From Azolla caroliniana (lineage: Eukaryota > Plantae > Polypodiophyta): 64,000 nucleotides of DNA. This document shows, piece by piece, positions 1 to 64,000 of the stretch; position 1 is the stretch's first letter, and each line of letters opens with the position of its first letter. Below the pieces are notes generated by a model. That model was given only the letters and a program-made list of their open reading frames with translations. It was not told the origin of the DNA and did no database searches. The stretch is taken from NCBI GenBank assembly GCA_043228905.1, contig JBHGNT010000020.1:11470001-11534000 (forward strand), read 5' to 3'. The position numbers were made by a program, and so were the translations under genes.

Positions 1-73
1 TTGCGACGACAATGTCTGCTTGAAGTGGTGATAGTAGTTGACGAAAGCACAAAGTCTGAAGGCTTGAGGAAGT

Positions 74-396
74 TGTCGAATACAAATGTATAATGGACGT
101 ATTCACACTATCCTCTTAGAGAGCCCAAGTTCGGGCTATTTCTGTAAATAACATAAAGGGCAGTTGCCCTAAGTGAGTCACTATATAAAGTGACCTTCTA
201 ACCTTTTGTAAAGGTTGGTTGTTCATTGTTGTAACGGTTGCCCTTTAATGAATATAGACATATTCTTTGTGCCTCTCTCTCTCTCTCTCAATCTACGTAT
301 TCTGTTCTTCCTTCTCTCATACGCAGGTAATTTATTCCTCATCGATTCAGAATGTTGTGATCTCTTCCGCACTGACGGCCTTGTCCATTTCCTGCA
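74..396 (+). repeat. 5' LTR of Copia A1
   Basis: Starts TGTCGAATAC like the E LTRs, has a TATA and a (CT)n tract, ends CA before the PBS. Confidence 0.9.
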
Positions 397-398
397 TT

Positions 399-410
399 TG
401 GTATCAGAGC
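399..410 (+). promoter_or_regulatory. Primer-binding site, tRNA-iMet
   Basis: TGGTATCAGAGC 2 nt after the LTR end. Confidence 0.95.
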
Positions 411-935
411 TTGGATGTCCTTCATCCCGCTGCCGGCTGCCATACGAATCTTTGGATCACAACATTCTGTTTTTTTTTGTTTTGTATTTTGAGGAAACAA
501 AGAAGAAGAAAAACGATGCTTGCATCTCATCGCGTAAGATCATCTTCGCTTGGAGTAAGCCAGCCGGCTGTACTCTGTTCCTCGTGATCGTAACCGCTCG
601 AGGTGAAATCCCCTTGTGCAACATTGACACGATCGTGCTCCACTCGGTTAAACGGCATCCGAACAGGTCACCGAACGCTGCTCGCCGCCCGTTGTAACCA
701 CTCGGTGCAGATCAGTCTCAAGACAACAATCCCAATTCGTGCTTCATCCGGCTGATCGACATTCGGGAGGATCAATTGGATCCGTCTCTCTCGTCGCTGC
801 AGTCACCCGAAGCAGAATTGGTCTAGACAATCGGTTTCAATAATCGGTATTTGGCATATATATTCGGAAGCGATCCGGGCTCACTCCGACTCGGCAACAT
901 TCGGGAAGACCAGTCGGCTCTGTCCCTCAAGTTAC

Positions 936-1849
936 TGATGGGAACTAAAACACTCCTTCTACACGACGCTCGGCCACACCCGAGCTTAGAATCATACACA
1001 GAAAACGGGAAATAATGAACGACACGAAGAAGAGACGAGTACGCAGGATGTTTACGTGGAAAACCCAAACTAAGAGGGAAAAACCATGGCAGCCCACAGG
1101 CTGCAAACTATCACTATGTTAAAACGTACAACTGTGAGTTCACGGAGGCAACGACCTCGTGCTCACGATCCTCGCCACAGGCGGCGGTTACAACAGAGGC
1201 AACAACCTCTTTCTCTCTCTCTCTCTCTATACACAGTTACACGCTCTCTCTCTCCTTGCACCAACGAGAATGACAACAACACTATAAAAGTTTGTCCTAA
1301 GTCATATTTATACTAATATGACTTTTCGGCTATTTACAAATATAGCCACGATGGACTCTCAGAAACATATTTACAAATATGTCTCTTCATCTGGAGAGCG
1401 CTCCTTATCGAGCCTGCATCATCCGGATCTTGCCGGGCACTCGTCATCCAGTTCTCACCGGGTCTGCACCATCCGGCTCTCCGTAGCCGGGTACTCCTCA
1501 TACGGTTATCACCGGGTCTGCACCATCCGGCTCTCCGCAGCCGGGTACTCCTCATCCGGTTATCATCGGGTCTGCAACATCCGGCTCTCCGTAGCCGGGT
1601 ACTCCTCATCCGGTTATCACCGGGTCTGCAACATCCGGCTCTCTGTAACCGGGTACTCCTCATCCGGTTATCACCGGGTCTGCACCATCCGGCTCTCCGT
1701 AGCTAGGTACTCCCCATTCAGTTCTCACCGGGTCTGCACCATCCGGCTCTCCGTAGCTGGGTACTCCTCATCCGGTTTTGGCCTCGGCCGAGTTTGCTTA
1801 TCAGCACTGTTCTTCTCCCTTCCCATCCGGAGGGACCTGTCTCCCAACA
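936..1849 (-). repeat. 3' LTR of B1 with about 7 copies of a 54-bp tandem repeat (about 1400-1780)
   Basis: Homologous to the LTRs at 35979-36739 and 43235-44051. The repeat translates as an 18-aa unit. Confidence 0.9.
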
Positions 1850-3855
1850 AACTCCCCCTTCACTCCGGCATGGGGTGTCTTACTAGTCCGATCCTCTTTC
1901 GGCATGCATCCAGCTTGTCGGGTATCAGCACTTTGGTCAACATATTTGACCCGTTCTCAACCGTGTGGATCTTCGTCAGTGCGAACTCCTGGTCATCTAC
2001 TCTTTCCCGGATCCAGTGATATCTTCGCTAGATATGCTTCGTCCGGGAATGGTAGGCCGCATTCTTAGCAAGATGGATGGCACTGTGACTATCGCAATAG
2101 AGTTGGTATTCATCTTGCCGGATACCGAGCTCTCCGATGAAGTCCTTCATCCATAATATTTCCTTGCCGGCTTCCACAGCCGCCATGTACTCCGCCTCCG
2201 TTGTTGACAATGCAACCGTCTTCTGCAGCCTCGACTGCCACGAAACAGCTCCCCCTGCATATGTCATTACATACCCGGATGTAGACCGGCTGGTATCCAC
2301 ATCAGCCGACATGTCCGAATTGGTAAAACCGTCAAGTTGAGGTTTTCCGGAGCCGAATCGGAAACACATATTTGAGGTGCCCTTCAAGTACCGGAGTATC
2401 CATTTGACCACGTTCCAGTGCTCCTTGCCAAGATTGCTCATAAACCGGCTCACCACTCCGGTTACGTATACTATGTCCGGTCAGGTACACACCATTGCGT
2501 ACATCAAGCTCCCGACGACAGAGGCATATGGAATCTTCATCATATCCGCCTTCTCTGCTTTCGTCTTCAGGCTTTGCTTACCGGATAGCCTGCAGTTTGC
2601 CGGAAGTGTCAATCCGACTGGTTTCGCATCTGACATGTTGAACCGGTGAAGCACCTTTGTCACGTACTTTTCCTGTGACAGCCATAATTGCTTCACTGAC
2701 CGGTTCCGGATAATATGCATCCCGAACATCTGTCTTGCCAGACCCAAGTCTTTCATTGAGAAGGTCCGGTTGAGTGCCTTCTTCAGCATCCGTATTTTGA
2801 CTTGGTCCCGTCCAACGATCTACATGTCATCCACGTACAGAAGGAGTATCAGGAAGTCGCCTCCTTCAAACTTCTTCACAAACACGTAGTGATCAGCCTG
2901 CGTCTTGTGGTACCCTTGATCGGCCATGAAGGAGTCGAACTTCTGGTACCATTGACAGGGAGCCTGCTTTAGTCCGTACAGGCTCTTCTAAAGCCGGCAT
3001 ACCAGGTACTCCTTCCCTTTCTCCACAAATCCTTCCGGTTGCTGCATGTAGATCTCCTCTTCGAGGTCACCGTGAAGGAATGTCATCTTCATGTCTAGCT
3101 GCTCTACCTCGAGGTCCATGCTTGCCGCTATACTCAGCTCCGTCCGGATGGAGGTCATCTTTACTACCGGAGCAAATATCTCGTCAAAGTCCACGCCCTT
3201 CTTTTGCTGGAACCCCTTCACCACGATCCTGGCTTTGTATCTCGGGGGGTTGCCGGCGTCTCCCGGTTTCAACTTGTACACCCACTTGTTACGGAGTACC
3301 CGCTTTCCTTTTGGCAACTCCACCAATTCGTACGTATGGTTCTCATGCATGGAATCCATCTCATCCTGCATGGCACTTAACCATTTGCGGTTGTGGGTGT
3401 CATCCTTCGCTTCTTCGAAGCTTTCCGGCTCCCCCTCATCGGTCAACAGAACATGCTCTGCATCCGGAAATCTCCGGGGGGCCCTTCTCTCTCTGAGAGG
3501 ATATCTCCATCTTCGGGCTTCAGTAACTGGTTCCTCCATTTGCTCTTCATCCGAATCCGATTCGGGGTCTTGGCCGGTTCCGGTTTCAACTTCCTCTACT
3601 TCTTCTTCAGCCTATTCGGTATCCTCACCGTAACCGGCTGGTCCCTCGAGTGCGAACCGGTCTCTTGCCGGTTGGGTTTGCTCATCGTAGAGTCGATCCT
3701 TACCGGTCGACTCGGAGTTCATTACCTTCTTCTCTCACTCCCAGTCGGCGAGCGTCTTGTCCTCCATGAAGATAAGATCTCGACTCCGGAATACCTTCTT
3801 GTCGACCAGGTCCCACACTCGGTAGCCGAACTCATCGTCACCGTAATCGAGGAAC
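936..3855 (-). mobile_element. Ty1/Copia element B1 (Tto1-like), 3' half only
   Basis: 3' LTR 936-1849 and PPT 1850-1860 (AAGGGGGAGTT on minus). RT/RNase H ORF fragments at 2028-3539 (YKARIVVKGF, ALSTTEAEY). Joined to A1 gag at about 3855 by a deletion. Confidence 0.9.
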
Positions 3856-5433
3856 CCTCTACAACTTGCGGATGAAAGACTCCGATTCAGTTGAGGCACA
3901 CCTTAACGAGTACGAAAGTTTGAGCTCCCAAATCTCGTCACAGGGGACGACAATCGAGGATGAACTCAGAGCAATGATACTCATGAGCAGTCTCCCCTCC
4001 TCTTGGGAAACCTTCGTTACAACTGTGTGCAACACTTCTACGACTGCCATCAAGTACTCTGAAGTCACAAGTGCAATCCTGACTGAAGCAGCTCGGAGAA
4101 AGTCTTTCACCAAAGACTCGGCAGAAGAAGCCTATGTAGTACAAGGTTCGACCGACCGATCAAACAACCGGGGAAGAAGTTCTTCCCGACCGCCGACAAA
4201 TCAGCGAAGCCGCAGCAAGTCCCGGGAAACCCGAATCTGCAACTACTGCAAGAAACCGGGACACATCAAGGTCGACTGTCGGGTACTCAAGTCAAAGACA
4301 GACAAAGCTCAGAGAGCTGATCAGAGGAGTAACCGGCATGAGGAAGTCAACTACGTCGGCTCTTCAGCCGAGATATTGACGACCGACCCAAACATATTGT
4401 CCATAGAGAATTTAGTAGAATTAGAAGTTCTACTTACGACTGAGGAATCGAGCACATGGCTTCTGGACTCGGGCGCGTCGTATCACGTGACACCTCACCG
4501 ATCACAGTTTCGGCAATATTCGGACCGGCACTCCAACTAAGTTCGAGTCGGAAATTCGCAGCATTGTGCTATCATCGGAATTGGCACCGTAGAGCTCAAC
4601 CTTCCGGGTGGCTCTACACTCGTACTACACGACGTCCGACATGTTCCTGAGCTCTCACGACCCATGACCTCCGTCAGACAACTTGATGAAGCTGGCATCC
4701 GTGCTGGTTTCTCATCAGGAGGGTGGACACTCCACAAAGGGAACCTCCTGCTTGCTAGAGGACCAAAGGTACACTCATTGTACCCTTTGTATGTCACACT
4801 CAAAGAGGGTGACTTATTTCTAGTAGATATCCCTGTGTCATCCTTATGGCATGGACGACTTGGACACCTCAGCAAGGCCGGCATCACGCACCTATCTAGA
4901 GCCGGATACATCCCGAAACTCTCCTTCTCGAACCATCAGTTTTGCGAGCATTGCCAGTACGGCAAACAGGTAGCCGCATCACACCCGATATTAGCACCAA
5001 GAGAGTCGAGCCCGCTCGATTTAGTCCACTCGGACGTCTGTGGCCCGATGCCACATCAGTCACTCGGTGGTGCCTCGTACTTCGTCAGTTTCATTGACGA
5101 CTCGACTCGGAAAGTGTGGGCTTACCCCATCAGAACCAAAGATCGGGTGTTCTCGATTTTCTCAGATTGGCTCGCAATGGTCGAAAACCAGACCGGTCGG
5201 AAACTGAAGTGTCTCCGAACCGACAATGGAGGTGAGTTCAAATCTGATGAATTCATCAAATTTTGCCGAGAACACGGCATTAGACGTGAATATACGGCAC
5301 CATATTGTCCGGAGCAAAACGGAATCGCAGAACGCATGAATCGGACGATTCAAGAATGTGTTGTATCCATGCTCCAACACTCCGGACTGTCAGATGGCTT
5401 CTGGGCAAAGGCTCTACTCACGGCAGTACACAT
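3856..5433 (+). pseudogene. A1 gag (CCHC), protease (LDSGAS) and integrase core, with a premature stop at 4538-4540
   Basis: ORFs 3866-4540 and 4664-5440 are near-identical to the E polyprotein. Confidence 0.9.
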
Positions 5434-6548
5434 TTACTAATATCCCTACAATCCTCGTCACTAAATCTCTTCGTTATTTCTACCAAATAACGGACTATGT
5501 GAAGAACCACTCATCTCTTAGTCCTTTAAGATATGCATGAGTTACTTGACAACTCACTCTCGTTAGGAACCCCCATTCGGTCACTAGATTTATCCACAAA
5601 AATTAAGTGTCTTGCGAAAGTAGTTAATGTTATGTAGACTCAACCAAGAAAACACAATCAAATGTTTTTAAATGTGGCCTGCAAAGTGAGAAATATTTTG
5701 TTTCAAACATTAGAATTACATATCAAATATGACAAATGTCAATTCTAAAAATTTAGTACTAAAATATGAAGAAATGAAACATTTTAGTACTGAAAATAAA
5801 AAAATGGATGGAAGGAACCTCCAATGGTGGAGGGAGCGTTGGATATGCCGCCTCGATTTGGTGGAAGGAACCTCCAATGGTGGAGGGAGCGTGGATATGC
5901 AGCGTCGATTTGGTGGAAGGAACCTCCAATGGTGGAGGGAGCGTTGGATATGCCGCCTCGATTTGGTGGAAGGAACCTCCAATGCCGCCTCGATTTGGTG
6001 GAAAAAGCCCCAAATCACCACGACATCAACTGCAATCGGTGGAAGTAAGAAAGTCATTGTCGAAGAAGTCACTATTGGCTGCTACCTAAACCCTCAGAAC
6101 AGTCTCTGTACCTCAACCTAAACCCTAACAAAAACAGAAACCCTAAAAAAATCAGAAATCCTCAACTCAAACTCTCCAACCAGACATGGATGTTTGAGAT
6201 TTAGATTGAAGGAAAATCAGAAACGTGACATGAATGTCTGTGATGAAAAGCTCAGAGGGATAGAGGAAGAGGAGTATGAGGGGAAGCACCAAAACGACGT
6301 GAGGGGAAGCGCCAAAATCGACGTGAGGGGAAAATAGCCCCCAAAATGGAAGAACATCTCCTCACGTGTTCCCCCCACTCCTTCTATAGTAAATGACACT
6401 TGTACTACAGTCACCCCACTCTCCAAAATCGATTTTCTTTTTCTCTAATTTTTTTTTTGAATTATTCAATACTAACAGTATTGAAAGTACTGACAATTTT
6501 TGTGGCAAAAAACAGTACTTTTCTGGTACACCGTAGCGTGCTTCGACC
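5434..6548. mobile_element. Unclassified 1.1-kb insertion in A1 integrase
   Basis: A1 reads ...CAGTACACAT|insert|CATAATCAATATG (CAT duplicated). No LTR or TIR seen. Contains a 53-bp tandem array and AAACCCTA motifs. Confidence 0.7.
5809..6003. repeat. 53-bp tandem repeat, about 3.5 copies
   Basis: Unit TGGAAGGAACCTCCAATGGTGGAGGGAGCGTTGGATATGCCGCCTCGATTTGG. Confidence 0.9.
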
Positions 6549-7719
6549 CATAATCAATATGTCACCAAGTAGACCTCTAGGACTTAAGATACCTCAGGAA
6601 ATATGGACCGGCAGAAAGCCGAATTATGATAAGCTGAGGATTTTCGGTTGCGAGGCATACGCCCTCATACCGAAAGACGACCGCCGAAAACTCTAACCGA
6701 GATCAAGGAAATGCGTTTTCCTCGGGTACGGACCCGACGGCAAGATCGGATACCTACTCTGGGACCCTGAGCACAGGCAAATCGTCCGAAGTTCGGATGT
6801 CGTGTTCAATGAGTTGACTATGCACAAAACGGCCGAAAGGCCTATCGAAGTCCGAAGGGTAATATTTTCCGTAGTGCCAACCCTTCATGACGGCCCAACA
6901 CACAACACGAGACCGGTTTCATGGGTAACCGACTTCTCTCGCACCGAATCCACAGATTCGGCACAACCGAATGGCTCGGCTTCCGACCATCCGACATCGA
7001 CACCCGGTGCGACCATCCCAGTCATACCTCGAAGATCCGAGAGACTGTCGCAACCTCCGGAGAGGTACTCTCTCGACATTTTCTTCACCAACGCCGGCGA
7101 ACCAACATCCTACGAAGAAGCATCGGCAACTGCCGATTCAGCCACCTGGCATCTAGCAATGGAGTCGGAAATGCACTCAATCCACGCCAACAAAACTTGG
7201 GATCTGGTCGACTTACCGAAGAACCGACGTGCTCTTCCTTGCAAGTGGGTCTATAGACTAAAGGAGACATCCGACTCAACCACCCCAAAGTACAAGGCCA
7301 GATTAGTTACGAAGGGATTTCGACAGGAATATCGTGTCGACTTCGACGAAATCTTTTCACCAGTGGTGAAAATGACCACCCTTCGTTTCATGCTCGGTGT
7401 TGTGGCTACCAACAATTTGGAGTTGATTCAGCTAGATGTGAAAACGGCATTCCTCCACGGTGATCTAAAGGAGGAAATCTACATGGAGCAGCCGAAAGGC
7501 TTTGTGGCCACTGGTCAGGAACATCTAGTGTGCCGACTCAGGAAGAGTCTCTACAGCCTGAAACAGGCACCCCAACAGTGGTACAAGAAGTTCGACGACT
7601 TCGTCCAGTCGGTCGGCTTCTCCAAGAGCGATGAGGACCACTGCCTCTTCACCAAAACAGCTCAAGACGGTTCTCCCATCTTCCTCATCATCTACGTGGA
7701 CGACATGCTACTCTCCGAC
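6549..7719 (+). pseudogene. A1 integrase C-terminus and RT up to YVDD
   Basis: ORF 6802-7731. Interrupted just after YVDDMLLS by element C. Confidence 0.9.
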
Positions 7720-8199
7720 TGTCAGGAATAGTACTAAGCAGAGATGGAATTAGTACTAAAGAAGAGCAGTACTATTAGTACTAAGAGGACGGGACTGCGT
7801 AAGACTCCCGAGAGAGAGAGAGAAAAAGAGAAGCGAAAGGAGAGATAGCGAGGATGAGAGAGAGAGAGAGAGATGATGATGACAGCCAATATATTATGTG
7901 AAGGATAAGTACAAAATGGCTAAAAGGCTTAAGACTGGCGTTGAACCAATTTGGTTCAACATAATGCCTAGTGCCCTCTTTTATAGTGTTCTTAGGAATA
8001 ATCCTGAAGCTTCTAGAATGTTTCAGAGAGATCTGGAATATACATCAATTTTCTATGATAAAGCATAAAATATTGAAAATAATATCCTACGTATTACAAT
8101 TCATAGTCTAATGGTAAGGACTCGACCCATGTAGCATAAGGTCATGGGTTCGAGTCTTGCCATATCTTGACACTATCTCCCCCTTAAAGACGACGAGTG

Positions 8200-9048
8200 G
8201 AACGAGTCGGCGCTGATTGCGGACCGGGTTTGTCCGGATACTTTCGGTGGACATCAGTCGGTGGAAATCAGTAAGAAGATCCTGAGCATTGGCAACATGC
8301 TCGATGGGTTCCCAAGTACGTTCGCTTGGACTATAACCGAGCCAATCGACCAAATAATAAAGTTTGTTGCAAACAAGTTTGGAATCGAGGATGGCAGCAA
8401 CTTCATACTCTGGGCCGGCGTCCAACTCCAGCGGGGGCGGCGGCGGTGTAACATGATCGGGAATGGTGTTTGCTTTATAAGGTTCAAGAAGAGAACAATG
8501 GAAAACCGGATGTATCTGAAGCTGCGGAGGGAGATCAAGGCGGAATGTGACATCATTAACCTTACCCGTAATACGGAAAGGACCGAGTCGTCGATAATCC
8601 AACTTGTCGCACGGTCGAGTAGTCTTGATGTGACGACGTAAGAGCCATACTCGATCTCCGATGGCAAAAGAGGAGGGAAGCCAATGACGATCCGCGTAAG
8701 TCTTCTGCGTTTGTTGAGCATGACGAAGATGAGTCGAGAGATCTGTCTGGATCTTGCGTAGTCTCTCCAAATGATCCCCGACACGAGGATTGGTAGGTAG
8801 CTCCGGGGTGTCGATCACCGACCAGCGAGGATGAGAACTGGTATAAGCAAAAAATGGGGAGACCCGAGTCGAGGAGTGAATAGCATTATTATACGCAAAC
8901 TCCGCAAAGTGGAGAATCTCGGCCCAATCGTCCTGTTGATAACTCGGGAAACACCGGAGATATTGCTCCAGTGTTTGGTTTGTTCGTTCCGCCTGCCCGT
9001 CGGTCTGAGGATGGTAGCCGGAGGAGAGGTTGCAGGAGACCTTGATCA
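8200..9048 (-). pseudogene. Integrase C-terminal half plus chromodomain of element C
   Basis: YHPQTDGQAER, GPF/Y and IHPVFH motifs plus a group I-like chromodomain. Confidence 0.9.
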
Positions 9049-9220
9049 TGTCGAATACATGTGTATAATGGACGTATTCACACTATCCCGTTTTGGCCAT
9101 TTATGTAATTAGCATAAAGGGTAGTTGCCCTAAGTCGGTCACTATATATAGTGACCTTGTAACCTTTTTGTAAGGTTGGGTGTTGTATTATTGCTTTATG
9201 GAATAAGGAGTCTTTTGTGC

Positions 9221-9280
<60 letters not shown>

Positions 9281-12200
9281 AACGACCTACAAACTGTCAT
9301 ACGCAGGTATTCAGAACACAATCAAATGCTACTTGATCTTCCGCACAGACGACCTTGCCTCAACATCTGGTATCAGAGCCTGCACAGTAGTCGACTCAGC
9401 ATTCGGTTTCCTGCGTCATTCGAAGAAGAGAGAAGAAGAAGAAAAACGAGGCCTGCATCTCATCGCGTTAGATCATCTTTGTTTGGAGTAAGCCAGCAGG
9501 TTGTACTCCGTTCCTTGTGATCGTAACCGCTCGAGGTGAAATCCCCTTGTGCAACTTTGACACGATCGTGCTCCATTCTGTTAAACGGCATCCGAAGAGG
9601 TCATCAAACGCTGCTCGCCGCTCATTGTAACCACTCGGTGCAGATCGGTCTCAAGACAACAACCCCAATTCGTGCTTCATCCGGCTGATCGACATTCGAG
9701 AGGATCAGTTGGATCCATCTCTCTCGTCGCTGCAGTCACCCGAAGCCGAATCGGTCCAGATAATCGGTTTCAATAATCGGTATTCGGCATATATATCCGA
9801 AGCGAACCGGGCTCACTCCGACTCGGCAACATTCGGGAAGACCAGTCGGTTCTGTCCCTCAAGCTACCGGAGTCAATTCGAGCAAGTTCCGAAGCCGAAC
9901 CGACTCGGGTTCAAATCCGACTAGAACGATATCGGGTGAGCCAACCGGCTGCACTCCAACAAGGTTCGTAGTCAACTCCGAACCGAGCTTCGTCAACCAA
10001 AACCGAATTTGATGGCATCAACATCCGGCTTGTCAGAAACGAGTCTACGAAAGTTCGATGGATCGAACTTCAACTTCTGGAAGGAACAAATGCAGGACTA
10101 TCTCATAGTCAAGGGGCAAATCGATCCCATCGAAAATGAAGAACCTCCAGAAGGATACAAACCAATTGAGTGGCAGAAGCTGGACAGAATTGTCCGCGCC
10201 ACGATTCGGATGCACCTATCGGAATCGGTATACTTTACGGTGCAATCGTGTACGACAGCATTCGAACTGTGGAAAACACTATCGGACACTTACGAAAAGA
10301 AGGTCGCCGCAACGAAGATGTTTCTGATCCGGCGCCTCTACAACTTGCGGATGAAAGAATCCGATTCGGTTCAAGCACACCTCAATGAGTACGAAAGCAT
10401 AAGCTCCCAAATCTCGTCACAGGGGACGGCAATCGAGGATGAACTCAGAGCAATGATACTCATGAGCAGCCTTCCCTCATCATGGGAAACTTTCGTCACA
10501 ACCGTGTGCAATGCGTCAACCACGGCTGTTAAATACTCCGAAGTCACGAGCGCAATCCTGACCGAAGCAGCTCGGAGAAAGTCTTTCGCCAAAGACTCAA
10601 CAGACGACGCTTACGTAGTACAAGGTTCGACAGACCGATCGAACATACGAGGAAGAGATTCCTCACGGCCGCCGAACAATCAGCGAAGACGGAGCCAGTC
10701 ACGGGATAACCGAATCTGCAACTATTGCAAGAAACCCGGACACATCAAAGCCGACTGCCGCGCACTCAAGAACAAGAACAACAAGAAGAGTGGCCGGCAT
10801 GAGGAGATCAATTACGTCAGCTTCTCAGCTGATGTACTACCGGACGACCCGAATATACTATCAATCGAAAATCCAGTCGGATCAGAAGTTCTACTCACGA
10901 CTGAAGAATCGAGCACATGGCTCTTAGATTCGGGCGCGTCATTTCACGTGACTCCTCATCGATCCCAATTTCGGCAATATACGATCCGTCACTCCGACTC
11001 AGTTCGAGTCGGCAACTCCCAACACTGTGACATCATCGGAATCGGCACAGTAGAGCTCAACCTTGCAGGTGGCTCTACACTTGTACTCCACAATGTCCGA
11101 CATGTACCCGAGCTCTCAAGGCCATTGATCTCAGTCGGACAACTAGATGAAGACGGCATTCGTGCCGGTTTTTCTTCGGGAGGGTGGACACTCCACAGGG
11201 GGAACCTCCTGCTTGCTAGAGGACCCAAGATACACTCCCTGTATCCGTTACATGTTACGCTCAGAGAGGGTAACCTGTTTTTGGTGGATATTCCTGTGTC
11301 ATCACTATGGCACCGAAGATTAGGACACCTCAGCAAGGCCGGCATCACGCACCTATCTAGAGTTGGATACATCCCCAAACTCTCCTTCTCGGACCATCAA
11401 TTTTGCGAGCATTGCCAGTATGGCAAACAAGCAGCCGCATCACACCCGACATCAGCACCAAGAGAAACGAGACCTCTCGATTTGGTCCACTCGGACGTCT
11501 GTGGCCCAATGCCGCATCAGTCTCTCGGCGGTGCCTCTTACTTCGTCACTTTTATTGACGATTCGACTCGAAAGGTGTGGGCTTATCCAATTCGCACCAA
11601 AGATCGGGTCTTCTCGATCTTCACCGATTGGCTCGCTATGGTAGAAAATCAAACCTACCGAAAGCTGAAATGCTTTCGGACAGACAATGGGGGAGAGTTT
11701 AAATCCGAAGAATTCGTCAAATTCTGCCGACAACGCGGCATCCGACGTGAATTTACGGCACCACACAGTCCGGAGCAAAATGGGATTGCCGAACGCATGA
11801 ATCGGACAATCCAAGAACGGACAGTTTCCATGCTCCAACACTCCGGACTGTTGGATGGCTTCTGGGCAGAGGCTCTACTCACGGCAGTACACATAATCAA
11901 TATGTCGCCAAGTAGACCTCTAGGACTTCAAATTCCTCAGGAACTATGGATCGGCAGTAAGCCGAATTACGACAAGCTGAGGATCTTCGGATGCGAGGCG
12001 TACGCCCTTATTCCGAAAGATGATCGCCGAAAACTTGCACCTCGGTCCAGGAAATGCATTTTCCTTGGATATGGATCCGACGGCGAAATGGGATACCGAC
12101 TCTGGGACCCCGAACGCAGACAAATCGTTCGAAGTTCGGATGTTGTGTTCAACGAGTCGGCTATGAATCCATCAGTCGAAAAACCGATCGAAGTCCGAAG

Positions 12201-14389
12201 GGTAACATTTTCCGATGTGCCGACCCTTCAAGAAGGCCCCGCTCTCAACACACGGTCAGCTTCACGGGTAGCTGAACCTTACACTACCGACTCGGACAAC
12301 CCCGACTCGGCACAACAGAACAATCCGCTTTCGGACCATCCGACCTTGATACCCGATGCGACCAGTCCAATCTTACCTCGACGATCCGAGAGACTGTCGC
12401 AACCTCCGGAGAGGTATTCTCCTGGAATTTTCTTCACCGACGCCGGCGAACCGACGTCTTACGAAGAAGCATCGACATCTGTCGATTCAGCCACCTGGCA
12501 TCTGGCGATGGAGTCGGAAATGCACTCCATTCGGGCAAACAAGACTTGGGATCTGGTCGAATTACCTAGGAACCGACGTGCTCTTCCTTGCAAGTGGGTT
12601 TATCGACTAAAAGAGACGTCTGATTCGACCACCCCAAAGTACAAGGCCAGATTAGTTGCGAAGGGCTTCCGACAAGAATATGGCGTCGACTTCGACGAGA
12701 TTTTTTCACCAGTGGTGAAAATGACAACCCTTCGTTTCCTACTCGGCGTAGTGGCAGCCGACAACTTGGAGCTGATTCAGCTAGATGTCAAAACAGCCTT
12801 CCTCCATGGTGATCTTGACGAGGAAATTTATATGGAGCAGCCAAAAGGCTTCGTGGCGACTGGCCAAGAACATCTAGTCTGCCGACTCAGGAAGAGTCTA
12901 TACGGCCTCAAACAGGCACCGCGACAATGGTACAAGAAGTTCGACGACTTCATCCAATCGATCGGCTTCTCAAAAAGCGATGAGGACCATTGTCTTTTCA
13001 CCAACACAGCTCAAGATGGATCACCCATCTTCCTCATCATTTACGTGGACGACATGCTAATTTCTGGACGCCACGCGGGCGAACTTGCCGATCTCATTCG
13101 GCAACTGCGGTTGAAGTTTGCCATGAAGGACCTCGGTCCGGCACGACACATACTCGGCATGAAGATTAGTCGGCATCGCGATAAACGACATCTTTTTCTG
13201 TCTCAGACCGACTATATCCGACGTGTCTTAGAACGCTTCAACATGCAATCAGCCAAATCTGCTTCAACCCCGCTCCCTATGAATCTTCGGCTCTCTCAGC
13301 GAGACTGCCCGACATCCGGTCCGGAGGGGGAAGATATGAAGTCGGTACCGTATGCATCGGCAGTCGGCTCCCTTATGTACCTGATGGTCGCGACACGGCC
13401 TGATATTTCTCACGCCGTAGGAGTCGTTAGCAGATTTATGCACAATCCTGGCCGATCGCATTGGAACGCAGTCAAGCATGTGTTCAGATATCTGGCTGGC
13501 ACAAAAGACCACGGCATTCTTTTCGGTCCGAACCGAACCTCAGGCGTAGTCGGTTACACCGACTCGGACTTCGCCGGCTGTATAGACAGTCGGAAATCAA
13601 CAACCGGATACTGCTTCAAATTCGGCAATGGAGCAATCTCGTGGAAGTCGAAACTTCAGGAGTGCACAACGACCTCAACGACCGAAGCAGAATATGTAGC
13701 TGCGTCCGACGCAGCAAAAGAAGCTTTGTGGCTCGGTCGGCTGGCGCACACGTTTCGACAAGTCGACCATGACTCGGCTCCAGTTGTCTACAGCGACAGT
13801 CAAGGTGCTGTTGCCTTGTCGAGAAATCCGGTTCATCATAACGCCTCCAAACATATCGACGTTCGATATCACTTCGTTCGGGACTGCGTCATTTCAGGGA
13901 AAATCGGTCTAGAGAAAATATCCACAACCGACAATGTCGCAGATGGAATGACCAAGTGTCTTTCGGCAGACCGCTTTCGGTCTCTTCGGCATCAGATGGG
14001 CGTAACGACAAACCAGTCCGGTTAGAGCCGGACACAGAGCAGGATGGTTCCCGACAACCGACATCAGTTCCTTAATGATCGGCTTCAACTGTTCCGACCC
14101 GACCAGTTCGGTCTTCTGCCTTCGGACCCTGCCGACTCGAACAAAGCTGATATGTCTGAGAACCTAAGTCTATACCTGTAATCTTAGATAACCCATGTAT
14201 ACGCCCATTACGGGGGAGTGTCGAATACATGTGTATAATGGACGTATTCACACTATCCCGTTTTGGCCATTTATGTAATTAGCATAAAGGGTAGTTGCCC
14301 TAAGTCGGTCACTATATATAGTGACCTTGTAACCTTTTTGTAAGGTTGGGTGTTGTATTATTGCTTTATGGAATAAGGAGTCTTTTGTG

Positions 14390-14426
<37 letters not shown>

Positions 14427-14512
14427 AACGACCTACAAACTGTCATACGCAGGTATTCAGAACACAATCAAATGCTACTTGATCTTCCGCACAGACGACC
14501 TTGTCTACAACA
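9049..14512 (+). mobile_element. Intact full-length Ty1/Copia element E
   Basis: LTRs 9049-9365 and 14219-14512, perfect TSD GATCA (9044-9048/14513-14517), PBS-Met 9368-9380, PPT 14212-14218, one uninterrupted ORF. Confidence 0.97.
10012..14025 (+). CDS. Copia Gag-Pol polyprotein (gag, CCHC, PR, GAG-pre-INT, INT, RT, RNase H), 1337 aa from the first ATG
   Basis: CNYCKKPGHIKADC, LDSGAS, HSDVCG/RTDNGGE/IAERMN (DDE), YVDD, YTDSDFAG, KHIDVRYH. Confidence 0.96.
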   Translation: MASTSGLSETSLRKFDGSNFNFWKEQMQDYLIVKGQIDPIENEEPPEGYKPIEWQKLDRIVRATIRMHLSESVYFTVQSCTTAFELWKTLSDTYEKKVAATKMFLIRRLYNLRMKESDSVQAHLNEYESISSQISSQGTAIEDELRAMILMSSLPSSWETFVTTVCNASTTAVKYSEVTSAILTEAARRKSFAKDSTDDAYVVQGSTDRSNIRGRDSSRPPNNQRRRSQSRDNRICNYCKKPGHIKADCRALKNKNNKKSGRHEEINYVSFSADVLPDDPNILSIENPVGSEVLLTTEESSTWLLDSGASFHVTPHRSQFRQYTIRHSDSVRVGNSQHCDIIGIGTVELNLAGGSTLVLHNVRHVPELSRPLISVGQLDEDGIRAGFSSGGWTLHRGNLLLARGPKIHSLYPLHVTLREGNLFLVDIPVSSLWHRRLGHLSKAGITHLSRVGYIPKLSFSDHQFCEHCQYGKQAAASHPTSAPRETRPLDLVHSDVCGPMPHQSLGGASYFVTFIDDSTRKVWAYPIRTKDRVFSIFTDWLAMVENQTYRKLKCFRTDNGGEFKSEEFVKFCRQRGIRREFTAPHSPEQNGIAERMNRTIQERTVSMLQHSGLLDGFWAEALLTAVHIINMSPSRPLGLQIPQELWIGSKPNYDKLRIFGCEAYALIPKDDRRKLAPRSRKCIFLGYGSDGEMGYRLWDPERRQIVRSSDVVFNESAMNPSVEKPIEVRRVTFSDVPTLQEGPALNTRSASRVAEPYTTDSDNPDSAQQNNPLSDHPTLIPDATSPILPRRSERLSQPPERYSPGIFFTDAGEPTSYEEASTSVDSATWHLAMESEMHSIRANKTWDLVELPRNRRALPCKWVYRLKETSDSTTPKYKARLVAKGFRQEYGVDFDEIFSPVVKMTTLRFLLGVVAADNLELIQLDVKTAFLHGDLDEEIYMEQPKGFVATGQEHLVCRLRKSLYGLKQAPRQWYKKFDDFIQSIGFSKSDEDHCLFTNTAQDGSPIFLIIYVDDMLISGRHAGELADLIRQLRLKFAMKDLGPARHILGMKISRHRDKRHLFLSQTDYIRRVLERFNMQSAKSASTPLPMNLRLSQRDCPTSGPEGEDMKSVPYASAVGSLMYLMVATRPDISHAVGVVSRFMHNPGRSHWNAVKHVFRYLAGTKDHGILFGPNRTSGVVGYTDSDFAGCIDSRKSTTGYCFKFGNGAISWKSKLQECTTTSTTEAEYVAASDAAKEALWLGRLAHTFRQVDHDSAPVVYSDSQGAVALSRNPVHHNASKHIDVRYHFVRDCVISGKIGLEKISTTDNVADGMTKCLSADRFRSLRHQMGVTTNQSG

Positions 14513-14517
14513 GATCA

Positions 14518-16270
14518 TCTTGAAGAGATGCTGGCAAAATTTGGAGACAAATTGCGGTCCTCGGTCACTGATGATATTATCTGGGAGGCCATGATGCCGA
14601 AATACCTCACGCATAACAAGGGCGGTGGTTTCCTCGCTAGTGATGGCATTAGTACACGGCACAAAATGTGCCATCTTCGTATATCGATCGACGACGGTTA
14701 GGATAGCATCGAACCCCTTTGAGACCGGCAGATCTGTGATAAAATCAAGACAAATAGAGTGTCACGGCTTACTTGGAATCGGTAAGGGTTCCAACAAGCC
14801 ATATGGATGGTGTCGTGGCATCTTTGCTCGGCAGCAAGCATCACAAGTCTGAACGTAGTCGTCGACAAAATGGCGCATGTGGGGCCACCAAAAAGATTGT
14901 TGCACTAGCTCCAACGTCTTAGTACTATCGAAATATCCCGCCGTATGGGTGTCGTGACAATGTTGGACGATTTGAAGGCGACAGGAGCAATCGGGGACAT
15001 ATACGCGCTTTTTAAAGAATAAGAAACCCTCATGATATTCGAATTGTCAATAGTCAATACCTGGTTGTTGAGACTGAGAACAGGATGCCCGAGAAGTATC
15101 AATGTGTGCCAGGATGTCTTGAGCAAAACTATCTGTCTTCAAGGTTGCACGTATCTCATCGGTAATTCATGAATCCATCAGGGTGTGAAAAATCCGCGAT
15201 GTGTGCAATCGTGTTGGTCCCAAGATTACTTGCTTTTGATTATCAAATGTTGCATCACCAGGACGAGGTGCAAGATATGACCGTTGTGATAGTGCATCTG
15301 CTTTTCCTTGTTGCTTCCCCGGTCGATATGTGATTTTGAAGTCGAAACGCGTGAGGAATTGCGCCCACCGAGCTTGTCGTCGATTTAGTACGCAAGCGTT
15401 CTGAAAATAAGCAAGATTTTTATGATCGCTAAAGACAATGACCTGATGTGGAGAGCCCTCTAAGAAATGCCGCCATTGCACAAATGAATCCACGATGGCT
15501 AATAACTCTTTGTCATGTATTTCGTAGTTGATTTCTGCGACATCAAATTTGCGCGAATGGAAAGCCACCGGATGCAACTCTTCTTTATCTCCTTGTTGAG
15601 AAAGGATGCTACCGAGGGCGAAATCTGATGCGTCGGCCTCCATGATGAATGGTTTGCTTGTATCCACATGAGCTAGAATCGGTGCTGATGTAAAGGCTTT
15701 CTTAATATGCCGAAAAGCCATATCTGCTTCGATGGACCAAAGAAATGCTTGGCCCTTCTTCATAAGTTGTGTGAGAGGTAAAATAATCTTCGAGTAATCT
15801 TGTATAAACTTACGGTAGAAGTTAGCAAAACCTAGAAAACATTGTACATCTCGTACCGACCGTGGAATTTGCCACTCTAGTACAGTTTGGATTTTAGCTG
15901 GATCCATGGCGATGCCTTTTGAGGAGATGACGTAGCCTAGAAATTCCACATGCTTGTAGTCAAAGCTACATTTTTCTAGCTTGGCATAAAGACCATTCTC
16001 GCAGAGTCGCTTTAGTACTAATAGTACATGAGAATCGTGCTCTTCCTGGGTCTTCGAATAAATCAATAGATCATCCAGATAGATGATCAAACAAATATCC
16101 AAGAGGTCTCTGAATATATCATTTGCCATGTGTTGGAAGACTGCGGGTGCATTGGTTAGGCCGAACGGCATAACAGTATACTCAAAATGCCCATACCGCA
16201 TGCGAAAGGAGGTCTTCCATTCATCTCCCGGTCCGATCCGCACGAGGTTATACGCTCCTCGTAGGTCTAT
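14518..16270 (-). pseudogene. Element C RT-RNase H and integrase N-terminal half
   Basis: IDLRGAYNL, MPFGLTNAPA, YLDD, DASD, SDRGPQF. Confidence 0.9.
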
Positions 16271-17670
16271 TTTATAGTGTTCCATCTCTGCTTAGTACTA
16301 TTCCTGACAGTTTGAACCAATTTGGTTCAACATAATGCCTAGTGCCCTCTTTTATAGTGTTCTCAGGAATAATCCTGAAGCTTCTAGAATGTTCCAGAGA
16401 GATCTGGAATATACATCAATTTTCTATGATAAAGTATAAATGAAAATAATATCCTACATATTACAATTCATAGTCTAATGGTAAGGACTCGACCCATGTA
16501 GCATAAGGTCATGGGTTCGAGTCTTGCCATATCATGACACCGGTCGGCATACCGGAGAGCTCACCGAACTCGTTCGGAAACTGCGATTGACATTTGCCAT
16601 GAAGGACCTCGGTCCGGCAAGACACATACTCGGAATGAAGATTAGTCGGAATCGCGCCAAAAGACAACTTTTCCTGTCTCAAACCGACTACATCGGACGT
16701 GTCTTGGAACGCTTCAACATGCAATCGGCCAAGTCTGCTTCGACCCCGCTCCCCGTTCATCTTCGGCTTTCTCAACAAGACTGCCCAACATCCGGTCCGG
16801 AGGGGGAAGACATGAAGTCGGTACCGTATGCATCGGCAGTAGGCTCTCTGATGTACGCGATGATCGCGACACGGCCTGATATTTCTCACGCCGTAGGAGT
16901 CATCAGCAGATTTATGCACATTCCCGGCCGATCGCACTGGAACGCAGTCAAGCATGTGTTCAGATATTTAACCGACACAAAAGACCACGGCATCCTTTTC
17001 GGTCCGAACTCGGACTTCGCCGGCTGTGTGGACAGTCGCAAGTCAACAACCGGATATTGCTTTAAATTCGGCAATGGAGCAATCTCGTGGAAGTCGAAAC
17101 TTCAGGAGTGCATGCATTCAGTAGGGAGAAAATCGAGGCGTATCCCTGTCCGAAAGGACAGGGAATAAACATGATGTAACGGGTGGTAATGGCCTCCCTC
17201 CTTGGGCTATAAAAGAGAGGGAGAGGTATTGAAAAAAGAAAAGGGGGGGGAGAGATATCGCGTTTTGTAGAGGACGAGGTGCTGCCGGACTAGAACCGAG
17301 CTCTTCTCCTCTGTCTTCTCCTTCGTCGTTCTGTGTAGGTTTCGGGAGGCTGACTCTACTCCACAGAACACCCGAGTGCTTCCGGCAAAGTCTCCATTTC
17401 GCGTTCTGAGTGTGTGTGTGTGTGCAGGCGTCAGAGCTTATCACTTGCCGACTCGCCGGTTGTAACTCCTTGACTTATATATATACATTTACATTTGTTC
17501 TGTCTCCATTGTTCCGAGTTAGCTGCTACTCCTCTGAATGTGCGTGTTTGTGCGCGTGTGAAGTACATCGGGAGTTTCCTTCCCCTCTTCTCATTCGGTT
17601 ATTTCTCAGTCCAAGGCCCCCGTGGTCTCGCCTCGTTCTCCATGCACGCGCGTAACAACGCGACATTATT

Positions 17671-17688
17671 TGGTGAACCCGACGTGAA
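17671..17688 (+). promoter_or_regulatory. Primer-binding site complementary to tRNA-Trp
   Basis: TGGTGAACCCGACGTGAA matches the 3' end of plant tRNA-Trp(CCA) as I recall it. Confidence 0.8.
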
Positions 17689-19822
17689 CAGGCGGCAGAG
17701 GAATAGAAAGATGAGAGGGTCGGATCTTGCAGAAGCCATGGCTTCGGCTGTGGATCGGATAGTGAGTGCGCGCGAAGGCATAGGCGCCCTCGATAGGGCT
17801 ATTGAAGCAGTCGTCAGCACGATGGGCCAGTTCGGTGGGAAGGACGCCATGAGCTATCTAGAGGCTTACCGAGCCGAAATGGTGATGAGGGAAATCCCGA
17901 AGGACTGACGACTGGCCGGATTCCCTCGGGTGACGATTTCAGGCATCCACGCGGAGGTGCTCGAGGTACGGGCTGAGAGTCGTACCTGGGAAGAGTTTGA
18001 AGGTCAGCTCCTTGAAGAATAAGGGCTTGATGATGTGCTCCAGCTGTCGAAGTGGGACTACATGGAATGGGTGGAGACCCCTAAAAAGGGGAGAAACGTG
18101 TCGGTGCTCCTTCGGTAGTTTGAAGAACGCTTCGCACAACTTTCGGCGCTGGACCAAACCGTACTGGACACAAGTCGTGTCCTATTGTTCGTTAAATCGG
18201 TGGACGCAAGGGACCGGGAGCAAGTGGGCTTCCTACTGGAGACTGACGATGGCCTAACAACCGACTGGGCCGTGGTAAAGAGAGTTTGCGGCCGTTTTGA
18301 CAAACGGCGTGAGTGGGTCGATAAAGGCTTGACAGGGGCGGGTTCTGTTGCGACAAGGTCGAGGTACCCCCACCGGCACGAAGGGAAGAGACCCGAGACT
18401 AGCTCAAGACCGGCTCAACTTCGACCGGCATGGTCAAAGGCTCGTCCGGGGCAGCGGCTCTAGAGGAGCTGACTCAGATGGTGAGGGACCTCCAGATTGT
18501 GCAACCACGGAGGGACAGCGGCGAACAAGTCCGTGACCAAAGCCCTCCGGCTGGGAACCAGTGCTTGTGGTGCGACGCGGTAGGCCATGCCCGAAAGGAC
18601 TTCGGGGACTTCGCCGAAGCGATAAGAGCTAACTTGGTGTACCTATGGAACGGTCGGGTGCACGCTAGCGAGACCCGGAGGGCCTTGGATCTGAATGTTG
18701 GATGAGGGGGTATGAAACGGCTGATGGAAGAAGCAGTGGCTCGCCACGCGGAGACCGTCCACTACTCGGTGTCAGCTGGAATCCGGGTCGGAAGTGATGA
18801 AGTCCGGAAGACGAAGGAAGCCGGATTCTGGCCGTTGATTCTAGAAGGCCTCGCTGGTGTAAGGCTGAGGAAAGAGGAAGCGGACCGCGCGGAAAGACGG
18901 GTCCGGGAGGTAACCGGGTGGAGTGACCCGGTCGAAGAGAAGACGGGCTTCGTTGAAGCCGCTTGCCAAAACTACGAGGTTCTAGTAGAAGACAAGCGCG
19001 TAGGAAAGACCGACGGGGGGGGGGGGGGGGGGGGGGGGCGGACCCTCACAATGGTATGAGACCCGGTTCGGGCCGAAGCAGAATGATGTCGGTGCATCCG
19101 GCGCACCGGACAAGGCCAAGAAGGCCGGTTATCGGTTGAGCACAGAGATCGAAAGAACCACGGACCTACGAAAGGTCCTGGAGGAACGGATCGAAAGAAC
19201 CACGGACCTACGAAAGGTCCTGGAGTTGTCGTAAGGGAAGTGCTCGGTATCGCGAAGCAGGAGTTCCACAACTCCATCGTAGACTTGGTGAAGCGGAAAA
19301 GGCTTTCGATAGAGCCGGAGCCGGAGAAGCCGGTGGAGGTGCGAACAACGCGCCTAGAAGACATAGCTCTAGAAGACGAGTTGGCGGAGAGCCACTATTC
19401 AAGGCCACATTGGGCCAGAGCAACAACGGAGACCCCCGTTAAGATCGAAGAAGTTCAGGAGCCGGTGGTGGTGTTGGTGGACCACGGTTCCGAAATCAAC
19501 TTGATGTCCATGGACTTCTACAAGAAGGGGAAGTGGCCGATCAACACCAAGCACGGGTGGAAAATATGGGCAGCAACGCGTGCCACGGAAGAGCTGCATG
19601 GCGCCCGAATGTACGAGTGAAAATCGGCGATGTCGAGATCGATCAACACTTCTTCGTGCAAGAGACGTCCTCGCACCCGGTTATACTCGGGGAACCGTAC
19701 ATCACGGCGGCACAGATGGAGACAAAGGTGCTGAAAAATGGTTCAGCATATGCATGAGTCAAAAGCCAGGATGGGCGTCACTTGATCCAGTTCCTGACGG
19801 TGCGACCGAACCATGAGCGTAA

Positions 19823-22800
19823 ATGCGAGACCCTCGGTGGCGAAACCTGAGAGGATTTTTAGAGAGGGCTATCAAGGCGTGGGGCCGCAATAGTCTGGAC
19901 ACCCTGGAGAAACCCCACAAATGTACTATAGGCAAAAAGACATGTACCATAGGTAGGGAATTTTGGTTCTCCGATAGCGGAGGCTGCACGATAGCTGGCG
20001 TAGTTGGCCGGGAAAAGAAGCGGGCGGAGGAGCAACTTCGGGCATGTGGAGTCCTCGGCCCTGAAGAGGAAATCAACGGAGCCGTGGAGGCGGTCTTTTT
20101 CGACGACACCTTGGGGAAGTTACGGGAGGTGTTGGGAGAAGGCCTTAATGACAACCGGACGATTCCGGTATGTTTGGAAAGGATGTACGAAGTCATCGCC
20201 GACTTCGGTAGTGGACTCGAGTCGGATCGGACGACCCGAGTGGATACGAAGTACAAGACTATGGACCGGAAGGTGAGGCCAGTCGCGGCACCCTTGCAGG
20301 AGGGCAGCGAGTTACGGATAAAGGGGGTCGCGTCGAACCCAAGTTTACGAGATCCATCCAGCATAGGACACACGTTCACCGACATAACGCTACGGGAGCT
20401 CAAGATCGGTGGGGGTGGCTTTCTACTGCCGGCAGAAGAGGACTGGTTTCAGAGAATGATCGGGAGGCACGGGAAGGCTTTCGCATTCTCACCGGAGGAG
20501 ATCGGGTGCATAGACCCGACGGTTGTGGAACCAATGGTGATCTTCACGGTACCGCATGTGCCGTGGAATCTCAAACCAATTCTGGTACCCAGAGCTCAAA
20601 TCCCGAAGCTGATGGAGCTGCTGAAACAAAAGGTGGAGATGGGCATTCTCGAACCGTCGAGTACCCCATACTCGAACCGGTGGTTTACAGTGCCAAAGAA
20701 GAACGACACCCTGCGCTTCATACAGGACTTGCAGCCGGTCAACAAGGTGACCATTCGAAACGCAGGTATCGGACCGACCATTGATGAGTTTGTGGAGGCC
20801 TTCGCGGGGAGGTCGATCTACTCAGTCGGTGATCTATACTCGGGGTACGATCAGTTCCAACTAGCCGTAGAGAGCAGGGATGTCACGACGATGCGAACTC
20901 CTCTCGGCCTAGTTCGGATGTGTACCCTACCGCAAGGGGGAACGAACTTGGTGGCGCACATGGTGAATGCGATGAACAAGGTGTTGAGGGACTGCATCCC
21001 AGACATCACCATGCCATTCCTGGACGACATCCCGATCAAAGGTTGTCCGGTGGAGGACAAGGACGAGTCGATCGGGCCTGACGGTTGCCAGAGGTTCGTG
21101 ACGGATCACATCTACGACTGTGAGAAGATGCTACAAAAACTCGAGAGCGCGCGGCTCACCTTCTCAAGAGAAAAATAAGCCTTCGGATATCCGGAGATCC
21201 TAGTAGTCGGACACCTGTGCGGGCCTTACGGCCAGAAGCCGTCCCCGACAAAGGTAGAGGCCATCTCCGCAATGAAGGATGATTGCGGGACGGTCACAGA
21301 GGTCCGAAGGATCCTGGGGGCATGTGCGTTCTATCACATCTGGATTCTGCACTACGTGCATGTCGCGGAGCCGCTTTACGGGTTATTAAAGAAAGGGTGC
21401 CGGTTCGAATGGAGGACGGAGCACACAGAGTTGGTTCGGAGACTGAAGGAGGCGCTCGCCGCGGCACCGGCTCTCCGAAAAGCGGTTTACGGCAAGGAAG
21501 CCCCCATTTATGTCACGGTGGACACGAGCCTGACCGGGATCGAGTGGGTGATCAATCAGGAAGATGAAGACGGCGTACGGTCCTCGATCCGGTTCTGGGC
21601 AAAGGTATTGAGCGAGCGGCAACGAGGATACGCCCTAATCAAGCACGAGCTATGGGGTATCGTTTCGGCAGTCAAGGCCGACAAGGACTATCTGATCGGG
21701 ACGGAAGTGATCATTGAGACAGACTGCCTACCGATTTTGGGTATGTTTTCCGGGTGCGTGACTCCAAACCTGGCGATGCTCAGGTGGATCACGTACATCA
21801 AGTCCCTGAACCCGGAGATACGACACATCTTCGGAAAGGATAACGCCACGGCCGATATACTTTCAAGGGCGAGGTTCAACGACGAGGACGGCATGGTTTC
21901 AGATAACGAAGAAGTCAACGAGGACTTCTTTGGGTCAGCTAACGTAACAACAAGAAAGGGGAGCACTCCGGCGCTTAACAAATTCGACGAGAGCAAGTAC
22001 GACGGGGAATGGCTCCAGATCGGCGGGTCCCTGAAGACAATGACACCGGACGCGGCGTGGACGAAGGAAGAGACCAACCGGATTCAGAAGAAAGCGTACC
22101 GATTCTTCCTACGAGACGGGAGCATATGGAAGCACCCGAAGAAGAGAAACGGCATCCCGCTCCAAGTGGTGGAGAAGAAAGAGGAACAGGAAGAATTGTT
22201 GGCGGCATACCACGAGAGTCCATGGGTCGGGCACCGCGGGACGTGGGCCACATTCGAGAAGCTAAAAGGGAAGTACTCGTGGTCGGGACTATACCGGGAC
22301 GTGCATCGGTTCGTGACGACTTGCGAAAGTTGTCAGATGCACTCCATAGTCCGACATCGGGAAGAGCTTCACCCGACCTACCCTCCGACTGTCCACTTTA
22401 AGTGGATGGTGGATCTGGTGACGATGCCAATGGGGGTAGGGCAGATGCAGTATCTAGTGATGGCTCGGGAGGACCTGATGAACCAGGTGGAAGGCCGAGC
22501 GTTGCAAGACAAAACGACCATGGCCGAGTGCCAATTTCTGATTGAAGAAGTGGTATGCCAGTACGGGTGTGTAGGTAAGATCGTAGCCGACCGCGGAGAA
22601 TTGGACGCGCAAGAGGTGGAAGAGTTGTTTGACCGGCTAGGGATTAAACTCTCTCTCACCACGGCGTACAATCCGGAGGCTAACGGGAAGGTGGAACACG
22701 GACACGGTCCGATCGTCAAAGCATTAGTATGGGCGTGTGGAGGCCAAGTCGGGAACTGGCCGCAACTCTTACCCTATGCATTGTGGGCGGACCGAACTAC

Positions 22801-23449
22801 GCACAGTTCGGTAACCGGGTTCATGCCGGCAAAGCTAATGTACGGGCAGAAGCCGATCATGCCAACGGAGCAGACAATCTCCTCATGGGCCACGGTGGAC
22901 TGGAAAGACGACATGAGCCGAGAGGAGCTGTTAGTAGCACGGATTCGGGAGTTGGAGCGAAGACCGGAGGACGTGGACCGAGCCGCGGAGAAGCTACGGA
23001 TGGCGAGGGTAAAGAACAAAGAACGGTTCGACTGGACTCACCGACTAAGACCGAAGAAGATCGAGGAAGGTGACTGGGTACTAGTGTATGACAACAGCCT
23101 CGACAACCAGCACAGGGCAATGCGGAAGTTTGCAAGAAGGTGGTTTGGGCCTTATGTCGTGACAAGCGCCAACAACATCTCGTGGAGCTCAACGGGACAC
23201 GGATGGTGGTACCGGTGGCTAGAAAAAGGGTCAAAGCATTCAAAAAGCGGCACGAGGCTGAACCGAACCCGGACGACCTGGATAGCGACAACAACCGGCT
23301 CAGAACGGATGACGATCCAGGAGACGAAGGATAAGCGTGGGCCGGTCTTCTCCGGCAAGAGTCTAAATTTGGCGCATACCGGTGGATGCGCGGTTAGGTG
23401 GGGGCGGATGTCGTGGAGAAATTTGTCCCTAGTTGGAAGCCGGGTATAA
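19823..23449 (+). pseudogene. Element D pol (RT, RNase H, integrase) with an in-frame stop at about 21176
   Basis: ORFs 19823-21178 and 21272-23449 are in the same frame. HHCC and DDE motifs present. Confidence 0.88.
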
Positions 23450-24542
23450 CGTGCGTAAACCGGCCCTTACACGTGGGCACAAGTTTTGTTGTATAGTACG
23501 TAGGTGGGTACAAGTCGACTGAGGTAAAATCCTAGGTATGCACGCATTCAGTAGGGAGAAAATCGAGGCGTATCCCTGTCCGAAAGGACAGGGAATAAAC
23601 ATGATGTAACGGGTGGTAACGGCCTCCCTCCTTGGGCTATAAAAGAGAGGGAGAGGTATTGAAAAAAAAAAGGCGGGGAGAGATATCGCGTTTTGTAGAG
23701 GACAAGGTGTTGCCGGACTAGAACTGAGCTCTTCTCCTCTATCTTCTCCTTCTTCGTTCTGTGTAGGTTTCGGGAGGCTGACTCTGCTCCGCGAAACACC
23801 CGAGTGCTTCCGGCAGAGTCTCCATTTCGCGTTCTGAGTGTGTGTGTGTGTGCAGGCGTCGGAGCCTATCACTTGTCGGCTCGCCGGTTGTAACTCCTTG
23901 ACTTATATATATACATTTACATTTGTTCTGTCTCCATTGTTCCGAGTTAGCTGCTACTCCTGTGAATGTGCGTGTTTGTGTGCGTGTGAAGTACATCGGG
24001 AGTTTCCTTCCCCTCTTCTCAGTCGGTTATTTCTCAGTCCAAGGCCCCCGTGGTCACGCCTCGTTCTCCACGCACGCACGTAACAACATGACAACGTAAA
24101 AGTGACTTAGTGATAGAAGAATTAGCCGAGGACATGAAGTTGTGTCCTTGGCAATCATTGCAAGGGATAAAAGATAACAAATTAATAATATATGTTTTAT
24201 CAAGAGTGGTTGCCAAGGAGTTCATCTTAGATGAAATGGTCACAGAGTTTCAAAAGTGAGTATTCTATGTGATATTGTTTTTCATTGGATTGCTTTATTA
24301 ATTTTATTTTTATTCTAAACTTAATGTGTAATGTTTTTTAGCCATAAGGTTTATATGAATATACAAGAGTTGATGATGAAAAAGTTGTCCCTGCCTAGTG
24401 GGAAGAAGTGGAGCAGTCGTGCCGAAAACCATCATCGTGTCAGGCTCTTGAAGAATTTTTCATCGTATTTAGAGAATGGGTAAGTGTGTTTAGATCTTCT
24501 ATAGTTGCTATTAAGAAAATGCACATTTCCTTCTAAATCTTA

Positions 24543-27500
24543 TGTTGAGCGAGCAAGCTCAACTGGATCCGGATCGGATTGAAACCGATAGGCCGTTGGA
24601 GGCCTACGGATCTAGCCTAGGACGTAGGCATAGTTTTGGGAGTCAGTGACAGTCGCTCGTATGAGCATTGAAGTACATGTCAGTACTTCTGTCAGTCCTT
24701 TATGGACTTGTATAAAAGTGATCTCTAAGGACATTCTATGTACACAGAGGGTTATTATTTTTTGAATTGAGTTTTATGTTCTGCTCTCTCTGTCTCTCCC
24801 ACGCATTCTCTGTTAAACCTTCTTCTCTCTACGTTCTGTTGGTATCCGGCTAAGCCGGTTTGTCATACGCTTCTGCATATTAACTTTTACGTGGTATCAA
24901 AGCGCGAGGGTTGAGAACCTCTGCAGCTGACAGACGTTTTGAAGACAAACCCTAACACCCGATGAAGAATAGAAAAGAACTAAGATGGAAAGAGGTATGG
25001 CAAGTTCGCTTCCCACAGAAAAGCTCGACCGGAGCAACTATGCATCCTGGACATATAAAATGCACCAGTACTTACTGGGGCATAGTTATTGGAGCTTTGT
25101 GGAAGGAACGAACAATGTAGCGCCAAAGCCGACACACAAGGACTTCCCAGCATGGGAACAAGGAGCGAGTAGAGTGTTGTATTACCTCGCATCTTGTGTG
25201 CACGATCAGATGCTCAACTACATCAAGGATGCAAAAACGCCGAAGGAGGCCTAGGAAAATCTTCAGAAGATTTTCGCCGCAAGTACCACAGCCCATAAGT
25301 TGCAGCTTTGGCAAGAGCTGCACAACATCCGGCAAAGAGACATGTCGATTACGAGGTACACCACCAAAATAAAGGAGATTTGTGGCGTGCTTGGGTCCAT
25401 CAATGTGATGGTGGACGAAGACGAAATGCTACAAATCTGCCTTGGTGGTCTAGCACAATGGTACGGGCCAATCCGGACGACGATCTACATCCGGGAGAAG
25501 CCACCATCCTACTTCGACCTGCAATCGATGTTGATGGGTCGAGGACCACTCAACCGGACAACCGGATGTTGTACACAAAGGCGGACCAGCCCCGTGGGCG
25601 TGGAGGACGAGGTGGGTCGGCATGCAATGGAGGCGGCCGGCAAGAGTAGAATCGAAGGCACCAAGATAGTGCCGACATCAGTTTCAGACCCTCCACGAGT
25701 AGGGGGAGTCAAAACGGCGTCAGAAACCGGCAAGGGAAGGCCGACACGGAATGTTGGTATTGTGGCAAGAAAGGCCACAGAGAAAGCGAGTGTTGGAAGA
25801 AGCGCGTCGATTCAGACAAATCCAAATCTGGCAAGGCCGAACAGGGAAACTGGCAAAGCTCGCTCTACGTAGAAGGATCGAAAGGATCTGGAACAGGGAA
25901 AACCGGAAAGGGGCCAGCCTTTGTGATGAAGCACAAGGCTAACTCGATGAAGAAGACTACTTCCAAATCTGTATGGTATGTTGATTCCGGAGCATCAAAC
26001 CACATGACGAGCCATGAAGAGTGGTTCTCGTTTTTAGAGAAACAGGAACAACTGGGAATCGTCGAAACCAGAGATGACACCCCTCACCTGATTGTGCATG
26101 TCGGAGAAGTCCCTTTAAGCCATGTTAGACAAAAGGGAAAGCTTATGAACGTACTACACGTTCCGACAATCACAAAGAACTTGGTGTCGATCGGACAAAT
26201 CGTCGACCAGGGAATGCATGTGCGGTTTACGCACCTCGGGTGCTTCATCGAGGAAGAAGGTCAGATAATTGCGCAAGGGCGCAAAGACGGGAGGATCTTC
26301 ATCCTCAACACCAACGACATCTTTGGATATGCGGTAGCATAGCATTTGTGCATGTACTGGATGAGAAGCGGAGGAAGCTGGATCCGAAGTCGGAGAAGTA
26401 CATACTCGTCGGCTACTCGCATGGACAGAAGGGTTATAAGTGTTATAACCCCCGAACTAAACAGGTCCAAGTAAGTCGAGATTTCGAGTTAGTCGGTACT
26501 CTCTACTGACTCCAACTCCCGATGAAGACCCGATTATGGAGGATGAGGCTAGTGAACCTAGAGAGGTTCAGGTAGAAGATGAGGAATTCGGTACTCTAAA
26601 TGAGAGTCTGATCTCATTCCGGCTAAGTGGGCCGAATGAGCAGTTGAGTCGGAATGACCAGTCGGATGAAGAACCGGCAAGTAGTGGAGACTCTGACCTG
26701 CTCTCCCCGCGCAAGGAACCGAGGAGACGGTTCATGCGCAAAGAGAACAGGAAGAAGAAGATGTTGGAATACGACACGAGCAATGAAGAGTTAGATCAGA
26801 GTGATTCTGACTCCCGACAGAACGAAGTCGGATCTTCAGAGACGAAGTCTGAACCGGCCAAGAAGGGCCTCAAACTAGCTGACGAAAAGTTGCGTCGGTC
26901 AACCCGCCAAAAGAACCCCGTAAAACGGTACGGTGTCGTACCTTTCGGCACCGGATCGTTTGCGTGAGTCGGGTGGGAACCATTGGGGTTATTGGACTAG
27001 GAGGAGGAAGAATTTGAGACAAGTTTATGGTTATGGACAAATTATTAGAAAGATAGGTAAGTTATGAATCTCGTGAATCCCACGAGTTTAGTGTATTTAA
27101 ACAATATTTAGATAGTAAGAGACAATTTTGGTCACAAATTCGTGAATCCCATGAATATATTATATTAATTGGTGTTTTAGGAAATATATCCAATTTCCCA
27201 AATATTTTTCACACACCCATTACATTGTGCTCCTCATCCTTATATAGAGATGGGAGAGTCTTTTCTAACCCATGCGTTTTCTCTAATTATAGACTCCATG
27301 CTTTTCCTATAGATAGACTATATGTTTTATCTAAAGTGATTATGTTTGTTCTAACTTGTGCGTATTTTATCAACTATAGCGTTCATGCACGCTAAATGTG
27401 CATGCGTAGCTTTTTCTTTTAGCATGCGTTTTTCTTTTAATTAAAGTTTATCCTACGTGAACTTACGTTTTTTATGTGGGACATCTACTTTTGAACATGA

Positions 27501-30274
27501 ATGAAATGCTAGTGTGATGGTAAGACATTATATTATTAACATGGAGGTGCAAGGTTCGAATCTTGCCCTATGCATGTTATATATATTTTAATATTTTCTA
27601 CTATTTATTCATATTTATTAAATCGGTACTTTATAAGTTTTTCACGTAGTGTACAAAATACACTACGACAACGGATACAATGAGTACATGGCGCATTATT
27701 ATGCGTACATGACCAAGGTGGTGGAAGTGCGTGAGCCAGAGAGCTACGTAGAAGCAGCGAAAGAAGCAAATTGGCGTGCTGCTATGGAAGAAGAAATGTG
27801 AGCACTTGATGCCAATGACACTTGGGACCTTCTCAACCCTCCCCAACAATGTTCGGCTGCAAGTGGGTGTACAAGGTAAAGTACAATGCCGACGGTTCAG
27901 TCAACCGGTACAAGGCCTGGTTAGTGGCGAAGGGATACACACAGACCCAAGGAATCTACTATGACGAGACCTTCGCTCCGGCAGCGAAGATGACGATGGT
28001 TCGTCTGGTACTAGTTGTTGTCGCGGCAAGGGGATGACATCTTCACCAAATGGACGTGAAGAATGTGTTTCTTCAAGGTGACCTTGAAGAACGGGTCTAT
28101 ATGATCCAACCCCCCGGTTTCCAATCTGAGTTGAACAGGTTGGCGGTGTGCCCACTCAAAAAGTCACTTTATGGTCTGATGCAAGCCCCCCAAGCTTGGA
28201 ATGCGAAAATCACGCACCGGTTGCGTAAGATGGGGTTTGTGGCCTCAAATTCTGACTTTTCACTGTTCATCCGGAAAGGTCCGGTTTGTATCCTACTCTA
28301 TGTAGATGATCTAGTCATCACCGGACCCGGATTCGATTAAATCGGCCAAGTGAATTCCTAGTTGTCAGACGCATTTGAAATGAAGGACTTGGGGGACCTT
28401 CATTATTTTCTTGGGATCGAGGTGATTCGGACCCCCGACTGCATATTGCTCTCACAACGCCATTATGTGTTGAATATGTTGTACAAGTTCGGCATGACGG
28501 AATGTCGACCGATCTCCACACCCCTGGACCGGAACCTGAAGCTACATCTCGACTATGGACTGGCCTACAATAAGAAGCGGTTCCGAAAAATTGTCGGAAG
28601 CCTTATCTACTTGACAATTACCCGACCCGACATCAGTTATCCGGTTGGAGTGATCAGTCAGTTTATGCAGAAGCCAACCATGGAGCACCTTAAGTGCGTG
28701 CATCGAATATTGTGATATGTGAGCGAAACGAAGTACCAGGGATTGTTATACCGACACCGTATATCTGGGAAGCTAGCCGGATATACCGATGCCAACTAGG
28801 TTGGTGATGCATCGGATCGCCGATCCACCTCCGGTTACATGTTTTCTCTTGGTAGCAAAAAGTAGCTTACAATGGCTCTGTCGAGCACTGAGGCTGAATA
28901 TCGGGGCACTACTATTGCCACCTATGAAGCCATCTAACTTCGGTGACTACTACAAGACCTCCAAATCGAGGTGCAGACCTTGATCCTGATTTATTGTGAC
29001 AACATAAACATCATACAGTTCACCAAGCACCTTGTACTCCGGACAACGCACATAGAAGTGCATTATCACTTTGTCCGTGAGCGGGTCCTGTGCGGTGAAG
29101 TTGAACTTCGGAATGTTCACACGAATCGGCAGGTCGCTGACATCTTCACCAAGCCGCTTGGATCGAACAAGTTGCAACACTTTTCGGAGATGCTCGGCAT
29201 TCAGCATCTCAACGTGCCGCGCTTGAGGGGGAGAACGGGAACGGAAATGGGTAATGGCACCAGACAAGGAGCCGGAGAGGAAGAAAGAATAAAGGGGGGA
29301 GATGAGCAGAAAAAGGAAGCTGAGCCGACCGAAGGAGTCGGCACATCCAAACAAGTCGGAGCAAGCGGTAGCGGCGGTAGACTCAAGAAGCACAGAGGTA
29401 ACCAGAAGAAGGCCAAGACCCGGACGTGGTCTGATGTGGTGAAGGGCCTAGAAACGGAAAACGAATCGGAAGCAACTGATTCAGACAAGAGCTGGAACGA
29501 ATCGGAGGAAGCCGATTCGGTTCAACAATTTGATTCGGAGGAGCTGGATCGACTAAAGGCCAAGTGGACAAGAAGGCAGCAGAAGTCGACACCGATACGG
29601 AGGAACTGATGGGTCGACAAGCGTTGGAGTTATAGCAGAGAAGGAGCTAAGATGGGCCTGGTGAGCAGACAAGCTGACCAAGGAGGTCGAGATGCACAAA
29701 ACCGAACGGGTCGTGGAAAGCGGAACCGGACCGGACAAGGAGCGCGAGCAACGAGAGGACACCAGAAGGAACCGGAGGAAAGGACCGGCTACTGTAGACA
29801 ATGACACCACGATCTGACCTCAAGTTGAGCTTGAGGGGGAGTGTTGAGCGAGCAAGCTCAACCGGATCCGGATCCGCTGAATAAGCCAGAGCCGGATCGG
29901 TATCCGGGACGGAGAGTTGGATCAGTGTCCGGATGGTATCTGGAACCAGAAGCCAGATCATATTGAAACCAGTAGGTCGTTGGAGACCTACGGATCTAGC
30001 CTAGTACATAGGCATAGTTTTGGGAGTAGTGGCAGTCGCTCATATGAGCATTGAAGTACATGTCAATACTTTTGTCAGTCCTTTATGGACTTGTATAAAA
30101 GTGCTCTCTGAGCACATTCTATGTACACAGAGGGTTATTATTTTTTGAATTGAGTTTTATGTTCTGCTCTCTCTATCTCTCCCGTGCATTCTCTATTAAA
30201 CCTTCTTCTCTCTACGTTCTGTTGGTATCCGACTGAGCCGGTTTGTCACACGCTTCTGCATATTAACTTTTACA
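24543..30274 (+). mobile_element. Ty1/Copia element F, degenerate, inserted in intron 2 of the methyltransferase gene
   Basis: LTRs 24543-24891 and 29842-30274, TSD TCTTA (24538-24542/30275-30279), PBS 24892-24903, PPT 29833-29841. Gag, PR (VDSGAS), RT (YVDD) and RNase H remnants; integrase core deleted near 26330. Confidence 0.93.
26934..27670 (-). mobile_element. Solo LTR nested in F
   Basis: 7-bp terminal inverted repeat TGTCGTA/TACGACA, 4-bp TSD ACGG. The F frame (..KRYG|YNEYMAH..) resumes after it. Confidence 0.85.
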
Positions 30275-32389
30275 TCTTATAATTGCAGAAACCACCTCAC
30301 TCAAAAAAAGTGTGTGACAGTAATGAAGGCATTCCAAGTGCATTCATCACCCATTTGGAACGAGCCAAGTACAAAAAGCGAATGACGAAAAGAAAAGAGC
30401 TAGAGGTGCCCGAAGACTCGGACATAGTAAAAAGTTTTTTGCACAAGGTTGATCCTTTCCGACAATTGTATTATAGTGTATATAATGGTGATGTGGGTAA
30501 TATGCTTGACATATTACCCAAGAGGCATTATACATTGCTCGTCGCGGACATACCATATGGGTTTCAAATAACATGGTCCACATACGACGATGTACCATAT
30601 AAACATCCGCAAATAGAAAATATGGTGAAAGACTTTGCAGAGTTGACCCTGGCTCCATTATGGCAAATAGTAATATTTCATAGTATGGTTCACGCTTTAT
30701 CGGTCACTACTGCACTGAAGTCGAGATGCCATGTCACCGAACACATGCATTGGTAAGCTTTTAGTTGCTATATATTTAATATATGCCTTTTATTGTACTT
30801 ACTACATAAATATTGACTTGTTTCCATTCCATTACAAATAGGGTTAACACGAACATAACTCGTACCCTAGGCGATCGAATGGTGAGTGATGTGGAGCATA
30901 TGTGTGTGGGGTACTACGATGCTATTTCTAAGAAGAAGGCTTGGGCACATGTGAATGAGCGAAACATCGTCAATTATATCATGTGCCCAGCAGTAACGAA
31001 GAAATTGCGCCACATTTCTGGCGACAAGTGTCTAGTAAACCCATATCAAAAGCCCCAGCGATTAATTAATAGATTGGTCGAGCTGTTCTCCAACCCTGAT
31101 GATTGGGTGCTCGACTTATTCTCTGGAACAAGTATTCGTGTGATCAATCTATCTTAAAATAAATTAGAATTTCTCGTCTTTGTTTTCTTATTTCTGCATG
31201 TATGATCGTTTATTCAGGAACAATGACTGTGTGCGCTCTCAAATTGTCTAAGAACTGCATCGTCTTGGAGAAGGACCCCTCCCAAGTAAATTTTATTAAA
31301 ATGAGGATCCAAGGTATCTGGGATTGTCCCGACCAAGACCAAGAGGTTGGGGTAAAGCATATAAATGAAACTGAGATGTTTCAACTGACCTCCAGGGAAC
31401 TGATGGAACCTATAGACGAAGGAGGGGACATGGTTGACTTCGAAGATGTACTAGAGTCTGAACAAAGACAAGATTCAGTTGAGCAAACGGAACAAGTGGA
31501 TACGACACAACTATTAGCTGATCTTGTAGGGCAGCCTGTTCTAGACCTCCTAATGGAGTGAATTGTATAATACTTTGTATTTGTAACTGAAAAATTGTTT
31601 TGAAATATAAGAACTTTTTGTTTGAGTATAATTTGTTTAATCTATCTGATTGGTGTCTCAAACTTTATGTGTCTATCATACTTTTACAAAGGTTGACTTG
31701 TAAAGTATATGGTTAAGTATAATTTCCATTGAATAGATGATTTTAACTTATCGATTGTATGACAAATGTTGGTTATAATTGTTTCTCGATTAATATAATT
31801 GGATTTAGTCTTTATTCTAAGATTTATGTTGTCTTTAATCTTGGTAATTTAGTTTCGAGTAAACACAATAATATTAAGTCAACATCGTTGCTCACATGAT
31901 AATACATTCACGTTGTTCATGTATGATTGGCATATAATGTTCATAGTGGTTTTTGGGCATCCGTGGTATATCGTGAGATATTCGTTTGTGAAAGTTTTTC
32001 TAATTAATCCAAAAATCCTATTTACAAAATCCACATAGCAATCTTTATAAGATTTAGAGACAAATATAGTAACACAACTGCATTTCTAAATTGTTTAAGT
32101 TGGATTCAAATTACACATTATGTACAATGAAGCATATTACAATTATAGTTGGATGCATTCCCGTCATCTTATCTAAGATTAGGATAAATTTGTGTATGAA
32201 TTGAGAAAATATCGATTAAATTTTTAATCTTAAAAATATTAACTGCCTTTTTGAGTGATGTTTTTAAAAATCGTGTGTGCATGCATGATAGATTCTTGAA
32301 AATTTGTTAAAAAATGGTAATTCTTGATATCTCACGTATGTATCAATAAAGGAATGTGACATATTGCCTGTTTCAAATGTCCTGGTGTT

Positions 32390-32750
32390 TGAGGATGATA
32401 ACCTGTGTACGCATAGAATGGTGTAACCCTAGTAGAGGAGTGGATCAAAATATTATATGAAAATTCGGCAAAAAGTAATATATCAGCCCAATCATCTTGC
32501 TGATAATTGATGAAATAGTGAAGATACTACTCCAATGTCTAATTTCCACATTATGTTCGTCCAATAGTTTGGGGATGATAGCATGAGAAGAGGTTGCAGG
32601 AGACTTTGAGCATTGTGAAGAGATACTTCCAAATTTTAGATATAAAATGAGGTCCATGATCACTGATGGTGTTGTCGGGAATATCATCGTGACAAAAAAC
32701 TTCACGCATAATGAGATTTGCGGTGTCCTCACTAGTGATATCTTATTGAT
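32390..32750 (-). pseudogene. Degenerate chromovirus integrase fragment
   Basis: Minus strand reads MREVFCHDDIPDNTISDHGPHF..YHPQT..YQQDDWADILLFAEFSYN, homologous to element C. Confidence 0.8.
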
Positions 32751-32835
32751 CAACTATTGTTAAGATAACATTGAATCCTTTAGAATTTGGAAGATTTGTA
32801 ATAAAAGCTTAAGATATAGCAAGTTCATTGAATCG

Positions 32836-33333
32836 TGTCACCACACAAGACGCTCTCTCTCATCTCTTCCTCTCTTCTGCTCTATATTACAGAAGCTCTA
32901 TATTCTCTTCTTCCCCTTAATAAGATTTGCCCTAGCTCCACATATTTATACAAGGGATATATATTCTTATTATTATGTTATAATAATAGAAATAGTAGTT
33001 AATCGGCCAACAGGTCGACTCGACTATCCGACCCACAAGTCGACAATTAGTTTGTTTCGACTACCCGACTCCTATGTCAACTATCCAGTCGGCCCAACTG
33101 GAAAACCTTGTCGATGACCATACGGTCGGCCTGACTTGGTTGGTCCTATCCTTCACTTAGATCATCTATCCAATATTGTCGACTACCATAGGCAACTCTC
33201 CTTCAATAAGTTAATCGACTATCAAGTCGACTTGTTGTTTGATCCGATCGACCATCGTAGATTCGGTTTGTCGCTTACTACAGTCCGACTACCAATGCCA
33301 AATTCTCCTATTAGGAGGGAAAAAACTCTCACA
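32836..33333 (-). repeat. Possible LTR remnant
   Basis: TG start, minus-strand TATA, CGAC-rich repeats. Right boundary and TSD not established. Confidence 0.35.
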
Positions 33334-33345
33334 TAATGGTTGTTG

Positions 33346-34107
33346 TCACAATGTTATTAATGCCACTTCAAGTTGGTGAACCCTGTGAGTTAAATCCTCA
33401 GGTTGTTGAGCTTTCTCGACATTCATTTGTTGTAAATCCCCGACAAGCCTTTGATTCTCTTCCTCCAAGGCCATGAACTTGGTGGTCAAGCATTCAAGAT
33501 CACCTAGAACATGCATATATTCTTGTTCACTTATTGCTACCATGGTTATGAGAAGATAGGGTGAGAGGTTCCTTGGAAAAAAACATAACAATGAAGAAGG
33601 TTAAGGATTCCGGTTCAAACTGTCAAGGTCGTAACCAAAGATAAGTTTAAACTGAAGAAGAGAATGAGATGTAGAAAAGACAAGAGGAATGAGAGAGAAA
33701 TTAGAAGATGTCGACAATGTATTAGCAATGAGAACGAGCGTTACAATAGCAATGAGAACAAGGGTTAAAGCGTATGTCGAAGACTGGAGTTGAACCAGAA
33801 TGATTCATCAATACTTAGCTACATGTTTATATAGCATGCTTTGCAGACATGCATGCTCGCCACCTCATAAGCACACATGATCGCCACTTGGCATTCATGC
33901 AACACTTGGTAATCATGCGTTAGCCTATGCAGTGGCGACATTTCATAATATTATATATGATTCTTAAATTTGATCTAATATAAGAATTTATAACTTAATA
34001 TATGTAATATAATGTATCCTAGTTGTTGAAGCTACATATCTTTTTTGAGGTCATGGGTTTGAATCTCTATTATTATAAGTCTTGGATTTTTTGTATATGT
34101 TCATAAC

Positions 34108-34108
<1 letters not shown>
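33346..34108 (-). mobile_element. 5' end of a second chromovirus-like element: LTR 33621-34108, self-priming PBS 33607-33620, gag N-terminus 33346-33543
   Basis: TGTCA..TAACA ends. The post-LTR sequence GTTTGAACCGGAAT is complementary to LTR 33790-33801. Coiled-coil gag-like ORF follows. Confidence 0.7.
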
Positions 34109-34153
<45 letters not shown>

Positions 34154-34167
34154 GGAGCAGCCGAGAT

Positions 34168-34348
34168 GGATGTAGCTCAATTGGTAAGGTTTCCCAATGG
34201 AGACCAAGTGGTCATGGGATCAACCCCTACATTCCACAATGACATCTAATGAAATTAGAGATATCTATGGAGTAATATAAAGGTGAGAAAATTGGGTTTC
34301 GAACCCAAGATGCAGTGCGAATAGTGTAAATGACTTACCACTAGGGTA
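34168..34348. other. Two convergent tRNA-derived (A-box/B-box) modules
   Basis: Plus strand: TAGCTCAATTGG 34173-34184 with a degenerate B box. Minus strand: TACCCTAGTGG 34348-34338 and GGTTCGAAACC 34305-34295. Confidence 0.6.
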
Positions 34349-34500
34349 AGTTAATTACGGGAAAAAAAGAGACAGACTGAGCAGAACAAACAACAAGAAA
34401 AAAATCTATTTCCAAAATATGACTCAGTACTAAACAATGTGCTCATAAAGCACTTTATATACAAGCCTTTGTTGGTTTCTTTAGCCGTTATCTCTCAACA

Positions 34501-35925
34501 TGATGACACTGGATATCTACCAGAAACAAGTCACCCTCTCTGAGTGTGACATATAATGGGTACAATGAGTGTACCTTCGGACTCCAAGCAAGTAGGAGGT
34601 TCCCTTTGTGGAGTGTCCAACCTCATGAGGAGAAGTCGGCACGGATATCGTCTTCATCTAAGTATCCAACTGAGATCAACAGTCTAGTGAGATCAGGTAC
34701 ATGTCAAACATTGTATAGTACAAGGGCAGAGTCACCCGGAAGGTTAAGCTCTACCGTGCCGATTCCGATGATAATGCAATGTTGCGAGTTTCCGACCCGA
34801 GCTAAACCTGAATGTCGGGCTGAGTATTTCCGGAACTGAGACCGATGAGGAGTCACATGGTACGACGCACCCGAGTCTAAGAGCCAAGTGCTTGATTCTT
34901 TCGTCATGAGCATAAATTCTGACTCGACTGAATTTTCAATGAACAAGATGTTCGGGTCGCCTGTCAATGCTTCCGCTAATGAACTGACGAAGTTGACCTC
35001 CTGTTGGCCACCGTTTTGATTAGCTCTTTGAGCTTTATCGTTCATTGACTTGAGGGCACGGCAGTTGGCCTTGATGTGTCTGGGTTTCATGCAGTAATTG
35101 CATATTCTAGAGTCCCTGGACTTGCTTCGGCTTCACACATTTGTCGACTCCAGGGAAGAACTTCTTTCCCAGTGGTTCGGTCGGTCAGCCGAACTTTGTA
35201 CTACGAAGGTGTCCTTAACCAAATTGTGAACGAATGATATTCTCTGTGTGTCTTCTGACAAAATCAAGTTTCTTAGCTTCAGAGTAATTCACGGTTGTTC
35301 TGAACGCATTGCACATAGTGGTGACATATGTTTCCCAAGAAAGGGGTAGGTTGCTCATTAATACAAGTCGATTTCAACTCATCTTCTATCGCCACCTCCT
35401 GAGCCGAAAGCTGGGAACTTATGCTTTCGTACTCGTTGATGTGTGCTTGGACCGAGTCAGACTCTTTCATCTGAATGTTGAAAAGGCATTGGATGAGATA
35501 TATCTTCGTGGCAGCAACCTTTTCCTCCTAAGTGTTCGAAAGTGTCTTCCACAATTGGAAGGTCGTCGAGCACGATTGCGCTGTATAATATAACGATTTC
35601 GATAGGTGCATCCAAATGGTGGCCCGGACAATTCAATCTAGCTTTGTCCACTCATTCGGCTTGAATTCTTCGGGAGCTTGCTCATATTTGATCGGATCAT
35701 TCACAATCAGGTCGTCCTAAATGTGCTCTTTCAAGAAATTAAAGTTCGTTCAATCGAACTTCATGAGACTCGTCTTTGATGAGCCGGACGACGATGCCAT
35801 TCTAATTTGTGTTGGCTAGAAGGTTCTATCCCGAGTTGCCTACGAACAGTAAGAGGGTGCAGTTGGCCGGCTCACTCGAATTTGTTCTAGCCGAATTTGG
35901 ACACAAGCCGAATTGGCTTCGGTTG
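34501..35925 (-). pseudogene. Degenerate A-family Copia fragment (leader, gag, PR)
   Basis: MKESDSVQAH and WLLDSGASYHVTPHRSQF homology to E, with many stops. Confidence 0.85.
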
Positions 35926-35978
35926 TTAGCTTGTCCTACTTGAGGTGACTACGGTGAAAAAGACAATGGGGCTGACTA

Positions 35979-37182
35979 TGTTGGGAAACAGGTCCCTCCG
36001 GATGGGAAGGAAGAAGAACAGTGCCGACGAACAAACTCGGCCGAGGCCGAAACGGGATGAGGAGTACCCGGCTACGGAGAGCCGGATGGCGCAGGCCCGG
36101 TATGAACCGGATGAGGAGTACCCGGCTACGGAGAGCCGGATGGTGCAGGCCCGGTATGAACCGGATGAGGAGTACCCGGCTACGGAGAGCCGAATGGTGC
36201 AAGCCCGGTATGAACCGGATGAGGAGTACCCGGCTACGGAGAGCCGGATGGTGCAGACCTGGTATGAACCGGAGGAAGAGACATATTCGTAAATATGTTT
36301 CTGAGAGCCCATTGTGGCTATATTTGTAAATAGCCGAAAAGTCATATTAGTATAAATATGACTTAGGGCAAACTAATATGTTACTGTTGCTGTTGTTACT
36401 TTTCTTGTTGGTGCAAGAAGAAGAGAGAGCGCGTAACTGTACACAGAGAGAGAGAGAGAGAGACGAGGTCGTTGCCTCTGTTGTAACCGCCGCCTGTGAC
36501 GAAGATCGTGAGTTCGAGGTCATTGCCTCAGTGTACTCACTGTTTTGTACATTCATACATAGTGACAGTTTGCAGCCTGTGGGCTGCCATGGTTTTTCCC
36601 CTAGTTTGGGGTTTTCCACGTAAACCTCCTGTGTACCATCTCTCTTCTCTGTGTCGTGTTTTATTTCCCGTTTTCTGTGTATGAAAAGAATCTTGGTTGT
36701 GGCCGAGCGTCGGACATAAGGAACGTGGAGTTCCCTTCAAGTGGTATCAGAGCGAAATCGACACAGAAAATGGACGAATCGTGTGGCGGCATGTTCAAGC
36801 TCACCGGCTCCAACTATTCAGTGTGGAAGTCGAAGATGAGGGACATGCTCGTGGTTAAAGACCTTTGGCTGCCGGTTCAGTTCGGGGACAAGAGACCGGA
36901 CAAAATCGACGCCGCGATATGGGAGGTGATGCACATGAAGACAACGGCGTACATACGGTGCTTCATCGACATGAGCCTGTACAACAACTTCAATGAAGAG
37001 AGCAAGGCTCATGAGCTCTGGGAGAAGATCGGCATAATGTTCCAAAACAAAAATGTTGTTAATCAGGTTTCGGTATTCCGGAAGCTAGTAAGACTCCGGT
37101 ACCAAGATGGCTCCAGCATGCGGAGCATATGAATGCCTTCCAGGGGCTGATACACCAGGCAACGTCATTGGAAGTACCTCTT
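35979..37182 (+). mobile_element. B-family Copia 5' end: LTR 35979-36739 (4 x 54-bp repeat), PBS-Met 36742-36753, gag from 36770
   Basis: TGTTGGG..CTTCA ends, TGGTATCAGAGC, MDESCGGMFKLTGSNYSVWKSKMRDML. Confidence 0.9.
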
Positions 37183-37282
37183 NNNNNNNNNNNNNNNNNN
37201 NNNNNNNNNNNNNNNNNNNNNNNNNNNNNNNNNNNNNNNNNNNNNNNNNNNNNNNNNNNNNNNNNNNNNNNNNNNNNNNNNN
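37183..37282. other. Assembly gap (100 N)
   Basis: Run of N. Confidence 1.
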
Positions 37283-37831
37283 ATTCGCATAGTGCTGCTA
37301 AACCCTAAAAGAAGTCGGAGGAAATGCGGCTAGCAGCACTATGCGAACTGGAGGAGCAACGGCTGGCCAGCATCCTACACATGGAACTGGAGCAACGACG
37401 ACGGAAAGCGTTCGTTGACCGTCACCGGAAAGGTAATGAGAAGATGTTCGAAATCGGAAAGCCGGTGCTAGTATTCCAAACGAGGATGGGCAAGATGCCG
37501 GGTAAACTCCGGTTCAGATGGACAGGCCCGTATTGGCTGACACGGGAATACAACGGGTCCTATCAGATAGGGACACTTGCCGGTGAAGTACTAGGCAAGT
37601 GGGTGAACGGATTTCGACTAAAGCCCTATAAAGGACCGATGCCAAAGAACCCGTTTATGCAGCAAACCGGCACTATACCGGGAACCTGCCCGAGATCGGT
37701 ACGGATCGATCCGGAAGAAAAAGACGACGGGGAACCCGTAGCAGAGACGAAGGAAGACACGGCAACCCGTAAGGAAAACGGTCAGGGTCCGAAGGGACCT
37801 ACGGATGTGTAAGGTCACACACCGTCATTAA

Positions 37832-37874
<43 letters not shown>

Positions 37875-40800
37875 AAAATCATTAAAAATCGAGGTATGAA
37901 CGGGTGTGAAAGCAAGGAGCGAAAAGGTACGTAGTGGGCATTTAAGAGACGCCACGCTACTTAATACTAAATTGGTACACGACGTGTGCATGCTCGAAAA
38001 AGGCGCCAAAACGCACAAAGAAGAAGCAGAACGCATGGAGACCTTTTCATTTCGCGAGCCAAGAAGCACAGAAGCACCAAGACAGTGGAAGCTGAGCAAA
38101 CGCGAACCTGCACGCAGAGAACCCCCACGTTCAGAACGCTCTCTCTCTCGTCCTCACTCTCATCACCACTCTACCTCGCCATCTTTCCTCGACCTCGAAG
38201 CAGACATGGAACCACAAACGCTGTCGGAAGCGGCCAGGAAATGGTTCAGGCAACACGGACTGGAGGGCTTCTTGGCCATCATGGAAGCACCACCGCACAG
38301 AGAAGCCGACCAGGTCATCAAGGAGCTCGACAAGGAAGTCATCACCGAGGAAGCGATCCGTGCGCTAACAGGCCTTCCGGAGGGAGGAATTTTTCAGATT
38401 GATAATCCAACCTCGGAGCAACTCATCCGATATTTCGGTGAGTACTCTGTAGCCGGCAAAGGCTATCGAACGCAGGGCGGCGAAGATCCGCTATTCAGGG
38501 AGATAGCTCGAGTGCTCCATGAGTACGGCCACGTGTACCCCCGACCCCCTGTCATGCCAAAAAATCGGGCAGGGATGATCATAGCCACCTATGAAGGGAC
38601 CAAGGTGGATTGGCCGGTGTTGATTGCAGACGGTTTGTGCGTGGCAATCGACATGGTACGAGGAAAGGACGGCAAGGAGGGCCGGAAGCTGTGGCATGCC
38701 GTCGCTCAGTGGATAACATTGCTCGTGCCGCCGGTCGAGACCGTTCAGCCAAAGAAGCGGCCAAGAGTATCGGAAGGAAGCACCTCGAAGCCGGCGTCCA
38801 AACGACAGCAGCTGCTGGCGTCGAAGGCGACGAAAGGGAAGAAACGGGTCCCAGAACCGGAGGAGGTGTCACCGGTCCGACCCGTCAAGATAACCATACG
38901 GAGACCGGGACAGAAGGAACCGGAACCCTTGACGGCACAGAAACATGCCGTGACACAGGAAGAGGAAACGGAGGAGCCAGAAGAGCACCTCCAACGACGG
39001 TCAAGAAGTAGGACCGCCGAGACAGGAGGGGAGCGGTCGTACCCGCGAGAGGCAGAAACGCCCCCAACTCAACCTGAGCAAACCACAAGGGAGGAACCGG
39101 AACCGGTGCGTAGGGAACCGGTCTTGTCGACTTCTGTAGAAGAAGTCAGTCCAACGGCTCCGGAGACGGCGAGAACCAGAACTCAACAGCCGGCGAGCCC
39201 AGCCAGCACACACGGCGGCCAAGGAGTAGAACCAGAACGGCATATGCAGGCACTCAGGCCAGACAATTCCACAGGGAATGAGCCGACCCGACCAGTACAG
39301 CAACAAGGCACCAGTAGCATGTGGCTACGGTGGGTAGGCGAGCAAATCGCCGGAGCGGTCGAGTATATAGAGGCGGAAGAGAGAGCGCACCAAGAACGGT
39401 TGCTCGTCACAACCGTAGATCTAGAGACGGCCCGGTCCAGAATCCGGAGCCTTGAACAAGACTTGGACAGGGTCACAAGGGAAATGGCTCAAATCGCTTT
39501 GACAACACAAGTCCAAGCACCGGTGACTCCGGGCAATGTACAGAATAAAGCGACAGATCAACCTGTACATAGCAATCAGACCCCAGCAACGGAAACCGTT
39601 CCGGAGAGAAATGCGGCACAAGCCCAAGAGCTTGCGGATTTAAAGGATGAGCTAGCTGCCCAAGAAGCGCTGAGGAGCCGCGAAAGAGAATTGAAGACGG
39701 CAGCGGAGGCAGAACTCAAAAAGACTGCTGAGAATCTACGCCGGGCCGAGGAGAGCTTACGGAAAGGCCACCAAGCGTACGACCGGCTCAAGGAGGAGAA
39801 GGAGAAAATGCTGCAAGAGAAGGAGAGGCTCCGGAGGAACGCCGAAACAGAAGTAGAGCGCCTGAAAGAGGAACTCCGGCAGGTAAAGGACCGGGAGGAC
39901 CGGAACCATCGCCAGATCAACGGCAAGCTCAAACAAAAAACGGAGGAATTTGAGCAATTGCACCGGGAGTATAAACGGTTGCAAACGGAGCACAAGGAAC
40001 GGACGGATGAGCTCCGGCAAGCAGTTGATCGGACCGCAACCGCATTCGCCAAGGAACAAGCGGAAAACAGAAGACGGTTGGAAGAGGCGGAGAAGGTTCG
40101 GACAGAGCTCCTCAGGCAACAGCAGGCGGAAAAAGAAAGAGCGGCGGAGGTACTGCAGAGGCTGCAAATGACATATCAAGGGCAGCTGACGCGCTACAGA
40201 GAGCAGGCGGAGGATACGGCAAATCTCATCAAGCAGTTGAAGGAGGAGCGACAAGTGGTGGAAAGCAGAGCACAAATGGGAGCAAGTCGCATCCAGGATA
40301 TCATGCGGGCCTGGTTGAACCAGACTAAGAGCTTGATTGACAACGGTTCCGTCAAATGGTGGACCAAGTGGGCCACGAACGCGGCGGAACTCCAATTGCT
40401 CCGGGCCAACGTAGAGAACCGGCGGAAGGAGGGAGATGATTGCTATATGCTGAATTCTGAAGATTTCACCGGCATAAGAGATGAGCTGGCCGAAGACTTT
40501 CAAGCCTTGGCAGAGGACCAACTAGAGCAAGTCCGGCAACTTGTAGCTCAGCTGGACGACGACAGGCTGGAGGCGCAGATCCAGTTTGAAAGCTACGAGA
40601 GGTCCCGGATCCGGGGAGAGAAAGAACGAGAACCAGTTACGGTCAACCTCAGTGATGAGGAACCCTTACTGGAAGGAGACCGGACCGGAAGCAGTCAAAC
40701 GGAGATGCCAGAGCCAGAGAGACAAACGGAGCAGCCGGAGCAGCCTCAGTCCCAACCGCAACCACAGCAGCAGCAGCAAGCACAGCCGCAACAACCACAA

Positions 40801-41331
40801 CCGGAAGAACAAGTGGAAATTCTTGAACAAAGTAATTTGGACAATTTGGGTGAACAATGAAGGGGCCGAGAAGGGTTCGACGTACAAGGTACTGTCCCAC
40901 GGGCGTGCCATGTGTTACCGGCCGGCAAGGAGTCCAAAATACGGAGTGAAGGAATTAATTAGATATGGTTGTAAATGAGCATAGTGTGGACGGACGGACT
41001 GGAAACGGTATGCCGTTCCAGATCCGGACGGATCCCGAATAGGTGCGAGAGGCACCGTTTTGTACTACGGGCCGGAAACCTATTTAAAGGCCCGGACCCC
41101 ATTGTAATGACAGCGGATAATTAATAGAGCTTATGATGTTTATACTTCTGTCTTGATTTCCGTTCTGTAATTACTGTTATATCTTACGCGTGTAATTAAC
41201 CAAAGCATTCTAATCGTGTAACCTATGTAAGTCGGTGTAATCGTTGAATCTTAATCCATAGCCGTAATCACCCTTTGGTGAAGTGTCTCCGTGACACCTT
41301 GTGTTAGGCCTTGTCCGGCTAGAGAATAACA
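37283..41331 (+). mobile_element. 3' part of Ty3/Gypsy element G with an extra ORF; 3' LTR about 40913-41331
   Basis: Integrase C-terminus (GKLRFRWTGPY, VNGFRLKPY), poly(A) 37838-37872, long extra ORF, TGTTA..TAACA LTR. B-family Copia sequence resumes at 41332. Confidence 0.8.
37906..40860 (+). CDS. Extra 3' ORF of Gypsy G (984 codons open; likely start at MEPQTL about 38206): N-terminal globular domain, basic NLS-like patch, long coiled coil, Q/P-rich tail
   Basis: Uninterrupted 2.9-kb ORF between pol and the 3' LTR, in sense orientation. Confidence 0.85.
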   Translation: MKARSEKVRSGHLRDATLLNTKLVHDVCMLEKGAKTHKEEAERMETFSFREPRSTEAPRQWKLSKREPARREPPRSERSLSRPHSHHHSTSPSFLDLEADMEPQTLSEAARKWFRQHGLEGFLAIMEAPPHREADQVIKELDKEVITEEAIRALTGLPEGGIFQIDNPTSEQLIRYFGEYSVAGKGYRTQGGEDPLFREIARVLHEYGHVYPRPPVMPKNRAGMIIATYEGTKVDWPVLIADGLCVAIDMVRGKDGKEGRKLWHAVAQWITLLVPPVETVQPKKRPRVSEGSTSKPASKRQQLLASKATKGKKRVPEPEEVSPVRPVKITIRRPGQKEPEPLTAQKHAVTQEEETEEPEEHLQRRSRSRTAETGGERSYPREAETPPTQPEQTTREEPEPVRREPVLSTSVEEVSPTAPETARTRTQQPASPASTHGGQGVEPERHMQALRPDNSTGNEPTRPVQQQGTSSMWLRWVGEQIAGAVEYIEAEERAHQERLLVTTVDLETARSRIRSLEQDLDRVTREMAQIALTTQVQAPVTPGNVQNKATDQPVHSNQTPATETVPERNAAQAQELADLKDELAAQEALRSRERELKTAAEAELKKTAENLRRAEESLRKGHQAYDRLKEEKEKMLQEKERLRRNAETEVERLKEELRQVKDREDRNHRQINGKLKQKTEEFEQLHREYKRLQTEHKERTDELRQAVDRTATAFAKEQAENRRRLEEAEKVRTELLRQQQAEKERAAEVLQRLQMTYQGQLTRYREQAEDTANLIKQLKEERQVVESRAQMGASRIQDIMRAWLNQTKSLIDNGSVKWWTKWATNAAELQLLRANVENRRKEGDDCYMLNSEDFTGIRDELAEDFQALAEDQLEQVRQLVAQLDDDRLEAQIQFESYERSRIRGEKEREPVTVNLSDEEPLLEGDRTGSSQTEMPEPERQTEQPEQPQSQPQPQQQQQAQPQQPQPEEQVEILEQSNLDNLGEQ

Positions 41332-44047
41332 CTCGCCGACTGGGAGTCGGAGAAGAAGATGATGAACTCCGAGTCGACCGGTAAGGATAGACTCTACGAT
41401 GAGCAGACCCAACCGGTAGGAGACCGGTTAGCACTCGAGGAACCAGCCGGTTACGGTGAGGATACCGAACCGGCAGAAGAAGAAGTAGAGGAAGCTGAGA
41501 CCGGTGCCGGCCTAGACCCCGAATCGGATTCGGATGAAGAGCAAATGGAGGAGCCGGCTACCAAAGCCCAAAGACGGAGATATCCTCTCAGAGAGAGAAG
41601 GGCCCCCCGGAGATTTCCGGATGTAGAGCATGTTCTGCTGACCGATGAGGGGGAGCCGGAAAGCTTCAAAGAAGCGAAGGATGACACCCACAGCCGAAAA
41701 TGGTTAAGTGCCATGCAGGACGAGATGGATTCCCCGCATGAGAACCATACGTACGAATTGGTGGAGTTGCCGAAAGGAAAGCGGGCACTCCGAAACAAGT
41801 GGGTGTACAAGTTGAAACCGGGAGATGCCGGCAACCCCCCGAGATACAAAGCCAGGATCGTGGTGAAGGGGTTCCAGCAGAAGAAGGGTGTGGACTTCGA
41901 CGAGATATTTGCCCCGGTAGTAAAGATGACCTCCATCCGGACAGTGCTGAGTATAGCGGCAAGCATGGACCTTGAGGTAGAGCAGCTGGACGTGAAGACG
42001 ACATTCCTTCACGGCGACCTCGAAGAGGAGATCTACATGCAGCAACCAGAAGGATTTGTGGAAAAAGGGAAGGAGCACCTGGTATGCCGGCTGAAGAAGA
42101 GCTTGTACGGACTAAAGCAGGCTCCCCGACAATGGTACCGGAAGTTCGATTCCTTCATGATCGATCAAGGGTACCACAAGATGCAGGCCGATCACTGCGT
42201 GTTTGTGAAGAAGTTCGAAGGAGGCGACTTCCTGATACTCCTCCTGTACGTGGATGACATGTTGATCGTCGAACGTGACCAAGTCAAAATACGGATGCTG
42301 AAGAAGGCTCTCAACCGGACCTTCTCAATGAAAGACTTGGGTCCAGCAAGACAGATGCTGGGAATGCATATCATTCGGGACCGGTCAGTGAAGCAATTAT
42401 GGCTGCCACAGGAGAAGTATGTGACAAAGGTGCTTCACCGGTTCAACATGTCAGAGGCGAAACCGGTCAGATCGACAGTTCCAGCAAGCAGCAGGCTATC
42501 CGGCAAGCAAAGCCCGAAGACGAAAGCAGAGAAGGCGGATATGATGAAGATCCCATATGCCTCTGCCGTCGGGAGCTTGATGTACGCAATGGTTTGTACC
42601 CGACCGGATATAGGATACGCAATCGGAGTGGTGAGCCGGTTTATGAGCAATCCCGGCAAGGAGCACTGGAACGCGGTCAAATGGATACTCTGGTATTTGA
42701 AGGGCACTTCAAATATGTGTCTCCGATTCGGCTCCGGAAAACCTCAACTGGACGGTTTCACCGATTCGGACATGTCGGCTGATGTGGATACCAGCCGGTC
42801 TACATCCGGGTATGTGATGACATATGTAGGGGGAGCTATTTCGTGGCAGTCGAGGCTGCAGAAGACGGTTGCATTGTCAACCACGGAGGCGGAGTACATG
42901 GCGGCTGTGGAAGCCGGCAAGGAAATATTATGGATGAAGAACTTCATCGGAGAGCTCGGTATCCGGCAAGAGGAATACCGACTCTATTGCGACAGTCAAA
43001 GTGCCATCCACCTTGCTAAGAATGCGGCCTACCATTCTCGGACGAAGCATATCCAGCGAAGATATCACTGGATCCGGGAAAGAGTAGATGACCAGGAGTT
43101 CGCGCTGACGAAGATCCACACGGCCGAGAACGGGTCAGATATGTTGACCAAAGTGCTGATACCCGACAAGCTGGATGCATGCCGGAAGAGAATCGGACCG
43201 GTAAGACACCCCATGCCGGAGCGAAGGGGGAGTTTGTTGGGAGACAGGTCCCTCCGGATGGGAAGGGAGAAGAACAGTGCCGATAAACAAACTCGGCCAA
43301 GGCCGAAACCGTATGAGGAGTACCCGGCTACGGAGGACCGGATGGTGCAGACCCGGTCAAGACCAGATGAGGAGTACCCGACTACGGAGAGCCGGATGAT
43401 GCAGACCCGGTCAAGACCGGATGAGGAGTACCCGGCTACGGAGAGCCGGATGATGTAGACCCGGTCAAGACCGGATGAGGAGTACCCGGCTACGGAGAGC
43501 CAGATGATGCAGACCCGGTGAAGACCGGATGAGGAGTACCCGGCTACGGAGAGTCGGATGATGCAAATCCGGTGAAGACCGGATGAAGAGACATATTCGT
43601 AAATATGTTTTTTGAAGAGCCCACCGTGGTTATATTTGTAAATAGCCGAAAAGTCATATTAGTATAAATATGACTTAGGGCAAACTTTTAGTTGTTGTTG
43701 ATTGTTGTCATTCTTGTTGGTGCAAGAATAGAGAGCGTGCGTAACTGTACAGAGAGAGAGAGAGAGAACGAGGTCGTTGCCTCTGTTGTAACCGCCGCAT
43801 GTGCGAAGATCGTGAGCACGAGGTTGTTGCCTCCGTGAACTCACTGTTTGTACATTCTTACATAGTGACAGTTTGCAGCCTGTGGACTGCCGTGGTTTTT
43901 CCCCTAGTTTGGGGTTTTCCACGTAAACCTCCTGTGTATTGTGTGTATCCTCTCTCACTTCGTGTCGTGCATTTGTTTCCCGTTTTCTGCGTATGAAAAG
44001 AAGCTCGGTTGTGGCCGAGCATCGGACATAAGGAGCGTTGAGTTCCC

Positions 44048-44051
<4 letters not shown>
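41332..44051 (+). mobile_element. B-family Copia 3' half (RT, RNase H, PPT, 3' LTR 43235-44051)
   Basis: ORF 41359-43458 with YVDD and FTDSDMSAD, PPT AAGGGGGAGTT, LTR with 5 x 54-bp repeat. Confidence 0.92.
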
Positions 44052-44113
<62 letters not shown>

Positions 44114-44172
44114 TGGTCCAAGACCCTCGTGGCCCCGCCTCTTCCTACATGCGAACGCGAAACTTCGCAACA
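44052..44172 (+). repeat. (TC)n microsatellite plus the 3' end of a D-related Gypsy LTR
   Basis: GTCCAAGACCCTCGTGG..CGCAACA resembles the D LTR end GTCCAAGGCCCCCGTGG..CGCGACA. Confidence 0.65.
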
Positions 44173-45087
44173 ACGTTTTCCTTTTGCAATAAGCTTTCCA
44201 TGTTTCTCTATAAAGCATCCACTTTGCTTAAACTTCACTGACATCTTACCTTTTACCAAGGTATTTAGCTCAGTCTTCAACTGAAGCTTTCTAGCCTTTG
44301 TTTTTATTGGAAACAGTTTTACCAAACTGTTCCAAGCTTCTTTTGGAAGCAAAGTATCTTGTATGTGTACAAGCATCGAATATGAGATGCCTTGCCCCTT
44401 GATTCCATTCCTTAAATGCTTTAATCTGTGCAGCAGTTGCATTTTCTTCAGGGATCTCTGGAGCCTCTTCTAGGTCTCCTTCAATGTAATCCCAGTATCC
44501 TTTTCCCATCAGGAAATTTGTCATTCTGAATTTCCACGTAGGGAAATTGTTTTTGTCCAACTTTTCTGTGACTATTTGGCTTCCATTCTCAGTAGCCATT
44601 CTCTCTTTCAAATTAGGGCTTTTGCTACGATTAACTTCACAGACAACTCTCTGATTCAAACGAGCAACTAGAAACAAACTTCTCAGATTTGTACTATTCT
44701 AATCTTTACGAACAACTCTGATATGATACCATGGTACGAAGGTGCTCCGCCTCTTCTTTGTGCACACCAGATCGTGATGCGCTGGATCGTTTAATGTGCT
44801 CAAGACAGAAAAGGAAGGGGGAAGGAGACTTAGCTCTGTAGCAAAACCAAAAGCTTCTATTTCATTATATAGAGAGAACCCCTCTCGTCTGTTTTCTTCT
44901 TCTCTTACAACTACTCTCTCTCTCCTACTTTTTTACCTAAGTTATAAGTGACTTACATATGCAGCTAATTAGTTGTGACTAGCTAAATAGTTGTGCATAA
45001 CTAAATAGATGTTTCACCTTTATGTCCACTTGTAGCTAATTTTGTAATAGCTACTATAGAAGATTTCACTTACCAATATGCATCACA
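44173..45087 (-). mobile_element. Copia H 5' remnant: LTR 44732-45087, PBS about 44720-44731, gag fragment
   Basis: MATENGSQIVTEKLDKNNFPTWKFRMTNFLMGKGYW, and TGGTATCA next to the LTR. Confidence 0.75.
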
Positions 45088-45119
45088 TACTGTTGTTGAG
45101 CTTGTTTTTCAACAGTGAC

Positions 45120-48100
45120 TTCGGATCGAGTCTCCTGAATTTCGAATCAGATTCGGCTTGTGGTCAAAACTGACTAGAACAAATTCAGGTGAGCTAGTTT
45201 GTTGCACCCAACCATTGTTCGTAGCCAACCCCGAACAAAGCCTCTCAAATTCGACACAGATGGCATCAACATCCGGCTTGTCAGAGATGAGTCTAAGGAA
45301 GTTCGATGGATCAAACTTCAACTTCTGGAAGGAGCAGATGCAAGACTATCTAATAGTCAAGGGGCAACTCAACCCCATCGAAAACGAAAATGCTCCAAAA
45401 GGATACAAGCCACTTGAATGAGAGAAGCTCGACAAAATTGTCTGAGCCACCATTCAAATGCACCTATAAGAGTCCGTGTACTTCACGGTGCAATTGTGTT
45501 CGACTGCCTTCCAACTATGGAAGACACTCTTAGACACGTACGAAAAAAAGGTAACCGCCACGGAGATATATTTGATTCATTGCCTTTATAAACTTTGGAT
45601 GAAAGAATTCGATTTAGTCCAAGCACACCTCAACGAGTACGAAAGTCAGAGCTCCCAAATTTCGGCTCAGGGGACAACTATCGAGGATGAACTAAGAGCA
45701 ATGTTGCTTATGAATAGTCTCCACCCTACGTGGGAAACTTTCGTCACAACCGTGTGCAACGCATTGACTACGACCGTTAAATACTCAGTCACGAGTGGAA
45801 TTCTGATTGAAGCAGCTCAGAGGAAATTTTTTACAAACGATTCGGCTAATAACGCGTATGTAGTACAAGGTTCGACTGACCGATCGAACAGCCGAGGAAG
45901 AGGTTCTTCACGACAACCGAACAACTAGCGAAGTCGGAGCAAGTCCCAGGATAATTGAGTATGAAATTGTTGCAAGAAACCCAGACACATAAAAGCTGAT
46001 TTCCGTGCAGTGAAGGCCAAAAACGATAAGGCTCAGCGAGCAGATAAGAAGAATGACCGGCATGAGGAGGTCAACTACGTCAGCTCCTCAACCAAGGTAT
46101 TGTCAAACGACCTGAACATCCTATCCATTGAAAACCCAGTCGAATCATAAGTTTTTCTTACGACTGAAGAGTCAAGAACTTGGTTCCTGGACTCGGGTGC
46201 TTCATATCACGTAACCCATCATCGACCCCAATTTCGGCAATACTCAGTTTGACATTCCAACTCAGTTCGAGTCGGAAATTCGCAGCACTGCGCAATTATT
46301 GGAATCGGCACAGTAGAGCTCAACCTTCTGGGTGGCTCTACAGTGGTACTACATAATGTCCGACACGTACCTGACTCTCAAGACCTTTGATCTCAGTTGG
46401 ACAATTGGATGAAGACGACATCTGTGTTGGCTTCTCATTAGGAGGATGGACACTCCAAAGGGGGAACCTCCTGTTTGCTCGAGGACCAAAAGTACACTTG
46501 TTGTACCCGTTATATATCACACTTAGAGAGGGTGACTTGTTCTTGGTTGACATTCCCGTGTCATCACTTTGGCATGGACAACTCGAACACCTCAACAAAG
46601 CAGGCACCACGCATTTATCTAGAGCTGGATACATCCCCAAACTCTCCTTCTCTGATCATTAGTTCTGCGAGCATTGCCAGTACGACAAATAGATAGTCGC
46701 ATCACATTCGACATCAGCACCAAGAGAATCGAGTCCCCTCGATTTGGTCCATTCGGACGTCTATGGCCCCATGCCACATCAGTCTCTCAGCGGTGCTTTG
46801 TATTTCGTCACCTTTATTGACAACTCGACTTAGAAGTTGTGGGCTTACCCAATTAAAACTAAAGATCGAGTGTTCTCGATTTCTCCGATTGGCTTGCTAT
46901 GGTCGAGAATCAATTCGGCCAAAAATTGAAATGCTTTTGGACAGATAGTGGAGGAGAGTTCAAATCTGAAGAATTTGTCAGATTCTGCAGACAACGCGGC
47001 ATATGACATGAATATAAGGCACCCCATAGTCCAGAGCAAAACAAAATTGTTGAGTGGACGAATCAGACAATTCAAGAAAGGATAGTTTCCATGCTCCAAC
47101 ACTCTAGACTATCGGATGGCTTCTGGGTAGAGGCACTACTTACGGTAGTATACATAATCAATATGTCGCCTAGTAGGCCTCTAGAACTTCAGATACCTTA
47201 GGAACTATGGAACGGTAGCAAGCCGAATTACGACAACCTGAGGATTTTCGGGTGCGAGGCATACGCAGTCATACCGAAAGACGATCACCGTAAACTTGCA
47301 CCAAGGTCCAGGAAATGCATTTTCCTCGGTTATGAACTAGATGGCAAAATCGGTTGCTGACTATGGGACACTGAGCACAGACAGATCGAAGTTTAGACAT
47401 AGTGTTCAATGAGTCAGCCATGCATCAATTGGTCGAAAAGCCAATCGAAGTCTGAAGGGTAATTTTTTCGGATGTGCCAACCCTTCACGAAGGCCCAGAA
47501 CACAGCAAAAGATTAGCTTCACGGGTAGCCGACACCTCTAGTACCGACTCAGTAGAATCCGACTCGGCACAACCGAATGTTTCGGCTTCTGACCATCCGA
47601 CTTCGACACCCGATGCGACTAGTCTAGTCATACCTCGAAGATCACTATCGCAACCCCCGGAGAGATACTCTCCTGGAATATTCTTTACGGACTCTGGAGA
47701 ACCGAAGTCATACGAAGAAGCATCAACATCTGCCAATTCAGCCACTTAGCATCTAGCAATGGAGTCTAAGATGAACTCCATTCGAGCAAACCAAAATTGG
47801 GACTTGGTCGAACTACCGAAAAATCGACGTGCTCTTCCGTGCAAATGGGTCTATAGAATTAAAGAGAAGTCCAATTCGGCCACCCCAAAATTCAAGGCTA
47901 GATTAGTTGCGAAAGGGTTTCAACAGGAATATGGCGTCGATTTCGACGAAATTTTTTCAACAATGGTGAAAATGACAACCCTATGCTTTATGTTTGGCGT
48001 CGTGGCAGCTAAGAATTTGGAGTTGATTCAGCTAGATGTTAAAACGACATTCCTCCATGGTGATCTAGAGGAGGAAATTTATATGGACCAGCCGAAAGGC

Positions 48101-49433
48101 TTCGTTGCACCCGGCCAAAAACATCTAGTTTGCCAACTCAGGAAGAGTCTTTACGACTTGAAACAAGCACTACGACAGTGGTGTAAGAAGTTTGATGACT
48201 TCATTCAGTCGATCAGCTTCTCAAAGAGCGATGAGGACCACTGTCTCTTCTCGAAAACATCTCAAGATGGGTCACCCATCTTCCTCATCATCTACGTGGA
48301 TGACATGCTAATCTCCGGTCGGCAAGCCGGAGAGCTTGCCGAACTCGTTCGACACCTACGGTTGAAGTTTGCCATGAAGGACCTTGGTCCGGCAAGACAC
48401 ATTCTCGGCATGAAGATTAGTCGGAATTGAAATAGAAGACAATTGTTTCTGTCCCAATCTGACTATATTACTCGTGTCCTCGAACACTTCAACATGCAAT
48501 CGGCTAAATCTGCTTTGAGCCCGCTCCCCATTAGCCTTCGGATGTCTCAACGAGACTGCTTGACATCCGGTTCGGAGGGGGACATTATGAAGTTAGTACC
48601 GTATGAACCAACAATCTCGTGGAAATCGAAACTTCAGGAGTGCACTGCCACATCAATGACTGAGGTCGAATACATAGCTGCATCCGATGAGGCCAAAGAG
48701 GCCTTATGGCTCGGTCGGTTGGCTTGCATATTTCAAGAAGTCAAACCTAACTCGGCTCCAGTTGTCTACAGTGACAGTCACGGTGTTGTCACTCTATCGA
48801 GAAATCTGGTTCATCATAACGCCTCAAAGCACATTGACGTTTGATATCATTGTGATCGAGACTACATAAATTCAAGGAAAATCGGCCTCGAGAAGATATC
48901 TACAACCGATAATGTCGCAGATGGGATGGCCAAGTGTCTTTCGACGGACCGATTTCGATCCCTTCGGCACCAGATGGGCGTAACGAAGAATCAGTCTGAT
49001 TAAGTCGGACACTTAGGATGTTTTCGAACAATTGACTTCGACAGTTCAAAGTTCGGCTTTAGCTTCCACAACCTTGGCCAGTTCGGCCTTTAGTGTTTTG
49101 AACTTCACCAACTCGAACGAAATAACGATTTTTTCGAAAACTTTGTATCAATCTGTATTAAACATTTATTTTGATTTACAGAATTTCGATGTATACGCCC
49201 ATTACGGGGGAGTGTTGAATGCAGGTCTCTAATGAACGTATTCACATTGTCTTTAATGAACGTTTAGGCTATTTATGTAAATAATGAGAAGGGCAGTTGC
49301 CCTAAGTCAGTCAGTATATAAACTGACTTTGTAACCTAGTTTGGTGGTTGGTTGAAATATAGTTTATCTTGTGCCTAATCGTCTCTCTCTTGCGTTCTTG
49401 TTTGATCTTGCTGCTTGATTCTGTAGAACTTCA
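45120..49433 (+). mobile_element. Old, heavily mutated A-family Copia copy lacking its 5' LTR; PPT 49206-49212, 3' LTR about 49213-49433
   Basis: Collinear with E from MASTSGLSE (45260) to the end of RNase H, with many C>T/G>A stops and internal deletions. Confidence 0.9.
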
Positions 49434-51009
49434 TGACGTCGTTCCGGATGCTACTCGTGTAGCCTTCGTCATCCAGTCGACCGACTAATGAGATCTCCAG
49501 CTCTATAAGATGCGAAACATTCCCGGTTCAGGGTTAGGTGGAATGAAGCACCCAAATCGACCACCCATATTGATTCATTGCCGACAAGATTCACTTTGTT
49601 CTACTCGTTGCTCAGCAGCAATTCCTCTTCACTTGTCACCATTGCCGGGGTGTTCTTGCTTTCCGAAATCTTCTTCAACTGCACACCGTTGGCTCCCCCT
49701 TTTTCCTTTCGGAAATGTCGGCAATTTTTTTTGATGTGACGCGGCTTCCCGCAATAGAAGCATGTGAGCCTCCCCCTTGGCGTCAACCTCGTCCCCGACT
49801 TATCTCAATTCTAGGGACTTTGATTTCGGCCTCTTCCTCGATTCATGTCACTTTTTGTGACAAGGGCCTTCGGGTCGGTATTGGACTCTCGGTTCTTCTG
49901 GCGAGCTTCTTTATTCAATAATCTTGACTTCACCTACTCTAGGGATAGATGTTTCCCTTCCAGTCCCGCATTACCTAATGTGACAACTAGCATTTCCTAG
50001 TTGTCCCGAAGGGATCCCAACAACAATAATGCTAATACCTCATCGGCAAGAGGTACTTCTAGAGAGGTGGTTTGGTTCATCAGTCCTTGGAAGACATTAA
50101 TATGCTCCTCCATGCTAGAGTCGTCTTGATACTGGAGTCTCACGATTTTTCTGAAAACTTCGACTCGGTTCACGACGTTCTTGTTTTCGAACATTACGCC
50201 TATCTTCTTCCACAGGACATCAGCTTCTGTTTCTTCACCAATGTTGTTCTATAGACTCATGTATATGAAATACCTTATATATGTTGCCGCCTTCAGATGC
50301 AACACTTCCCAAGTCACTACATTGATCTTGTCTGGCCTTTTATCTCTGAACTGCACAGACAGCCAGAGGTCTTTGCACACAAGCATGTCCCACATCTTCG
50401 ACTTCCACACCGAATAGTTGGAGCAGGTAAGTTTGAACATGTTGAATGAGTCTTCCATAGCTCTGATACCACTTTGTTAGGATCGGAACTAGCCACAACT
50501 AGTTTCATTCTAAATGTTTGGCTACAAAGAATTGACAATGACAAACGAAAAACACAAAAACGATACACAAATATTTAACGTGGAAAACCCGAAAGGGAAA
50601 AACCACATGAGTCCTCGAACTCCGAACTAGATCAATATAAGGGGAGGAGTACAATGAGAATCTCCAAAGCAACAACCTTAAGCTCTCCTTCGTCAAACTG
50701 ACGGCCGTAGAGTTACTCGCTAACCCTCACTCTCTCACAGTTACAGAGGCCACTACTCATTGTAACTTATTACACTAATGATTCAACTACGCTCTAAAGT
50801 TTGCCCTAGTTTTTTATATACTAAAACAACTTTCTGGCTATTTACAAGTATAGCCCATGAGGGGCACATTTGGACTATTTACAAATATAGTCTTCCAAAT
50901 CGGATACTAAATCGAAATCGATTTCGGCCTCGGCCTCAACCGAATTACCTTGTGTCCTCGATTCGGTTCGTTCTTTTCTTCCCATCCAAAGGGACCTGTT
51001 TTCCCAATA
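49434..51009 (-). mobile_element. Old B-related Copia 5' part: LTR 50475-51009 (no 54-bp array), PBS-Met 50460-50471, gag-PR remnants
   Basis: MEDSFNMFKLTCSNYSVWKSKMWDML, CFYCGKPRHIKKNC, and shared LTR motifs with the B family. Confidence 0.85.
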
Positions 51010-51511
51010 ATATGTTGGGAGCTATTTACAACTCCACATGATAACACTACTTAAGTCTTTATGAAATAACTCCAGATAATGGGAGTAGTCTACTTGTCTA
51101 GATGATGGGAGTTGTTTCTAAATTTATGCCTAACATTTTGCCACAACATAAGTGAGGGGTGGATGTGGGTGTCTATGCCAACCTTAAAGAAATTTTATGC
51201 AAAATTCTTAAAGGTACACTTCAAGCTCTTTAATGGTATTATGTTCCCTATACTATGACTAGATTGTCTTGGAAGAGAACATGTTTATGGCATTGAACCG
51301 TTAATTTGTGTTAGTCAATACTTAGGATTATGCTCAATGATAGTTAGTGTGATTATGAAAGTGATTGATCACTATGGGTTCTTAATCAACAAGGGGAAAA
51401 CAAAAACATGTGAACCCTTACGGTTCACTAATCACAATATAATGAATGAAATTGACAAAAACAAGATTCAAGTTGGTAGGTGATCTGTACTTGCCTCAAC
51501 TTAAAAGCAGT

Positions 51512-52585
51512 CATGAATTGGAACTTGTGAAACACCCACTTCTAGCTTCTATTAAGAGTGTATTACTAATCAATAGACTAAAATAAAGTAAAATAAGGTA
51601 AACTTCTGTTAAGAGTGTATTACTAATCAACAGACCGAAATAAAGTAAAATAAGGTAAATAGATTGGATAGAAGAACCCGTTTCACCCGACCACCCTTGA
51701 GCTATGATCAAGACATAGCTAACCTACTATCATTGTCCCATACCAACAGATATTAGGATGACTAATACCTTGAAATCCTAGCCTGCACCACGGATGTCTT
51801 AAGACGACAACCTTAAGATGCAATGTGTTTTATGAGGGTAGTTGTTACTCCCTCCTGGAGGAAACACCGTCACTTATTCCTCCAAGTAATCGAATCAAGG
51901 TATTGTGGTGCGAAGAAGAGTTCGGATCATGGCACCCTGCCAAAACTATTATTCGAACTATTACGTGGTCTACAGACTTCCTTGTATTCGTGACACGTTG
52001 TCGTGAAGATCCGTCACTACGCGCAGATCGTGAGGCGGAACCGCCGGGGTTCTGGACCGGAAGGACTCGAAGTTGGCGCTAGCTTTAGTGAGAAAGGATT
52101 TAAGATAGATTGAAAGAGAGAAATTGAGATAAGATAGAACACTTGATTTTAGATTGAGAGAGATTTTGAGAGACAAGATATATCATCAATTGGATAACAA
52201 ATTTCTTACTTTTAATTTTAATTTTGATATCAAGTACAAAGCTTCCAAAAAATTTACATTAGTCCTTTCATCTTTTTGCCCCCCTCTTTTATAGATGCCC
52301 TCATGCATTTGAGGGTACAATACATGCATAAAATGCATGTTTGCCATTTGGCGCTCATGTATTACATGTAGTGCATGATAACCATGTCACTCATTTTAGC
52401 TCTCATGTATGAGAATTTACATGTAAATTTATAATGATAAAAATATAATCTCTAAAGAAATGGTTTTACTTAATCGTAAGCCTATTGCTTCCTATCTTGG
52501 AGGTGTTAAGTTCGAGTCTTGCTTACATCTTTTTCTTTTACGCACAAAATACTATTAGGCTTTTGGACCAAATATCTTTAAGACA
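51512..52585 (-). mobile_element. 5' LTR (51795-52585) with putative PBS (about 51777-51790) and leader of another LTR element
   Basis: 8-bp terminal inverted repeat TGTCTTAA/TTAAGACA. TGGTGCAGGCTAGG lies 4 nt beyond the LTR end. Tandem duplication of about 57 bp at about 51545-51659. Confidence 0.65.
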
Positions 52586-52729
52586 CCATGCACCATGATC
52601 AACCGACCCGACCGATCCGTCCAGTCCGCGTCCAGCCTCGTTCAATCGCCGGTTCCGCTCGATCACCGGTACCATCCGATCGTCGATTGTCGGTTTTGCC
52701 CGGTTTCCGACACCATCCGATTGTTGATT

Positions 52730-53003
52730 TCGCCGGTTCCGATTTGATTATCGGCCGGTTCCGGTTTGCTTTCTGGCCGGTTCCGGTTGGTGCCGGATTG
52801 CTTACCGACCGGTTCCAATTTGCTTTCCAACCGGTTCCAATTTTCTTTCCGACCGGTTCCAGTTTGTTTACCGACCGATTCCGATTTGCTTACTAGCCGG
52901 TTTCAGTTTGCTTACCGGCCGGTTCCAATTTGGTTTCCAGTTTATCGGTCAATTTCAAATTGATTTCCGGCCAATTCGGGTTCCATTACCGGTCGGTTCC
53001 ATT
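52730..53003. repeat. Degenerate tandem array of about 22 bp (CCGGTTCCAATTTGCTTACCGA-like)
   Basis: About 12 imperfect units, probably part of an LTR or UTR. Confidence 0.75.
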
Positions 53004-54566
53004 TTATTGCCAATCGTTTTTGGGAATTTGGCCACATTCATCCATCTAAACAAAGAGGCCAAAAGCACAAATGAAAAATAAGGGATCTCAATGTGCTTAT
53101 ATAGCCAGGGCATTAACTTTCCTATCTATGTGGGATATTTCACAATTTTATTTTTCTCTTTTTCTTTTGGAAAACTTCATACCCACATAAGTTGACACTT
53201 AGATGTTTGTATCTTATGTAGTAAAGTGTATCCGAAAGCTCTTCAAGACCTCCATCCTTTTGTAGTTTTATGTGATTTTCACACCATTGCCGAAAATCTT
53301 CACAACAACATACAAACCATTATTTAGACCTTCCCACTCAGATGGGGTACGATTGATAGAACAAGGGAAGGAATTCTGTGAGATCGGCTACAACCAATCC
53401 TAGAAACACGACACCTACATAGGCAGTACTTACAGTGACAATACTTATATACCAGTCCTCTATGCTCAACGCTTTACAACCATTCCTCCTTAATACTCGG
53501 CTCCCTTTGCTCATTTCACACAGTGTCCCATTTGTCCCATCGGTGAACACCTAGCACGCCCATGGGATAGTGCCTTGCACGTCGAACCCAAAAAATATTA
53601 ATGGAAAAATCATCACAAAACTGTTGCTCGTTACTCTTCGTCGAAAATGTGCAAGATGATGGGTGATTGTCGTGAGTCATCAGCTATAGTGATGAAGTCG
53701 GTCGGTTGCTCGACATGTGATAGTTGTTCTCTTGTCAGGTGGTCTTTTATCGTAGCCGTTGGTGGCTCTTCTCCCGTTGGCAATTCTGCATGCATATCCT
53801 TGGACTCCCTCTGTTGTACGTTTTCCTTGTGTGTTAGGGCTTCGTCTGGTTGGGTTTGTTGTTCGGTAGGGTGCTTGTTCTCGTCATTGGTATGTTCCCT
53901 TTGTCATTTGTTTTGGCCAGTGTCCTGCCTCTACCATTTGTTCAGGCTTGCTTACTATGGTTGCTTCTTCTTCCCCTCGTTTTGGGGCATCCGGTTCGGC
54001 CTTGGCCTAGATTCTTTCTTGTTCATATCTATCCAAATCTATGGCGAGTTGCAACTGCTCATCCGCAAATTCCTCGATTAGTTTTCTGATCTCTTTGTTG
54101 TGTGTTTGGCAAGGGCGTGGAATTCTTTGGTGAGGTCTTCTCGAAGTAGTTGGATGTTGTTATCGTCCATTTTGAAGAATCCTCAACCCTCCTTGCGATT
54201 CTTGTAATCTACTCTGAGGATTTGTAATTCGGCTGCTTGTGTTGACCATTCGTTCCATCCAAGAGCCAGAGTGCCCTCGATCTTCTCGTTCAACTGTTGT
54301 TGATGCTTTTCCAATAGCACCTTGAATCGGTTTTCACCCACTCATACTTGGTGTGAAGCTCTTGTAAATCGTTTGTGGTTGTCTAGGCGTCTAGTTCAAG
54401 CTTTGCTTTGGTAAGGTTGAACAAGGAGATGATCTCGTTGAGCTTCTTCTAGAAGAACTCTTTGTGTACTGCTTGTATTTGTGGATGAGCCTTGCCTTCT
54501 CCTCCTCGATCTCCTACTTGCAATGTTCCAGTTCTTGTTTAGATGTGTTTTGATGATACCAGAGAG

Positions 54567-55968
54567 CAGTGTTGCCTTTTGACGGCCGCTTTGACCATTT
54601 TTGGCAAATTTAACCATATATGAAGGTTAATTTGAAAATGAAACCGTCAATCCTGCCGGACATATATTTTATAAAAACGTAAAAATGAAGGTTTAAAATT
54701 TGTAAAGACTGTCAAATTTGGTTAAGGCCAAAACAATAGTACATGTATTAGTAGTTACAAATTACAATTTATAGGCTATAGTATATAGTTTTATTTGAGA
54801 AAGATAAATGTGTAAACATATGTTATGTGACATGATAAAGGAGAAGAAGTGCCCGGACATATGCATAGTTTGAAAATAAACTTAGGGCTTCTTTTATTTT
54901 CAGCTCATTCCTCTCTTTTGTTTGTTTCTCTCTCTCTCTCTCTAATATTGATAAAGCAATTCACAATTATACGAATCCCAATATTGCAAAATCTAAGGGA
55001 ATGAGACCATTTATAGATGGATCGCTTGAAAGTTGTATTAAACTATCTTAAAATTATGTGCAAAAGATTATTGATGGACTAAATGTAAGGTTCCCTGACT
55101 TAAGCCTCTTCAATGTAGCAAAATTATTCCGTCCATGCCATTATGTAGATGATGATGTGATTAGGGGTAGTAAAGCAAAGACATGGTTAGGAATTTTGAT
55201 TTCTCACTTACAACCAAATGTCGATGTTAATGCATGTCTTCAAATTTTACATGATGCAAAGGCTTGTGAAATGGAACTCTATAGGTTTGTTGATACTTTA
55301 AGTTTAAATTGTGAAGGTTATACTATGCATGAAGCTAGGCGTATGTTTTGCAAAATGAAGGATTTGCAAGTTAGTTTCCCTCATTTGATGAAATTATGGC
55401 ATGCTACTTCGGTTATTCCATCTAGCACGGTTTTGTGTGAGAGAGGGTTCTCTAATCAAAATCTCATCAAAGAGATGAAAAGTTAGTTTCCCTCATTTGA
55501 TAAAATTATGGCATCTACTTTGGTTATTCCATCTAGCACGGTTTTGTGTGAGAGAGGGTTCTCTAATCAAAATCTCATCAAAGAGATGAAAAGTTAGTTT
55601 CCCTCATTTGATGAAATTATGGCATGCTACTTCGGTTATTCCATCTAGCACGGTTTTGTGTGAGAGAGGGTTCTCTAATCAAAATCTCATCAAAGAGATG
55701 AAAAGAAATCGATTGAATATAGAACATTGAGATGATTTAATGAGAGTCTCATTGAATGGGCCACACATTGAAGAAATACAATGGGATCATGTATATGAAA
55801 ATTGGAAAGATGCAAAGGATAGAAGGGTATAATATATTGTTTAGTACAAATATTCGATGTATTTACTTTTTGAAGGGAAATTTTTTTGAGAAATCGTCAT
55901 TTGACGGGCAAATTTTTTGGAATACCATTCTCATGACATGCAATGTTAGTCGTCAAAAGGCAACACTG
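54567..55968 (+). mobile_element. Non-autonomous hAT DNA transposon retaining the C-terminal dimerisation domain
   Basis: Perfect 18-bp TIRs CAGTGTTGCCTTTTGACG, 8-bp TSD CCAGAGAG/CTAGAGAG, VIPSSTVLCERGFSNQNLIK motif. Confidence 0.92.
55369..55703 (+). repeat. Triplicated 112-bp segment inside the hAT
   Basis: Copies start at 55369, 55481 and 55592. Confidence 0.9.
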
Positions 55969-56290
55969 CTAGAGAGAGTCTTCCAACATATGCGTCTGGC
56001 TATCCATTTCGCACATCAATTGGTGTTATCGGCTGAAATCTCTATATAGTTCCTTGTGCTCGCGTTGGAGATTGATAGAGTTCTTCATTCCGATTGTGAA
56101 GCACTTGGTGGGATACTTCTTTTTGTTGTTGCATCGTGGCGGCCGATTCTTCTTTTGCTACCTGCATAGTCATTGCAGACTTCTCCTCATTTTCTTGAAG
56201 AGCGTGGTTGTATTCCTCCATCTTGGTGTTTTGTAGTTCAACTTCTCTCTGTTGTGCTTGCTGGGGGGTTTCACGGATGCGGGTGAACTC

Positions 56291-59200
56291 TGTAAGAAAT
56301 CAAGCAATAACACAAGAGATAGGAAGAAAATAACAGCGAGAGAGAGATCAAGAAACCAACATTTGTATTTTTCACACCACATGAATAGTGATTACAATGT
56401 GTATATATGAAAGAGAGGGTAGTTACAAAATGTTTTAACAAAAGAGGGGTATTTTAGGAATTATTATGTATTACTTTATTTATCATAATATGTTTTATTT
56501 GTACTTCTAATATTATACTTTATTTTATAATCTAACACTCCCCCATAAAATAAAGAGTTTATTTTTCTTTATTGATCTTACTGATGCTAAGACCAATTTT
56601 ATTACAACAATTCCAATGTTTTTGTTGTGGTACTGGCTTCGTCAAAAAATCCGCCCACATTGTTGTAGTAGATATGTAATGTAAAGAAATTTCTTTTGCT
56701 TCTACGAACTCTCGAATAAAATGATGTCGTGCTCTTATATGTTTAATAGCTAGCTTAATGCATGATTGATTGTCGCAAAATACTTTGACTTCATTAAGTT
56801 TTATGATGTCGAGCTCTTCATTGATCGTCATTATCCACAATCCTTCTTTCATCGTGAATGCCGCCGCAACATATTCTGCTTTGGTGCTAGAAAGAGCCAC
56901 AGATATTTGACAGTTGGTTCTCCATGCAACTGCCCCATCGGCAAATGTGAAAACCATACCAGATGTTGAGCGGGAGGTATCAAGATCCCCTCCCCAATCA
57001 GAATTTGTCCAACCAACTAATGGTTTTTGGAGCCAACCATTAATTTGGGACAAATTCCTAGATTGGAAAGACTTGTATTTTAGACCTATGTCTTTAGTGT
57101 ATTGTAGATAACTAAGAACTCGCTTTAAAGCATTCCAATGAGCTACTCCAGGATTCAGCATAAATCTAGAAAGAAAACCAGTTGAGGATAGACAAATCCG
57201 GACGTGTACAACTCACAAGATACCTTATACTTCCAAGGATTTGTCAATAAGGAAGTGTTTTCATGAGTTTCTCTTCTTCCACGGTCTTTGGACTATCATT
57301 GGATGATAGTTTGCACGGTATGATCATTGGTGTTGCAATAGGGTTACAATTGGACATCTCAAACTTGTGAAGAATTTCTTCGACCAACTTCCATTGTGAC
57401 ATGGTAAGTGTGCCTTCCGTCCTATTCCATGTTACCTTGATACCAAGGCAATATTCTAGTGGTCCAACGTCTTTGACGAGAAACTTCTCCTTGAGTTGAT
57501 TTATAGCCTTTCACATTGAAGTAGTGGAGTTAGAGGCAATTGGCAAATCATCCACATACACACCAATGATTACATAGTCACTTCCTTCTTTACGAATGTA
57601 ACGATTTGGCTCGGCTTGAAGACACCGAAAATTAATAGACATAAGAAATGTATGGAGCTTGTGGTGCCACATTCGCGGAGATTGTTTCAAACCATACAAT
57701 GACTTATGAAGCTTACAAACATACTTTGGGAATTTTGAATCTTCAAAAAACGGCAGTTGTTGCATGAATATTTCTTCATTTAAGTCACCATGTAAAAATT
57801 CGGTTTCGATATCCAAGTGGTGAAGTTCGAGATTAAAACCGGCCAAAAAAGCAAGCATGGTTCGTAATGGAACCATTTTTAGTGTCGGAGCAAGTTTTTC
57901 TTTAAAATCCACGCCAGGAATTTGTGAAAAACGACGAGCGACAACACGAGCTTTATATCTCGTCACTACACCATGTGCATCCTTCTTCTTCGTAAGTACC
58001 CACTTACTAGATATGACATTGCGATTCTTCGGTCATGGCACAAAAGTCCACATTCCATTTCGCATGAGTGCATCCATCTCCGTTTGCATCGCCGACTTCC
58101 ACATTTCACTCTTGGGACCATTAAGGGCTGCTTTTGGAGTGAGATTTATGTCTTCAAGTGGAATATCATCGTCATCATCTTCAAACTCGTCAATAGGCTC
58201 CAGTCCCAAGTCGGCCATAAGTGCTTCGAATGGACGTGTGGCTTCCATAATTTCGTAAATATTACAAAAATTTTGCTTGATTGGTTGCGGATGATCATCA
58301 AAATCTTCATTTGTTGGGTAAGTGTCGAGTGGAGAAGAAAATATATTGACATTAGGTGATGCTTCTGGTGTGAAACATGTATGTGGGTGACTTAAATTCA
58401 CATGAGAATTATTAGTTACACTTTGGCTTGTGTAAATAGGTGTGAATAGGTTAGTATCTGGTGAAGAATAACGTTGAGCAATTAGTTGTTCAAATGAATA
58501 ATTGGGGAAGCGGGAAGAGTTGGCGCTCTCCAAAAAGGTGTCTTCTTCTATAAAAGGACTACTCGCTCCACCACTCGAGTCCTTGCTCCTTCTCTGCGAT
58601 GGCATTTCCTTCTGCTCCAGGGGTTTGTCGCCACCGCCATCTCGCTACAAATCGAGTTGTTTACATTCAGGATTTTTCATTCGCCATTGACTTCCTCTTT
58701 TGTTAGGTACCTTTTCTAAATCTTTCACCAATATATCTTTATAACTTTTGCAATTTTGATGATCTTTCTTTTCATGATCTTCGGTCTGCACGTCGTGTAT
58801 GTCTTCATTTCCTATTTGGTCGCGTAAATAATCTTTGCACGGTGATCTCAATCCTTTCTTGTTAGGGTAGGTCGGATTATTGTACAAGTAATGAGTCACT
58901 CCTACATCCTCATCGCCTGCTAGAACATCTGCATGTTTTCGATTTTGAAACTGCTTTGAGAAACTCCTTGTGATCGAACCATCGTAATTTTCTATTTGGG
59001 AAACAATTGGAGTAATTAGATCATTAATCTTTAAATTTTGTTTAAAACCGCGTATCTCATGTTGTTTTTGTTGCTCAAGTACACTAATCTCATCAAATAT
59101 GACTGATTGGGTAAAGAAAAACTTGCGTGTATGTGGATCAAATAATTTGTATGCTTTAACTCCAAAAGATTCACCATATCCAATAAAAATACATTTTCTT

Positions 59201-61400
59201 GTGTGAGGATCTAATTTCTTCCTTTTGTCTACAAGTACATGAATGTAACCGATCGAACCAAACACTTGGAGATGACCAAGGTTAGGTATATGCTTAAACC
59301 AAAGTGAATATGGTGTTTCAAGACCAAGTATCTTATGTGGTGATCGGTTTTGCAAGTAACATGCAGTCGCAACTGCTTCTTGCCAGAATCGAAGAGGCAA
59401 TCCGGCAACTTGAATCATACTTCGGCATGCATCTAGGAGGGTTCGATTCTTGCGCTCAGCTATACCATTCTGCTATGGGTTGTATGGTACAGTATGCTCA
59501 TGCCTTATTCCATTTTCTTCACAAAACCTATTCCATTCATCACTGAAATACTCCCCTCCATTGTCAGTACGAATAGTTGAGATCTTAAGTTGCGATTGAT
59601 TTTCTACATATGCTTTGTAACTTGTAGATGCATTGTATGCTCTTGATTTCTTCTTAAGAAAGTATAATACAGTGAATCTTGTGAAGTTATCTATAAATGA
59701 AATAAAATACTTGTTACAATCTATTGATAAAGATTGCATCGGTCCACATAAGTCTTAATGAATTAGTTGTACTGGTCTTTCCGTCCTTTTCTGTTTGCTT
59801 ATTGGAAACTTTTGTCGACATTGCTTGCCGTAGATGCATCCCTCGCATATTGATATATAGCTAAATGACTTTGTTGGAATTCCTTCAAATAATTTATGAA
59901 CTTGACCAGTGTTCATCACCTTCGGGTTGCGATGACCGAGTCGATGATGCCAAAGCATTGTAGGATCAATGTGTGCAGCGCCTGACGCAAAGAGGGCTTG
60001 TATAGGAGTTTTGTCCTCATTTGTAAAGGGTAGAGTCTTCCAAATTTGGGGCAAGTCACTCTAAACATCTCACCAGTAGGTAATTCATGAGAAATAACGG
60101 CAAAAATATTATTGAATTGTATACTTGTTCCATTTTTTTATTGCTTCACTTATGGATATTAAGTTTCTCATTACACCTGGAACATAATAAATATTTGGAA
60201 TGCTTACCGTCTTTGTCTTATTTAGAGACAAGTGCACTTCCCCTTTGCCAATCGCGACTTTTGTGCCATGGTCACCGAATGTAACTTGGAGTGCTTGTGG
60301 AAGGGGGCAATAGTTATGTAGAAAATTTCTGTTATTTGTTAAGTGATACGTCGCCCCAGTGTCAAAGAACCAAAGGTCGTCATTGCCTTTCTTTTGATTC
60401 ACTTGACTTTCATTTACATCACTTGTAAAAGCTTGTATAAAATTATTGTCTTCATCTTCTTCACAATAGTTCATATTATCATTTTGAGGATAAGACTTCT
60501 TTCCTTTCCTTTTAAGATCAAATTGCTTCTTTCTACAATCTTTTTCAATATGACCTTGTTTATTACAATACCTACATGTGATTGTAGATATCGTCAAGCC
60601 TCCCATTCCATTTGATTTGTTCTTCTGTTGAAACTTTTGGTTGTTTGGAAAACGTTGAAATTTCTGCTTCGCAAAGTTGCCTCGATTATTCCTCATTGAG
60701 GCTGCCATGGCCATGTGGCTAGCCTTGTGTTGTGAACTTGTTCTTTTTCTTCGTAGTTCATCCTGCTTTAACTTTGCTACTAAATTTTGTAAATTTAAAT
60801 TTTTGTCTTCACTTTGAATACTTACAAAAGTCATCCATGATTCTAGTAGCGCTCCCATTAAAATCTCACATTTGGACATTTCATTGACTCCGCCATTCAT
60901 GCCGAGGCCGCTACTTGTAGTCAAGCGAGGAAGTCGATGAGCTCGAAAGAAGTGTTGTGGTGCAAAATGGCCCCGAGCTCAAAGGCTTTAGGTGGAAAAT
61001 CGAGGAAGGTTAGCATCATATCCTCCGATAAACGAGATGCATGTCCCTTCTGCATTTTCCTTGTCCGGGGCGACGACCACCATCGTGTAGTGTGCAACTA
61101 CCAATTGCAGGTTGTCGCCAGCGGTGTGTACCCGTTCCTTTGCATCGTTGCGCCATCGCAAACAGCAACGCTTCTTGGACAAGTTGAGTCCGGTAGCCAA
61201 GTCCTCTTTGTCCTGTGTGTCCTCTCAAGGTCATTTCTTTGTCTCTTCGGAGGGATGCCAGGTCTCGTCCCTTATATCTCGACGAGGCCTTGTCAATAGC
61301 TGATTGTGCTCATCCACCGAAACCTCGGGCCTAGGCTTGCTCCACCCGCAAATTGTGAAGTCTTCATCAGTGTTGTGGATCGATTGCTGAGTGATGACTG
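56291..61400 (-). mobile_element. Degenerate AT-rich Ty1/Copia element J; 3' LTR 56291-56537, PPT 56538-56544, 5' LTR not seen
   Basis: Gag CRYCNKQGHIEKDC, PR WFFDTGAT, INT RTDNGGEY, RT YVDD, RNase H NSDWGGD. Confidence 0.88.
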
Positions 61401-61559
61401 GATCGGCTCCTACTCTTGAGTCAAATCGGGTTGGATTAAAAATTTCTTGATCACAATACTGAAAATTGACAGACCATGACCTTACACACACATAGATCGA
61501 GAAATTTTTAATCCAGAAACCCGACCCTAAACCCTCCCTATAACATTATATATATGTCA

Positions 61560-64000
61560 CGTTAGGTTAAGCACCTCTCTCTCTCGCAACGGTCGTGCTA
61601 TTGTTGTCACGTTGTCGTCGTTGTTGTTTGCGACATTTGTCGCCGCCTGCTACCGTGTTGCACTCTCTCTCCCCCCCCCCCATCGTGTTGTCGTCTGTTG
61701 TCGCGTTGCCACCTCTGACGTCTGTCGCCGTCTATTGGACGACCTGCTGTCGTTCGTCATCATCTGTCGTAGTCGCCGTCTCCGTTGCCGTGTTCTTCTC
61801 TTTCTTGGTCTTGACGTTGCTGAGTGCCGTGTTTCTTTTCTTGGCGGCGCATCCTTCCTTTGTGGGTTCTTTTAGCGTGCTCGTCGCGTGCAAAATGCCG
61901 ATGTGATTGTGACATACACACAAACTCGGCTAAGTCTTGAAACCATTTATTTTATCTTTTTTTCTTATTGACACTAGAATGTCTAAACGAAAGGAACATA
62001 AGGATACACAAGACGAGGCTATAAGTAAGGAGGACTTTTTAGATATGTTTAATCGTTTAACAAAAATAGCGATGGATATGAAAAAATGGGTGAAAGACGC
62101 CGAAACCCACAAGAAAAAAGATAGAGAGGAAAAATACGCCCTCAAGGCCGAAATAGAAAAACTTAAAGAGGAAAACACAAACCTCAAACAACAACTTAAT
62201 GACATCGAGGTATCCCGAGAGGGCGGTGAAATATCCTCCATAGAGGATATAAAAGATGAGATCAAAAAAGTTAAAGAGGAGGTTAAAAATAACATAGAGT
62301 TAGCAAAAACAGGTTAGGTAGATGTGGTTAAAAGAAACATTAAAAAAGAAATAAAAGATGAAAATATTGTTAATACCACCCTTGAAGATGAGAAAATGCG
62401 TCAGGCCCGACGCCTAAATGTGCGTGTCACTAGGCTCAAGGAAGGTGCATCCTCGGACGAGGATGCACAAACACTCGGGAAAATGTTAGGGTACACAACG
62501 ACCCTACCTATCACCAAAGCTTGGAGGGCCGAATGCGACACAACTAGGAAGAGAGCCTTAGTTCTTCAATTTAAAGACTTAGACTCTAGAATCACTTTCT
62601 TTAAGAAGAGTCCAATTCTTCGAGGATTGGGTGGGGACCCTATCTATCTCGATGAAGACCTCACCAAGATGCAAATTGAGCATGGCAAGAGTTGTATGCC
62701 AAAGGTTATGCAAGCTCATAAAGAAGGGCATCGCGCCTTTTATCAAGATGGGCGAGTGATCATAAATGATCACACTACTAATTGACGGCGTGTGGCCCAT
62801 GTGACAGAAAACACATTTAGGATGACCTTATGGAATTGTAACGACACACTCTGGACAAACCTCGGCCGCCTAGAGGAGATATTAAAGGAATCAGATATAG
62901 TTTTCCTAGTAGAAACACACCAAAGCCCAAATAGGGGACTCCCACGAGTCGAAGGATTTCGTTGGGAGTCGGCTTTTAGACAAACCTCACGTCGATGCAC
63001 TACTAGGGGATTTGGAGGTGTCGCAATATTGTTTCAGAGGGAGCTACATAATAGGATAGAAATACTGAGCACAGACCCAGAAGCTCGTTTTATGTGGGTG
63101 AAAGTCTCCACAAGCCAGGACAAGGTAGTATTTTTCGCCATTTGTTACTTCCCCCCGAAAGGCTCTCATTATAATCTGGTTGGTGAGGGGAGATTAGTTG
63201 ATGAAGGAGTGCCACATGGGCCTTCCCCATATGAACCTCTATCGGATGACATAATCCGATATTCTTCCCAAGGAGAAGTATTCCTTGTAGGAGACTTTAA
63301 TGCGAGAACCCAATCCCGACAATGCACAATATTTCAAATGAATAGAAACCTAGAAATGGTAAATGGAAATCCTTTAGACATAGGCACCACACATAGATCA
63401 AAGGATCAAGGCGCGGACGCCACGAGCTTTGGCCATCATTTGCTCGAACTTGGCAGTCGGCACCAAATGGTCATATATAATGGTTTAGCCAAGTGGCCAG
63501 GTTCGGAAGAGCTCACATGTTTCCCACATGGAGGAGGGGAAAGCACAGTTGATTATCTAATAGGACGCCCTGAAGCTACCCACATGATTAACTCCTTCCG
63601 AGTGGCCCCATGTCCTATTGGCGCAAACCATAGTTTCTTATACTTCAAGCTAAAATGTGATATCTCTAACGTTACCAACTCTAATCAACCACGCCATGAC
63701 ATCACAATACATTTCACACATGAGCTCTCTGACATATATGCTTGACATGTTCAAGCCCATCTCTCCTCCCTTGATCCCTCCCTACCTTTAGAGAGCCTTA
63801 GTACGAAACTCACACACATCCTTCAATCTACAACAGTTAGCAGTTTCCCATACAGAAACACTCAAATCAAGGTAAAGTAGGATCTATGCCATAAAATAGA
63901 TGGTATGATGAGAATTGTAGGTGCTTACATAGACAACTTACAATATCGTAACTCAATGGTAGTATTACCTCAGTACAAGCTCGTAAAGAAATGTGCAAGA
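61560..64000 (+). mobile_element. Non-LTR retrotransposon (LINE, RTEX-like), degenerate: 5' UTR, ORF1 and the endonuclease part of ORF2
   Basis: ORF1 61979-62785 (coiled coil, RRLNVRV..LVLQF..IYLDEDLT, one internal TAG). ORF2 APE motifs LWNCN, FLVETH, GGVAIL, GDFNAR, TVDYLI. Confidence 0.85.
62822..63745 (+). pseudogene. LINE ORF2 apurinic-type endonuclease domain, truncated by a stop
   Basis: APE motifs as above; the SDH motif is altered to ANH. Confidence 0.85.

Follow-up and report, generated by a model that had tools for sequence, protein, structure and literature searches.

DNA methylation in land plants is considered to depend on the C5 modification of cytosine. Why does the genome of the fern Azolla caroliniana hold a gene for a bacterial-style DNA amino-methyltransferase, and does this gene belong to the host, to a prokaryote or to a mobile element? 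We addressed this question in a window of 64,000 nucleotides (the whole stretch of DNA that was analysed). With a probability of about 0.85, we conclude that the locus is a decayed fragment of an accessory gene from a multi-copy plant DNA transposon.

Exon structure and enzyme class

The window contains a real, intron-containing and broken gene for a bacterial-style DNA amino-methyltransferase, of which the rear two-thirds is left. Five exons lie on the plus strand and are separated by GT..AG introns of compatible phases (Table 1). A sequence-only reading of this DNA had joined three downstream open reading frames through short GT-AG introns with fitting phases, and had placed two further exons upstream. 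All of these elements were recovered with their splice borders, and only the start of the third exon had to be moved: the proposed position, 30283, is merely the start of an existing open reading frame, whereas the exon begins at 30289, after an acceptor AG at 30287-88.

Table 1 Features of the methyltransferase locus and its borders (window coordinates)
Feature	Position	Strand	Evidence	Remark
Gypsy D 3' LTR	23538..24093	+	Aligns with LTR 17109-17665	End cuts 5' side of gene (24093/24094)
Exon A, 5'-truncated	24094..24255	+	Open up to LTR border; donor GT at 24256	Linker region between lost N-terminal domain and methyltransferase
Exon B	24342..24479	+	Acceptor AG 24340-41, donor GT 24480	1-nt deletion at ~24399
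Copia LTR retrotransposon, in intron B/C	24543..30274	+	LTRs 24543-24891 and 29842-30274, 92.5% identical	
Exon C, catalytic half	30289..30752	+	Stop-free	Motif IV D-I-P-Y-G at 30547-30561
Intron C/D	30753..30841	+	GT..AG borders	Conserved Trp codon split TG/G
Exon D	30842..31131	+	PF01555 match	NPYQKP 31038-31055; SAM loop start DLFSGT 31113-31130; G-to-A at 31131
Intron D/E	31132..31217	+	GT..AG borders	
Exon E	31218..31561	+	Rest of SAM-binding region, acidic tail	Stop 31559-31561
AT-rich tail 3' of gene	31562..32390	+	Repeated in DNA runs, depths like exons	Probably more of the same element
Gypsy integrase fragment	32391..32753	-	32391-32613 70% identical to 8827-9049 (Gypsy integrase ORF)	Boundary of the piece

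The four introns are of the spliceosomal type and have conserved positions. Intron C/D (donor TG/GTAAG at 30752/30753, acceptor AG at 30840-41) restores a tryptophan codon from TG and G, and occurs at the identical place and phase in the related loci L003, L005 and L001, the last of these from the liverwort Riccia. Intron D/E (donor A/GTAT at 31131/31132, acceptor CAG at 31215-17) is also found in L005, while in Riccia and in L002 this intron is missing and the two parts are contiguous.

All searches, alignments and selection counts were made exon by exon, not on the spliced protein. The order of the exons is colinear with longer proteins, namely Ginkgo Gb_37443, proteins of Riccia and Chara, and an intronless metagenome ORF of 789 aa, which places the exon set beyond chance. 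For exons A, C, D and E, matches were obtained both among the proteins of Ginkgo, Chara and Riccia and at the loci L002, L004, L006 and L007, where the same gene also encodes an N-terminal domain. Exon A displayed 51% identity to residues 306-348 of Ginkgo P0024 and 47% to L002. Exon C can be aligned with Ginkgo, Chara, Riccia and the metagenome relative P0067, and exon E with P0013, P0020 and the Ginkgo C-termini.

The profile comparison proposed by the sequence-only reading was carried out exon-wise: the ORF holding exon D matched PF01555 (N6_N4_Mtase) with 33.5 bits, above the Pfam cut-off of 26.7, and full-length relatives reached E values down to 7.6e-18. As had been claimed, the catalytic motif DIPYG lies N-terminal to NPYQKP and DLFSGT, which is the permuted order of the beta class and is shared by all relatives. 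The catalytic tetrad is D-I-P-Y, as opposed to the classical D/S-P-P-Y. The first proline is replaced throughout the family, with relatives displaying D-[I/F/L]-P-[Y/H], except for one decayed Ginkgo model with D-I-S-Q. No chromodomain was found in the window gene.

Decay of the copy among retrotransposons

The copy in the window is dead and unable to do the job that we propose below for intact copies, as indicated by its truncation at a Gypsy LTR, a missing base, a Copia element within an intron and a glycine-to-arginine change in the SAM loop. Three of these (the lost 5' end, the frameshift and the glycine-to-arginine change) had been named as lesions from the sequence alone, and each was confirmed. 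The gene is open up to the border of the Gypsy D 3' LTR, which starts at ~23538. The flanks of Gypsy D, AGGAG and ACGTA, are mismatched and hence form no target site duplication (TSD); the LTR that cuts the gene is a recombinant Gypsy LTR. The 5' flank of Gypsy D is itself a Copia RT fragment.

Alignment of exon B with Ginkgo P0076 follows one frame in its first part and another in the remainder, with one base missing near 24399. The 5.7-kb Copia element in the following intron is bordered by a TCTTA TSD (24538-42 and 30275-79) and carries a Met-tRNA-type primer site after its 5' LTR; without it, the intron would measure ~72 nt. At the junction of exons D and E, L005 displays a glycine codon split as G and GA, while the window displays A and GA, an arginine. 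This G-to-A change at 31131 turns the SAM loop into F-S-G-T-R. Relatives display FSGSG or FAGTG, and the defect is confined to the window copy.

Neither the N-terminal domain nor a transposase was recovered anywhere in the 64 kb when it was searched by tblastn, the queries being proteins of Ginkgo, Chara, Riccia and metagenomes together with every ORF of the Riccia locus. Likewise, no palindrome array was found in 24094-24545 or 30275-32400, and no terminal repeat was found in the window. Because these parts are missing, the transposon origin of the window gene rests on its relatives and on copy number.

Relatives, copy number and origin of the gene

Among 1.84 billion representatives, the searches retrieved only 72 relatives at E<=0.001. 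Where a source could be traced, it was Ginkgo, Chara or Riccia, or else an assembly of a metagenome or a sequencing run for which no organism is recorded. The sequence-only reading had suggested that the flanks of relatives be inspected for a transposase and their N-termini for a ParB-like domain. At three loci, from the fern Adiantum (L006), Riccia (L001) and a metagenome (L004), a DUF7869-type transposase lies head-to-head with the homologous gene, which there also encodes an N-terminal domain. The Riccia locus also displays arrays of 16-bp palindromes around and inside the gene.

The N-terminal domain was modelled for P0067 with AlphaFold, using a family alignment of 12 rows (pLDDT 83.5). 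The best structural matches of this model are all ParB, KorB, Noc or sulfiredoxin proteins, at modest Z scores of 5.0-6.4, and Foldseek gave probabilities of up to 0.96 with E values of 0.05-0.3. An initial model built from 5 rows had a pLDDT of 56, which made its fold search meaningless, and it was replaced by the 12-row alignment. By sequence, Pfam returned for this domain only a weak match to DUF6551 (E 0.006-0.009), and the profile search against solved structures was empty. Language-model likeness pointed to fungal DUF3723 and phage ParB_N clusters, which we treat as leads only. The best matches of the predicted structure suggest that the N-terminal domain of the relatives is ParB-like. 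The extra helical N-terminal region described by the sequence-only reading corresponds to exons A and B, which are real, but it represents the linker that once led to a ParB-like domain, now lost.

DNA runs of two organisms contain many divergent copies of 30280-32830, with thousands of contigs, 80-99% alike, over 29900-32900 and ~15-60 variant contigs at each listed site of the gene. The AT-rich tail recurs in these runs too, and probably belongs to the element. The coding sequence displayed a pN/pS of 0.18, indicating divergence under protein-level constraint; exons were 71-72% identical (72% for exon C against L003), against 43% for introns. Contigs of one run guessed to be RNA were short paralogue pieces without a splice junction, and no RNA run was among the listed holders.

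These data bear on whether the fragment is instead the remnant of a domesticated host gene, that is, a cellular amino-methyltransferase such as a germline writer of 4mC or 6mA, not transposon cargo. Purifying selection and old introns would fit such a gene, and Marchantia employs a bacterial-type enzyme, DN4MT1, in sperm (10.1101/2021.02.12.428880). Nevertheless, the dozens of divergent variants per site in DNA runs, the several paralogues each in Ginkgo and Riccia, the linkage to a transposase at three unrelated loci and the decay of the window copy within a retrotransposon stack make a host gene improbable. A transposon-borne gene is favoured by the transposase pairing at three loci, the high copy number in DNA runs, the pN/pS value and the intron C/D position and phase common to the liverwort copy. 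The family of eukaryote-resident amino-methyltransferases, which the sequence-only reading had called domesticated or transposon-borne, is supported in its transposon-borne form, the gene travelling within a cut-and-paste transposon in other plants.

Even less probable is an orthologous or closely paralogous relation to Marchantia DN4MT1 or bdelloid N4CMT, which would make the gene an N4-cytosine methyltransferase of those lineages. The Pfam domain and the permuted order are common to all of them, and bryophytes too have the family. However, DN4MT1 displays TSPPY, and N4CMT displays SPPY and a chromodomain, whereas the aligned copies (the decayed Ginkgo model aside) display the D-[I/F/L]-P-[Y/H] motif. 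Their N-terminal domain differs as well, and no Marchantia-labelled protein occurs among the source-named matches. Bacterial or phage DNA, through contamination or very recent transfer, is a negligible prospect, as is a chance set of ORFs. While domains of this kind are characteristic of restriction-modification systems in prokaryotes and the best solved relatives are bacterial, the four spliceosomal-type introns at conserved positions, the Copia element with its TSD inside one of them, the plant-like GC content (0.37) and the Pfam score above the cut-off argue against these origins. When the methyltransferase alignment was used as a profile, the search retrieved mainly short, unnamed pieces of metagenome assemblies; no match was labelled bacterial or phage. 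Where relatives could be assigned to an organism, this was a plant or a stonewort.

As the relatives reveal, although not every locus displays every part, the intact gene encodes an N-terminal domain, followed by the helical linker to which exons A and B correspond and by a DNA amino-methyltransferase of the N6/N4 type with the permuted beta-class order, to which exons C to E correspond. Its ParB-like domain may dock on the palindromes of the element, and the methyltransferase may mark the DNA of that same element with 6mA or 4mC, of which the catalytic aspartate favours the former. Such a mark could tune transposition or shield the element from host silencing. Whether intact sister copies act in this way today, with the transposon aiming its own enzyme through the ParB-like domain at its own palindromes, and with the self-written 6mA or 4mC controlling transposition or blocking host 5mC silencing, is a tentative proposal that we consider possible but doubtful.

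Implications and comparison with known systems

If ferns, Ginkgo, liverworts and Chara share a high-copy transposon family with its own amino-methyltransferase, 6mA or 4mC signals in these genomes could plausibly stem from it, and the family would exemplify a mobile element that brings its own epigenetic writer. Active self-marking copies, if they exist, would amount to a layer of epigenetic control encoded by the element, of a kind that has not been described for land plants. The window contributes a dead fragment only, yet one that is clear on exon-intron structure, an old shared intron and the route of decay.

Among bacterial enzymes, DpnA, M.RsrI and M.MboIIA (the best solved-structure sequence matches of exon D) and CcrM (matched by exon E) share the domain and motif order, with weak sequence matches (E 0.002 to 0.8); they differ in having a D-P-P-Y motif, no introns and no transposon. 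A bacterial-type amino-methyltransferase also resides in the land plant Marchantia, where DN4MT1a/b, a pair of host genes, display TSPPY and have been shown to function in 4mC methylation in sperm (10.1101/2021.02.12.428880). The family described here differs by its D-x-P-Y/H motif, ParB-like domain, many copies and linked transposase. Bdelloid N4CMT, too, is a PF01555 enzyme with the permuted order; it is of bacterial descent, acquired its introns in a eukaryote and acts on transposons. It is a single-copy gene with SPPY and a C-terminal chromodomain that silences transposons for its host (PMC8885841), whereas in the present family the transposon itself is the carrier.

According to a survey from 2015, N6A DNA methyltransferases are few in land plants (PMC4738411). 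The same work by Iyer et al. described methyltransferases fused to ParB in chlorophytes and chytrids, as well as phage methyltransferases at ParB-terminase loci. These enzymes, too, are of the DNA adenine type, derive from prokaryotes or phages and carry a ParB-type domain fused at the N-terminus, but they belong to a 'chlorophyte-type Dam' clade (EcoKI/TaqI-like group), unlike the present family, which falls into the permuted beta class of PF01555. Word searches of the literature returned no paper on DUF7869, and none on a ParB/methyltransferase transposon in ferns or other land plants.

The closest likeness, by description and not by sequence, is to Sola1-1_Ec32, a 21.5-kb element of Ectocarpus whose accessory protein of 1104 aa combines a ParB-like and a DNA amino-methyltransferase domain (PMC12477816, published in 2025). 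In Ectocarpus as in relatives of the window gene, the accessory gene lies on the strand opposite to the transposase and combines ParB-like and N6/N4 methyltransferase domains. The differences are that Ectocarpus is a brown alga and that the window copy is without its ParB part and transposase. Transposon cargo of a similar kind is already known from algae; the family is not unprecedented, a point that the sequence-only reading overstated or missed. The authors of the Ectocarpus study propose that the accessory protein binds and marks its own element (PMC12477816), which is reminiscent of the self-marking that we tentatively propose for intact plant copies.

Exon structure and enzyme class

The sequence-only reading had joined three open reading frames into one amino-methyltransferase gene. 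All three are present and, with their splice borders read, they become exons C, D and E of the table. No stop interrupts these exons, and the introns between them split a Trp codon (TG+G, intron C/D) and an Arg codon (A+GA, intron D/E). Exons A and B lie upstream, across an intron which holds a Copia retrotransposon with LTRs of 92.5% identity. Once this element is subtracted, intron B/C measures about 72 nt, while the neighbouring introns measure 86 and 89 nt.

Exons of the methyltransferase gene and the retrotransposon lodged between them
Feature	Position	Strand	Borders
Exon A	24094-24255	+	GT..AG intron borders toward exon B; phase fits
Exon B	24342-24479	+	GT..AG; phase compatible with exon A
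Copia in intron B/C	24543-30274		target-site duplication TCTTA on both sides; Met-tRNA-type primer site
Exon C	30289-30752	+	acceptor AG 30287-30288; donor TG/GTAAG
Exon D	30842-31131	+	acceptor AG 30840-30841; donor A/GTAT
Exon E	31218 to stop 31559-31561	+	acceptor CAG

The ORF containing exon D scored, by itself, 33.5 bits against the Pfam family N6_N4_Mtase (cut-off 26.7). NCBIfam profiles and solved structures yielded weak matches of the gene to CcrM, DpnA, RsrI and MboIIA. The motifs follow the permuted beta-class order, with D-I-P-Y-G (30547-30561) followed by NPYQKP and then by the SAM loop. Searches were run one exon at a time.

Relatives, intron history and copy number

With exon D as query, a complete HMMER scan across 1.84 billion representatives returned only 72 proteins at E<=0.001, the majority of which are single-exon fragments from plant-containing sample assemblies. 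The long relatives comprise Ginkgo Gb_37443, two proteins of Chara braunii, one of Riccia sorocarpa, and an intronless metagenome ORF of 789 aa. Exons A, C, D and E are colinear along them, and no residue is lost where the exons join (tblastn and alignments); exon B has its counterpart in a Ginkgo paralogue. The Trp created at the C/D junction is the conserved Trp of the W-x-K-x-N motif, and the Arg created at the D/E junction occupies the position of the second Gly of the SAM loop in relatives. Borders, phases, Pfam score and colinear relatives together confirm that this is a methyltransferase gene divided into exons. One of the Chara gene models (GBG86584.1, 1825 aa) carries the N-terminal domain and methyltransferase unit twice in tandem, probably two element copies fused by annotation.

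Intron C/D cuts the Trp codon as TG/G in four copies: that of the window, L003 (a metagenome contig, 72% identical to the window), L005 (a sequencing-run contig, 56%) and the liverwort Riccia. Intron D/E was found in L005 and is missing from Riccia and from the related locus L002. Between the window and L003, exon identity is 71-72% and intron identity 43%, which is essentially unalignable. Their differences fall at 18%, 14% and 52% of first, second and third codon positions, with a pN/pS of 0.18. Judged from these sequence comparisons, the lineage of the window copy was a working protein-coding gene through most of its history, and has been eukaryotic for long. By eye, the stretch of L003 upstream of its exon C homologue (L003:300-390) resembles a DEAH-box helicase exon and not exon B; either chimeric assembly or fragment capture could account for it.

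Thousands of contigs from DNA runs of two organisms match 30280-32830 at 80-99%, with tens of distinct variants per site. Such copy and variant numbers fit a transposon family and not a single host gene. None of the runs listed for this stretch is an RNA run, and the contigs of one run presumed to be RNA yielded short pieces of paralogues only, with no splice junction. The 0.8 kb tail following the gene (31562-32390) displays a repeat depth similar to that of the gene itself, and probably belongs to the methyltransferase-bearing element. It is directly followed by a Gypsy integrase fragment. Depth is very low at 32829-32900, the final stretch covered by the DNA-run contigs.

Decay of the window copy and neighbouring repeats

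The window copy is a dead fragment. Exon A is open up to 24094, where it borders the end of the 3' LTR of Gypsy D, an LTR retrotransposon. Gypsy D lacks a target-site duplication and is bordered on its far side by a Copia RT fragment, so that the gene's 5' part is truly lost from here. Exon B is short of one base at about 24399, and the Copia insertion has stretched intron B/C to 5.8 kb. The final base of exon D (31131) has changed from G to A, which puts Arg in place of Gly in the SAM loop and leaves the donor with a weaker context; in L005 this base is G. The window also lacks a transposase, a ParB-like part and a palindrome array. These lesions and the relatives support the earlier interpretation of a eukaryote-resident amino-methyltransferase, domesticated or transposon-borne, of which this copy is dead.

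The LTRs of Gypsy D (17109-24093) are well over 90% identical, yet its 5-bp flanks are unlike (AGGAG vs ACGTA), with a Copia RT fragment on one side and a methyltransferase exon on the other. Such mismatched borders point less to a simple insertion than to a deletion or to recombination of two Gypsy copies.

Other repeats were observed in the window. Short repeats cluster at 32997-33301, including five of the six CGACTAYC sites of the window and several GTCGAC palindromes; this region looks like the subterminal repeats of some DNA transposon. The tandem arrays at 36051-36280 (4.3 copies) and 1378-1809 (about 8 copies) have a common period of 54 nt, equal to 18 codons, and both sit within G+C-rich, retrotransposon-like DNA. 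A perfect (AG)20 microsatellite (34110-34150) precedes a tRNA-like-looking sequence, in which ARAGORN called no tRNA.

Transposon-borne relatives and known systems

A DUF7869-type transposase lies upstream of the methyltransferase gene, on the opposite strand, in three public loci: those of the fern Adiantum nelumboides (L006) and of Riccia (L001), and the metagenome contig L004. In L002, L004, L006 and another relative (L007), a conserved N-terminal domain, about 200 aa long, is encoded together with the methyltransferase in one gene; sequence profiles named no family for it. This domain was modelled for a metagenome relative (P0067) from a 12-row family alignment, with a pLDDT of 83.5. The best Foldseek matches of the model were ParB, Noc, KorB, Spo0J and sulfiredoxin (E 0.05-0.3, probability <=0.96, TM about 0.42). 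In an independent all-against-all alignment, only five of 48,161 chains reached Z>=5: PadC, pNOB8 ParB-N, sulfiredoxin, a ParB-fold serine kinase and KorB. The model thus lends moderate support to a ParB/Srx fold.

In the Riccia element, a 16-bp palindrome forms arrays both upstream and downstream of the gene and within one of its introns. A second DUF7869 transposase element in the same locus (L001:18064-22101) has no methyltransferase gene, and another palindrome, with the core CCATGAGnCTCATGG, occurs there both in arrays and at the two ends.

We propose that, in intact copies, the ParB-like domain would dock on the element's own palindromes and that the methyltransferase would next modify the DNA nearby. 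The catalytic Asp would favour N6-adenine over N4-cytosine as the modified base; this enzyme class has changed specificity repeatedly (PMC8885841), so that this residue does not fix the choice between 6mA and 4mC. Such marking could serve the timing of transposition or act as a shield against host silencing; transposition control and silencing protection have been proposed for algal elements (PMC12477816).

Word searches of the literature found no description of such a transposon in ferns or other land plants. Marchantia DN4MT1 and bdelloid rotifer N4CMT both differ from the present family in catalytic motif and in architecture. In a red-alga study, accessory genes with a ParB domain adjoin inverted-repeat arrays (10.1101/2025.02.11.637652). 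The nearest published case is the gene of the Ectocarpus transposon Sola1-1_Ec32, which combines ParB-like and methyltransferase parts.
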